A stretch of 64,000 bases of DNA from Lama guanicoe (lineage: Eukaryota), in NCBI GenBank assembly GCA_013239625.1, contig MU055574.1, positions 20,506,115 to 20,570,114 on the forward strand, in the 5' to 3' direction. Positions 1-64,000 of the stretch are shown here, one piece after another. The notes beneath the pieces are model-generated. The model had not been told where the DNA came from. It saw only the letters and a program-made list of their open reading frames with translations, and did not search any database. The position numbers and the translations under genes are program-made. The stretch's first letter is position 1. The number at the start of each line of letters is the position of its first letter.

Positions 1-1710
1 CAAGACACCCACGTGGGGGCAGCATCCGAGCTCTTACTTTGGGGAAGTGAAAAGCCCGGAGTCATTCTGATTCAAGGTGCAGTTTAGACAGACTCACACA
101 AAGAAAGTAGAGTCACAAGATTTATTACTACTTTCGACCCCAGAAGTGACGGGGCACGATGAGCTGAGGGAAGAGCAGTGCTCCGTCCCAGGTCACCAGG
201 GAGAGGAGACAGAGAACAGGGCGGCAAACACCTACCACTTACAAGATGGTTGGGGTGGAGGGCACTAACTTTTCACTGGCTTAACTCTAAGCAGTTATTT
301 TAGAAGATGCCCTGGGAAGAGTAAGGCAGGAACTTGTGGGGGGCACCCTAAACTCAAGTCTCCAAACTCTGGATGTGAGCAGGGTCATCGTTCTGTGAAA
401 TGCCTCGGCAGCAACTCGGAAAGACAGTTCTTTTCCCTAAAGTTGTTTTTCTCATCACAGCTGTGATCCTGTGGTCCCCACCCCGTCTTCGCCCAGACAG
501 GCCTCTTCCCAACAGCAGCATCAGTCCTTCGGCAGCACAGCTGAGTCCACTTCGCAGCTACTCCGGTGCCTGTGTCATCGCTCCCACTGCAGAGACACCA
601 GCTCCAGCTGTCGGTGCCCCCGTTCAGGGGCCTGGATCCCAGGGCCGTGGGGCCCCTCCTCCAGGTTCTCAGGCTTAGCAATGCCAACCTCTCCTCCTTT
701 TCCTAGCCTGGGGCATGTTTCCTATGGTTCCTGTAGTGATTCCTTAAAGGTACTTTAGAGTCTCCTCCTGCCCTTTCTGTTACCTGGCTAACAGCCTCAT
801 GTATATGTAAGTGAGCTTTTTATATTAGATTCTTTCTCCTCAAGCAGGTGATGTGGGCCCTGTCTGCCACCCAGATGCTGACTGGGTAAGTTCAGAGACG
901 GGGCCTTGCAGGAGGAAGGGGATACACGGCTTCCCTGGTTGCTGGGGAACTGGATCTGGTGGGGCGGGCCCAGCCAGGCTCACAGCCTTCCACCCGAGTA
1001 CTGCCCTCGCAGGTGGCTGTCCGACCCCTCACTTAGGTGCTTCCTACAGCGTCTGCCAAGGTTCAGCCTCTGGCCAGGAGAGAAGGCTGCAAAACCGGCT
1101 GTCTCTCCCTCAGGACCAAGTTCAAATACCTCCAGGGGCCGAGAAGGGGATGGGAAAGGAAGCAGTGGCCAGGAGGACAGCCCGGAGTGCTGGGGACTGT
1201 GAGTAACGGAAAAGCAAGCAGAAAGGGGACAGTCACTGTCAGTCTGTAGTGGCCTCAAGAGAGGCAGGCTCAGGGGTACCTGATCTCACGCTTTAAGAGA
1301 AGCCATAAATCTGGGTTTTCATGTGAAATAATCCCATTTTAAAACCTTGGTAACTAATTTTTAAAAACTCATTTGTGAACCAAGCATTGCATGGGCTGTG
1401 GATCTGCCGGGTTGTGACATCGGCCCTGGAGAGTCAACCAGCCCCCCAGACGGCCATCGCCCTGCGTGGTCCCAGTAGGCCTGGGGTGCGTTTGCCATTG
1501 CCTTTCCCTGAGAGCTTTAATGTCAAGGTCATGAGTTTCCATGTCTGCCTTTACTTCTTTTCCCAAGAGGCCGACTGACCTGGAAAATGTCCCAGCAGCG
1601 TCCCTAACACGCCAGGGCTCTGCAGGGTGTGCGAATCAGGGCCCCCGGGACCCCAGCTCCTTCTGCTGTTTCTGACTTTCAGTGGATAATAGGTAAAGTG
1701 AGAGGCCCAA

Positions 1711-1848
1711 TTTTACTTTATGTTTTTACCACTTTGGTGGGGGGTAGTAATTAGGTTTATTTATTCATTTAATGGAGGTACTGGGGACTGACCCCAGGAC
1801 CTTGTGCACGCTAGACATGCACTCTACCATGGAGCTACACCCTCCCTC
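1711..1848 (-). mobile_element. Camelid tRNA-derived SINE (Vic-1-like)
   Basis: Reverse complement of a GGGAGGGTGTAGCTC..TGGTAGAGTGCATG..GGTCCTGGG..CCCCAGTACCTCCATTAAA head with AT-rich tail. Confidence 0.85.
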
Positions 1849-3329
1849 TGTGGGACCAAGGTTTAACCTGGCCAAAGCTACCTTGCTGAGCTTGGGAGAA
1901 TCAGAACAGCATCTTCTTAAAGTGAGTGTGGCAGCTTCAGGAAGTGGGGTGACCTTTAGCCTAATTAGTACCTAAATAAGTATTTCCTGAAAAACCAAGG
2001 AGGAGACGAGAGAGCCTATTCTTAACTGTAGATTTTTGAAGGCGAAGATGAGACAAAGATATTTTGGGTTTTGATGGCTGACCTGGCACGCAAGGGTCCC
2101 CTCCCTGTAAATATGCCGTCAGTCACTCTGCTCAGGACGACTCAAGGCGTGGGGCTGCAGGTGGGGTGGGCAGAGGTGGGGGTGGGAGGGGGTGGGCTGG
2201 ACAAGAGGACAGGGTACGAGGGGGGATGATGAGGTGCGCGGAGCCCAGTGCTTGTTGCCAGTTAGACTTCCTCCCAGTCTCTTGCTTTGACATTGGTCGG
2301 GAGGCTTCCCGCCGGGCGCCCCAATTCCACGTACGCTTGTGCTACGTTATCAGACAGCAGTCGTTTCCACGTTTTTTGCTTCTACATGGAAACTCATAAG
2401 CAGTCACTAATTTTTCTCGTGATAAAGGGCAAAATGAGGTTGTCTCCATTGATGAAAGAGTAAACTCAGGCATTAACCTGGTAACAGGGATAACTGGTTA
2501 CCCGTCCTGGGGAGGACAGGCCACTCAATGATGAACGTGAGCTGTGGGCCTGTCACGTGTCAACGTCTTTCAGCCCCAGGGACCTGATGGTACTTCAGTC
2601 GCACGGCTCACCGTGATCCCAGCAGCTCACTGATGGCGTGCGGGTCACTGCAAACTGCGGGAAAATCCAATCACACCTGGGAACTCTTTTTTTTTTTTTT
2701 GCACAGAATAAAGATAATAAGCAGCATGGGCTATGATAGCACACAGCAGAGCTGGACATTAAGGGGTCACTAAGAGCAAAGTAAGGGTGTCCTGCGCCTC
2801 CCGGAGGCTCATCGCCACGTGCTTTGCTCTGAGCTCATTGGCGGGTCCGGGCTGCCAGGTTCACCGCCCACCATACATGGAGGAGAGAGGCCCGCAGGGC
2901 AGGGCGGTGCAGGGTTCTTGGTCATGAACACTGCTCTCCTTCTTTCTAGGGGACCAGCGGCTGGGAGGTCTGGCTCTCCAGCCTGAAAGTTGGACCAAAA
3001 TCTGCGTAAGGTCATGACCTTGGCCAGGGCTCTGCATGAGGTCTGTCCCTTTCGACAACTCAGTGTCCAACCACTCTAAGTATTTTTCTGTCTCAACTGC
3101 CCCCAGGAGACCAGTCCCACCTCAGGGACAGCATTAATTACATCAGCGGACTTGAACATTTAACCTTGTCTTTTGCAGTGAGCCTTTTTTCAAAGGCTAA
3201 GCATATAAAAAGTGAGATGCTCAGCTTGGACGTGGCGCAGACCTGAGCCTGCTCGCCCACCAGCCCATCGAGGGCAGCTCCAGCCCTGTGGTTGCCCCGA
3301 GTTCTCCATGACCCCCGTTCTCTCAGGTC

Positions 3330-4030
3330 ACTTGTACCACCTGTCAGCACATCCTCTCCCCTCCACCTCCAAAGTCTACCAGACTCTCACCCCTTCACAC
3401 CTCCCCCTGCTGCTGCTGCTCCAGGCCACCTCCATCTCTAACTTGGATCTGTGCAGGGGCCTTACCTGGTCTCTCTGCTTCTTCCTTTGCCTTCCTGCAG
3501 GAGCCCAAGTCCCCTTTTCAGGTAACAGTCAAATCATGCCATTTTTCTGCTCAAAGCCTGCTCCCATCCCACTCAAAGTAGAATCACAGACCCTATAACA
3601 GCTTATAGGACCTGATACACCCCAGCCCCATGGGCTCTCTGACTCACCTCCTGCCACCCTGCCCCTTATCTGCTCCAGCTACACCGACCTCCTGGATATT
3701 AATCCCAACACACTGAGCAGGCTTCCACCTCAGGACCTTTGCACTTGCTCTGCCTGGGCCAGGAATGCTCTTTTCTCACTTAACCTCACAGCTCTCTGGC
3801 TCCTTTCACTATTCTTGAGCACAAGTTACTGCTCAAACACCTTCCCAGGCCACCCTGGGGAAAGTATAACCTTTCCCCTGGGGGAAACCCTCCCCCTTCC
3901 CTGCTTTGTTCCTTCCACAGCACCATGAACGGACGTATCTATTTTGTCTGCCCCACTCCTCCCCCAGCAGAGATTCTCAAAAGCAAGGATTTGTATGTTT
4001 CCTTCTGAAGCATCTCCTCACAGAGCATGG
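3330..4030 (+). mobile_element. LINE-2 3' fragment
   Basis: Typical L2 segments ccaggccacctccatctct... and cctcaggacctttgcacttgct...ggaatgctctt. Confidence 0.65.
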
Positions 4031-5829
4031 GTTAGAAAAACACAGGTCTGAGGGCCTTCCCTGGCCCATTTCTGTACTATTTGGCTGTATCAGACTATGA
4101 ATGTGAATGGTTGTTTCAAACAACTGACCTACTCAGGCGCAAAGAAGCCGTCGTGCCCCGCAGTGTGAGGGTAGCACTCGCCCGCAGGTCAGCAGAAGAC
4201 CGCTGGCTCCCAGCCTGCTGCGTGTCTATGTCCTTCACACCGAGGAGGGAACTTGACATCTACTCCTTTTAAAGACTGTTATCTTACAGGAAATTTCAAA
4301 TAAAGACAAACATGGAGAAAACACTGGATTCCCACGAACTCATGGCTGGCCCTCGCCAGTCGTCAGCTCTCTGCAGTTTGTCCTCTTTACCCCACTCTGT
4401 CTTGGTGGTGTTTGTACTTGCCGTTTGTGTTCAGTGGTGTTGTTTGTAGTTATTGCTGCTGAAGCATTTAAAAGCCAATCCCAGATACTGTGTCTCCCAT
4501 AAGTACTTCCAGATGTATATTTGGAGGTTATTCTTGATCTGAGAATGGCTCCTCTCTGTCTGAGAAGGTCAGGCCCTTCAGTGGAGTGAATATCTCTGCA
4601 GGGAGGTACCCGGGCGTGGAGGAGGAAGGGAAGCCCTGGGCCCGCCACACGGGAAGCCAGTTGGTGACTACGCGGAGTGGTGGCGGCTCCTCCCGCCAGA
4701 TGCCCGGGCGCCGGGTCGGGGGTTCAGGGACCCCAGCCCCGCTCATTTGGAGGGGATAGCTGCTTTACTTGCCAAGGCAGATCACACATTTTCTCTTGCC
4801 ACTTCTGGCCCCGCTTTGTCAGAGGCATCTCAAACTCAGCATATCCACAGCATCTCAGCAGCCAATCAATTAGAAATGACAAATGTCTGCACGGCCAGCC
4901 CATGGGGACGTGTGCTGATCAACACCTCCGGATTGGACAACACTGAAAGCTACTCCTATCATATTATCAGATGTGGTTTTTGAAGCATCATTGCAAGGAG
5001 GAGAGATTTCCATTTGTAAAATGTATTGAACAGCGATGAGAAATGCACCAGTTCTTTGTCAGATTGAAAATTGTGGGAAAAAAGAGATTGTCATGAACTT
5101 AAAAGACCTTTTTGACAGAATGAAAAAAATGTCTGCATATGTGACTTGGAGAGGGAACATCACGGCTCCATGACACGGCCCACAGCTGGGCCTGATGCCA
5201 AAACCCCGGTTCCACAGATGCTGGAAAGGTGCTCAGCCCCTCAGCGCCTCCCCCTCCCCAGGCTCTCCCTGGAATGTTTACAGAATTTGTGTCACGGCAC
5301 ATCAGAACCCAAGTGTGGTCCTTCTGGCGCCATGTCTCCTTTTCCTCCTGGGGCTTACCTGGAAGGAAACTCACCACCGGGGCTTCAGATCTGTTGGTGA
5401 ATTCCACTCAGTGATTGGCTAGCATCCTTCCCACACTGGCATGGTCAGGCGCTTCGCGTCTGGTCATTCTATGAGCCACCAAGAAGCCTTTGCCAAATGG
5501 TCAACAAATGCAGTCTTCCTGCCTCCCCATCTAGACAGGCCCTGGGTGGGCGGAACATCTTCAGGCTGCAGAGGAAACTGTGAGATTCAGTGGACACCAA
5601 AGAGGCAGGTGACTCAGTGGGGCTGTGATGTGGAGGAGCTCAGGGTCGGAATCTGGGAGTAAGACAGCAGAGTCCCAGACCCGAAGAGGCGTGAGGGGTT
5701 GGGGGTGGAGAACGGGAGGAAGTAAGAGTGAGAGGGTGGGTCTCTGGACTCCCTTCTTCGGATTTATCAAAAGGTGCAGAAAAAAAAAAGTTGGTGGAAC
5801 AGGATAATTAGGAACCTGACGCTGGGGCC

Positions 5830-6020
5830 CCGCGGCCTGAGTCTGTGTTCTGGCTGTGCTGGCACCCTGGCTAGTTCCTCCAAACCTCGCCCTCCCGGTG
5901 ACTCATTTTCCTCATCTATACCATGGGGATGAGTGAAACAGTGTTCATCTCACATGCGGTTTTGAGGACCGAGTGTTACTCTGTGGAAAGCACATAGAAC
6001 ATGGTGCGCAGCAAGCCGCC
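5830..6020 (+). mobile_element. MIR SINE
   Basis: MIR core ctcattttcctcatctataccatggggatga. Confidence 0.55.
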
Positions 6021-7467
6021 CGGCGTCGCTCAGCTGTGGATGAGACATGGTTAGGGGTCTGGACCTGGGTCAGACTGGCCCGGACCTTGGACCCGGCTCT
6101 CACCCGAGTCATTTCACCTGCTCACCACGGAGAGGCTGCAGGCAGCGGTCATTACCTTTCTTCCGTGCGGGACTAGCGGAGGCTCAGACAGGGCACCTTG
6201 CTCTGAGTCCCACAGGGGGACTTGGCTTCGTACCCACCTCCTCTCCTCTGTCTAAACCTCCCTCCTCCCCCGCCCCTGGGCTTCCGTGGAACCGCGGCCG
6301 TCCCTGAGAGCAGGACTGCCAAAACAAAGAGCAGAAGGCCAGGCAGGAGGCAAGTGCCAGAGCTGTTTACTGAGGTCCTGGTCAGGGCCCCCGCCGTGAT
6401 GCAGCCGCTCCGGGCACACCAGCGCCATGAGCGGGCTGTAAGCAGCTGTGTTTCCACCTCAGGAAGCCACATGCACATCTGTTGCAGCCTTTAGAAGCTC
6501 CCAGTGCTCCTGGACCACAGGGGGGCCTGTGAAATTGCATGGCGAAGGAAGGAGTCCTGTAGACCTGCGTCCCAGTTACAGCCCCTGAGCCCAGCGGAGC
6601 GCCCAGCACAGACCGGTCCTGTGGCTGCTTGTTCGTTTATGTGCAAAGGAAGGCATTTGTCTACATGAGCCTGAAGCTCCTTCCCAGTGAGAGAGCCTAC
6701 TTTTCCATCTCTTTATATGAGAAGACCCCCAAGTGTAAGGAAAGAGAGAGAGAGAAAAATAGAAGCCAGAAAGTTAATTCTCTTTTATTTTTTCTTTTAA
6801 CAGGTTCATATTTGCTCTTCAGTTGTTCCTGACTGTGGGAGTAATTCAAAGTACCAAGTATGTGAAAACCAGTTGGAAATGTTTTAAAAGGGCAGCCAAA
6901 TAGGCGTTTCTCTTCCAAACAACAAGTTTGATTCCACTGCTGGATTTTTTTTTAACTTTTGTTTATCTTCACTAATAATTTAACTTTGAGTTCAATGCTT
7001 TCTCACTGAATAAATATTCCTAAATCGGTTAAGAGAACAGAGGAATAAGATTATCCAAAAACATTAGTCATCCAATGTGCTCTAGTGATAACAGTCCAGG
7101 ATTGGGGACAAGAAAATATAGATTTGCTCCTGAACCTGCCATGGAGCTGTGACTCCAGAATCCATTTACCTCTCGGGACCTCTGTCAAACTGAGTGGGTT
7201 GGATTCTCAGGTAGGCAACGATTACTTTTTGGATATTCACTTTCTGTCTCCTTTTTCTTCTGGTCATGGGACCCTAAGTTTCCTTTGGAGAGCCTTCTTC
7301 CACTGTCATATGTCTTAGATGGGTCTCCACCATGGGCCTGGATTCAGGGGTCTCCTCTGTAGGAATGGGAAGGGATGCTTTTAATAGCATGAAGAGACCT
7401 TCTAGGAACAAATGTTTTATATTTGAAAGTAAAAGTGGCTAACATGCAAGAGTATACCTTATTCCCA

Positions 7468-8013
7468 TGTATCGGTCAGCAATTGCTGTATAACAAATAA
7501 CCATACATTTAGCAGCTTAAAACCACATCCATTCATAATCTCAGAGTTTCCATGGGTGAGGGGTCTGGGCGTGGCTGAGCTGGGTCTTTGGCTGCAGCAC
7601 CTCACCAGGCTGTAGTCAAGGTATTGCCAGGGCTAAGTGTCATGAGACTCTCCAGTGGGGAAAGGTCGGCTCCCACACTCAGGTTGTTGTTCAGGGCTTA
7701 CTTCTTGTTGCAGGGCTAAGGCTTCAGCGTCTGTAACCAGAGTCACCCACAGTTCTCTGCCACATGGGCTGCTCCACTGTGGCCATTGTCTCCATGGCAG
7801 ACTCTTCCAGACCAGTGCGGAAGAGTCCAGCACGCCTGTTAGCAAGACGAATCTTTGCCAGATGTGGAACCTTAATCAAGGAGTGACAGCCCATCATCTC
7901 CGCCATGTTTTCTTGGTTACAAACAAGTCAAAATTCCTGCCCAAAATCCAGGAAAGGGGATTCCCACACAAGTGTGATCCCCAGGGGGCCAGTTTCCTTG
8001 GGGGTCACCTACA
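7468..8013 (-). mobile_element. MaLR LTR (MLT1 family)
   Basis: tgtatcggtcagcaattgctgtataacaaat...cagcttaaaaccaca...ctgggcgtggctgagctgggtc is a typical MLT1 terminus. Confidence 0.7.
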
Positions 8014-9766
8014 GTCATTCATACATTCTCCATTGACCATCTACATGGAAGGATTGACTTGACCTGTGAATGAGTATCTAATGTCCTACCCATTCTGTTG
8101 GGAAACACCTCCAGGTCTCAGACTGAGGCTTTCCTTGTGCATGCTGTGGTGGTCTCATCTGGAACTCCTGGTGATTTTTTCAGTAACAGCTCTCTGTGTC
8201 AAGGTCCAAGATAGACCTGCCTTTGGATGGAATTCCGTTCAGTAGTGAGAATTGTCAGAGTCAGATCCCAGGGATTCTGTTTTGTTTCAACACTTGGGTT
8301 TACCAGACAGGCTTCCTCATGGGCAAAGCTGTAACCAGAAGACAGGCTGGTTTTAATGGGTGACAGATCCCCGTATTTTTGTCTTTATCTACTTGTGGGG
8401 TTATCCCATTAGTGGGGTCCTCTTCAGTAGAATGCCTCGTCAACAGGACAGTCTACTTCCCAACTCAGGGAGTGGGTGTCTGTATGTCCTTCATTTTTAT
8501 GAGACATAATGCGGCCTGAAGTTCTCATCTTTAAATTCCATGCATTCATACCTTCTGTAAGCACTGAACATCTCCAGACTTTCCGTTGAGGAGACTTTTA
8601 ATATCTGTTCTTCTTTTCTCCAATTAAACCAGAAAAAAACGACACAGTCAGGGTTGGGGAGGAGAAACAGATGGAAGAGTGTTTTCTCCTGGAAGGATTG
8701 GGGAGAAACCAAAACACTCCCTTTTGCTTCATGGAGCATCTGAGGAGCACCTTACAGCATGAAGAAATAAATGCCAAGTCAAAGAGGAGCATCTGGAAAG
8801 TGGATGGTTAATGGTCATTTTCCAATTGGGAAGCTAAAAACAGAGGATGGTTACTTTTTAGAGCTACAGAGTTATTTTTCAGCAACTTTAGTAAACCTTC
8901 TCTTTCCCTAACTTCTCTTTCAAATGGCTGTGTTGACTTTTAAAATGTAATGTTTTAATTTTAGAATAGTTTTATGTTTATGGACAATTTGTAAAGATAG
9001 TACAGAGAGATTCCACGTACCCTACTGCCCTGACTTTTTGCTCAAAGCTTTCCAGTACGCAGTCGCCAGGCTCAGACAGATCATCAGCGCCACGTCCCCA
9101 GGGTGCAGGGAGACGAGAGACAGCTTCTTTTTCTATTTCCTTTTTAGTGCATAACTGACTCACAATGTTCAAAGCTGAGGGGTTGGGCGTGACGTTGGAA
9201 GAGGGAAATGGAAGGAAAGGAGGTAGGGGCAATGGATTCTGAACTTCCTCAAGTTGTATTTCAACGGCTAATTCCAGTCTCCTTACTACCTGCACATCTT
9301 TATAGAAACTGCTAGCAAGTGTCCCACTGAGCGGCCCGCTGCTAGGAGCCCCATCGGTGCTCGTTCCTGCAGGAGGATGCCCCTCCCTGCCTGGGCTCGG
9401 GCTGCGTGAGGCCGCCGGCTTTGCACTCAGCTTGGTTCAGGTGCTGGTTTCAGGGACAAGGAGCAAATGATAGGGAGGTTTTCTGCAGTTTCATGTCATT
9501 TATATTCTTCACATAAGCCCAAGAATATTGTCTGCTGCAGCCGGTGTGGCAGCTGTTCTGAGACCATTTAAGCAAAAGATGGCTCATGCTGACCTCTGGG
9601 AGGAGAATGCAGGCTTTTCCTTGTCCTGGGAGGGAAAGAGGGACAGGCAGACTCTCCTGGGTGGAATGGACCTCAGGGGCATTTTCTTTATATATATATA
9701 TATGATACATATGATATGTATAAGGTATATATGACATATACATGTGATAAAGAAAAAAATACATAT

Positions 9767-10239
9767 GAATGGAATACTACTCAGCCATAAAAAAGAATAA
9801 AATAATGCCATTTGCAGCAACATGGATGGACCTGGAGATCATCATTCTAAGTGAAGGCAGAAAGAGAAAGAAAAATATCATATGATATCACTTATATGTG
9901 GAACCAAAAAAAAAAGACACAAATGAAATTACTTACAGAACAGAAACAGACTCACAGACATAGAGAACAAACTTATAGTTACCAGGGGGAAAGAGATTGA
10001 GAAGGATAAATTGGGAGTTAGAAATTTGCAGATACCTACTACTACATATAAAATAGATTAACAACAAGTTTATACTGTATAGCACTGGGAACCATATTCA
10101 ATACCTGTAGTAACCTATAATGAAAAAGAATATAAAAATGAATATATGTATGTATATGTATGACTGAAATATTGTGCTGTACACCAGAAATTGACACAAC
10201 ATTGTAAACTGACTGTACTTAAATAAAAAAATAAAAAAA
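9767..10239 (+). mobile_element. LINE-1 3' end (ORF2 tail, 3' UTR, poly-A)
   Basis: aatggaatactactcagccataaaaaagaat...gcaacatggatggacctggagatcatcattctaagtgaa...tgtacaccagaaattgacacaacattgtaaactgac, then A-tail. Confidence 0.9.
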
Positions 10240-10299
10240 GTATGCAATTGATATAAAGACACATGAATAGATGAGTGGAATGGAATAGAGTCCAGGTGA

Positions 10300-10740
10300 A
10301 TGGATTAATGAACAGCAGTACAATGAAATATTACTCAGGAAGAAAAAGGAATGAACTGTTGATCCAGATAATGACATGGATGAATCCCCAAATAATTATT
10401 CTGAGCCAAAGCATCCAGACAAAAGGAGCACGTATTATATGAATCCATTTATGTTAAAGTCTAGAAAATGCAAACTAATCTGCAGTGACAGAAGGCAGAT
10501 CAGTGGTTGCTGGTGGGGAGCAGGGAGGAGGGAGGGAAGGTGGGAGGGATTGCAAAGGAGAGGCACAAGGAGACTTCTGGAGGGGGTGGATATTTTCACT
10601 ATCCTGAGTATGCTGATAGTTTCACAGGTGTGTCCATAGATCAGAACTTATCAAGTTGTCCGCTTTAAATGGACAGTTCATTTCATGTCAATTTGCAATT
10701 TACTGCATGCCAATGATACCTCAATAAAGCTATTTAAATT
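10300..10740 (+). mobile_element. Old LINE-1 (L1MC/ME-like) 3' fragment
   Basis: aaaaggaatgaactgttgat...catggatgaatc...aaaatgcaaactaatct...tacctcaataaagct. Confidence 0.7.
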
Positions 10741-12561
10741 TTCAAAATTCCTCTGCTGAACAACTGCCAAGAGCTTTTCAGCGAAGCTCCTTTTATCAGA
10801 ATCAGAGATAAGCCAGTGCCAAAAGCCGCAAACCAGAAGGAGTCACTTGTACCAAATGAGAGGGGCGTTTTCTGATCAAGTTTGGTCAGAGTGACTGGGT
10901 GAGGGGATGGAGAGCGGGCTGGGTGGCTCGTCCAAGAGCCATCATGTCATTCTTCATCTGTAAGGTGGCCACCTCGGCTGGGCTGACCTCCGATATCAAG
11001 TCTCCCTGGTCCAGTGGAAAACTGCCCTGTGATTCTGAACTTGAACTTGAGCTGATCTGAACTTGAATCCTGCCTCTACCTCACACCAAACTCAGCCTTG
11101 TAGCCTTGCCCTCTAAGATCCTGGCTGTGCTCAGTCAATGTGGGGAGGTTATTAACCCCTCGAGGGAGGATTAACATACTGATGTTAAAGTGTCTGGGCT
11201 AGAGCAGATCTTCAACGTCTGCTTGCAGTCTTCCCTCCCCTTATTCTACTGGGCATGAATCTCAGTCTACCAGTCAAGTGTGCAAGAAGTCAGGTTCCTT
11301 CTTTACTCTTCTGATACTGCATTTAATTTCTACTTTAAGCCATCAATCCACTGGAGAGTGGACATCAGTCAATTTGGTAGGTGCCTTTCCAGACTGCCTT
11401 TCAAGTTTTGGGCCACGGTGGCGGGGAGGGGGGTTCTGCTTAGATGTCTTGACTGGCCTTTGAGGGACAAGTCACACAGCTCATCACAGCTCATGGTGGA
11501 GTCACACCTCACGCGACCTCAGCCTTCACCAGGCCAGGTTCTCCTCTGCATACTCGTGTCCCACTCAAGGAAGCAACTGGCACAGAAGTCAGAGGCTTGG
11601 GCTTAGGGACTACTCAGACCTGAAGCCCTGCCCCATCATTTCCCAGCAAGGCAGAAACTTTATTTTCACATCTGAAAACAATAGAGATTAAAATAATTTA
11701 ATTCATAGGATAGTTGTGAACAATTAAATGAGTCAGAACTGAAGACAGTGCCCAGAACTTGATGAGTTGTTGATAAGTGACATTTATTTTGTCATGCTGG
11801 AGCATTCAGGCCCTGTCTCTCCTTCTGCTGGAGCTTTTGGTCCCTCTGGGCTCTTCCAGAAAAGGTGGCACTTAGACCCTCTGATCTGATTTCCCCCAAA
11901 TGATCTGGGGGTTCTGAGGGATGGAGAGGGCATGGCCCAGGGTTCCATCATAATCTTCTCACTTAAGCCTCCTGTCTCCAAAGAGGTCCCACAGGGGAAT
12001 CCTTATCCAGTTTGGGGGACAGAGGGTGCTGCATTCTTCCCCAAAAAACCTTCATAAAATACCTCCAGCCAGGTGCTCACATACTGACTCCTACTTTCTA
12101 CCTTCTGTGTGATGCGGAGCCACACGTCTGGGTGCCCTGTGACCGAATGGGAGGCTCACAGGCACAGAGACACACCGGGGCCACCCTTGGTGAACACCTC
12201 CAAATGTTAGCCTCACTCACTGAGGTGTGAGATGCGGCGCCTGATGCAGAGGGAAAGTTGCCCGCAGAAGCCCCCTGGCACCCTGATCCGCACAAGGATT
12301 GCAGCTGGGGGGCTGCGTTAGACTTCTCCATGCGGAGAGCACACCTGCTGAGTCAGAACCTCTCGCAGCCTGCTCGGAAAGTGAGAGTTACGTGTTACTT
12401 GATGCCTTTTGCAAAGTCAGGGCTCAGCAGAAAGGGGTGGGGATGAGCCCAGAGCAGAATCAGCTCCAGTCCCTGCTTTCTTCTCAGGACACGTGACGTG
12501 TTCTAAGGTAGCTTAATAGGTAGGTTAATAATGTTTTGAACAAGAACTCAAGTCGAAAGAC

Positions 12562-12661
12562 ACATACTGAAGTATATGCATGGCTGGGACATTGTGCTGT
12601 ACACCGGAGAGTGACACATTGTAACTGGTGGTACTTCAATAAAAAAAAAAATTTAAAAAAA
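12562..12661 (+). mobile_element. 5'-truncated LINE-1 tail
   Basis: tgtgctgtacaccggagagtgacacattgtaactg plus A-tail; TSD gaaagacacata/gaaagatacata. Confidence 0.75.
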
Positions 12662-12691
12662 GAAAGATACATATTTAAGAGCAGTGTTATC

Positions 12692-12705
12692 CTGCCACCT
12701 GGTGG
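12692..12705 (-). promoter_or_regulatory. CTCF core motif
   Basis: CTGCCACCTGGTGG = reverse complement CCACCAGGTGGCAG, a full match to CCASYAGRKGGCRS. Confidence 0.5.
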
Positions 12706-14049
12706 TAATATCATTTCGGTAAATTCTTTCTGTTACTGTGGCCGGTAGTCTAATGACTCACTAACTTTCCCTGAAAAGGATGAGTGTCTAGTCCTATAAA
12801 ATATCTTGTTAACTCCCTTGACACTCTCTATGAAAGACAGATCATTTAAATGTAAAATATACCATTAAGATCAGTCTTTGAGGTGTATGATGCTTAACAT
12901 ATTCATTCAACAAACATTGATCTTCCCATATGTAAAGGGCAGTGCTAGGCTCTGGGGAAAATTATACATACAGCCTCTGTCCTCAATGAGCTTCAGATAC
13001 ACTGGAGAATAAGGACATTTTATGTAAATTTCTATATTACAAGGCAGAACTCTGAAAGTTGTGCATCACGGTGAGAGGCCCTGGATAATTCCTAGGAGAA
13101 AAATTGATGACAGCATGGGAAACTAGGGAAGGCCTCATGAGGGAGGTGGCCTCTGAGCCCAGGGAGTCACCAAATACAGGAGGGACATAAGGGGATCTGT
13201 GAGGCAGAAAGGTTGCTGGATTAGTGGTGAGCAGAGATCCGTAAACTTTTTTGATTGTGCACCACTAGAAACCAAACCAAAAAAGGGAACACGCATTCCA
13301 CTAAAAGTATTTTCTTTGTGAATGATAAGCATTTACGGATGTAGCTTGTCCATTATGAGGCATATAGTGAAAGGAGCAGACTAAGAAAATAAAGAGTAAC
13401 CCTAGAACTTCCTTTTGGTTCCTTTTGGACTGTTAGGCTCACCCCACTTTGGATGTCACTGGCCTGGACCAGTGTGGGCAGGAAGAAGGCGAAAGAAGAA
13501 TCAGGAGACTCTCGGAGGCACTAAGACAGTGCAGGCTAGAGCTACTAGGGACTTAAGGAAGGGGGAGACAGAAGGTGAGAAAAGGGACAGACCTTTAGAG
13601 AGAGGACTAGAGGACTGCCAGCAGTTTACAGGGAAAGAACTGTTAAAGGTACTTCTGAGTTTGTGGCTTTATTTTGTTTTGAATTTGTAGGCCATTGGAA
13701 AGACATTGAAACATTTGCTGAAAGAGAATACAGAAGAAAAGACAGATTTCAGGAGAAGATAATCAATTTGTCTTGTATTTGTTGAGTTCTAAGTAGCAGT
13801 GAAATCTGTTTGGCTTCTGCAGGCATCCGGAAATTTCTTTTCTGAAGTCCAGAGTGGAGTGGTGTCACCTGACTCAGAGGTGATGGCAGACAGTGGGAGG
13901 GTATGAAGTTGCCCAGGGAAAGACTACAGAGTGAAACGAAAACAAGCCAAGGACAGACTCCCAAGGATGCCACCTCCCAGGGGCAGGTGCAGAGCGGGCG
14001 CCCCAGGAATAGACTAGAGTGGAGGATTGTGAGCAGGTGTGTTGGGGAG

Positions 14050-15200
14050 AGTCTCAGGACTATCACCTGTAAGGAGTGAGGATGCAGGACTGTGTGGAGG
14101 AGACGCTGAGCTATGAAGTAGTTTCAACAGGTCTCAGCAGATGCCATAGGGGCTCTGAGTCTGGGATGGCCCTTTGAGAGGTGTGTGGCGGTATGTCAGG
14201 CTGGTTCCCATCGGCTTGTGGGGGCAACTGTTTGCATCTCCCCCCAGCTCCTCCTTCAGTGACGTCAGCCTGATCTTGAAATTGACCACAGTAGAAGTAT
14301 TTACACCCTGGAAATTGCCCAACCTTACAAACCAGAGCTTTTTTTTCCCCGCAAAGAAGTGGTTGTTAAATATTTACACAGGACACACAACTATGTCTCT
14401 AATGATGTAAGGGGATGGAAACTTTGTATCTTTGCATCAACTGATTGTTTTGTATCTTTGCATCAACTAATTGTTGGCCATGGGTTGCCCCTGGAGAGGG
14501 GATGTTGCTTAGGTCGAGTAGCCCCCATCAGCTGAGGGCCATGCCTGGAAAAGAACACAGTTGTGAGCCTTCAGCAGAAAATTGTCCCTGAATCTGGGGA
14601 AATTAGTGCCTTCAGTGGGAAGGGGGAACTTGGGCAGGGTACCACCATCCACTACAGTCCGCCTTTTGCACAACTGCTTCATCTGGTAAGTTCATCTCAT
14701 CTGGAAAGTTCATCTCATCTGGAAACATCTACTCCAGGAATCTGGTCAGTCTCTTTTCCTGGGAAATTTGCAAGAGGAAGACTGGTCTTCTCAAGGCTGT
14801 GTGTAGTTCATCACCCCCTCCTTTTCCATCCATTCTAGGTTCCCTCCTCCTTCACCAGTACCTCTGCTGGTCTAGGCAGCCTTCCTGGTAGGATGACCCA
14901 GATGCTCATCTCCAGGGGTGGAAAATCCTGGTCGCCATCAGGCTGTGGCTGTTGCACAATGACTAGCTGCCATCAGAATTGGGCAGGGAAATACCAGGAG
15001 ACAGCCTCATGGACCACCGGTGTGTAAATCTGTTCTTCTACACCCCCACGTGGAAGGACAGACCCTCCTGATGATCAGGGTCACGCTGGTGTGATGAATC
15101 TTCTGTTGCCAGCTCACCCCTTGTCACAAGGAGACCTGGTGGCCACTGTGGCCCCAAGGGAAGAATTCCTTCTTTGGAAACCAGGGCCTCTCAACCCCCA
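14050..15200 (-). mobile_element. Degenerate ERVL-class LTR/internal fragment interrupted by a MER63-like hAT element (~14190-14390)
   Basis: ERVL-like text (ggggctctgagtctgggatggccctt; ttccatccattctaggttccct...ggatgacccag) and MER63-like gaagtatttacaccctggaaattg...ttgttaaatatttaca. Confidence 0.5.
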
Positions 15201-16449
15201 GATCCAGGATCCTTCTAGAGTTTCATCCATCCAGCTTTTACCAAGTCTGTTCCACGTGTGATATTCTTCAGACTGCAAGAAAATAAATCTGGTTTCCTGT
15301 TTGGTAGGAGTTGAACCATTAGCCTAGGGTTTGGACTCAGAACAGGGACTCAGATACAGCTGTACTCCCTTTTAAGTGATCCCTGAGTGCTGCCCGCAGT
15401 GAGTGGAGAGTCTCGTCTCTAACAAGAAGAGGAGCAGAAAGAAGTGTGACTCCTGGTAGGAAGTAACTGGGTCAATTCTAGAATGAACGTCGCATGCTGG
15501 TCAGCGTTAGGTATGGGGCTTTCCATCCTGTATATTGATTAATACTTTCTTTTCCATTAGCATGTAAAGTGTGCTTTCTTAAGCAAATCGTGTCACAGAT
15601 AATATAGCATTTTCATTAAGACCATCCCTGTTCATTAAACACCCCCACCCCATTTTAGAGTTTTTTGTGCCGATTTTTAGATAATACAAGGTGTCTCTAT
15701 CTCAAGGGTATGAAACTCTTAAAATGAAATTAATGTTAATTGGCCTAAAGTGCCAAACCGCCCAATTATTAAGGGTGGAGAAGAGTAGAGAGGGAAGAGA
15801 AAGATTATTTGAACAAACAAGAGAGAGACGTCATCGTTCCCAAAATAGAGGGAATAGTAAGAGCAGGCTGGGTCTTACTCTGTAATTGCTCAGGGGGTGT
15901 TCTTTTTGTCTCTCCCGCTAGGTTGTCGAGTCACTGAAGCTTCTGACTTCCCATGGTATTGGCTGCAGCTGAGGAAAGTCTGAGCGCTGGTAATAGTAAA
16001 CAGGGGATTGAATCATTCGATTCCTGCCAGAGGAAAGTTCACTCAGCACTTCCTGGATTGACCTGATTTTCAACTTTATAATGAAGAGGCCACAACAGAC
16101 TCTTCTACTGTGTAGTCCAAGCCTCAGGTGAGGCCGTTTTGCCAAACACCTGATGTAAGTCTTCGTCCTGGCGTTTACCCCTTTTATTCAGCCTGCTCAG
16201 GAGAAGTAGAAAATATTCATTCATTGGAATGTTACTTTTCTGTTCACTTGTTTATCAACTATTTTGTTGAATTCTTCTGATGTGCACAGCATTGCATTGG
16301 TCCCCTAGAGTCCACAACAATGTGTGTGTTCCTGGCTTACGTGGGTGGTGACTCCAGCTGGTATAGCTCAGAGTTACCTTGCTTAACCAGAATAGGTACG
16401 TTGGAAAACCTTTCCAGCTCCATTCCATAGGTGCCTGGTCTTTTTAAAA

Positions 16450-16965
16450 ATTATTATGTAAACAGATTTATTGAGAGATAATTCACTTCCATACAATTTG
16501 CATATTTAAAGTGATTAATGGCATTTAAGTATCTTCCCAGATACGTGCAGTCCTCCCCATAGTCAATGTTAGAACATTTTCAGAGCCTCAGAAAGAAACT
16601 TCATACTCCTTAGTTACCTGTCCCCGCAGCGTTCCTCTCCCCACCCCTAAGCCGCCCCCAATCTACTTTCTCTGTAGATTTCCCTTTCTTGGATATTTCA
16701 CATAAATGGAATCACATAATAGGAGGTATTTTGTGTCCTTGTCGACACTTGTCGTCTCATCTTTTTGATTCTAATCATCCTAGTGAGAGTGACGTGGTCT
16801 CCTACTGTAGTTTTGATTTGCATCTCCCTAATGACTAGCGCTGTGGAGTATCTTTTCATGTGCTTTGTGACCATTTGTATATCTTTCTTGAAGAAATGCC
16901 TGTTCAGTTCCTTTGTCCATTTTTAAATTAGGTTATTTGTCTTTTTACAATTGAGTTGTAAGAAG
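16450..16965 (-). mobile_element. Old LINE-1 (L1MA/MB-like) 3' fragment
   Basis: ttattgagagataattcac...aaatggaatcacataat...gttttgatttgcatctccctaatgactag. Confidence 0.75.
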
Positions 16966-18019
16966 GTGCCTGGTCTGTAAGAGGTGTTAATATTTGAAGC
17001 AGCATATTCCAACCTGGTCCTTAGAAGTTTCACGTGTGTATCGTGTTTTTAAGAAACATTTCCCCAAAATATACATATAGCAATCGTGAGGTCTCACAGA
17101 GCAGTTAAACTCTTAGATTTCTTTCCTTAAGTCAGGAATTGTAGCGACCTCGAATGGTTACATGAGTTATTTCAGGCTTGTCAGGTGTTGATGGCATGGA
17201 GTTCTCTCGAGTGAAATTGGTGACCCTGACACAGGGGACAGAGCCATGTCTTGGGCAGCCACAGCTCCTGGACTGGACATATCTAGCATGCACTCAGCCT
17301 CAGATAAGAATACTAAGTGACACACCGAATTTTAGCACTGTTTATGGTCTTTTATTCATTCAACAAACAGTAGACATTTTGTTGCTGTTGAAACTATGAG
17401 AATCATTTCTGAGGGAATAACTGACTTCATTTATCTCTTCTGTAAATGTGTAAATTTCTCATTGGACAAGAGACCACTGTATTACCCTCACTTTTCAGTG
17501 TTCTTCCAGCTAAAGATCATCCACTCTGTTTTCTCATACCTTGTTATCATTTTTCATGCTCTCTCCAGGGTTTTCATTAACAAATTTGCAATGTGTATGA
17601 AGTATGGGGTTGTAATTAGGACACATTATTCTATTTGGAACCTTGGCAATGGTGGGCCCAGGGAGCAGAAGGCTGGGTACTCAAAGCTTCACTGTGCTCT
17701 GTTCCTGCGGGTACATTCTCGCACCTCACTTGCACCTGAACCCACTCCCTCCTCCAAATCAGGGCCACTACTTCCTTTTCTAATATGGGAGACTGTTAAA
17801 GCTGTAGTCAGCACTGTCCTCTCTGGATTTTTTTTCTGGTGTATATGTGCCTTTCCCATTCCCATCTCTTAACCACAGCGTTGGTTTTCTCTCCCATGCT
17901 GTCAGGATGTTCTCCTCCTGTAAAGCCTTCTCTAAATCCACTCAGCAGACAGAGTTAGTCGTTTCTAGCCTTGACCTTTCAGTGCACTTTCTAGAGTCCT
18001 TCATTATACTGGTTAATTT

Positions 18020-18530
18020 GTTTGCTTATTTATCCATTTGTTCAACAAATATTTGGCAGGTGCCTACTACACGCAGGTGTGTGCTAGGACCGGGTGTACC
18101 CTTGTGCGCAGAGAAGGCGAAGTCCCTGCCCTCGCTGAGCTGACAGTCTAGGAGAGGAACGTCTCGTAAATAAAAAGTGAGTCTGAAGCGTGCAACACTC
18201 TGGCATGAAGAAGCAAAGAGGGCTGAGATAGAGAATCAGGTGGAGCGAACAACTGTTTGGATCGGCTGCAGCTGGCCTCTCCAAGGCTGAGAAGGCGCCA
18301 GTTTCCTCTGCTGGTGTGGGAAAGAGTGTTCCTGGCAGAAGAAACTGTAGACACACAAGCCTGAGTCTGGAAAGAACTCGGTGAGAATGCCGTTCACAAA
18401 GGGGACCAGTGGGACAAAAGGTTAGTGGGGGTGAGGGTGGAACCAGAGGAGGAGGAACAGGTTCGTAGTCTTGCAGGCCAGAGGCCAGACTTGGATTAAT
18501 TTACAAGCGCAACGGGAAACAATTGTACTA
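18020..18530 (-). mobile_element. LINE-2 3' fragment
   Basis: ttcaacaaatatttggcaggtgcctact...gtccctgccctcgctgagctgacagtcta. Confidence 0.6.
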
Positions 18531-21214
18531 TTTTAGTGGGGGATTGCCATGACCTCATCACGGGCACAATTTCTCTATCCCCAAACGGAGGTGTGCGGAA
18601 ACGTGACTTCTCTAAAATGGAATTCAACTTGGCTGACGACGTTTCGTTCTTCTGGAGGAGAACTGCATCTTGCCATGATTCAGTTGCCTCTGGTTTACAA
18701 CAGTCTCTTTTGGGAAACCACTAGGTTAATTGGTGATTCTCTCCAACCTCCCTCCCTGGTCCTTTCTCCCTAGATGGGGCTAGGTTTGGGGAGGCTCCCA
18801 TGCTGTTCTGGGGTGGGGAAGTGCTTTATGGTCCTCAGTCATCTTGCTCTTGCTGGTTTCCAAGGAGGCACACCATCCTGTAAGGCCACCCTCACTGGGC
18901 CATCTTGGTTGGTCTTGGTCCCAATCAGGAAAGCCCCGCCAGGACCCCTGGCTAGTTTCCTTGCTGCCCCACCCCCTGTGAATCTTCTCACAAGCTCACC
19001 TGCCTGAGCACCTTAGCGTGGCTCCCTAACCACTCCGGTGCCCTGTGGGCACAGAAATGGTCTGGGGGGTTGGCAGCCTCTCGGGCAAAGCCCTGGGAGC
19101 CAGGTGTCTTCAGTTTACCTGGGATTCCCACCACGCTGGCTGTATTCTCCCATTTCAGCAGGCAGCCCACGAGACGGGGGCTGGACCCATCCCCAGGGGC
19201 CCGCTCCCAGCATCTAAATTATTGATGACTCACAATTTCCTCTTTCTACCCCTGCAGGTTGAGCACTGCCTTTTGGGTGGGAAAAGGTTCATATGCTTCC
19301 ACATGTTTCCCACTCTGAAGGCAGAGTTAACCCAGTCCTGGGAAGCAGAACAGGATTGAATATTCCACCCGGGGGCGGGGGACCTGGTCCAGCTCAGCCC
19401 TCTTGCTCAGAGGTCAGACTTCCATTCCCCTCGCCAGCTCCACCCTGAGGATTCTCCCCTCCACGAGCACCTCTGTCCTCTGCTCTAGGGGACGTGGGAG
19501 TGTCCTGGGCCCTCGGCCGGTGGACTGGGAAGTTCGAGGCACAAGAGTGAGTCAGCTAAACCCCTCAAACTGGTGGGCAACAGTCTGGTGACACTCAACA
19601 AGGCGTCACCAGCCTGTCTCCCCATCTGTTTCAGACTCAAGGCCCACACTCTGCTTCCTCCCTGGGAACCCCCTTCCTCTCTGCCCCCTCAGCTCCCGGC
19701 ATATTTTATCTCAGCTCTGGGAGCCCAAACCAGCTCTCTACCTCTCCAGACCAACTTCCTGTCCTCCTGAGCCTGGTGGACAAGTATTTGCAAACGTTGT
19801 TCCCCGTCTGGGTCTGAAATGGGTGACTCAGGGCCACGGGTTAGGAGGAGGGACCCTAGTGGACAACTTTCACTTCTAAACATGTAAAACCTCTCAGTGG
19901 CTGCCACATAGCAGCAGAGGATAAAAGGGGGCCACTCAGGAGGCGAGAGCGGATGGTGACTGGGCCAGGGGTGGTCCTGGGGACAGGACAGCACAAAACC
20001 CTACTATCTTGTTCTGTATTTTGTGATTAGAGACCGACTGTATGGTGTGTGCCTCTAAGTACAGGACCTCGTTTCATTATTTCAAGGACTCTTGAGATTA
20101 GTTCTGCATTTGCATGGAACTTGGGAATTCTATTTCAGTCTCCTAACCTTTTTCAGCCTTTCAGGGTCATCTTGATTGCATTCTTGCTCTGGCCCAGACT
20201 AGCCATATAAATTTTGATTAATGGCAGCAACCAGCCAAAGAAACCAGATGTCTCCTGTAAACACACTGAGGAGTTATTTTGTCTCCTAAATAGTCGGCTC
20301 CCGAGGGGATACATTGAGGAAGGACCCTGTCTGTAGGCGATTAGACAGTTGAGGACGCCTGTATAATTAAGGGGATTGTGGGTTTGCCGTTCATTCTGGA
20401 AAGGTGTCTAATTTCTCTCTTTAGCCTAAAGCCAGCAAATTTCAAAACTCAGGTAGGTCGGAGTTCAGTCAGCCTCGGCAGAAGCCACACGAGGGGCCTC
20501 CCTCCATCGCCTAAAAGGTAGGGTTTGCGGCAGGGACGCCAAGGTTACCGGTGGACACACCCCTGGTACTTGTGTGCCTCCCACCGAGGTTTCCTGTCGC
20601 TTTGGTGGCAAATCTGCCCCTACTGTGTGAACAATCACACCATCTGCCTTGAGTCTGCAGGACAGGAAAACGTGAAGCAACAATCCACATGTGTAATTAG
20701 CCCACCCCACCGGACTTTTCTAACTTCTGTAACCACACACCTATAGCACGCTCTTGGGAAACAGAAAATCATGGTAAGAACTGCTCAGTGAAGCTCTTTC
20801 ACAAACTCTAGAGTAGAACTGCTTAAAGCAAAGCACAGTGTTCGAGGTGGAAAATTGGATGCAGAGCAAAGGGATACTTAGAACAGCTGACTTGTAAGGG
20901 ACCATTTTCTGGCGTAGCAGCCTGTCACAGTGGATGTTTTTCTTGAGCTGCAAGGAATACCACTTCTTCTATGGGAGTGTCTGTAGGCTGGGAACTGGGG
21001 AAGACATTGCTTGTTTTGCAACTGTAATTGCAAACAGAAATGCTGGCAGGGCTTCTTTAAATGGACCAGAAAAATGTATCCTGAAATCAAACGGCATCCT
21101 CACCACTGTTCCCAGCGCTTTATACAAAGATAGCAAAGACTGTGAGGGACTGATGGGCGGACGTGGGTGAGGTGACATCACACACTGCACCTGGAAACTC
21201 AGTGTAGAAGGGTT

Positions 21215-21572
21215 TAGATCTGGGGTCTCTGAATCTTTTGGTCTCAGGATTTCTTTGCACTTTTAAAAAGTATTGAGGGCCTCCAAGCGCTTGTTCTTTT
21301 TCAATGTGGATTATGTCTACTGATATTTACCATATTCAATATTAAAACTGAGAAGCTTTTAAGGAATAGTGAAACCCTTGAGCCATTAGCTGAGAGAAAT
21401 GACATCACACCTCAGGGAGCCGCTGGAAAACAGCACTGTACATGTGTGAAAGAGTGAAAGGGGCAAAACAAAGCTTAGAGTTATTTTTAAAATAGCTTTG
21501 ATCTCATGGACACTTTGAAAAGGTCTCAGGACCACTCAGGGGTCCCTGGACCACACTCTGAGAACCACTGGT
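21215..21572. mobile_element. hAT-Charlie/MER-type DNA transposon remnant
   Basis: Ends ggggtctctgaatcttttggtctcagga ... gaccacactctgagaaccactg. Confidence 0.55.
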
Positions 21573-21824
21573 ATAGACAAAGGTAGATGGCGCCTCAGCC
21601 CCTGCTGAACACCACTGAAGAACTGAGTTTCTGTGTCCAGAGGGACACTCAGTTAATGCCAGTGAGTTGAAAATCTGCAACCCAAAGAAAGGGTCACAGC
21701 ACAGTGGGGAACGGAAGAGGATTTCCAATTTTACAGGGATTAAAAATACGTCCCCAGAGCAGGTGGATGGCAAGAGAACAGCAAAGGTGAATATCAAGTT
21801 TCTTTCTATTAATTCTTAGTCTGC

Positions 21825-21943
21825 TTTTTTGAGGGGGCGAGTAATTTGATTTATTTATTTATTTTTAATGGAGGTACTGAGGACTGAACCCAGGACCTCA
21901 CACATGCTAGACATGCGCTCTACCACTGAGCTACACCCTCCTC
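21825..21943 (-). mobile_element. Camelid tRNA-derived SINE (Vic-1-like)
   Basis: Same A/B-box head; flanked by ttagtctgc/ttagtctac target-site duplication. Confidence 0.85.
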
Positions 21944-22365
21944 TTTAGTCTACTTGTTAATGTGCATTCAACATATGATATTTAAAAACCGTCACCACAC
22001 CTACACTGTTACTGAGCACTTAATGTGTACAGATCACATAGACATTCTCTATCAAGGAGTCTCCGTGTGTTTGGGACAGTGCTGGGCACTTCACAGCCAT
22101 CCATTGCAATTCATATGTTACAGACTAGGTAATTACAGTTGACAGAGGTGAAGCTCGTCATCCAAATGGCCCAGCTAGAAGGTAGGAGACAGCAGGATTT
22201 CCGACCCAAGATGCCCTTCGAAAGCCCAGATACTTAAGCACAAAACCACAGTACAGCCCACAAACAGCTCTGTGCATTCCAAGGCCCATGGGAAAGAGCT
22301 CACATGTGTAGCCCAAGTCACGGGTCAGCCTCTCTCACCAAGTGCATGATGCTCCCTGCTCGCTG

Positions 22366-22864
22366 TGTAGGGCAGGAAAACTCTTCCCTTCCTCCCTTCG
22401 AGTTTCTTTGATTAAACTGGTCTAGCAATTAATAATTAAGTTGACAAGTCTAACAATTACATTGATATAAGACAGGTTAATAGGAGAAAACCAGATTTAA
22501 TTACATCCCTATGGGAACTCAAAGTCATGGGACTCAGAGCGAGTCGGGCAGGTGAGGCTTATGTGCCTTCCTGGGCTCAGGAATGGGGTGGGGTCTGGGG
22601 CTTTGAGGAAGGAGGGTGAGTCAGAATCACGGGACATGAGAAGAGCAGGTGTTTGGTACTTAGCTGTTTGCCCTGCCATTCAGCTGGGTCATTCAGATCA
22701 AAAATCATCTCTGGTAACAGCTCTTTCTGTCCAGGCCTCTCTCAAGTGGTTAAGGGAAGGGTAAATGGTTTTTTTAAATCTGCTGGGTCTTGAATATCTT
22801 TAGCTTGAAACAATCCACGTGCCAAAGTGGCACATTTGTGGGTAGCCTATTCTGCTCCCCTTCC
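22366..22864. mobile_element. Solo ERV LTR
   Basis: Starts TGTAGGGCAGGAAAA, ends ...ttctgctccccttc; LTR-like internal text (ccaaagtggcacattt). Confidence 0.6.
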
Positions 22865-23701
22865 GTGCTGTATTAGATTTTTGGAAGATGCACAAAAATA
22901 ATACTATGCAGGCACACAAAATCATACAACATATAGCCCCTGCCTTTGAGTTTACCAAAATAAATGCCACCAAAGGGGAAGTTAGCTAACAGTGCGAGTT
23001 AGTATATGACAAGTACCAAAGGAGATGGGTGTCTTTGACATTCAGAGTGGGGCGCCCACTGGACCAGAGGGATCAACTGAGCCATCGTGGAGAAGGAGAG
23101 TTTGTGCTAGGCTTAAAGGAAAGATAGGAAGAAGGTTTAGAGGACAAAAGACTGGAATTGGCGTCAGACACTAGGCGTCAGCTGAGCCCCAGTCTGTCCT
23201 TACTCCGACGTGCCAGCTGCAGCCCATTACAGACATCCTGGGTGTGCGGGCAGCCACGTGGCGGGGACATGTCTAGGCGCCGACCCCTGTCTCACCACTG
23301 CTGGGCAGCTTGTCCCCTCTCCTTGCTCATTTGCATGTCCCGTGCATGTCCCGAGTCCTGCTGCCCCAGTGTGGCCTGTCCCACCCTTGGAGCCGGTCCT
23401 CAGCCAGCAGCGCCCCATAAATATCAATTCTGCTCATGCTTCTCATACTTTCCCAACTGAGCTGTTCTCTCTGAACCTCCTTTGAAATCTCACAGACCAA
23501 CAGCCCACTCCAGGCGCCTCCATTTCCTTGTTTTACAACCTTAGGCAAGTCGCTTTAACCTTTCGTGAACTGCAATTTGCTCATGTGTGAAATGAGGAAA
23601 ATAATGCCTTACAGAGTTGTTATGAAGGTTAATGATTGTCAGCCACCCGGTATAATACTTGGCACATTGCAAGTACTTGATAAATTAGAACAGCTCTTTC
23701 T

Positions 23702-24042
23702 TTCTTTCTTTTTTTTTAAATTAAAGTACAGTCAGTTACAATGCGTCAGTTTCTGGAGTACAGCATAATGTCCCAGTCATGCATATATATACATATATTT
23801 GATTTCATATTCTTTTTCTTTAAAGGTTATTACAAGATATTGAATATAGTTCCCTGTGCTGTTGCTATACAGAAGAAACTTGTTTTTTTAATCTATTTTT
23901 ATATATAGTGGTTATCATTTGCAAATATCAAACTCCCAAATTTGTCCCTTCCCACCCTCTTTCCCCCAGTAACCATAAGATTGTTTACTATGTCTTCGAG
24001 TCTGTTTCTGTTTTGTAGATGAGTTCATTAGCATCCTCTTTT
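23702..24042 (-). mobile_element. 5'-truncated LINE-1 inserted at end of a MIR
   Basis: T-rich tail and L1 3' UTR; 17-bp TSD ttagaacagct(c/a)tttct at 23685 and 24043. Confidence 0.85.
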
Positions 24043-24654
24043 TTAGAACAGCTATTTCTTACCCATCTCTGGTATCCTGCACCTATGACATAGTTGCAAG
24101 CAAGACAAGTTATGAAATGTTACATTGGATTAATTCACTTCTTTGTTTCAAATTTCCAATCATCATGGAACTGGGTCATCACGGTAAGATAAAAAAAGAA
24201 ATAGAAAAAAAGATACTGGTAGTTGAGCTGACTGTCCCCAGAGGGAGTGGAGAGAGGGAGAGAGGGAGGCAGGGAGAGAGGGTGGGAGGGGGAATCAGAC
24301 TGGGAGTGTTTTAACTTTTTAAGACACTCAGCATTTTTTAATCTTGATAAATAACCATAAATCCCTATTAATACCCTTTTGATACTAGAGAATATTATTT
24401 ATGAGGACTAGTCATATCTACTATGTATGTATGTAATGATTTACTCAGGGGCAGAAGTTGGATAGTCAAAGAAGAATGATTTTTGACTCTAGTCCAACAT
24501 CCCTCAAACTCAGCTTTCCCCATTGCTGTTTTCCAAAAAAGGAAGGAAGGAAGGAAGGAAAGCAGGAGGGGAGAGAGAGAGAGAGAGACGGAGCAAGCAA
24601 GCTGTTTAGTAGCAGGCTTCACCCTCTCTGTGGATGTTACCACTTCATCATCTT

Positions 24655-24746
24655 GTTTGTTTTTTATTGAAGTACAGTCAATTACAATGTGTCAATTTCA
24701 GGTGTACAGCACAGTGTCCCAGCCATGCATATACATGCATATTCAT
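24655..24746 (-). mobile_element. LINE-1 tail fragment
   Basis: ttttattgaagtacagtcaattacaatgtgtcaatttcaggtgtacagcacag; TSD acttca(t/c)cat. Confidence 0.75.
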
Positions 24747-25561
24747 ACTTCACCATTTGACATGTTAATAATTAGTGTTGGTTTCTTTCCACCAAGTCTT
24801 TTCTAATGTTGGTTGGGTATCTCAAGCTAGGAGAAGTGATCGTTTACAATTAAAAAAATTATTGAAGAGAGAGGAAAGAGTTCCATTTTTAATGAAATAA
24901 GGGTATCAAAGGCAAGTGTAGTCAGTTAGTGTGACCGAGACCCATTGATGACTCGGGCCAGGGTTTTGGTGCTTATTTCAATCTTACCAATTTTCGTATT
25001 GACAGAGCTTTATAATTTTCATGCCACAGCCACACACATCATCCCATTTTACTGCTACCCTTTAAATGGAGTTTTTAAAGCTTAGGATGCCTTTATCTGA
25101 AATAATAGATAAATCAATTCAGAGTTAATAAAGAGAAGTTGGATATTTCTTTTTTTTTTTTTTAGCTCATATACAAAGAAGTCTAAAGAAAGGCTTCTCT
25201 CTGCCATCTGCATTGTCAAATGTTTCCTCAGGCTGATAGGATAGCCGCTAATGATAATTGGACCTATACATTTCCCTGTCCATGCCTGAGGTGGGGGGCG
25301 GGGAGGGGAGAGAGAGAGGGAGAGAGGCTAGCTTTGTGTAGCAACATTTTCTTCAGAGCAAGGATGCTGATTTCCCAGAAGCCTCCAGTAATCCTCTCCT
25401 CTTTTGTGTCTCACTGGCACAGAATGGCTTAGGTGTGCCCATTTCTGAGCTGACCTGGCTTAGGAGATAGACATCTTTGATTGGCTTAGACTAATCAGCT
25501 GGGATGTAATAGATATTGAGCAGTCAGCAATGTCCTCTATATGTGTCCATTTTCTAGATCT

Positions 25562-25775
25562 GCGTTGGCAGACTATATAGTCCTTGGTCCAAATCTGGCT
25601 GACTGCCTGTTCTTGTAAATAAAGTTTTATTGGAACACAGCCATGCTCATTTGCTTATGGAGATTTATGGCTGCTCTCATGCTATAATAGTGGAGCTGAA
25701 TAGTTGTGACAGAGAACATAAAGCCTAAAATATTTACCATCTGGCCTTAATAGAGAGTGTGTAGACCTTTGCTCT
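25562..25775. mobile_element. MER58-like hAT DNA transposon
   Basis: ccaaatctggctgactgcctgttcttgtaaataaagttttattggaacacagccatgctcatt. Confidence 0.75.
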
Positions 25776-26382
25776 GGATGAAGAAAGTGTGTCTGAGATT
25801 AAATGACCTCCAAAGTCAAAGAGCTAAGAAGAGGCAGGGACTAGATTCTAACTCAGATGCCTGGAGCCCTCTCTGCTACCAGGTCCACTGGGAGAGTTTC
25901 CTGGGATAGGCTTGCATTTTTTGTGATGTGCGCCAAGGTGGTCTTTTGTACACAGTATCTCTGAGAAGGGCCTGCTGAAATAAATCTATAATGACTAATT
26001 CAATTCTTAGGAACAATGAGTTCACACAATACTATAAATAGAGGAATAGGATGGGGCATGAAAACACTGAAGGGATATTTTATAATTCATCGTCATAAGT
26101 TTGACATCCCATTAAAAATACACAAACACCAACTGGGATAGTTGATAAAGTCTGTCAATAACCATTGGAATAAAATGAAAGATTTTCAAAAAAATAACAT
26201 CACATAGATGCAATGCTGATTCATGTGAATGTTATAGTCACAGAAAATTAGTTTTAAAAATGAAAGAGAAAATAGTAAAATGAATGAATACAGTCTTCAT
26301 AAAAAAGACACACTTATGATATCTATTTTTCCCTGATTATGCATTCCCCGTCTGCCTTTACTTTTTCAGCCCTCTGCCTTTC

Positions 26383-26885
26383 TGTAGTATCCAGTCTCCA
26401 AGATGACTTTCAGTCACCCTCACCTTTTGGCATACATGATTTGGGGAGCTTCCTACCATATTTTACAGAAGTGTTGGCCTGTGTGACCAATAGAATATGA
26501 CCAAAGTGATGGTATCTAAGGCTTTGTCGTAGAAGGCATTGCAACTTCTGTCTTGGTTTCCTGGACTACTTGCTCTGGGGGAGATCCTGTCACCATGCTA
26601 TAAGGATACTCAGGGAGCCCTGTGGAAAGGCCCCCACAGACAGGAACTCAAGCCTCCCACCATCAGCCACACCAACTTGCTAGCCAAGTGAGTGAGCACC
26701 TTGGCAGCAGCTCGGCCCCAGTCAAACCTTCGGATGATAGCAACCTGGGTTCACACTTGACTGTAACCTTAGAAGAGACGCTGAGCCAGAACCTCTCTGC
26801 TCACACACACAGAGTGTGAGATAATAAATGCTCATTGCTATCAAGTTTTGGGGTAGTTTGTTAAGTTGCAATAGATAACTAATGT
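26383..26885 (+). mobile_element. MaLR LTR (MLT1 family)
   Basis: tgtagtatccagtctccaagatg...gtgagataataaatg...gcaatagataactaat. Confidence 0.75.
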
Positions 26886-27350
26886 CCATTTCTGCCATAG
26901 TGGGTCAAAAGACTCATGGCAGTGTAGGCAGGCAGGTCAGAATGAAGGGTTAGCAATGAAACAAAGGACAAAGAAAGAGGCTAGGTTTGAAGTCGAAGGA
27001 AGTTCACAGGAGGGAAATAAAAGGTAGAATGTGTGACAATTATATAGCCCAGATTTTTCAGGGCCAGTAAGTTCAAGTTCACTGTTCTGATAACAATAAC
27101 AATAGTAGTTTTTACTGAACCCTTACTAGGCGCCAGACACCGTGGTAGTAAACTTAAGCAACCTTTCTTTTAGGGACCATGGTTCTGATTTCCTGGTTCA
27201 GAAAATATGCACCTTAGAAGAAGGGAAACGGAAAAGGGAGGGAGTAGTAGGCATGATGGATAAAAGCTGGACAACAGGGGATGTTGAAAATAAGATTATA
27301 TGAAAAAATCTATATATGTACATGGAACTTTTAAAACTTGACAAGGTGAC

Positions 27351-27480
27351 GGGGGAGGGTGTAGCTCAAGTGGTAGAGCGCATGCTTAGCACACACAAGG
27401 TCCTGGGTTCATTCTCCGGGACCTCCTCTAAAGAATAAATAAATAAGCCTAGTTACTTCCTTCCCAAAACAAAAACAAAA
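27351..27480 (+). mobile_element. Camelid tRNA-derived SINE (Vic-1-like)
   Basis: GGGGGAGGGTGTAGCTCAAGTGGTAGAGCGCATGCTTAGC...GGTCCTGGGTTC, A-rich tail; TSD aaaacttgac(a/g)aggtga. Confidence 0.9.
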
Positions 27481-27509
27481 CTTGACGAGGTGAGGGCGAA
27501 GTGTTGGAG

Positions 27510-27557
27510 ATATATATGTATGTATGTATGTATGTGTGTGTGTGTGTGTGTGTGTGT
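27510..27557. repeat. (TA)n(TATG)n(TG)n compound microsatellite
   Basis: Directly visible. Confidence 0.9.
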
Positions 27558-27634
27558 TACAGAGCTAAGAGATGCTCTTCTTCTTTTCCCTATTTATTTT
27601 TTCATTGTTAATTTTTATTGGGTAAATTGACATG

Positions 27635-27737
27635 TTTTTCTTATTCTTTTTTTTGTTTTTAATGGAGGTACTGGATATTGAACCCAGGACCGCATGCATG
27701 CCAAGCATGCACTCTACCAATGAGCTATACCCTCCCT
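27635..27737 (-). mobile_element. Camelid tRNA-derived SINE (Vic-1-like)
   Basis: aatggaggtactggatattgaacccaggacc...tctaccaatgagctataccctccc. Confidence 0.85.
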
Positions 27738-27849
27738 ACTAGGAAAATAGACATTTTATATTGGGTTTTCTTACACAAAGCCTTAGGCTATGTCTTCATT
27801 TAGTCAAGTTGCTAAAGGTTCTCCAACAGTGGTTCTTTTTGATTTCCCT

Positions 27850-28020
27850 TTTGTTTTTGTTTTTTATTGAAGTATAGTTGGTTTACAATGTTGTGTTGCT
27901 GGTGTACAGAATAGTGATTCAGTTCTATGTATATATATTCTTTTCATATTTTTTCATTTTAGGTTATTACAAGCTATTGAATATAGTTCCCTGTGCTACA
28001 CAGTAGATCCTTGTTGTTAG
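27850..28020 (-). mobile_element. LINE-1 3' tail
   Basis: ttttattgaagtatagttggtttacaatgttgtg...tattgaatatagttccctgtgctacacagtag. Confidence 0.75.
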
Positions 28021-28305
28021 TTTTTCCTCATTTCACTTAGTTTTTCCATTCGTTCGATAAATACCTAGGTACAGTGAGCTATCACTGTTCTGGCCCTGGG
28101 ATCCAGCATGAGCAAAACAGAGGTTTTCTTTTTCACTGGATGGTGTCACCAAATACCCAGCCAGTGCACCAGAAACCTGGGACTCACCCTAACTCCTCTC
28201 TCTCCCAACCTCCGAGCTAGTCCCCAGGATTCTGATGAGTGTGAACTTCTTCCTGCTCTCCATTCCCACTGCTGCTGCCTTCACGACAACATGCATCACC
28301 CTGCC

Positions 28306-28736
28306 CTGGTGGGTCAGTTGCCTGGCGCTGCTCTAACAAAGTACCACAACCTGGGTGGCTTAGAGCAACTGAAGATTATTGTTGCACAGGTCTGGAGGCC
28401 AGAAGTCCGAGATCAAGGGGTTGGCAGGACCGTGCTCCATCCGAAGGCTCTCGGGAAGGGTCTGTCCCAGGCTTCTCTCCTGGGAGCTCCTTGGCTGGCG
28501 GCAGCACAGCTCCAGTCTTCACTTGGCACTCTCCTTGGGTGCGTGTCTGCCTCTTCANNNNNNNNNNNNNNNNNNNNNNNNNNNNNNNNNNNNNNNNNNN
28601 NNNNNNNNNNNNNNNNNNNNNNNNNNNNNNNNNNNNNNNNNNNNNNNNNNNNNNNNNNNNNNNNNNNNNNNNNNNNNNNNNNNNNNNNNNNNNNNNNACT
28701 TTAACATCTTTTTGAGGGATAAAATTCACCCCATAA
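28306..28736 (-). mobile_element. MaLR LTR (MLT1A-C-like) spanning an assembly gap
   Basis: gctgctctaacaaagtaccacaacctgggtggcttagagcaac...tctggaggccagaagtccgagatcaagg. Confidence 0.75.
28558..28697. other. Assembly gap (140 N)
   Basis: Run of N. Confidence 1.
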
Positions 28737-29325
28737 GACCTGGGCTGTGGCACAGCTTTTCAACCTCTAGTAATTCTCCCTCACATGAGCCCCACACCTG
28801 TCCTTCACGTGAGTGGTCAGTGTGGTCTGGCTAAAATAAAAGTCTGATCCTGTGGCTACTCAGCTAAAGATTCTCCCTTGTTTCCCTTCTGTTAGCAAAG
28901 CACAGAGTTCCTTAAAACCTGGCCTGAGCCTTCCTCACTAGCGCCGCCTGCCCTGCCCCCCCGCGCCCCGTTCCTTTACTCTCATCCGTGTTCTGGCTAC
29001 ATCTGATCAGATCATCTCCTTTGGGAATCCCGCTGATTCCTCCAGATTGAGTTAGTCTTAGAGGGCATTCTGTCTCCCTTAATTCCCTGCAGGCAATTAC
29101 CTTCCAACTTATCACACTGTGTAGTATATCTCTGGTTTCTTGACTCTCTTCTTAAATCTGTGAGTCCCCTGAGGCAGGGACCATGCCTTCTTTGCATCCC
29201 TAGTGCCACGTATAGTATCAATTAAGACATAAATATTCACTATGTGCTTGTTCAGTTAACTTTACTGTCTTCTCATGGAATTATGCCTTCTGTGGAGAGT
29301 GAGCAGAGAAGAAAAAGATGGCGGT

Positions 29326-29469
29326 CCAATATTCAATATCTTGTAGTAACCTGTAATGAAAAAGAATAGGAAAAGGAATACAGGTAGGTATATGTATGAC
29401 TGAAACATGATGCTGTACACCAGAAATTGACACAACATTGTAAACTGACTATTATTCAGTTAAAAAAAA
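29326..29469 (+). mobile_element. 5'-truncated LINE-1 tail
   Basis: L1 3' UTR text; TSD aaaaagatgg(c/t)ggtccaat on both sides. Confidence 0.85.
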
Positions 29470-30009
29470 GATGGTGGTCCAATGAGTCACCTTGTTCCTG
29501 GTACAATTTTTTGAGAGAACTCACTCAGAGAAGACTTGCTAATACAGACCTGGTGCTTGTATTTATCTACGAGCTCCTGACCCTCCAAGTAGAGACGTTA
29601 CACTAAGGAAACCACAACACGTATCCTGAGTCAGATGACGGTTTGTTTCAAAGGTCACTGTTTCCCATCTTCTCACTTCCATGAGGTTATCTTTCTTCCC
29701 AGCAGGAGAACTTAAACAACGAATATCTCTCATTAATCTGTGGACTGTTTCCTTCCAAGCACCAGCCTACAGTGACATTCTTGCTGGAGTTGCCACAATG
29801 CAGCTGCCACTGATCAGTCTCATACGTGCACCTCTTAAGGGGCTCCACATACTTCTCAAGGGGACCCTCTGCAGGCACTTTCTCTTCCTTCACGGCTCCT
29901 ATGAATCCCCTCAGTGTTCTTTCCATGTCTCCGCTGCTTTTCTGGCCTGTTCTCTCTTCTTCATAAATAAGGTGCTCCCCAAGGGGACAATTTGCATATT
30001 CCAAACATG

Positions 30010-30528
30010 GTCACACCTTGATATCTGTCCCCTTCCACTTGCTCTTCTAATCATGTGACTGACCCTCTTCCATTGAGAACAGGGTTCCTCCCCCTGAATC
30101 TGGGCGGGGCCTCGTGACTGCCCTGACCACTCTTGTAGGACAAAATGGTGTTACCGACTTCCAAGATGAGCCCACTGCTCTCCCTCTCCTCTCTCTCTCT
30201 TTTTGACTAGGATCCCAGCTACAATGTTTAAAGGAGCTCAGGTCACATGTAGAGGCCACATGCAAGGCATTCCAGCTAAGGTCTCAGCCGACAGCCAGCA
30301 CCACTGTCAGATATGGGAATGAGTAAACCTCCAGAGGATTCCAGCCCTGAGCCCTCAGATCTTTTAGCTGAGGACCATAACTCATGGGGCAGAAAGAAGC
30401 CATTCTTCTTGGGCTCTTTCTGAGTACTTGACACACAGAAACTCTTGAGAATTAATAAATGAAGATTGTTATATTAAGTCACTAAGTTTGAGAGTAGTTT
30501 ATTATATGCCAACAGATCACTTAATATA
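30010..30528 (+). mobile_element. MaLR LTR (MLT1 family)
   Basis: ccctgaatctgggcggggcctcgtgactg...aataaatgaagattgttatattaagtcactaagtttg. Confidence 0.7.
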
Positions 30529-32126
30529 CCAAGAATCTCTTTTGTTATCTCCCTGGGCTATTTCATTCACTTTGTTGGTGTCCAGTTACCCCTCCCATCA
30601 TCAATGCACCTGTCTTTGCAAATGTCTCCCCTGTAATTACTTCCAGTTCTGACTTCTTGTCCATGTTTAGCGTTGGACTGCCTGCTGCCTCAAGAGTACC
30701 TCCTCTTTGATATTCCTCAGACTCATTATTGCACAGAAAGACATGGCATCCTTCTTCTCAAATTCATTTTGCTTCTTCTGTTTCCTCTTTCTGTTCTTGG
30801 CAGCACCAACTTTCCAATCTAGAAACTTTAATCGTCACTGATGCCTTCTTTTCTGTCTGTCGTGTCCAACCAGTTGTCAAGTGTTGTATTGTGTTGTCAG
30901 TTGGTACGCATTTGGCTGCAAGTAACATAAAAGCCAACTAAACATGGTGTAGCAGTCTGGGTCCAATCAGAGAATAGAAAACAGGACATTCAATATTATT
31001 AACTATGACCAAAGAGCAACTATATGATATAAAGGAACTGTATATAGTATTCTAAGGGTGGTACCAAGGGAAGACAAGCTTGGAAGGGGTTCAGATCTCA
31101 CTGGAGAAGGTGTAGTTCAGCTCATCAGAGAGGCTCCCTGATATGGCCAGGCTGGAGCTGGTCAGTAGTTGCAGTTGGTCACCCTCTGGCATGCAGGTGG
31201 GGAAAAAGGTGATCAGCAACCAGTGGTGTGGAGGTGCTGGAAACAGCAAGGGAATCTCTTTTCTTGAGATTTCCTTCCAGAGGGTGTTTTACTCAGAAAG
31301 CTTAACACATGCTCACTGTAAGGAGAACTATGCACAAGAATTCCTTTGTCCATAGCATAGCATATATTGAAGGGTGCATTTGGAGCTGAGAGGCAATAAA
31401 TTATTAATTAACACACATGGCTTAAGCAAAATTATTTATCATATCACAAAGCAAATAATCAGATACTGGCCAGTTCTAGCTTTTTGGTGAAGTGGTCAGC
31501 AACGTCACTGAAGACCCTGGTGTTTTCCACCTTTCTCCCACATGTTGGCTGTATCTTCCCTCGGAGTTACAAGAGACTACAGTAGCCATAAGTGTCTTAT
31601 ACACACAGCACTGCTTCTAGGGGAGAAAAGGGATGAGGAGGGATTTCCTTTGTATCAATTATCAGAGAGAAAAACATTTTGTAGTAGATCCCAGGGGACT
31701 TCTTATCAATTTCCATGAGCAGGATTGGGGCAGATGCCCTCCCTCTGGTTGTAAAAACAGCCACATTGCAAAGGTCTCACACCTTTAGCCTCGTTAGTGG
31801 GAGGTGGGCTTTGCCTGCAGGGAAGGGCATGGGGAATGCCTACCAGAAGGCAGCCAACCGTGTCTGCTTCATACTTCTATCCCCACTCCCCCTCTGTTCC
31901 CACTGCCACTGCTCCAGGTAGTCACAGGGCACCTTAGTGCCCTGGGTAGTAGTAAGACCCAAGTTCTACTCTGGGCCAAGTGTTAACCAGGTGGGAACTG
32001 AGTGTTTCTGAGGAAGGGCAAAAGAGTTTCTACTTTTTCTTTCGTCACCTTAACGCTGATGCTTTTATTAAAGCAGTTTCCAGTTCATCCTGTACCTGGA
32101 TAGCTTTTCCTGAAGTGTAATTGTGA

Positions 32127-32153
32127 ACACACACACACACACACACACACACA
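32127..32153. repeat. (CA)n microsatellite
   Basis: Directly visible. Confidence 0.95.
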
Positions 32154-33527
32154 CTTTCTCTCATGCTCCAAATCTTCCAATGACAAGGAAGTTTCCAATG
32201 ACGAGAAGTTAAAATTATGGGCTTTCATACCAGATCAGATCATTCACATCGAAGCTCTTAATAATTGCATGAACTTGGGAAAGGTATTTAATTTCCTTAT
32301 GCCTGAATTTCTCATCTTTTAAATGAGGATGGGATTACTATGCTCAGAAGATTGCTATAAAGAGTAAATTATATAATGCAGGAATGGTTTTGGACACATA
32401 GTGAGTCTTTAGTAATTATTATTTTGTCAGCCATTATTGTTCCTCAATTTATATCCAACTAAATCTAAGTTTCCAAGGTGATCATTTAAGATCCTGCAGG
32501 AGCTGATCCTAATACAATTTTTCCGAACTTTTACTCAAATGGAATGTCTCCCCTACTAAACCATGAATGACTCGAGGGAAGGATCATACTCCATAAGCCC
32601 AGGATTTAGCACAATCTTTGGCCAAAGTCGTTTCTCTCTGTTCCCATATGGTTTTGACTCCAAGCAAAAGGCCTTGCTCATTACACAGCTTCTATCTTTT
32701 CCTACCCGTGCCTTGCTCTTGCAGTTCACCTTGTCTGCAGTGTCATCTCTCCATCTCCCTCCACCCCCATCCTTCCAGGTGCAAAAGCTATTTCTTCACG
32801 ATGGGATCTCTTTCCCAACTCTCGTCTGAAAAATGGTAAACCTATAGAAAAGTTGAAAGAAGAGTACAAGAACACTGATACACTCTTTACCTACATTTAC
32901 TAACTGTTACTATTTTTTGATATCTGCTTTCTATCTATATATGTATCCTTTATTTTTTCTGACCCTTTTAGAAGTTACAGACATTATGACATTTTATGTT
33001 CAACATGTATCACCTAAGAATAAGAATGTTCTCCTACGTAATCACAATATCATTATGACACTCAAAAAATTTACCGTTGATTTGCTAATACTATCTACCA
33101 TCCAGTTTTTGCCTTGGGAAACAGATTATTTTATTTATCACATAGGAATCAAGAAATGCCCAAAAGGAATGACAATGTGCCTTGAGGGACTCCCAGTAAA
33201 GTTATGCTATTCTCTGGGTGGTCAGAAGTTTCTGGAATTTTGTTGTATGTTTCAGTCTGAGTTTCAGAGAGACATCTGAGCACCACCAGTTTGAAAGCTC
33301 ATGGTTTATGCTCCAGAGGGGCACCCAGTATCTTTACCTGAAGCTATCATTGCTCTAGATACCAAACATCCACAGCAACATCATGTACCTGTCCTGAGTC
33401 TGTCACCTGAGCTTGCATTTCCAAAGCCCGGCCAAGTGTCAGGTGCAAGAAGATTGGACCTTCACAGTGGTGTAGTGGTTGGAGCAACTGGATTCCAAGC
33501 CTGGATCTGTCCTTTTATTTGAGAGGT

Positions 33528-34356
33528 ATATTCGTGTAATAGGACTGCTGTAAAAATGTTAAAAAGAAAATTTTAACTGAGTCAATTTTTAAAGATCTTA
33601 TTGGCTTTTTTCAATGACTCATGAATCAGGCAGCATCCAATCTAGCAGAGAGAAAGCAGCTCTGAAGAACTGTATGAAATAAAAGACTTTTATAGGCAGA
33701 AGGGAGCAGGAATGAGGAAGTTATACCAGCAAAAACTGGATTGGTTGTGACAAGGTCAATTTCTTTAAGGGGGCGGTTTATCAGGCAGATGACCTCCCTA
33801 GTGCTTACCAGGGGATTTCTGATTGATTGGTTTCAGATTCCACTCTTGGGAGATACTGAAACTATAGTTAAGTCTCAATTTGGTGACCTGGGGGCTTAGC
33901 ATAAGTGACTCCACTTTGGGCCTGTTGTCTTATTTTTAATACTAAGTACCATGAACTGAGTGGCTTAGAACAACAGAAATGCATTGTTGTGAAATTCTGG
34001 AGGCCAGAAGTCCAAAATGAAAGTGTCAGCAGGGCCCTGCTCTCTCTGAGGCTCTAGGGGAGAATTTCTTCCTTGCCTTTGTCCTGGCTTCTGGAGTTGC
34101 GGGCCATCCTGGGCATTCCTTGGCTTGCAGATGCATCACTCCTTCATCCTCGCATGGCTGTCTTCACCCTGTGTGTCTCTACTCCACTTCTTACAAGGAC
34201 ACCAGTCATATTGGACTGAGCCCACCCTCCTGTGATATGATCTAATGACAACAAATTACTTCTACAACAACTGTATTTTCAAATAAGATCACATTCCAAA
34301 GTAATGGGGATTAGTACTTCAACATGTCTTTTTAAAGGACATATTACAACCCAACA
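33528..34356 (-). mobile_element. MLT1B/C-like LTR with a nested ERV1-type solo LTR (~33557-33941)
   Basis: MLT start (aggactgctgtaaaa) resumes at aagtaccatgaactgagtggcttagaacaacagaaa after a ~385 bp tgttaaaaag...ttttaata insert. Confidence 0.65.
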
Positions 34357-34610
34357 TATGGGGTCTTGTGCTAACATCTCTAAATCTGTTTCCTCTAAAG
34401 TTTGCTGCAAAATTTAAAAGAAATATAGGAGAGTTATGCCTTCTACCATTTGACTTTAGAGTTTCCAATATACAGTTTATATTCAAGTTTTCCCAGTTAC
34501 CCTCAAGTGTCCTTTACGCCTTCCTTTTTTGGGGTCTGGGCTCCAGTTGAAGGTCATGCATCACATTTTGTTGTCTTGCCTCTTTATTCTCCTTTAATTC
34601 AGGATAGCGG

Positions 34611-35224
34611 TGAGACAGGAGGGAAGGGGGCAGGACACAACAGTTAAAAGAATGACACAGCAATTGAGGATACAAGAAAAACTGATTAGAACCAATTATG
34701 CCCGAGATGGCAGAAGATTTGACTTCCTTGACCTTGACCTTGCGTTTCATTATACACTCATTGTAATATATTAGTATGCTAGATGACACACCCACAGTTT
34801 TCACTAAAGTTCTGAGGTTGACTATAAAAGGCTGAAAAGTGGGCAGTGGCCCAATTTCTGAAAATCCCACCCCTTCCCCAAAATAGTTGGAATCATCCTC
34901 ACACTTGTTAGCCTATGAAATGACCCAGTGCATAAAAACTAATCACTCATGCATACCAACCACACCCTCACCTCTGCACCCACCATTGGCACCGCCCCCA
35001 TCACTCAGGCCCCTCTCAATTTCTGAGAAGTTCCTCCATTCAGTCTCTGGAATGTGTATCTCTCTAAATAAACTATCTTTCACTTTACTATGGCTTGCTA
35101 TTGAACTCCTTTCTGCATGAAGCCAAGGACCCTCGCTTCCCTCGCTTGGTGGCCTATTCCAAGAACTTGTCCAGGACAAGACACCTGGGACATGACTGTT
35201 CTCTGGCTCCCTTTTCCTGCAGCA
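34611..35224 (+). mobile_element. Solo ERV LTR ~2.5 kb upstream of IGF2R
   Basis: TG...CA ends, approximate 4-bp TSD gcgg/gcag, TATAAAAG 34823-34830, AATAAA 35067-35072. Confidence 0.7.
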
Positions 35225-35225
35225 G

Positions 35226-35585
35226 CAGTTCTCACACTTTCATGCGTATGAGTCTCCTGGAAAGCTTATTGAAACAATATCCTGGGTCACATCTCCAAAG
35301 ATTTTGAGTCCATAGGTTGAAGTGGGGCCCAAGAATTGGCATTTCTAACAAGCAGGCAGGTGAAGTCAAAGCTGCTGGTCCAAACCCCACACTTTTGAGA
35401 ACTGCTGATCTACAACAAGGGTTGGCCTACTTCTGCTGTTGAGGCCAGATGGTAAAATGCTTTAGGCTCTTGGGGCTTGGTTGCGACCAGTCAATTCTGC
35501 TGTTGTAGGCAAAGCAGCCAGCGGCAAGCCATTCCAATAAAACTTTATTTACAAAACAGTTTCCTGGCCAGACTTGGCCTTAGTC
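35226..35585. mobile_element. MER5A-like and MER58-like DNA transposon remnants
   Basis: cagttctcacactt...ggggcccaagaattggcatttctaacaag...ttgagaactgctg; then ccaataaaactttatttacaaaacag. Confidence 0.65.
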
Positions 35586-36559
35586 TGCTGTTTACTCTTG
35601 CTTTTTTGGGGGGAGGAGGGTAGGGAGGAGGTCTTTTAGAGCACTGACATTTTCAAATTATCCAGTTCAGTTTTCCCGTACAGTGTTTCACAATCTGGAT
35701 TTGGTTATTTTATTTTGATTACATTTAGATTAAATATCTTTGCAAGAACACCACATAAGTGATATTGTGCACTGCAGGGGGAAATTGTGAAAGACTGTGA
35801 AATGAACCAAATATATTATTGGGTAACTTCGGTGGAAAGCTAGGTGCCATCTAATACAGTCTTGTGGGTTATCTGATTCTATGAGGCTCTGTGCCTTTTA
35901 CTGACTTTGAGCTATTTTACAGCTCTATAAATTGTGAAATACCGATGATAATGGTTATGATTCTTGTCTTTACAAATGCAAATCCAGTTCCTTGGACATC
36001 CATTTGATCTACGGATATTGACCAATCCTCCATCTATTAGGCAATTTAACTTCAACATTCCTGACTGTGCTTGTCTGTGTTGGATTCTCTTGGGATTCTC
36101 TTTTGAACTAGTTGTAATGCGTTACTAGTTCTCAGATTAGTGAGTTAAGTAGTATCTTTGACATATGTTCATTTTACATCTGCATCTGAGTCATGATTAA
36201 ATATTGTCCTTTAGCAGTATTTTTCATTGCATCACTTTAGGAAACAGAAGATGTTAGTTTTTCCAAATATTGGTGATAGGAGTTTTGATCACTTGATTAA
36301 GGTGGTTCTACCAGACCTTTCCATTGTAAAAATATGTTTTTTCTTCATTAGGAAAATATCCTTTGAGGTATAGTGAATATTCTGGTTTGGAATTATTTTT
36401 CACATGATGGTTTTAGTTTCCACTGAATAGCGTTGCCTGTATCCGTTATAACATCGGAGTTGCAAAATATGACCCTTTCTTGATGGCCACAGTTGGACAT
36501 CTGAGTACTCCCTTTGAGCCACTACAACACTTTTCCTTTCTTGGGCCATATTCCTCTTT

Positions 36560-36815
36560 GGCAATATAGCATAGTGGCTAAGCCACAGGCCCTGGGACTG
36601 TCTGGCTTGGGCTTAAACCTTGGCTTCTCCAATTACTAGCTGTATGACTTGCAAACTATTTAATTTCTCTGTGCCACACTTTCCTTATCTGTAAAATGGG
36701 TGCTTATAAAGATTCCTCTCTTATAGGATTGTGTTAGGATTAAATGAGCTAAATCAAAGCACCAGAACTGTGCCTGGCACATAACTATTGCTTAGTAAAT
36801 GTTAGCTATTATTGT
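36560..36815 (+). mobile_element. MIR SINE
   Basis: ggcaatatagcatagtggctaag...ttccttatctgtaaaatggg...aggattaaatgag...gtgcctggcacata. Confidence 0.8.
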
Positions 36816-37620
36816 GTGTGTGTTTGAATTCCTGCTTTGCTGCAACTCAGTGGCTTTGGGTAAGTTACCTAACATCTCTGTGCCTGTTTCTCATCTATAG
36901 CAAAGCCCCCAGATTCATGCTTGTTAAGCAGTAGTACAGTGTCTCGTATGGAGTAAGTATTTTTAAAAAGATGAGCTGTTACCAATGTAACTATTCTGGA
37001 TAATAATATTATTCTACATAAGGTAAACTTTTTGAGTCCATCTCTTTTCAGATTTACCCTCTTGCTTTCACTGTGCCTAGCTCAAAGCCATTCACACAGC
37101 AGAGGTTTAACAAAATATTTGAATAGAGGGATTAATAAAGCTTTGCTGAGTGGCACTCACTTGACAGTTACACTTTTTACCTCCTTTATATTTCAAGTCC
37201 CTACATTTGTGCCGCCTTCCTTATTGTGGGAAGCACATGCTTGGGAAATAACATTGCCACAGAAGGCTGTGAGAGGCTCTGCTGGGGAATAGTTGGAAAA
37301 CTCCGCGCAGCGCCTCCGCAGGGCAAGAAAAGTAGGTTCCCCAAGCAGCACGATTGTGCGTTCACGGTGGCATTCACAGCTTGGCACTTAAGTCTAAACC
37401 TTCTTTTTCCCCGCCCCCCGTATATCGGCCGAAAGTGGGAAACGGTGACTCCAAGTTGGGAAGCACCCACATCGCGACCCAGAGTGAGCGCTGGGAGAAA
37501 CGGAGGCGGGGGCCGGGTCCCCGCGGTGACGGCCGCCGGGACACAGGCCCTCAAGCCGCACCTGCGCCCGCGCGCCCGCCGCGCCCGCCGCGCGCGGCTT
37601 CCTGCCCCGCGCGAGCGGCG

Positions 37621-37728
37621 CTCACGTGACCAGGGCTGGGCGGAGCCGGGCGGGCGGGGATCACCTGAACAAGGGAGTCATGTGAGCGGGGCGGGGGAGG
37701 GGGCGGTGCCGGGCAGTAGTCACGTGAC
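37621..37728. promoter_or_regulatory. Four E-boxes with interspersed GC boxes (USF/MiT-TFE sites, including a perfect CLEAR element)
   Basis: CTCACGTGAC 37621-37630, TCACCTGA 37661-37668, GTCATGTGAG 37677-37686, GTCACGTGAC 37719-37728; GGGCGG boxes between E1/E2 and E3/E4. Confidence 0.85.
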
Positions 37729-37743
37729 CGGTTCCGGGGCCGC

Positions 37744-37912
37744 CGAGCCCAGACGAGCCGCGCGCCCCTTCGGCTCCAGCTCCGCTCCCGCTCCTCTCGC
37801 GCTCGTGTCTTCCTCCGTCTCCGCCCTGGCGGCTCAACCATGTCCCGGACGCGGCCCCCGGCAGCCGCGCGCCGCTAGCCCCGCGCCCGCCGCGCAGCCC
37901 GGCCCCGACGCG
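37744..37912 (+). other. IGF2R: IGF2R 5' UTR (approximate start)
   Basis: GC-rich sequence beginning CGAGCCCAG just after the last E-box; resembles the human IGF2R mRNA 5' end as recalled. Exact TSS cannot be determined from sequence. Confidence 0.6.
37840..37878 (+). other. Upstream ORF in IGF2R 5' UTR ([12 protein letters not shown])
   Basis: caACCATGt at 37840 (A at -3); 12 codons; TAG at 37876-37878; out of frame with and ending 34 nt before the main ATG. Confidence 0.6.
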
Positions 37913-38061
37913 ATGGGGGCCGCCGCCGGCCGGAGCGCCCACCTGGGGTCGGCACTCGCCGGCCGCCCGCGGGGCTCCCTGCTCCTGCTGCAGCTGCTGC
38001 TTCTGGTCTGGGCCGCCGGGGCCGCGGGGACCCAGGGCGCCGAGTTTCCAGAGCTGTGCAG
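37913..38061 (+). CDS. IGF2R: IGF2R exon 1 coding part (signal peptide and start of domain 1)
   Basis: ATG 37913 in strong context (gcgATGg) encodes [49 protein letters not shown], matching the IGF2R/CI-MPR N-terminus. 149 nt, ending in phase 2 at donor AG|GTGGGT (GT 38062-38063). Confidence 0.97.
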
Positions 38062-41000
38062 GTGGGTGGCTCGCCAGGACGCAGTCTTCGCTCCCGGTGC
38101 CCTGGAGCGCGGCAGGCGGGGTAGGGGGCCGGGGGCCCTGGGAGGAGGGGCGGGGGTCTCCGAGTCGCCACTGGTCCGCCCTCCCCCGAGGGAAAGTTGC
38201 CCGCGTAGTGGCGAAGGGTGAGAGATTGGGGGTCGTGCGCGCTGGTCGGGGGCGCGGGGGACCGGGCGTCCTGGCACTGGCCGGGGTCCGCCGCCGGGCC
38301 ACTTGTGGCTGTCAACTAAGTCCAGGGCGGCTTTGTGTGCGAGCGGCCGGCCGCCGCGACCCGCCCGGTGACATACTGCGGGCAGCCTCACGCCCAGCGC
38401 CTGCCCTCTCTCAGCGGTGCGCCTGCGAAAGTTGGAGGACGCAGGAACTACAGCTTTGCTTTGTTCCCACTCCACGTTTTCCTCAAAGTTCCAGCAGCGG
38501 GGCTTTGGAAGGGCCCCTTAGTGTGGAAAGACTCATCCTCACGGATGACCATGGAGTTGGGGGGTTTGGGTTTCATTTGCTGATTGATTTCCTCCATGTG
38601 GGTTTTCCATTTTCACTTTGAAGTAGCTTTTTTGCAGAAGGTGACTTTTTCTTTTTCTTTTTGGATGGGGGGAGTGGAGGGAGGTCATCCAGTATTGGTT
38701 TTCAATTCTTCACCCTTCACTTCTCCAAGCCTAACTTCCTGTCTGGTTGCTCACATGATGTCATTGTCTCCGGGTGGACTGTTCTAGTGGAGTCTTGCTC
38801 TGGGAACCATGATTGTATCATCACTCGTCCCAGTAAGGGCTGTGAGGGTCCTGCCGTCGCTGGAAGTCCCCGGGTTGGGGAATTACCAATTCTGAGAATT
38901 TTCTGACCAACCTTCTCTGGACTGTTCGGGATGATGGAAAATCCAGCTTGTATTTATTTTTAAAATTTCGGTTAAAAAAAAAGATGAAAAGTTCTGAAAG
39001 ACTAGTGAACAGTCAGCAGTAACCCCTGGTGCTAGCAAGTTACTTCTCAGGATGAAGTTTAGCGCAGTCTGAGCTGAATTTTGAGTTTGTGTTGGGGTTT
39101 TTGGGTTCTTACTCTTTCCTTGCATCAGAGATGGGCATATTAGCACTCCTGAGTTCAGACCTTGCAGAAATTGTTATTCTGAGGAGAGGGAGGCTGAACT
39201 CACAATGGAACGGAAAAGGCCCATATTCTTCCTTTTCCCTTTCTTGGAAAGGGGTAGGAGGGCAGGATACTGCTCATTAGTTTATAGGCCAGTTAGCTGC
39301 CGTGAGATACATAGTTACTTACATAAGCCCCCTGTTAAGAGAAAGAAGGGCCGCAACTAACACAAGGTCAGACTGCAAGTGACCTTTAATGGAGGAACTC
39401 TTGGAATAATGGCCGCTGTGACCAAACGCATCTGTGAGAAATTCACTCAGCTGGGCCAGTGGTGTTGAAGTCTTGGTGGTGTTAGCAAATTGGCATTCAT
39501 TTCTTAATAGTTAAGGTTAAAGTTGGTCTCAAGGCCAGACCCTTTCTCTGTGGCTGCTCGAGGAGGCCCTCAGTTTTGTGTTAGGGGTTGTCATCACAGC
39601 GCCTGGAACTTGGTTCATGAACTTCATCTCAAGGTTGAATGCGGCCTCTTGGTCCAGTAGGAAATGGCCGTTGTGTGTATAAGCACGTCCTCCTCATGGT
39701 CACGTGCGGGCATAACTTAGCAAATGCTAGACAGTCTTCCGAGGGGGATATGCATTTAGTGTGTGCCCTCTGTGGTCTTAGGACAGTGTTAGACTTGGTG
39801 TGTGTTCTTTCTGCCAGCTTTCCTCAGAACTGCAGTCCCCAGCCAGTTCACAGCTGGGCCTGTGCACATTTCTTTCCCATTATTGCTCTGTGGTTTCGCA
39901 CTGAGACTTCTCCAGAGCCACTTTTAATCTCTCTTTTAAACCCACTACCTGCAAAGTGAAATTCTTTGTTACTGTTTCAAGTGGATACCTTGCCTTAAGT
40001 TCTTAAGACCTTTTTTTTTTTTCTGGGGGCGGGGGTGTTAAAAAATCTGTGTACTTAAATGAGATAACACTGGTTAAAAGTTCCTTAACTCTAGCATGTA
40101 TTTGAATGGGATTGCGAGCTGATCATTTTTTAAAATCCAGTATGAAAAATTGTGCCAAGCAGCACCAAAACAGGATATGTTAAACTGCCTTCTCACTGTC
40201 TCCCTGGCGTCCATTTGTAAGTAACTCCCCCAGGTCTCCCTGGGAGTACGACAGGTCGACTTCTGCTGTGACTGTGCAGCTTGCCTAGATGGCAGTCCCC
40301 AGTAGACACAAGGTCACATTCTGATTGTTTATAAATTGGTTGCTCATAACTAGGAACACATTTTTCCATTGAAGACCCTCTTGTTCATTGTGGCTTGGTG
40401 CCTGGGACAGTTTCCAGACACCCATCACCTCAGCCGTGGGACTGGACTGCCCAGACACCATACAGCTTCAGCCAGAGGGCCCTGGGAGCACATTCTCATG
40501 GTCACTGGACGGGGGAGAGGATTTCCAGGGAAACAACCTCTCCTCCCCGAGCCCAGCTCTCTAGAACCCGGGAGTGCTCCTTTCTCCTGCAGCCCCTTAG
40601 GACCAGCAGGAGGGAGGTCCAGGCCTGCTTCCGGGGAGCTGGCAGGGCCTCTGTGAGCCCTCGGTGGAGGCAAAGCTTCGGGGTGAGCTGCGGCTCTGAC
40701 CACTCCGGGGGTAGGGGTGGTGGGCAGAGGTGCCGTCCTTGGTGCAGTTAGTTATTGAGGGGGATGGAGGAAACGGCCGGGCAAATAGTTCAGCAGCAGT
40801 TTAACACATTTGTGCCCACGGAAGAGCAGGTCTCTGCGAGTGGAGCGCTGAAAAGCAAGGACAAAGGCAAGTTTCCCAGAGTGCATGTGGCTCTCCCAGC
40901 ACTTTAGGTAAGTTGCTACTTGTTCTTTGGAGAGCCTCAGTCGTGTGTTTCTGAAGCTTCACGAGGATCGCTGCCCCTGTGCTGCGGAAGAAGTTGGTGA

Positions 41001-43123
41001 TTCTTAGTCACTCAGCGCTTTCTTGGGAGGTGGTGCGTAGTAGAAAGCACTGGATTCCAGAGGCCAGTGGGACTGGTTGAGGTCCTGGGGCCCAAAGGAG
41101 TGTCACGGTGGTGAGGGACATCCAAAGGTCAGTGGGACAGGACCTGCGAGAACAAAGGCAAGGCAGAGGCCAGGCCATGCAGAGTCACCAAAAGTGACCA
41201 AAGGCCCTCCACTTGTCCACAGCTTTACTCTTGACTGAGTGACTTACACTTTGTAAAGGGCCATCTTACATATTTATGTAATAGGTGAGTTTCCATCCTT
41301 TTTTTAGGTGTTAATAACATTCTTAATGAGTGAGGTCTTAACAGTTTGTCCTGGTTATAAAATAACACACTGGGCTGGCTTGATTTAGGTAGTTAAGTAC
41401 TTTAACATTTTTTCAGAACAGTTGTATAAATACTGGAAAGTTTTTTATTATATTGAGGACAAGAGAATAATGAAGCCAACTGGGAGATGAGGTTGGTTTA
41501 GTTGCTGTCTCTAAGGAGATTCCACCCCCAACCCTGTGTTTTTTTTTTTTCCCCTGAGGAACAGTGCTTAATATGCCTAATTTGAGCCACATGTTGAACC
41601 TGGACCACATCCATTTGTGTGTATAGATTTCTTGCAACAATAAGTATGTGTAGCCCAAGATTGTTAATTATGGGCACATTAGACTATGTGCTTTAATTCT
41701 AAGAACAGCATCCTGACAAAGTCCCAGGAAATGAATTCCTGATTGGGTTTCATATCTTTTATCGGTCTTTCACAGAGGGATTTTTGAAGGATGAGGTTGA
41801 GGAAAATGGTTTAGATGTCTTGCCTTTCTTTTGATCCTGGCATATTAAAACTGTTGTGCTGGGCAGAGGAAATTCACGAGGGTCACCGAACTGGGGCTGG
41901 TGCAGAAAGTAGCTCGTGGCTTTGGAGATACTGTTTTCTTTCTTTTTGTATTTTTTTTGTTCCCAGCCCTGAGACCTTTGGCAGTGCCCCCACTGGTCAT
42001 GGATAAGGTGGTATGAAGAGGTGGAGGTGGTTAGATTGTCCACCTATGGGTCCTTTGTGTTTTCCTCAGAGCTGACTCCTGACCAGTGAGGGACAGAGGC
42101 CTGAATTCATGCTAACGGTGTCTCCTCACCTTCACTCCTGGCAAAGTGACACAGGGTTCATTTATTCTCCAGGTACTCTTTAGGCATTTCCTAAGCAGAG
42201 GGGAAAACTGGGAGAGGCCAGAGCTGGAATGGAGACACCACAAAGTGAACAGCACACTGGGATCCGGGAGACTGCTGGCCACCACTGCTCTCCCCAGGGG
42301 GCCGCAACACTGAACAGCATCCCAATTTTAGATAATGTGTAATCTTAGTTTTGATTTTTGCTAATTTTTGCTAATTTTAAATAATGTATAAGCTTACTTT
42401 TGAGTTTCTGTTTGATCCAAGACTACTCTAGATGTTACTAGTTTTTGGCTACTTATTACTAAAGCTATTGTGAATATTTGGTTAAGATTTTGTGTGGACA
42501 TATGCTTTTTTATTTTTATTTGTTCGATAAGCACCTTAGGAGTGGGGTTGGTCAATGAATGGGGAGTGAGTGGTAACTTCACGGGAGCTGTCGAACTGTA
42601 TTCGGAAGCGGTTGTCCACTCTGATGTCCCACCAGCAGTATGAGAGGTCAAGTTCTACATCCTGGTTGATAGTGATCTTACCAGTATTTTAGCTGTAGCC
42701 CTCGAAGTGGGTTTGTCTTGGTATCCCAGTGTGGTTTTAGTTTTCACGTCCCTGCTGACTCATGGTGTTGAACATCTTTTCTTGAATTTATTGGGGTGCC
42801 TAATGGTGTTGAACAGTTTTCATGTGCTCATCGCTCATTTGGATCTTTTGTTGTGATTCTTAAAAAAATTTTTTGCCCCTCATCCGTTAACACTTTTTTG
42901 GGAATCATCTTCGTGAATTTTAAGAGTTCTTATGTGTTCTTAGTCAAGTCCTTTCTTGGGTATGTAAGATATGTATTTTCCCCCAGTCTTTGGCTTGCTT
43001 TTTTATTTTCTTAATATGTCCTTTAAAGAACAGATATTTTTAAGTTTCAATGAACTTAAATTCATCTTTTTTTTTTTTAATGGTTTCTGTTTTTTTTTGT
43101 AGCCTAAGAAATCTGTGCCTATC

Positions 43124-43350
43124 CCAGGGTTTTTCAGCCTCAGCAGTACTGACATTTGGCCTGAATAAATCTTTGTTGTGGGGCTGTCCTGTGCGTTGTG
43201 GGGTGTGAAGCAGCACCCCTGGCTGCTTCTACCCTTTAGATACCAGGAGCGCATCTCCCTGCCCCCCATCAGTTGTAACAAACAAAGATGTCTTCAGGTA
43301 TTTTAAGTGATCCCTGTGGGGCACAGTTACCTCCAGTTGAGACCCACGCT
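43124..43350. mobile_element. MER20 hAT-Charlie DNA transposon
   Basis: cagcagtactgacatttggcctgaataaatctttgttgtggggctgtcctgtgcgttgt...ccagttgagaccca. Confidence 0.8.
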
Positions 43351-43589
43351 GAGGTCAGAAATTTTTCTCCTGTGTTTGTTTCTAGAAGTTTCACAGTTTT
43401 AACTTTATGTTTAACCCTATGATCAATTCTGCAAGTTAATTTTTATGTGTCCTGTGAGGAAAGGGTGAAAGGTCCCCCCCCATTAACATACCTATTCCTG
43501 TTTATTAGTGTTTTATGTAGGGGGCTTACGACTGTTTTTAAGTGAGCTCAGGCTGTAATTTTCTTTGCTGTACTATTCTCGGCTGAATT

Positions 43590-43703
43590 TTTTTTTCAAT
43601 TTTTATTTTAAAAAATTCTCATTTAAGCCACTTTTTTTTTTAATGAAGATACCGGACCTCATGTATGCTAAGCACATGCTCTCCCACTGAGCTATACCCA
43701 CCC
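43590..43703 (-). mobile_element. Camelid SINE (Vic-1-like, internally deleted) inserted in old L1
   Basis: ggacctcatgtatgctaagcacatgctctcccactgagctataccc; TSD tctcggctgaattt/tcttggctgagttt. Confidence 0.75.
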
Positions 43704-46700
43704 ATCTTGGCTGAGTTTAGTATGAAGAATGTTTGCTTTGTGGAAAGAGCTAGTTAGCTTTTACTATTTTATATTCAGTGGAACAGTTTTGTGTAGGATG
43801 GACAATTGCTCTTCCTTAAATTTTGGTGGAATGCATTAGTAAAACTATCTGGGCCTGGTGCCTTTGTGGAGTTAAATTGTAGTGGAAGAGGAGTTTTACT
43901 TATGGTTCCAGTTTCATTTACTTTATTTTGAATAAATTTGATTTATTTTGAATGAATACATTTGATTTAGTACTTTTTCTTGAGTCAATTTTGGTAATCT
44001 GTTTTTTCCCAGGAAATTGTCATTTTAATTACATATTCATGCATGAATGTGTAGCAAGCTACTTTTATGCTTTGGGAAATACTTCTTTTATTTGTAGGTA
44101 AATTAAAAAACATTCCTGATGTTTATTTCCTTTTTTCCTCCTTAATCATATTTATTAAAATTTTATTTACTTTTTTTTAGCGTTTCAAAAGAACTGGCAT
44201 TTTATTTTATTCATCATCTCTGTCACTGTTGATTTTTGATTTGATTAATTTCTGCTCTTTATTGCTAACTTCTCCCTCATTTTTCTTTTTCTAGTTTGAG
44301 TTGAGAGCTTAGATCTTTTATTTTAAATCTTAACACAACTAAGAGATGAATTTAAGGCAGTGTGTTTCTTTGTCCTGAGTACTGCACTACTCAAAAATTT
44401 TGATACATAGCTTTTTCGTCCTTCAGTTCTAAATATTTCCTTCTTGTACCCAAAAGTTCTATTTCAACTTCCTTGACCCACTAATTCTTTAAAATCTTTT
44501 CCCCCGTTAAGTGGATTTTTCCCTCATTGTGGGCAGTAAATGTGGTGAAACTTACTGGCATTTCCCTTGTGGCTTAGCACCTAGTCAAGTTGGGAGTGTT
44601 CTTTGTGTTCAGAAAAAATGTTCTCTGTTTGGGTCAACGTTCCATGAATTGTGCTGTTCAGCTTTTCTTTATCCTAACTTATTTTGTCCTGCTTGGCTTG
44701 TCTTTTATACTTTGTATCTGGCTACCACCTTGGGCAGGGCTGCAGAAGAATGTCTCTGTCCTGTCTCCTAGCTTAGGAGTTCTCCTGCTGTTCATAAGCT
44801 CTTCAACTTTTTTTTTTTTAATTTTGCCAAGGTCTGTGGTTGATGTGTATTCACAGCTGCCTGTTCTTTCTTCATGGATGTCACAGCTTTCATCGTCCCT
44901 TGGAAGATGTGCTGTAAAGTTCTGTTCTGGTTGCTCTATTAATTCTCTTTCCTTGGGCCCAGTTCCTTTGTTGGCATTTGTCATCTCATTTTCATGGTGT
45001 TGGTGCCCTGGTGACGACTGGTGACTCTGGACTGTGCTCTTTGCAGTCGATCTCCTCTGGGACATTTTTTGCCTCTCTTTGTGCAGCTGTGCAGGAAAGA
45101 GCTGAAAGCAGTTGTTGGAGCTCGGCTGTAAATTGTTTGGGGGGAGACCGGGGGATGGGCAGGGCGTTCCTTTGGCTGGTGTGTCTCTGTGGCTGGTCTT
45201 AGGTGCTTTTCTGTCCTCCCGAGTATCACTCCCAGCCCTGTTCCTGCTCCGAGACAGCTGCTAAGCCCCTGTTGATTGCGATTGGCAGAGTACAGCGTGT
45301 TCTGCCTGCAGCTGGAGGCAGGAGAGCTGGATTATTGAGTTGGCTGTGGCAAATCGCATCTTTTCTCCGGATCTGTTTCCTCCCCAGGAGAGGTGGGAGT
45401 GGAGTTCTGGAAGACCCTGTCCTGCTTTTGAATCTGCACTCCTCCTTCCTCAGTAAGGCCTCAGGCCACTTACTGCTCTGCTGAGGTTTTAGAATTTCCC
45501 TTTCTGTCAGTGCAGGGTGCTCTCATGTTTTTAGGGTGGTATGAGAATCAGAGTGTGTAAGTGCCTGCCCATCCTCAGTGTTTCTAAGTGGCGGTGGTGG
45601 CAGTGATTGCTTTCTATGTATAAGTTAGAGTCTGCATTAGGTCAGTGGTATTTTTAGCCTGTTACTCTGCACCCCCCGGGTTCTCCACTGGGGCCTAGGA
45701 GTTTCAGCCTCAAGCAGAGGGCATGTCTTCTTTATGTTCTATACAGTGGCACTCCACCGTAAGAGTCCTTTTGCGAAAGAAATGTTTCCATCATGTAAAA
45801 AAGTTTTAAAGCCACCGGACTAAGTGATTCTCAGGGTCCACTTTGCATCTAGCGTGCTGCGGTTCTGCGGTAATGTATCCTTCAGGCTCCCTGCAGCTCT
45901 GAGTGGCAGATAGCCTCACCCCAGGAGGAGCTGCATGGTAGGAGGTGTGGGCTCCGCGAGGGTGCCAGGTGCCACGTGTCGGGCCGGCCCTGGGCCCTTT
46001 CCTGCTGTTCTCTTGGCATCGCCCTCCTTCCTGTGGCAGCTGCAGTGGTCCACCGTCCGGGGAAGAGGAGAGAGCCTCCTTGTTCATCTTTTGTCGGGGT
46101 CACGAAGCCCCAGAGGACCGAGACCGCACTAGGCTTCCCTGGAGGGGGCGGAGGCCGGATTCCAGGGGCCTGTTATGGGTGGGGGCTGGGACAGGAATGC
46201 GGCCCCATGGGGTGGGTGTGGGAGCGCCGGGTAAGCTCCACTCTGCCTACAACTTAGAAAACAGCTGCCCCCGGCGGGGTTTTGAGGTGCCCAAAGCCGC
46301 GCGTCACCAGCCTATTTCTGTCACCGTGTTCAGCAGCTGGGGCTGGGGTGGGGGGTGGGGGTGGAGCAGGTCGGGTGCATCCTGCGCAGCAGCGGGGTGC
46401 GGGGCTGGGAGCCCAGCCCCGCCAGTTCCCCTGAGCATGAGATTTGCCCTTCAGATCGGCCAGAGACCTTTGGTGGGAGTTTTCTGTTGCCTTTTGTGTT
46501 GCTTTCAGATCCCCCGGAGCAGCCGTCCTTCCATAAACATATGGGGGCAGCTTCCCTCGGGGTGGGAAGCAGATTCCTGCAAGGGTCACCGTTCACCGGG
46601 GGCCCGGGGAACGATAGGAAGTCAGAGAGATTGTGACAGTATCAGTTTTAGTTCTGTTTTGGGATATGAAGGGGCCAGGGGAAGACTGAGGAATGTGGAA

Positions 46701-46961
46701 ATAGCGAAAAGTGGCCTCTCCGGGTGGGCGGCCTGGGAGGGCAGTTTAGGAGCCGTCATTCCCATCTGAGCCTTGGCACTTTGGGGTTGTAAATACTCTC
46801 CGCGCATCCGTGTGTGCTGTAATAAAGCATGCAGAGCGGGAGTGCGCGCAGGGAGCTCACCCAGGAGGAGCTTGACCACTGGATTTTGATTGTGTGTAAA
46901 ATTAGTTCATTGCCACGTTTGAATATCTCTGTTCTCAAACCAGTTATACACTAAAAAAAAA

Positions 46962-47049
46962 TTTTTTTTTAATGGAGCTACTGGGGATGGAACCCAGGAC
47001 CTCATTCATGCTGAGTATGCGCCCTACCACTGAGCCATTCCCAGTCCCT
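46962..47049 (-). mobile_element. Camelid tRNA-derived SINE (Vic-1-like)
   Basis: ttttaatggagctactggggatggaacccaggacctc...ctaccactgagcc. Confidence 0.75.
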
Positions 47050-47339
47050 CAGTTACACATTTTAAAACATTGTTTTGTACTGAAAACAGCTCCCCAGCCC
47101 TCACTGCTCCTTGCCTGTGGTCTGCAAATAGAAACCCAAACCGCCAGCATGGAAGGGCTGAAGAACTGGGTTCCTAGAACTGACAGGGGTGCGTCTCCAC
47201 TGAGTCACCCTCTTTGTTCCTCCACCTGCTGTTGGCCGTCGAAGTGTTACTCACCACAGACAAAGTGAGAAGCCAGTGCGGCTCTCTCTTCTGCCTTTTT
47301 AGAGTTGATCTTTTAGAGGAGGCGTGTGAGTTGGTGGCT

Positions 47340-47960
47340 TTGGTTGACATACTGAGGCTGGGAAGAGGAGCAGTAGGGCAGTGCTGTTTTGTACAGGGTG
47401 CACCGTCCCAGGGTCTTCCTGGAGGCAGAGACCATGAAGGAAGTGAGGGCATCACCTGTGCATCTAACTGGGGAAAGAGTGTTTGAGGCAGAGGGACCCA
47501 TGGGTCAGATGCTCTGGCAGGAAGCAAGACTGGGAAGTGGTACAGGGGCCACTGTGGCCGCAGAGGCGTGAGCCAGGGAGAGGGTGGTTGGAGAATTATC
47601 TAGTAATGACTCTGGCTTTAATTCTGAAGGAGCCTGGGAGGATTTTAAGCAGAGGAGTGACCTCGGGTGGGGATGGCCTGAGGGAGGATGCTTTCAATTG
47701 TGGGAAGCACCCTGACTAGGTCAGGAGTTACAACAGATTGAACCAGGGTTGTGGCAGTGGGTCTGGTGAAAAGTGACCTGATTCTGGGTATTTTAAATAT
47801 GGAGCTGATAGGATTTGTTGATGACTGGATTTGGGATGTAAGGAGAGAAAGAAGAGAAAGCATGGCTCTTAGCTTTTTGGTCCGAGCAGTTGAAAGGATG
47901 GAGTTGCCGTTTTCAAAGACGGGGAGGCTTGTGGGAAGAACAAGTCTAGGGGGACCTGGA
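47340..47960 (-). mobile_element. LINE-2 fragment
   Basis: ggattttaagcagaggagtgac...ggatttgttgatgactggatttgggatgtaagg...ggatggagttgcc. Confidence 0.65.
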
Positions 47961-49476
47961 GAGACTGGGTGGGGGTTGTGCCTGTTCGCAGGTCATTCAG
48001 TGGAAGTGCTGGGGCTGGCCGGGGTGGGAGGTCGTTGCCGTTCCTTTAGGTGAACGCGTAAGGTGATAGCTGATGTGACAGTGGCCCTGCGCTTCCTGTT
48101 CCCAGCTGGGTGTTAGCTTTTCTGCGCCGTAAGTGCCAGTCTGATATTTGACCCCAGCACCTTCAAAGCAGAGACTTTCCTCTCATGTCAACCTCACTGG
48201 CCTTTGTGAAGAACTCGCACTCAATAGCGGCCTCGTTATTAACATCATGGACTCAGCCGAGCTGACTCGGAAGGCAGACCTTCTCATGCAGTGAGGGCTC
48301 TGAAGGAAGGGTACTGGGTCTGGGAGGGTTTTGGGGACTTTGGGGATGACCTGTTAGGGGACTGAGCATTAAGGTTTGATTTCTGTGCTGTAGGCGGGGT
48401 TGATGTCAAAGGCAGTTGAATCCAGACATCTGTATAATTAAGAAGGAGGTTTAGCTTGTAATTCAACCCGTTTTTAAGCATTCGAGGGACAAAGGATGAG
48501 AGCATCCAGATTTTAAAAAGGGCCTCACAGAGCAGGGTTTCAGGTTGAAATCCTGGCCTGCATCCTGATACCACAGACTCGATCTGAGTGAAAAATGCAG
48601 CAGGTGCAGCAGAGGCGGACAGGCCGGTCCTTCGTGGTAGGATCTGGTGCGGAGGGTGCTTGCCGAGTTACCGAGAGTTCAGTTCTAGCTTGCGCTGCAG
48701 CGACACCTCTTTAGGGAGAGTGTGTCCTGTCCTTTCCCACATGTTTCAGGGCCATCAGGCCTCTGTTCTGGTGAGCTAATGGCTACATGGCAGGCTCAGG
48801 TGCGCTTGAGTGCCTGTCCTGTCCCAAGATGTGGCAGGAGGAGCTGGTGTGTGAGTGTGTGTCCTGAGCCCCTGGTGTCTGTCTTGAGCTCCGTGAGCTC
48901 CGTGGAGAGGGTCCCCCAAACACGGGGCCCCCTCCCTTTCTCTTTCCTCTCCAGGTCCAGGCAGTGTCATGTGGCAATCCTTTAGGAAGGACTTAACCTT
49001 ACCTTTTTTGTAAACTCGGGTTTTAGGCAGTCTGAGTCCTGCTGCTGACCCACACGAGAGCTTAGATCCTAGTCTCTCAGAAGCTGCATGTTCCCCGTCT
49101 GGATTTTCCTCATGGGGGCTGTGGGGTCGCTCACCTCTGTAGACTGGGGAGGTGGGGCTCAGAGAGCTTAGGTGTATCCCCCGGCGCTGGTGGGGGTGGG
49201 GCAGGATTCAGGGCCAGGCACCTTTTGGGGTGCCCCACTCTCCATTTCACAGGACCTCTGCCTATCAGTCACGATGCGGGTTTTGAAAGCATCCCTGCTG
49301 ACTCCCTGGCACCTTGGCCTCTGATGCTGACTTAGAGCCTTGCTTCCAGTGGCTCCTTCTCCAGACAACTGGCTTCCTGCTCCCAGGCCCTGCGTAACTG
49401 CCCGGGAAAACCAAAGACTAATGTCTGGCATTTCCTTGTTTTTTTTTTTTTTTTCAGGCCCCATCTCTTTTTCCAA

Positions 49477-49563
49477 NNNNNNNNNNNNNNNNNNNNNNNN
49501 NNNNNNNNNNNNNNNNNNNNNNNNNNNNNNNNNNNNNNNNNNNNNNNNNNNNNNNNNNNNNNN
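49477..49563. other. Assembly gap (87 N)
   Basis: Run of N with near-duplicated flanks. Confidence 1.
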
Positions 49564-52500
49564 TTTTTTTTTTTTTTTTCAGGCCCCATATCTTTGTCCA
49601 CAGCTTTGTGGGTTTGCTAGCATAGGAAGTGAAGTACTTCCTATATAAGCTTTTGGCTGTGTGGTGTCAGACTTCTGTGTCCCCGGCCTTCGGATCCGGG
49701 TGCAGATGTATCACGCCAGATCAGATTTTCCTCTTTTAGTGTCAGCAGCAGAAAGTTACTGACGGCAGCGGTTCCATTAGGCTCTTGACATCTCTGCTGC
49801 AAATGTCCATCTTGGAAACCCTGCCCCTCTCCGTGACCTCCTTTCTCCCTGTCACTTCCCACCCCCACCCTCATTTTCCTATTTTAGGAGATTGTTCTAG
49901 ATTTTTGTAGGTGCGTGGTCTGGAGGTATGAGCTGAGAAGCTATCTGATAGTGATAAGGGGCATTAGTGAGGCAAGTGTTTCCTGAATATTCCGTTCGAG
50001 GACTTGGATGCAGGCCCAGAGCAGAGAAGTCTCTTCTGGTGTTCAGGTCAGAAAGACATTGCATTCCCCTCATCCCCAGAGTTTTGAGTTCACTGCTTTC
50101 TCTGGATTCAGAAAAGCGCCCCTCTAGCCAGTGACCACGTTGTGTGAACTTAGCTCTTATATCACCAACTCGGGTCTTTTTTTTCCCTCCCAAAGGAAAT
50201 CAAATTCTAGTTTCACACATGCTTATTAATTTTTATTACTGATTCCATCATGCCTCTATCCTGCTTTGTATACCGATGATTGCAGGCCAGTAATAAAGTG
50301 TTTAACAGCCATGTGACCATGACCATAACCCGAAGACTTGGAGGGAGTGAGGGAACTAAGGTATATTTCAAAAGAGTATGGCTGTGTGGCAATATGTGCG
50401 GAGTTCATGGAGCTGTTTTGTGTGGGAGGGAAGGAACTCAGTTTTCTAAGTTTTTTTTTCCTTTAAGCACTCGAGCATACCATGCATTTTATAATTGAAC
50501 TTTCTATACTTCATTTTAGATGTTAGCTGCTTGAAAAATTTGAGAGAACCTCAAATTATATTTTGCAAGCCATCGCCATTTGGCAGGCATGCAGTGGTGA
50601 ATAGTCTATGAAGACTCGAGAGGTGTCACAGTCAGACGCCTGTGTCAGAGGGTTGAGAAGTACTGTCCAGTTTAGCCCTCTGGCTTTTTGTTTTGACTTC
50701 TCTCTTTCTCTTGGATGGACGTTTGTTCCCGTTTCAGTGGCGATGGCTCTGCGTTTCTCTTTGTGAAGCCCTCCGAACTCTAGGCAGCCGGTTGACCAGT
50801 TGGATTTGCTCTTTCCTGGCTGCCCCCAGTCTGGTTCAGTTTTGACTGGGATGAGCTCTCGGTGTGGCATTTGCCAGAGCAGTGTTGGCAAAGCAGAAGC
50901 GCCTTCCTGTCCCTGGGCTGGTTGGCAGTATGCTGCTTGTGGCCTTCCTGCTGATTGGTAATCTGCCACCACCGTTCAGGATATTATGAAATGTAAACCA
51001 CATGCGGTTAAAATGGAACCTCTGTGCCACGGAACAGACGCAGACTGACAGCCGTCGTCCACTGTCATTTCAGCAGAAAACAGTGGGATTACGGTCAGGG
51101 GCAGAGGGTCTTAAACTTTTATGAACTACGGGAACCCCAGCCTGTGTGCTGAGCTTACATGGTGCACTAGTGAATTGTCCGTGTCCAGGGCGTATTTCAG
51201 TCACATAATTCACTTTAAAAATCAGAGATCACTTAAAGCCATTTGCCATGTGCGCGCCTTCTGTCCTCTCCCCGTCCCCTGCTGGCTTTGATGGTCTGAT
51301 TGCAGGGTGCTTCCGAGTTCCTCGTGACGCTCACTGTTGAACTCCTGGTTGACGTTTTTTGGAGGAGGCTTCCTGCTGAGCTAAGCAGTCATTTTAAGGG
51401 AGGGCATGAATCTGAGGTTAGGAACACAGAATAGGTGTGTTTCCTTCTTAGTGGAATCCTTAACCAGCCTGGATACAAAAGTGAGGTGAGTGCAGCCAGT
51501 GGGAAGGAGGGGGCCGAAGGAATTGATACTCTTTCCATGGAAACCTGTTGCGTGAGGGAAGAGAGCTTGCAGAAAGAAGGCAGTGCCTTTGGTGTTAGGC
51601 AATTCTGACTGTGCAAAAGAGAAAGCAGAACTGGACGGGAGTAAATAGCAGCAGAAGTTTATTTTTAAATTTAAAAAAATATTTTTTGTTTTTTGAGGTT
51701 TAAAACTTGGGGAGGAACTTGAGCTCCGAGAAGTGTATGATCTGTGATCAGCGTGACATGACGGAGCCTGGATCTTCCCAGAGGTCACGGCTTTTCCTCG
51801 GGGCCCTGCTCACAAGCACCCACTCCCTCCAGAATCCTACATGCCATACAGGATCTGTCATTTTAGGGGCATTTATTGTGACAAGAGTTAAACTCTTAAG
51901 TGTCATGGAATGGTTTGCCAGTTTCAGTGTTGTGATTGAAACTAAACATTTTCTGAAGAGTGAAGAAAAACTTTAAAACATTGAAAATAAACGAGGCAGA
52001 TTACCTGGCCCTTGGGGCTCCGCGGAGCCGGCCGTATTCCTGGCCGTGCCATTCCGCAGTTGTGTGATGTCGGACACGGGGGTCCATCTCTCTGAGCCTT
52101 GGAGTCCCTGACTCCCAAGTTGGGGAATCTGAGAGTTGAACTATGGCGTGAGGAGCTTGGGCAGCTGTGCCGAGTCGACGTCTGTGCCTGTGGTGAGCTG
52201 TGCTGTGACGCGTGCTCAGTCCACGGGCCGGCATCCTTCGCAGCCTGCCGGCGAATGGTGACTCTGTCCATATACATGCCTATATGTCATTGTTCTGGGA
52301 GGGAGGATGTTCCCGTCCAGAGTCACTGTGCAGTAGTGGAACCAGACAGCTAAGAAAAATTAGCATTGGGTGGTGGGAAACGCGAAGAGGGTTGCATCAG
52401 AGCTCTGGAACCAGCAGGGACCAGCCGGAGCGATCCGGGGCCCTACCTCGCGTACGTGTGTGTCTAGAACTGTCAGGTTTGCTTTGAAATGAATTTGGAG

Positions 52501-52951
52501 TTTTTAAGAGTAGGAGTGGGAGATTGGCTTCACTACATTTTACAGTCTGAAAAAATGAGGTCGAATGGGAAGGATTTTGCTTGCTTTTGCTGATTTTCAA
52601 GGCCAGGTTCTTGCACAGATGGTTATGTGTCCAGAAGAGCGTTTCTAACTGGGATTGGGCTGCCTCCCTGGAGGATATGAACTGAATGTTGCAAGACTGG
52701 GAAGTGAGCAGGGCTTCTCGGTGATGTTTCCCATTGACCACCTGCTTCCTTGGGCCTTTGTGGTTGTCCCTTTTCCATCCCCTTGTGTCCTGTCGTTTCC
52801 TGCAGATGGGACAGAGGATGGACTAGAACCATGGTGTCTTTTTAGAAGGCTTGACCTGATATGAGTGTCAGAGTTTCATGAAAATGCCTGCTGGGCTTTC
52901 ATACGTATCCTGCTGCGGGAGATGCTTGTAGAGGAGATGTATTTAAAAGAT

Positions 52952-52953
<2 letters not shown>

Positions 52954-52991
<38 letters not shown>
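52954..52991. repeat. (GT)n microsatellite, ~19 units
   Basis: Directly visible. Confidence 0.95.
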
Positions 52992-52994
<3 letters not shown>

Positions 52995-53849
52995 AGACTG
53001 CATTTCCACACAACTTGCAGCTATTTTTTTCCATGATTTGTTTCATACTGAAAGTTTAAAATTTTAATATTGTAGCTTACTTTTTCTCTTTGGTCTAATG
53101 TGTTGGTCTCATTTTTTTTCCTGTCTGTTTCTGGGTTTTTTTTTTTTTTTTCCCTTCCCAAGTATTTACTTGTGTAACCCGAAAAAGCTCAGTCTAGGAT
53201 ATAGACTTTTCTGTGAATCTCAGCTGCACCATCTCACTTGCTGGGCTATTAAATAAATCGTTGCTGGATGTCCTCATTTTGGCTGTACGTGTTCACTTCA
53301 GGTAGGGAGTTTTCTAGTGGACAAACTTCTGGACAAAAGATGATTATTCCTCAAAGATACTGTTAAATTTTATTTAGCCTATATACTTTTATTGTTTCTG
53401 AAGCCATTCTCTGGTTCCAGAATATAATCATGATGCTTTTAAACTTTAGCATAAATTTGAAGAGTAATTTCAGCCTAGGCCACTCTGGTAGTTTGGCCTT
53501 CAGTCTGGCAAGGAGTCTAGAATCATCTAGTTCCAAGCATGTAATTTTCTTAAAAAGTGCTACTGGATTATTTATGACTTTCAATTTTAATGACATCGTC
53601 CTTAACAGATATTTGCTACAAGCAAAAAGTGTCTCTAGATGATAATTTAACCTAAATAGGGTGCAAAGCAGGATAGACAGTAGTTTTTGGAATGTGCTCC
53701 GGGAGTTTTCAGATAGATTATTTAAATCGAATGATTCTTCCTGAACTCCTAGTCGTGCAGGGCGCTAGGTGTGTTTGTTTTAAAGCAGACATGTGTCTGC
53801 TGGGGTCCAAGTGTTTCACATACTGATGGCTTGCAGGGCTGGTCCTTCT

Positions 53850-53981
53850 TTTTTTTTTTTTTTTTTTTTTTTAATCACCTTTTGGGAGGAGGGAATGAGG
53901 TTTATTTATTTTTTAATGGAGGTACAGGGAATTGAACCCAGGACCTCGTGTGTGCTGAGCACGTGCTCTACCCTTCCCCCG
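53850..53981 (-). mobile_element. Camelid tRNA-derived SINE (Vic-1-like)
   Basis: poly-T followed by aatggaggtacagggaattgaacccaggacctcgtgtgtgctgagcacgtgctctacc. Confidence 0.8.
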
Positions 53982-55954
53982 CAGACCTTCATTTTTAAGG
54001 GAGGTGACCAAGGACTTTTCTCCAAAGTTTGGGTTTGGGAGTCTTGTTGAAGGTGCTACCCTGTGCTGAGTGGTGATTAAAGTAACCCCTGAGAAAAACC
54101 AGCACTCAAGTACTTTTGCCCTGTTACTCCTGTACCCCTTAACATTTTGATAAATCTTGACAAAAAGCGTATGTAAAATGCAAATAGAGGAAAGAAGCAG
54201 AACTGAGTAGAGCAACAGCTTTCTAGGAACCTTGATTTCCAGATAAGCAGGACAGCGTGTCCCCCATTTTACTCTTTTTCATCTCTTTTCTGCTCCACAA
54301 ACACATTCTTTACTTAAATATCACCTTTGCCAAAAACAGCAGCCGATTTCTGTTTTCCAGAAAAGCATAACATTTTCGGGAACCATGTGGATTTCGTTAG
54401 GGTTGATTCCTACCAGTTGACTCATCCTGAAATGACACCTTCACATACCTTAACAGTGCCACTGCTTTACATCTGGCTTTAAATTTGAAGTCTGGTTTCC
54501 TGGAAAAACTTGGGGGTCCTGAGTAAGAGATTCACGATTTTCCTTAATTAACTGTAATTGATAGAAAAATTTACGAATACTCTGCAAATAAAAGCCACTA
54601 GCTTAAAATTTTAAGGAAAGATCCATAGCACCTTTGAGTGGCCTTTCTTTGCTTCAAGTACAAAATCAAAACTGCTTCCTTTAATTTGTGTGACCGGTGC
54701 CCCCATCTCCTGGACCTCACCTTCTGTTGGTCTCTTTTTCCACCTGGCTCCAGCCACAGCCCCTCCTTTCCTTTGCATCGTTGTGCTAAGTTTATTTCCA
54801 CCTCAGGACTGCGAGATGGCTGAGCAGTCTGCTGGAATATCTTCCCACTGTGCCTCCCCCTGGGTTGCTCTTTTTGCCATTGAAGCCCCAGGGAGAATAT
54901 GATCTCAGAAAATGTCCCCGACTGAAGTAGCTGCGTGTTTCCCACCTCGTTCCGCTGTTGTGTTTTTGTCAAAGCTCGCCTGTGTTTAGTAGGTGGAATT
55001 TTCCTGGGTATTTTTTTACCTGTTTAATTTCTGTCCTCCCCAGGAATCTACACTCGGGGGGCAGGGATTTTTCTGTCTGATCATTGTTTGGTCATTGCTG
55101 TGCTCCTCAGTAAATACTTAAGAAATAATTTGTGAGGCCAATGAGTAAAGGTTAGTGAAGGTCGAAAGAAACAGGCCTTGATGGATAGCTCTCTCGTGCT
55201 TGCTGTTAGTTGGGTCTCTTTCCCGGGCCGTGTAACTCCCCTGACTGTGGAGATAGCTCTAAGGTGTTCCTGATCAAGAAGCTGAGTTCAGTGGTAGCTG
55301 CTTGTGAGCCTGGCGTCACCCAAGGCCGGGCCCTTCACAAAGCACCCTGGCCAGTTTTTCAGGTTTCCAGGGGAGCGGTCCGCAGCCCTGCCTGAGCGCT
55401 CCTGTGGGCCCTGGCAGGGGGAACTGATGGGTGCCCTGACCCGGGTTCAGGAGAATGCTCGCCTCTGCTGTTGGGGTGGGGTCCCTCCATTGCTGAAGAG
55501 CCCTCCAATGGGGCTCTTCCGGACACCTCTTCTGGGCAGGGAGGGGTGTGTTGCCCGGTGTTTTGTGCTGGGTCATCGCCCGATGCCCGGTGGAGGGGGG
55601 CTCTGGGAAGTGGACTGCTGCCTCTCCTGGGGTGCGTTCTCTCCTCGAGCTGGTGGTGCTGTCCATAAGCTCTGGATGCATACACGTGGTCTCAGGGTTT
55701 AGCAGTTTCAAGGTCTCATTCCCAAGCCCTCCACAATTCCAGGATAGCCTAAGCAATTCTGATTTAATGTGTCTTCCTTTTTTTAAAACAGTAGTTGAAT
55801 TAATGCATCTTTGCATTTTGCGAGAAACTTTTAATTTACTTTCCTCATTTCTTGTGTGCCCTTGCTGAGGAAATTTTACAAAATGGAGAAAACATTCTCC
55901 TTGGGAAGAGTGGAGAATTGGGAATAATTGTATGATGGGGCTGACGAAGCGTTC

Positions 55955-56184
55955 TAGTTGACCCTTGAACAGTGTGGGTGTTACGAGTGCCGCGCCCCCA
56001 CTCTCCCCCCACCCTGTCACAAATTCCCATGTAACTTTACAGTTTGCCCTCTGTGTCCACAGTTCCGCATCCGTGGCTTCAGCCAGTCGTGGTCATGTAG
56101 TACAGCAGCGCAGTACTTAATGGAAAAAAGTCACTTATAAGTTGACCCATGCATTTCAAACCCATGTTTTTCAAGGGTCAGCTG
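55955..56184. mobile_element. Tigger-family MITE (Tigger2-like)
   Basis: Terminal inverted repeats tagttgacccttgaa / ttcaagggtcagctg, followed by TA. Confidence 0.8.
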
Positions 56185-56819
56185 TATTTTTTCCCAAGTA
56201 TACAGATTGATTCATGGCCAGTTGCTCAATATCTAATTTGCTGAAGGTTTGAGCGGACAGTTTTAATGCATGTAAAATGCTTGATATAGTGGATCAGCTA
56301 AAGTAAATGTTGTCTGATTTTGGATCAGGCAGTCAACTTCTGGCACTGCTTCATCTTGTAAAAGGTAAACCAGAAGTAGAACTGTCTTGCATGCCATACT
56401 TAGTTTTTAAATAAGACAGAGTTAAAAACAATCCTGTGGTTTTTCGGCATTCCAGTGTGGTTGGAAAGGTTATTTACTGTCTTACAGTTCAGCATGATTC
56501 TTGAGCAGTTACTTAGATATCTGAGTTGGTGTTCTTAAATTAATAGAATTTTAAAAAATAGAATTTTAAGTGTTTCAATGATCGTGGAGTTGTGAGGCTG
56601 TTTCAGAGCAGATTGAACCAGAGCAAAGTGGTATTTAGTGGTTTCTGCCCTGGCTTCTATTCAACTTAGCATAGTTCTACTTTAATATTTTCCACTAATG
56701 AAAGTGTGTCTTCTAGGTTATGGTAGTCTTAAGCAAATGTGACTTGAATGTGAAACTAGAGAGAAGTTTAATTATTGGCAGATAAGTGACAGTGACAAAT
56801 TGTTTTTCTTCCTTTCTAG

Positions 56820-56959
56820 TTACACATGGGAAGCTGTTGATACTCAAAATAACAGGCTTTATAAAATCAGCATCTGTGGAAATATGAATATTGCCCAGTG
56901 TGGGTCATCCAGTGCTGTGTGTATGCACGACTTGAAGACAGACAGCTTTCGTTCTGTGG
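56820..56959 (+). CDS. IGF2R: IGF2R exon 2 (140 nt)
   Basis: Polypyrimidine tract and acceptor (ttttcttcctttctag|T). Reading (S)[46 protein letters not shown](G) continues exon 1 in frame (AG+T=Ser). Donor G|GTAAGT at 56960. Missed by the ORF track because it is short. Confidence 0.97.
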
Positions 56960-59900
56960 GTAAGTAAAACTCCCCTTAAATTATTGGGTGTGCAGGATCC
57001 CAATTTTGCAAAAATGACTCTGTATAACAGCCATCTATACAATTATATATGCTTATAATACATCATATACATTTTCTGTTTTATAGTGATTAAAAGTGGT
57101 AAAAAATTTAAATGTCCTGTATGAGATCAGATTCGGTTACTCCCGTCTAGTGGATACTCTGCAGTCAATCATTGTGAAGAATAATGCGCATTTGTGTTTA
57201 TAGATGTGGAAGGGTGGTTCCTATGTGGCTCTGCTTTCTCGTTTTTCTTGAAACTTTGTCTTTACTTTTCTCCCTCCTTCATCCCATTTCCTCTGGTGCC
57301 CTCTTCCTCCTATCTGTCTTCTTTCTCTTGTGTTTGATTCTCAGGCAGTCTGTATTCACATAGGGTCAAAGATGGTCCCTGGTTTTGGGCCTACATTAAA
57401 AATTAAATAGTCCTAAGGACTGCCAATCCCAGAGGAAAAAGCACAAACACTTCTTCCCTGGGGCTCATTTCATTTCCCCAAAGGCCCTTCTTTTGTCAGG
57501 ATCCCTTTCCTTGGGGAGGATGATGGGTCCAAGTGGTTAACAACCATACCAAGTAACATGGAGCAGGAAAATGGTAGATGCCTAAAGGAAGAGCTGTGGT
57601 GGGGGGACATAAAAGCGGCCGGTGTCTGCTGGATTTGGTGGCATGGATGCCTGTGGTGACCTTTGACCAAGGCAGTTTCAGTGGTCAGGTCTGATGGTGA
57701 GGGTCAGTCATGAATGGAGACAGCATGTGACGGGGTGGTTTGGCAGTGAGAAGAGGGTCCTTGGTAGTTTTTTGGAGTTGGGAGCGGCAGCTTACCTTGG
57801 TAGCCCGATCTGTCATTTTGAATGGAAATTCCTAAACATACTTAAAAGGGCTTTTTAGAAAGTAATGTTTAGAGTAAGGTCCATTGAGGTCCAGCTCCTG
57901 TTCAGTTTCCTTGTGTCCAGATAAGGAAACGGTCTAGACTGAAAACACTGGTAAGAGGGATTGGAGGCTCAGGGGAGATCTGAGAAAGCACCAAGCTGTT
58001 CTGAACTCTTGGGCCAAATTTTTATTATTTTATGATATACTTAAAAACTTGCAAATGAGCTCATTAGTTTCTGGGTTGGGGTCTTTTGACAATTCCCGGA
58101 AAGAGGCCCAAGTGGGCCTATTGGCCAGTGTCGCTTAGGTTTTCAGAAAGAGGAAAAGCAGTTTTCCTCTTGGCTTTATACTTGGCTGTGGTATTTTTGG
58201 TTAATAAAAGTATGTCTTCTAGGTGGTGGTACTACAGAATAGTGTAATGTAACATAGATGGATACCAGATGCAGGACACTAGGAGGGTGATTTGTGAGGT
58301 TGGCACAAAATTTGAGAATGACTAAATTAGGTAGGCTTTGAAAGCCAGGCAGGAGAGTTGATATTTTCCGGGGTAGGTAGTGGATCCGTTGTGGATTCTT
58401 TGTGATGGTAATAGGGGAGGTAATCCGATAAAATGTGTTTTTAGAAAGCTAGGCCTGATGGGATAGGAGAGGTTGGTTAAAAGAGAGAGTTAAAAAGATG
58501 AGTTAAGTTATGGGTTGACGATGATATAAAGCAGCCGTTTCTAATCTCATTGTACTCCCAGACACACAGGACATACTTTTCCTAGGGCCTCAGACTCCCA
58601 GAGGGAGAGAATGGTATGCTGGCCGATGTGTGCTTTCAGCGCTAGTGGTCATTGCCCCGTCCTTCAACTCAGGCAAGCACGCTGGCTTGAGTGAGACATT
58701 AACATTAACCCGGAGATCATCTAGACTCAGATCTCATTCTGCTAATGCATGTTACACAATAGAAATAACTAAATTTGTTACTATAAATTTAGTTTTATAA
58801 CTAAGGAATAACTAAAATTGGTGTGTGCTTACATGCCAGGCATTATGTTTTTAAGTAAAATACCTCACTCAGTTTATCTGACTACTTTTGAAGGATGTGA
58901 TTTCATTTCCCTCATTTTATAAATGAAGAAACTGAAGCATTCAATGGACAAGCCGCTCACCAGAGGTTGCCTGGGTATGGATTTGAATGTTGGCAGGCCG
59001 ACTGTAAAGCTGGGGTACTTACTTATTCAGAGTTCTTGTTCTGTGAGTCACAGGGTCACATCAGATTGTTGTAGAGCTAATACGGGGACCATGATGGGTA
59101 ATCTGAACTCCTGGCTCTGAGAGGACAACTGGAAACTAACTTCTTACGAGCTTGCTAGAAAGGAAGGAAAAAATGTGAATTTTGAAAACAGCCACAAAAA
59201 TTGGGAGGTCCCAATAGGTCAGAGAAACAGAAGAGCTAGTATAGCAGTAGATCCAAATATATTTGAGAACTTAATGTATAACCTAAAATTTGGATGTAAT
59301 TAAGCTATTCATCTCTTAGGAAACAGCTTTAAACCTCTCCTTCATACCGTGTAACAGAAATGATGGATTAGTTTAAATTAAAAAGACAATAGAACATTGG
59401 GGAAAACCCTAGAAATATAATCTGGAGGAGGTAGGAATTTCTCTTAATAAAGGATAAGTAAAACAAACAACTCTGGAGAAAAATGGCAAAGTCTGAGAAC
59501 AGGCAATTCACAAAAGAAGAAATCCAGATGGTCAGTTCAACTTCATTCGTCAGCCAGGCATAAATGTAAATCAAAGCAATAATGAAATTAATTTTTCTTC
59601 AATCAAATTGGCAGAAGTTTAAATGGTTGAATCATGGAGTGCTGGCAGGGAGCCTAAAAACGGGCACATTCATATATTGTCATAGGAAGATGGTTGTCTA
59701 TAACCCTTCTGGGAAGATAATTGATTTAAGTTTTGTAATGCCTGCAAGAGCAGTTTCTCTACTTAGAAACAAGTATTAAAACCTCAACTTTGGTTTAAAC
59801 AATATTACATTATTTTTGATTGAAAAAATCCTACATTAGTTCTTCCCTAGGCCAATGATGTTGTTACATATATAAATGTAGCAGAGTTTAGCAATTGTTG

Positions 59901-60919
59901 TTATGGAGTCTGTGAACAACATTTGGTTCCATTTACAACTTCGTTGAATCATCTTTACCAGATTTTAAAATGATTTATGCATTTTATATATTTGATTTTT
60001 TTTTTGTTAAAAGTACTTCAGGTACTTGATCTGACCAAATTAAGTGCTAATAAGAATTCTTATAGATTTAATAGTTTAAAAGAAATATGATAAACCTGAA
60101 ATTCTCTTAGATGGTCTAATAGTGTGTCACAAGTCTAACTCAATTGCTTAGTTAGATAACCTTTGAACTTGAGTTACAACATTAAACATCGCAAGTCTGT
60201 AAAAATGCCAAATCTGTTCACATTCCTCCCAACATTCTAAATACTAAAACCATTAATACCATGATTTTCATTCAAAAGCTATGTATCCACTTCATGAAGG
60301 CTGTTACCAGATATTTGAACCTAGGAGGTAACATACCACTAGGGAAGAGTGTTAAGGTTACTCACCACCAAAGCCTGGGATTCTGACTGGCTTCTTATTG
60401 GTGATGTGGGTGTAGGATCCAGTGAATCTGATTGTAGTTGCTGGTCAAGTGACTTCATTTACACTAAGGAGCCTGGCCCCTGACTGCAGGAGGCACTTAT
60501 ATTATCTGATTCTTGTGTGTGCTTGGGGAAATCTATAGCAGCTATCCAAGTTGATCACTAGATTGAATTTTGCATCTCTGACTATTAAAATGGGAAAATA
60601 TCTTTCACTCTTAAGCCTTATGTCTTTTGTTTTCTTAAAATCATATAATTCTATTGGATATTTAAGATGGTATCTGGGATTATCTGTTAGATTTAAAAAC
60701 TGATTCCTGTGATGTACTTTTGCTAATCTTACCAATAGAAGAGTTAGCACTGTACATAGATTTTTGTACAAAAAAATTTCTTGTAGCATTGTTAACTGTG
60801 GCAAATAAGCTGAAACATACTAACTGTGGGGATAGTTCAATAAATTGCAGTATATTTTATTCTGATTTAGTTAAATCACATCACAACAGATAAATTATAT
60901 TTTAAAACAGCCAACACAA

Positions 60920-61290
60920 TATTCATTTATTTATTTATAACAAATACTTGAATGAATCTGTCACCAAAGCAGACAAAAATCCCTTTTCTCATGGAGCTTT
61001 CATTCTAGCGGAGTGAGAGGGAGGCACAAAAACAGTGGCTGAGTGTGGTGTATTAGACTGTGGTGAATGCTGTAGAAAAGAACAGGAAGGAGAGTCAGGA
61101 GTGCTGGGGTCTCAGGGGTGTGTGTTCGGGAATATTCACTGGGGTTAGTGTCACTGAGAAAGTGACAATTGAGCAAAGACTTGAAGCCAAAGGGAGTGAG
61201 TCGTGTGGTTCTGGGGAACAGCCAGCGCAGGGGAAAAGGGGGTGGAGGAGAGCATCTGAGGGGCGTAGTGGGTGGTAGCAAGAGTGGAAA
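60920..61290 (-). mobile_element. LINE-2 3' fragment abutting the intron-2 CpG island
   Basis: attcatttatttatttataacaaatacttgaatg...cagacaaaaatccct..ctcatggagctttcattctag...tcactgagaaagtgacaattgagcaaagacttgaag. Confidence 0.7.
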
Positions 61291-61667
61291 TCTCTTTTAG
61301 AGTGTTAATATATATGTAAAGAGGATCAGACAAATAAGGCAATAGCTGGAGGGAAAAGCTAGAGAGAGGGGATTCTCTTTTAGTTTGGTGAAACATCACG
61401 TGAACAGTACACGTCGAAGGACACGATACAGTAGAGCAGGGAAAGTGGACAGCGAGGGAGGCCTTGCTGGAGCACATCGGAGACTAGCACGGAGAGGGCT
61501 GTCGGCCTGGCTGACAGGCTCTGAGCGATGTGTTGAGGAGGCCCGGCGGCCGTGTGCTGGGCCCCGCGGCCGCAGGCGGAGTCGTGATCGCCAGGCCTGG
61601 CAGCCTCAGCGAGGTCGAGTTGCGAGCTCGGCTGGGCTCGGCCGTGGACGGCGAGGGTTGCAGGCGA

Positions 61668-63161
61668 GGCCTGGCGGGCCCGGAGCGCGGCCTGGACGGG
61701 CGGGCTCTGGTGAGCGCGGCCTGGCGCGCAGGGTCTGCAGGACCCGGCGCGGCCTGGCCGGTAGCGCGTGGCCTGGTCTGGCGGGTACGGGCGAGCGTGG
61801 CCGGGCGGGCCTGGCGCGCAGGGTCTGGATGACCCGGCGCTGCCGGGGCTGTGGCTGTGGCTGTGGAGCGTGGCCTGGTCTGGCGGGCACGGGCGAGCGT
61901 GGCCTGGCGGGCGCCCTGGCGCTGCGCAGGGTCGGGAGGACCTCGCGGGGCCTGGCCGGTAGAGCGTGGTCTGGCCTGGCGGGTCCGGGCGAGCGTGGCC
62001 TGGTCTGGCGGGCCCGGGCGGGCGCGGCCGGGAGGGCCCGGCCTGGAGAGCGCTGTCTGGAGGGCCCAGCGCGTGGTCTGGCGGACCCGGCGCGGTCTGG
62101 TGGACCCGGCCTGGAGACCGCCGTCGGGCGGACTCGCCACGGCCTGGCGGGCTCGGCAAGTGCGGTTTGGTCTGGCGGGCCCAGGCGAGCGCGGCCTGGT
62201 CTGGCGGGCCCGGCCTGGAGACCTCGGTCTGGCGGGTCTGGCGGGCCCGGCGCGCGCGGCCTGGTCTGCAGGACCCGGCCTGGAGAGCGCGGCCTGGAGG
62301 ACCCGGCGTGGTCTAGTCTGGTGGGGCCTCGCCAATGTGGTCTGGTCTGGTGGGCCCGGACGAGCTCGGCCTGGTCTGGCGGACCCGGCCTGGAGAGCGC
62401 GGTCTGGAGGACCCGGCGCGGTCTGGCGGGCCCTGGTGAGCGTGGCCTGGCGGGCCCGGTGCGCAGGGTCTGAAGGACCCGGCGCGGCCTGGCCTGGAGA
62501 ACGCGGCCTGGTCTGGCGGACCCGGCCTGGAGAGCGCCGTCTGGTGGGCCTGGCGCGCGTGGCCTGGTTTGGAGCACCCGGCCTGGAGACCGTGGTCTGG
62601 AGGACCTGACGCGCGCGGCTTGGCGCGGTCCGGAGGACCCGGCGCGATCTGGCGGGCCCGGCGAGCGCGGACTGGTCTGGCGGGCCCAGCGAGCGCGGCC
62701 TGGTCTGGCGGACCCGGCCTGGAGAGCGTGGTCTGGAGGACCTGGCGCGCGCGGTCTGGCGGGCCTGGCGCGGTCCGGTGGGCCCAGCGCGCGGTCTGGA
62801 GGACCCAGCGCGCGGTCTGGTGGGCCCAGCGCGCGGTCTTGCGGACCCAGCGCGGTCTGGCGGACCCGACCTGGAGAGCGCGGTCTGGAGGACCCGGCGC
62901 GGCCTGGCGGGCCTGGGCGAGCGCGGCCTGGTCTGGCGGGCTCGGCTTGGAGACCGCGGTCTGGCGGGCCTGGCGCGCGCAGCCTGGTCTGGAGGACCCG
63001 GCCTGGAGAGCGCGGCCTGGAGGACCCGGCGCGGTCTGGTCTGGTGGGGCCCCGCCAGTGCGATCTGGTCTGGCGGACCCGGCCTGGAGAGCGTGGTCTG
63101 GCGGGCCCGGCGCGCGGTCTGGAGGACCCGGCGCGGTCTGGCGGGCCCGGCGAGCGCGGCC
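61668..63161. repeat. Modular GC-rich tandem direct repeat array within DMR2
   Basis: Built from GG-initiated modules GGCCT, GGTCT, GGCGC (5 bp) and GGCGGACCC, GGAGGACCC, GGCGGGCCC, GGAGAGCGC, GGCGAGCGC (9 bp). The CCTGGAGA anchor recurs about a dozen times between 62042 and 63083. Confidence 0.92.
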
Positions 63162-63271
63162 CAGCCCATTTGGCGCCGTCCTCGGGAGCTGGCCGTGGGC
63201 CTGGCGTGCTGGCCGCCGCCCCGCAGTCCTCGCCCGGCTCTCGTCCGGGGAGGACGGCCAGGCTGGCCGGT

Positions 63272-63317
63272 TGCCGCGGTTGTCTGCCGCGGTTCACTGC
63301 CGCGGTGCACTGCGGCC
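63272..63317 (+). promoter_or_regulatory. Cluster of ZFP57 recognition hexamers (3x TGCCGC, 13-bp period)
   Basis: TGCCGC at 63272, 63285 and 63298, each followed by GG; degenerate fourth copy TGCGGC at 63311. Confidence 0.75.
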
Positions 63318-64000
63318 TGTCCCCGAGTGCCGGGGTCGGCAGCCGGTCCCGGCCACCAGGTGGAGCGGGCAGAGGAAGAAGGCGAAGTGGACAGGCAGGC
63401 GCGATGCCGATGGGGCCTGACGCTGAGGGATGCCGGTGCCTCGCGCCGCAGCAGCAGAGATCGGCCGGAACCCTCCGGCCCGAGGCCAAGGCCTTCCTCG
63501 TTTGCTTTTCAGGGCAGGCCCAGCAGTTTTGAGGAGCCCCCAGGAGCTCTGGGCACAGGGCCGGATGGGGCTGCCGTGTGGGGGGACAGGAGGCGTGGGG
63601 GAGGGTCTTTTAAGGTGGGGGGAGGGCGCTGCCCGGGAGCGCCCCCTTCTGGCCGCAGCGCGCGCCGTTTCCCGCTGGCCTAGCCCGCCCTCCGTGTCTC
63701 CTGGAGCGCAGCGCTGCAGGGGCTCGCCAAAAGCCCCGCCTTGTCTCCCGGCGCCAGACACGCCCACGGTGGGCGGGGCTATGGGCGCTGTCCACGGGGC
63801 GCTGTCCTTGGTCCCGAAGCTTCGGCGGGGCTTCTGCGCCTATTTGGTCGAAATAAGATTTTCAGACAGACGTGGGGAGTTTCAGGCAGAGAAGGACGAT
63901 TCTGGCAAACCTTTGCCACGTAGACAGACAGAATAAAGAACCGCCATACTGTTAGTTTGGTGCTGTGGGCCTGAGGCCTGTTATCCCCTCTCCATTGTCA

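Follow-up and report, generated by a model that had tools for sequence, protein, structure and literature searches.

A CpG island with a tandem repeat array in intron 2 of guanaco IGF2R as the probable camelid orthologue of the intron-2 DMR/ICR

Maternal methylation of the IGF2R intron-2 CpG island in the surveyed eutherians is reported in PMC6162910, which also summarises the overlap mechanism, in which antisense transcription crosses the IGF2R promoter. In the mouse, the island repeats are required for maternal methylation and the Airn promoter lies outside and upstream of the island; the organisation of the repeats, not their sequence, is conserved among intron-2 DMRs (PMC3291542). The cattle IGF2R ICR has been placed at Chr9:96,220,970-96,223,969, with a published set of four primers and a prediction of two CTCF sites; this DMR undergoes a 27-51% loss of methylation in large-offspring fibroblasts, and ChIP shows CTCF bound to it on both alleles (PMC9079005). 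In equids the intron-2 DMR is gametic (PMC12189881). Imprinting of IGF2R has been described for cattle, sheep, and dog, AIRN is expressed in cattle, and pig AIRN has been seen by visual inspection of RNA data. The analysis also drew on PMC12969872, PMC9419357, PMC6442632, and PMC8479836. The imprinting statements on dog, sheep, human, and cattle are given as the reports quoted here cite them from primary work. The element is textbook and has been reported across eutherians; a camelid would be expected to have conserved it as well. Our literature search, which mostly covered sources outside subscription journals, found no camelid study of the IGF2R imprinting island among the papers listed, judged by title or opening of the abstract, and it is plausible that, as an earlier sequence-only reading of this DNA had suggested, the island is uncharacterised in camelids.

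The window, the whole 64-kb stretch of guanaco DNA that was analysed, contains the first two exons of a gene which, judged by its protein identity, is camelid IGF2R. The splice, poly(A), Sp1, and CTCF motifs used in the analysis were the generally known consensus sequences. The coding part of exon 1, including the signal peptide, lies at 37,913-38,061 (+ strand) and was recognised by its translation, a GT donor, and resemblance to the N-termini of the comparison proteins P0008 and P0009. Exon 2 (56,820-56,959, + strand) has AG/GT ends and matches solved CI-MPR/IGF2R chains (best E-value 1.3e-24, 4 matches among 177,635 sequences); when all nine candidates were compared, its best protein match was Camelus ferus IGF2R, with 46/46 residues identical. 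Exon 3 begins at extended coordinate 66,209, which is 2.2 kb outside the window in the adjoining genome stretch, and exons 1-3 show AG/GT ends throughout and a single open frame. Over the exon cores, 1,058 of 1,069 residues are identical to C. ferus IGF2R, a value that is slightly overstated because the exon ends were trimmed before the comparison. The camelid lineage named in the earlier reading is thereby borne out. In the public C. ferus IGF2R model, both the true exon 1 and exon 4, as seen in the guanaco genome, are missing; it is a partial gene prediction.

Two strong CpG islands are present in the 64-kb window, at 37.3-38.5 kb and 61.4-63.95 kb. The former (37,300-38,500; GC 0.73, CpG o/e 0.93) is the IGF2R promoter island at the DMR1 position and the predicted target of antisense overlap; it holds 12 GC boxes versus 5.4 expected (P 0.003, dinucleotide shuffles). 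The positions of exons 1-3 place the latter in IGF2R intron 2, as had been claimed. This intron measures 9,249 bp, and the island is separated from exon 2 by 4.4 kb and from exon 3 by 2.3 kb. In addition, a weak CpG-rich patch was observed in intron 1 at 51,750-52,500 (o/e 0.64-0.69, GC 0.54-0.58).

The intron-2 island (61,400-63,950, 2.55 kb), recognised by its composition and intron position, has a GC content of 0.75 and 305 CpGs with an o/e of 0.88, as against flanking-intron values of 0.23 and 0.17, and its right end falls inside the window. From left to right it consists of a tandem array, a TGCCGC triplet, and about 650 bp of non-repeat sequence with one full GC box, so the order of parts in the sequence-only reading (array, ZFP57 motifs, edge without repeats) was confirmed. 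ICE islands are described as CpG-poorer than promoter islands (PMC3291542); this trait was not found in the intron-2 island, which has 12.0 CpGs per 100 bp versus 12.3 in the IGF2R promoter island (o/e 0.88 vs 0.93). Similarly, the 8-10-bp CpG periodicity cited as a trait of maternal ICEs is absent from the intron-2 island (74 pairs versus 85.3 ± 6.3 expected). Within 61,620-63,160, CpG spacing peaks instead at 19 bp (z 5.8) and 21 bp (z 5.7), about two helical turns, and is set by the lengths of the array modules.

The island's G-rich strand is the + strand, that is, the IGF2R-sense strand, with a GC skew of +0.17 in the island and +0.20 in the array. The flanking intron is skewed with the same sign (+0.16 and +0.10), and therefore the strand bias of the island may only reflect sense transcription. 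Two-tier G-run motifs number 49 on the + strand and 3 on the - strand of 61,400-63,950. An Rfam scan revealed no structured-RNA family in the intron-2 island. Elsewhere in the window it gave three tRNA-like matches, all on the - strand (27,663-27,734, 21,869-21,940, and 46,973-47,041; 51, 39, and 30 bits, respectively), which are likely the heads of tRNA-derived SINEs.

The tandem array of about 1.5 kb claimed for the island was found at approximately 61,620-63,165 (+ strand, 1.55 kb). It is degenerate, G-rich, and locus-specific. Its units are modules of 14, 19, and 23 bp whose last bases are YCTGG; 70 such modules cover 1,149 of 1,571 bases, and a loose higher-order periodicity of 56-137 bp is superimposed on them. 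A pattern for a 30-base unit had three matches in the genome, all of them inside the intron-2 array. Both the island and the array exceed chance. The direct repeats occupy the part of the island that is distal in the antisense direction, which matches the known organisation of intron-2 DMRs. Divergence within the array is higher in the left third than in the right. Two long - strand reading frames over the array and 12 others were considered as coding and rejected as GC-repeat artefacts, since none of the 14 had a Pfam family.

If the array had been methylated in the germline, CpG decay could have left a trace, and the signal seen is weak. Counted by module, transitions affect CpG positions in 26 of 350 cases and other C/G in 12 of 440 (odds ratio 2.9, P 0.002), and transversions are not significantly in excess. 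One variant recurs often, and when distinct variants are counted there is no excess (13/28 vs 11/31 positions). Noisy self-alignments of the array also gave no excess of CpG transitions (235/2189 at CpG vs 309/3031 at other positions); this count mixed module types and showed excess transversions as well, and the by-module count replaced it.

To the right of the array, three ZFP57-type TGCCGC(G) motifs start at 63,272, 63,285, and 63,298 within a 13-bp tandem repeat of 3.2 copies (63,272-63,313, + strand). The pattern described for ZFP57 is at least two TGCCGC per site (PMC3210328), and the three motifs within 32 bp are candidate ZFP57 sites in this sense, with a count that is not above chance: the island holds 3 TGCCGC versus 4.54 expected (P 0.84, 1,000 dinucleotide shuffles). 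The cluster proposed earlier thus holds as far as the proximity of the three motifs is concerned (three within 40 bp, P 0.004 by dinucleotide shuffles), but not in number, and since each of the trio is a copy of the same 13-bp tandem unit, the clustering amounts to one event. A similar picture emerged for the GC boxes described at the right edge: they are present at 63,685 and 63,771, but two such boxes versus 1.31 expected is no enrichment (P 0.37, dinucleotide shuffles). The single full box, which we take to be Sp1-type, is a motif match at about 63,770-63,779 (+ strand).

Sites resembling what we take to be the CTCF consensus occur three times in the window versus 0.64 expected, all in the intron-2 island. 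One, with 1 mismatch, lies at 63,351-63,366 (+ strand), about 40 bp from the ZFP57 triplet, and another, also with 1 mismatch, at 63,637-63,655 (- strand). Judged by its offset from a cattle primer anchor at 63,647, the latter corresponds to the predicted cattle site Chr9:96223387-96223405. The place that matches the second predicted cattle site showed no match to the presumed CTCF pattern. The two CTCF-like sites at 63,351 and 63,637 lie outside the repeats and do not figure in the sequence-only reading.

The right end of the island aligns with the cattle IGF2R ICR. The best cattle primer matched 19 of 20 aligned columns at 63,597, its top place in 104 kb, and two further primers follow at offsets of 50 and 284 here versus 63 and 314 in cattle, defining a colinear block at 63,597-63,900 (+ strand; anchors 63,597, 63,647, and 63,881). 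The fourth primer reached only a background score. The joint score of three primers, being the best three of four chosen after the single-primer alignments had been seen, was 76, against 48 for the next-best location in 104 kb (mean 33, SD 4). The colinear primers and the CTCF-like site at the matching place argue that the island is almost certainly the camelid orthologue of the IGF2R intron-2 DMR/ICR, and by position, homology, and layout it is to be assigned to that family.

Two other sources of anchors were tried and rejected. The pig "IGF2R intron 2 DMR" primers (PMC3290620) do not anchor the island, as the reverse primer maps to intron 3 and the forward primer gave background only. The former fits IGF2R intron 3 at 23/23 in bisulfite space, about 3.2-3.5 kb past the window end, and the forward primer matches weakly about 300 bp upstream of that site; the intron following exon 3, and not the ICR, may be what the pig study assayed. 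Metagenome contigs were dropped as a source of orthologues because all 10 of 10 loci lacked a blastn match to the region, indicating chance matches. Within its 14-bp repeat the horse DMR has an 11-base motif that also occurs at 63,783-63,807 (+ strand), in two copies 14 bp apart (63,783 and 63,797); a single copy scores at background, and kinship of this pair with the horse DMR is suggestive only.

By analogy with the described systems, the island is very probably a maternally methylated germline DMR, and an AIRN-type antisense RNA is a probable product of it. We lean slightly towards the whole mouse-like chain, in which a methylated switch would permit a paternal antisense RNA and this would lower paternal IGF2R. 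In such a chain, the island would be methylated de novo in the oocyte, aided by the repeats, as this step in the mouse depends on the repeat half of the island, and in the early embryo ZFP57/KAP1 at the TGCCGC triplet would keep the methylated allele protected. On the paternal allele, which is unmethylated in this scheme, antisense transcription would set out close to the right edge or slightly past it, run leftwards through the array and a further 26 kb across the IGF2R promoter, and thereby lower paternal IGF2R, while CTCF at 63.35 and 63.65 kb would shape local contacts as at the cattle ICR.

The sequence-only reading had placed the - strand start near 63.6 kb. Since the mouse promoter lies outside the island (PMC3291542), part of the guanaco promoter may fall at or beyond the right window edge, and 63.75-63.95 kb is an equally likely location; from the mouse analogy and the island edge, the putative transcript start region would be 63,750-63,950 (- strand). 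The same reading spoke of an apparently complete DMR2/AIRN system seen in the sequence, which was overstated, as the GC boxes from which it argues for a promoter are no more frequent than chance predicts. Along the 26-kb path the antisense strand is not depleted of AATAAA (28 versus 21 ± 5 expected), and the first one lies about 3 kb from the island edge. Among 24 sequencing runs listed for 57,000-61,500, seven RNA runs hold 0.18-0.36 of the sequence words and five runs of unknown kind 0.93-0.96; these shares may stem from pre-mRNA, host DNA, or a related camelid, and therefore give no evidence for AIRN. Even in cattle the link between AIRN and IGF2R is loose: their levels show no inverse relation across tissues (PMC6042742), and AIRN is reported as biallelic in fetal muscle (PMC9079005).

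The presence of the island predicts neither AIRN nor imprinted expression, because no Airn has been identified in the horse, the dog is reported without AIRN, and human IGF2R is largely biallelic, adult tissues being without imprinted expression. Cattle and pig, the nearest well-studied relatives, both show AIRN and are closer to camelids than horse or dog, which makes it unlikely that camelids follow the latter two, with a maternal germline DMR and an imprinted IGF2R that depends on CTCF-dependent contacts or other chromatin marks instead of a long AIRN. For such an arrangement speak the gametic DMR and maternal IGF2R of the horse, in which no Airn homologue was identified (PMC12189881), and the monoallelic IGF2R of the dog without AIRN (cited in PMC12309131), together with the CTCF-like site of the guanaco at the cattle-predicted place and a second one in the island, the lack of enrichment of promoter motifs at the right edge, and the proximity of the nearest antisense AATAAA. 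However, the absence of Airn from the horse rests on a citation in PMC12189881 and may reflect low sensitivity, and the binding of CTCF at the cattle ICR is biallelic (PMC9079005). It is improbable that the maternal DMR silences paternal IGF2R independently of AIRN overlap by a CTCF/ZFP57 switch beside a lineage-expanded array; in that case, the G-rich array strand would face IGF2R-sense transcription, and in the oocyte it would be sense transcription, not the antisense RNA, under which the repeat acts.

A relic of the human type, in which the DMR persists with or without a weak antisense RNA and camelid IGF2R is biallelic or polymorphically imprinted, is quite unlikely. Humans retain the DMR and AIRN, yet their adult tissues are without imprinted expression (PMC6162910, PMC12189881), and IGF2R is biallelic in equid brain despite the DMR (PMC12189881); against this stands the imprinted IGF2R of cattle, sheep, and dog. 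Results on pig IGF2R imprinting conflict, one study finding biallelic expression but a 2026 scan finding parental imbalance in three tissues. That the locus is not imprinted at all, being an ordinary intragenic CpG island that arose by minisatellite expansion and is methylated or unmethylated on both alleles, would fit the location of 210 of the 305 island CpGs within the array, the chance-level counts of ZFP57 motifs and right-edge GC boxes, and the weakness of the germline CpG-decay signal. This is highly improbable, as the right end outside the repeats shares homology with the cattle ICR and a loss of the imprint with the right end, the TGCCGC triplet, and an o/e of 0.88 all kept would be unusual.

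The coordinates of the island provide a practical methylation marker for cloning, embryo culture, and hybrid work in camels and alpacas, its value being that the same ICR loses methylation in large-offspring cattle (PMC9079005). The locus also adds a branch to the question of why AIRN shows in cattle and pig and apparently not in horse and dog. Should the AIRN-free reading be true, camelid hybrids would be a natural test of the Airn-independent mechanism suggested for the latter.

Compared with the known systems, the marsupial IGF2R intron-12 DMR/ALID is alike in being an intragenic maternal DMR with an antisense RNA, but it lies in another intron, its RNA is short and does not overlap the promoter, and it is not orthologous (PMC6162910). 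The equid and dog DMRs share the position of the island, and the horse DMR also shares the paired 11-base motif (PMC12189881); unlike mouse and cattle, both are reported without Airn (PMC12189881, PMC12309131). The mouse Igf2r DMR2/Airn ICE is likewise an intron-2 island with a ZFP57 motif, and in both species the non-repeat part comes first, with the repeats distal to the expected antisense start (PMC3291542). The repeats differ, those in the 1,129-bp mouse island deletion being three of 172-180 bp and three of 30-32 bp (PMC3291542), whereas the guanaco array comprises about 70 modules, 14-23 bp each, within 1.55 kb, and seven ZFBS-morph overlaps in mouse (PMC9241299) contrast with 3 motifs in guanaco. 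The 8-10-bp CpG spacing of the mouse ICE is absent from the guanaco island. A mouse Airn fragment forms R-loops when the C-rich strand is the template, which is presumably the native direction of Airn, and in the guanaco the G-rich strand is IGF2R-sense. A further CTCF-like site of the guanaco island, at 63,351, has no counterpart among the two cattle sites predicted in PMC9079005. Cattle have three ZFBS-morph overlaps (PMC9241299) and the guanaco island three TGCCGCG, and the two elements agree in their intron-2 position, three colinear primer sites, a conserved first predicted CTCF site, and a span of about 2.5-3 kb (PMC9079005).
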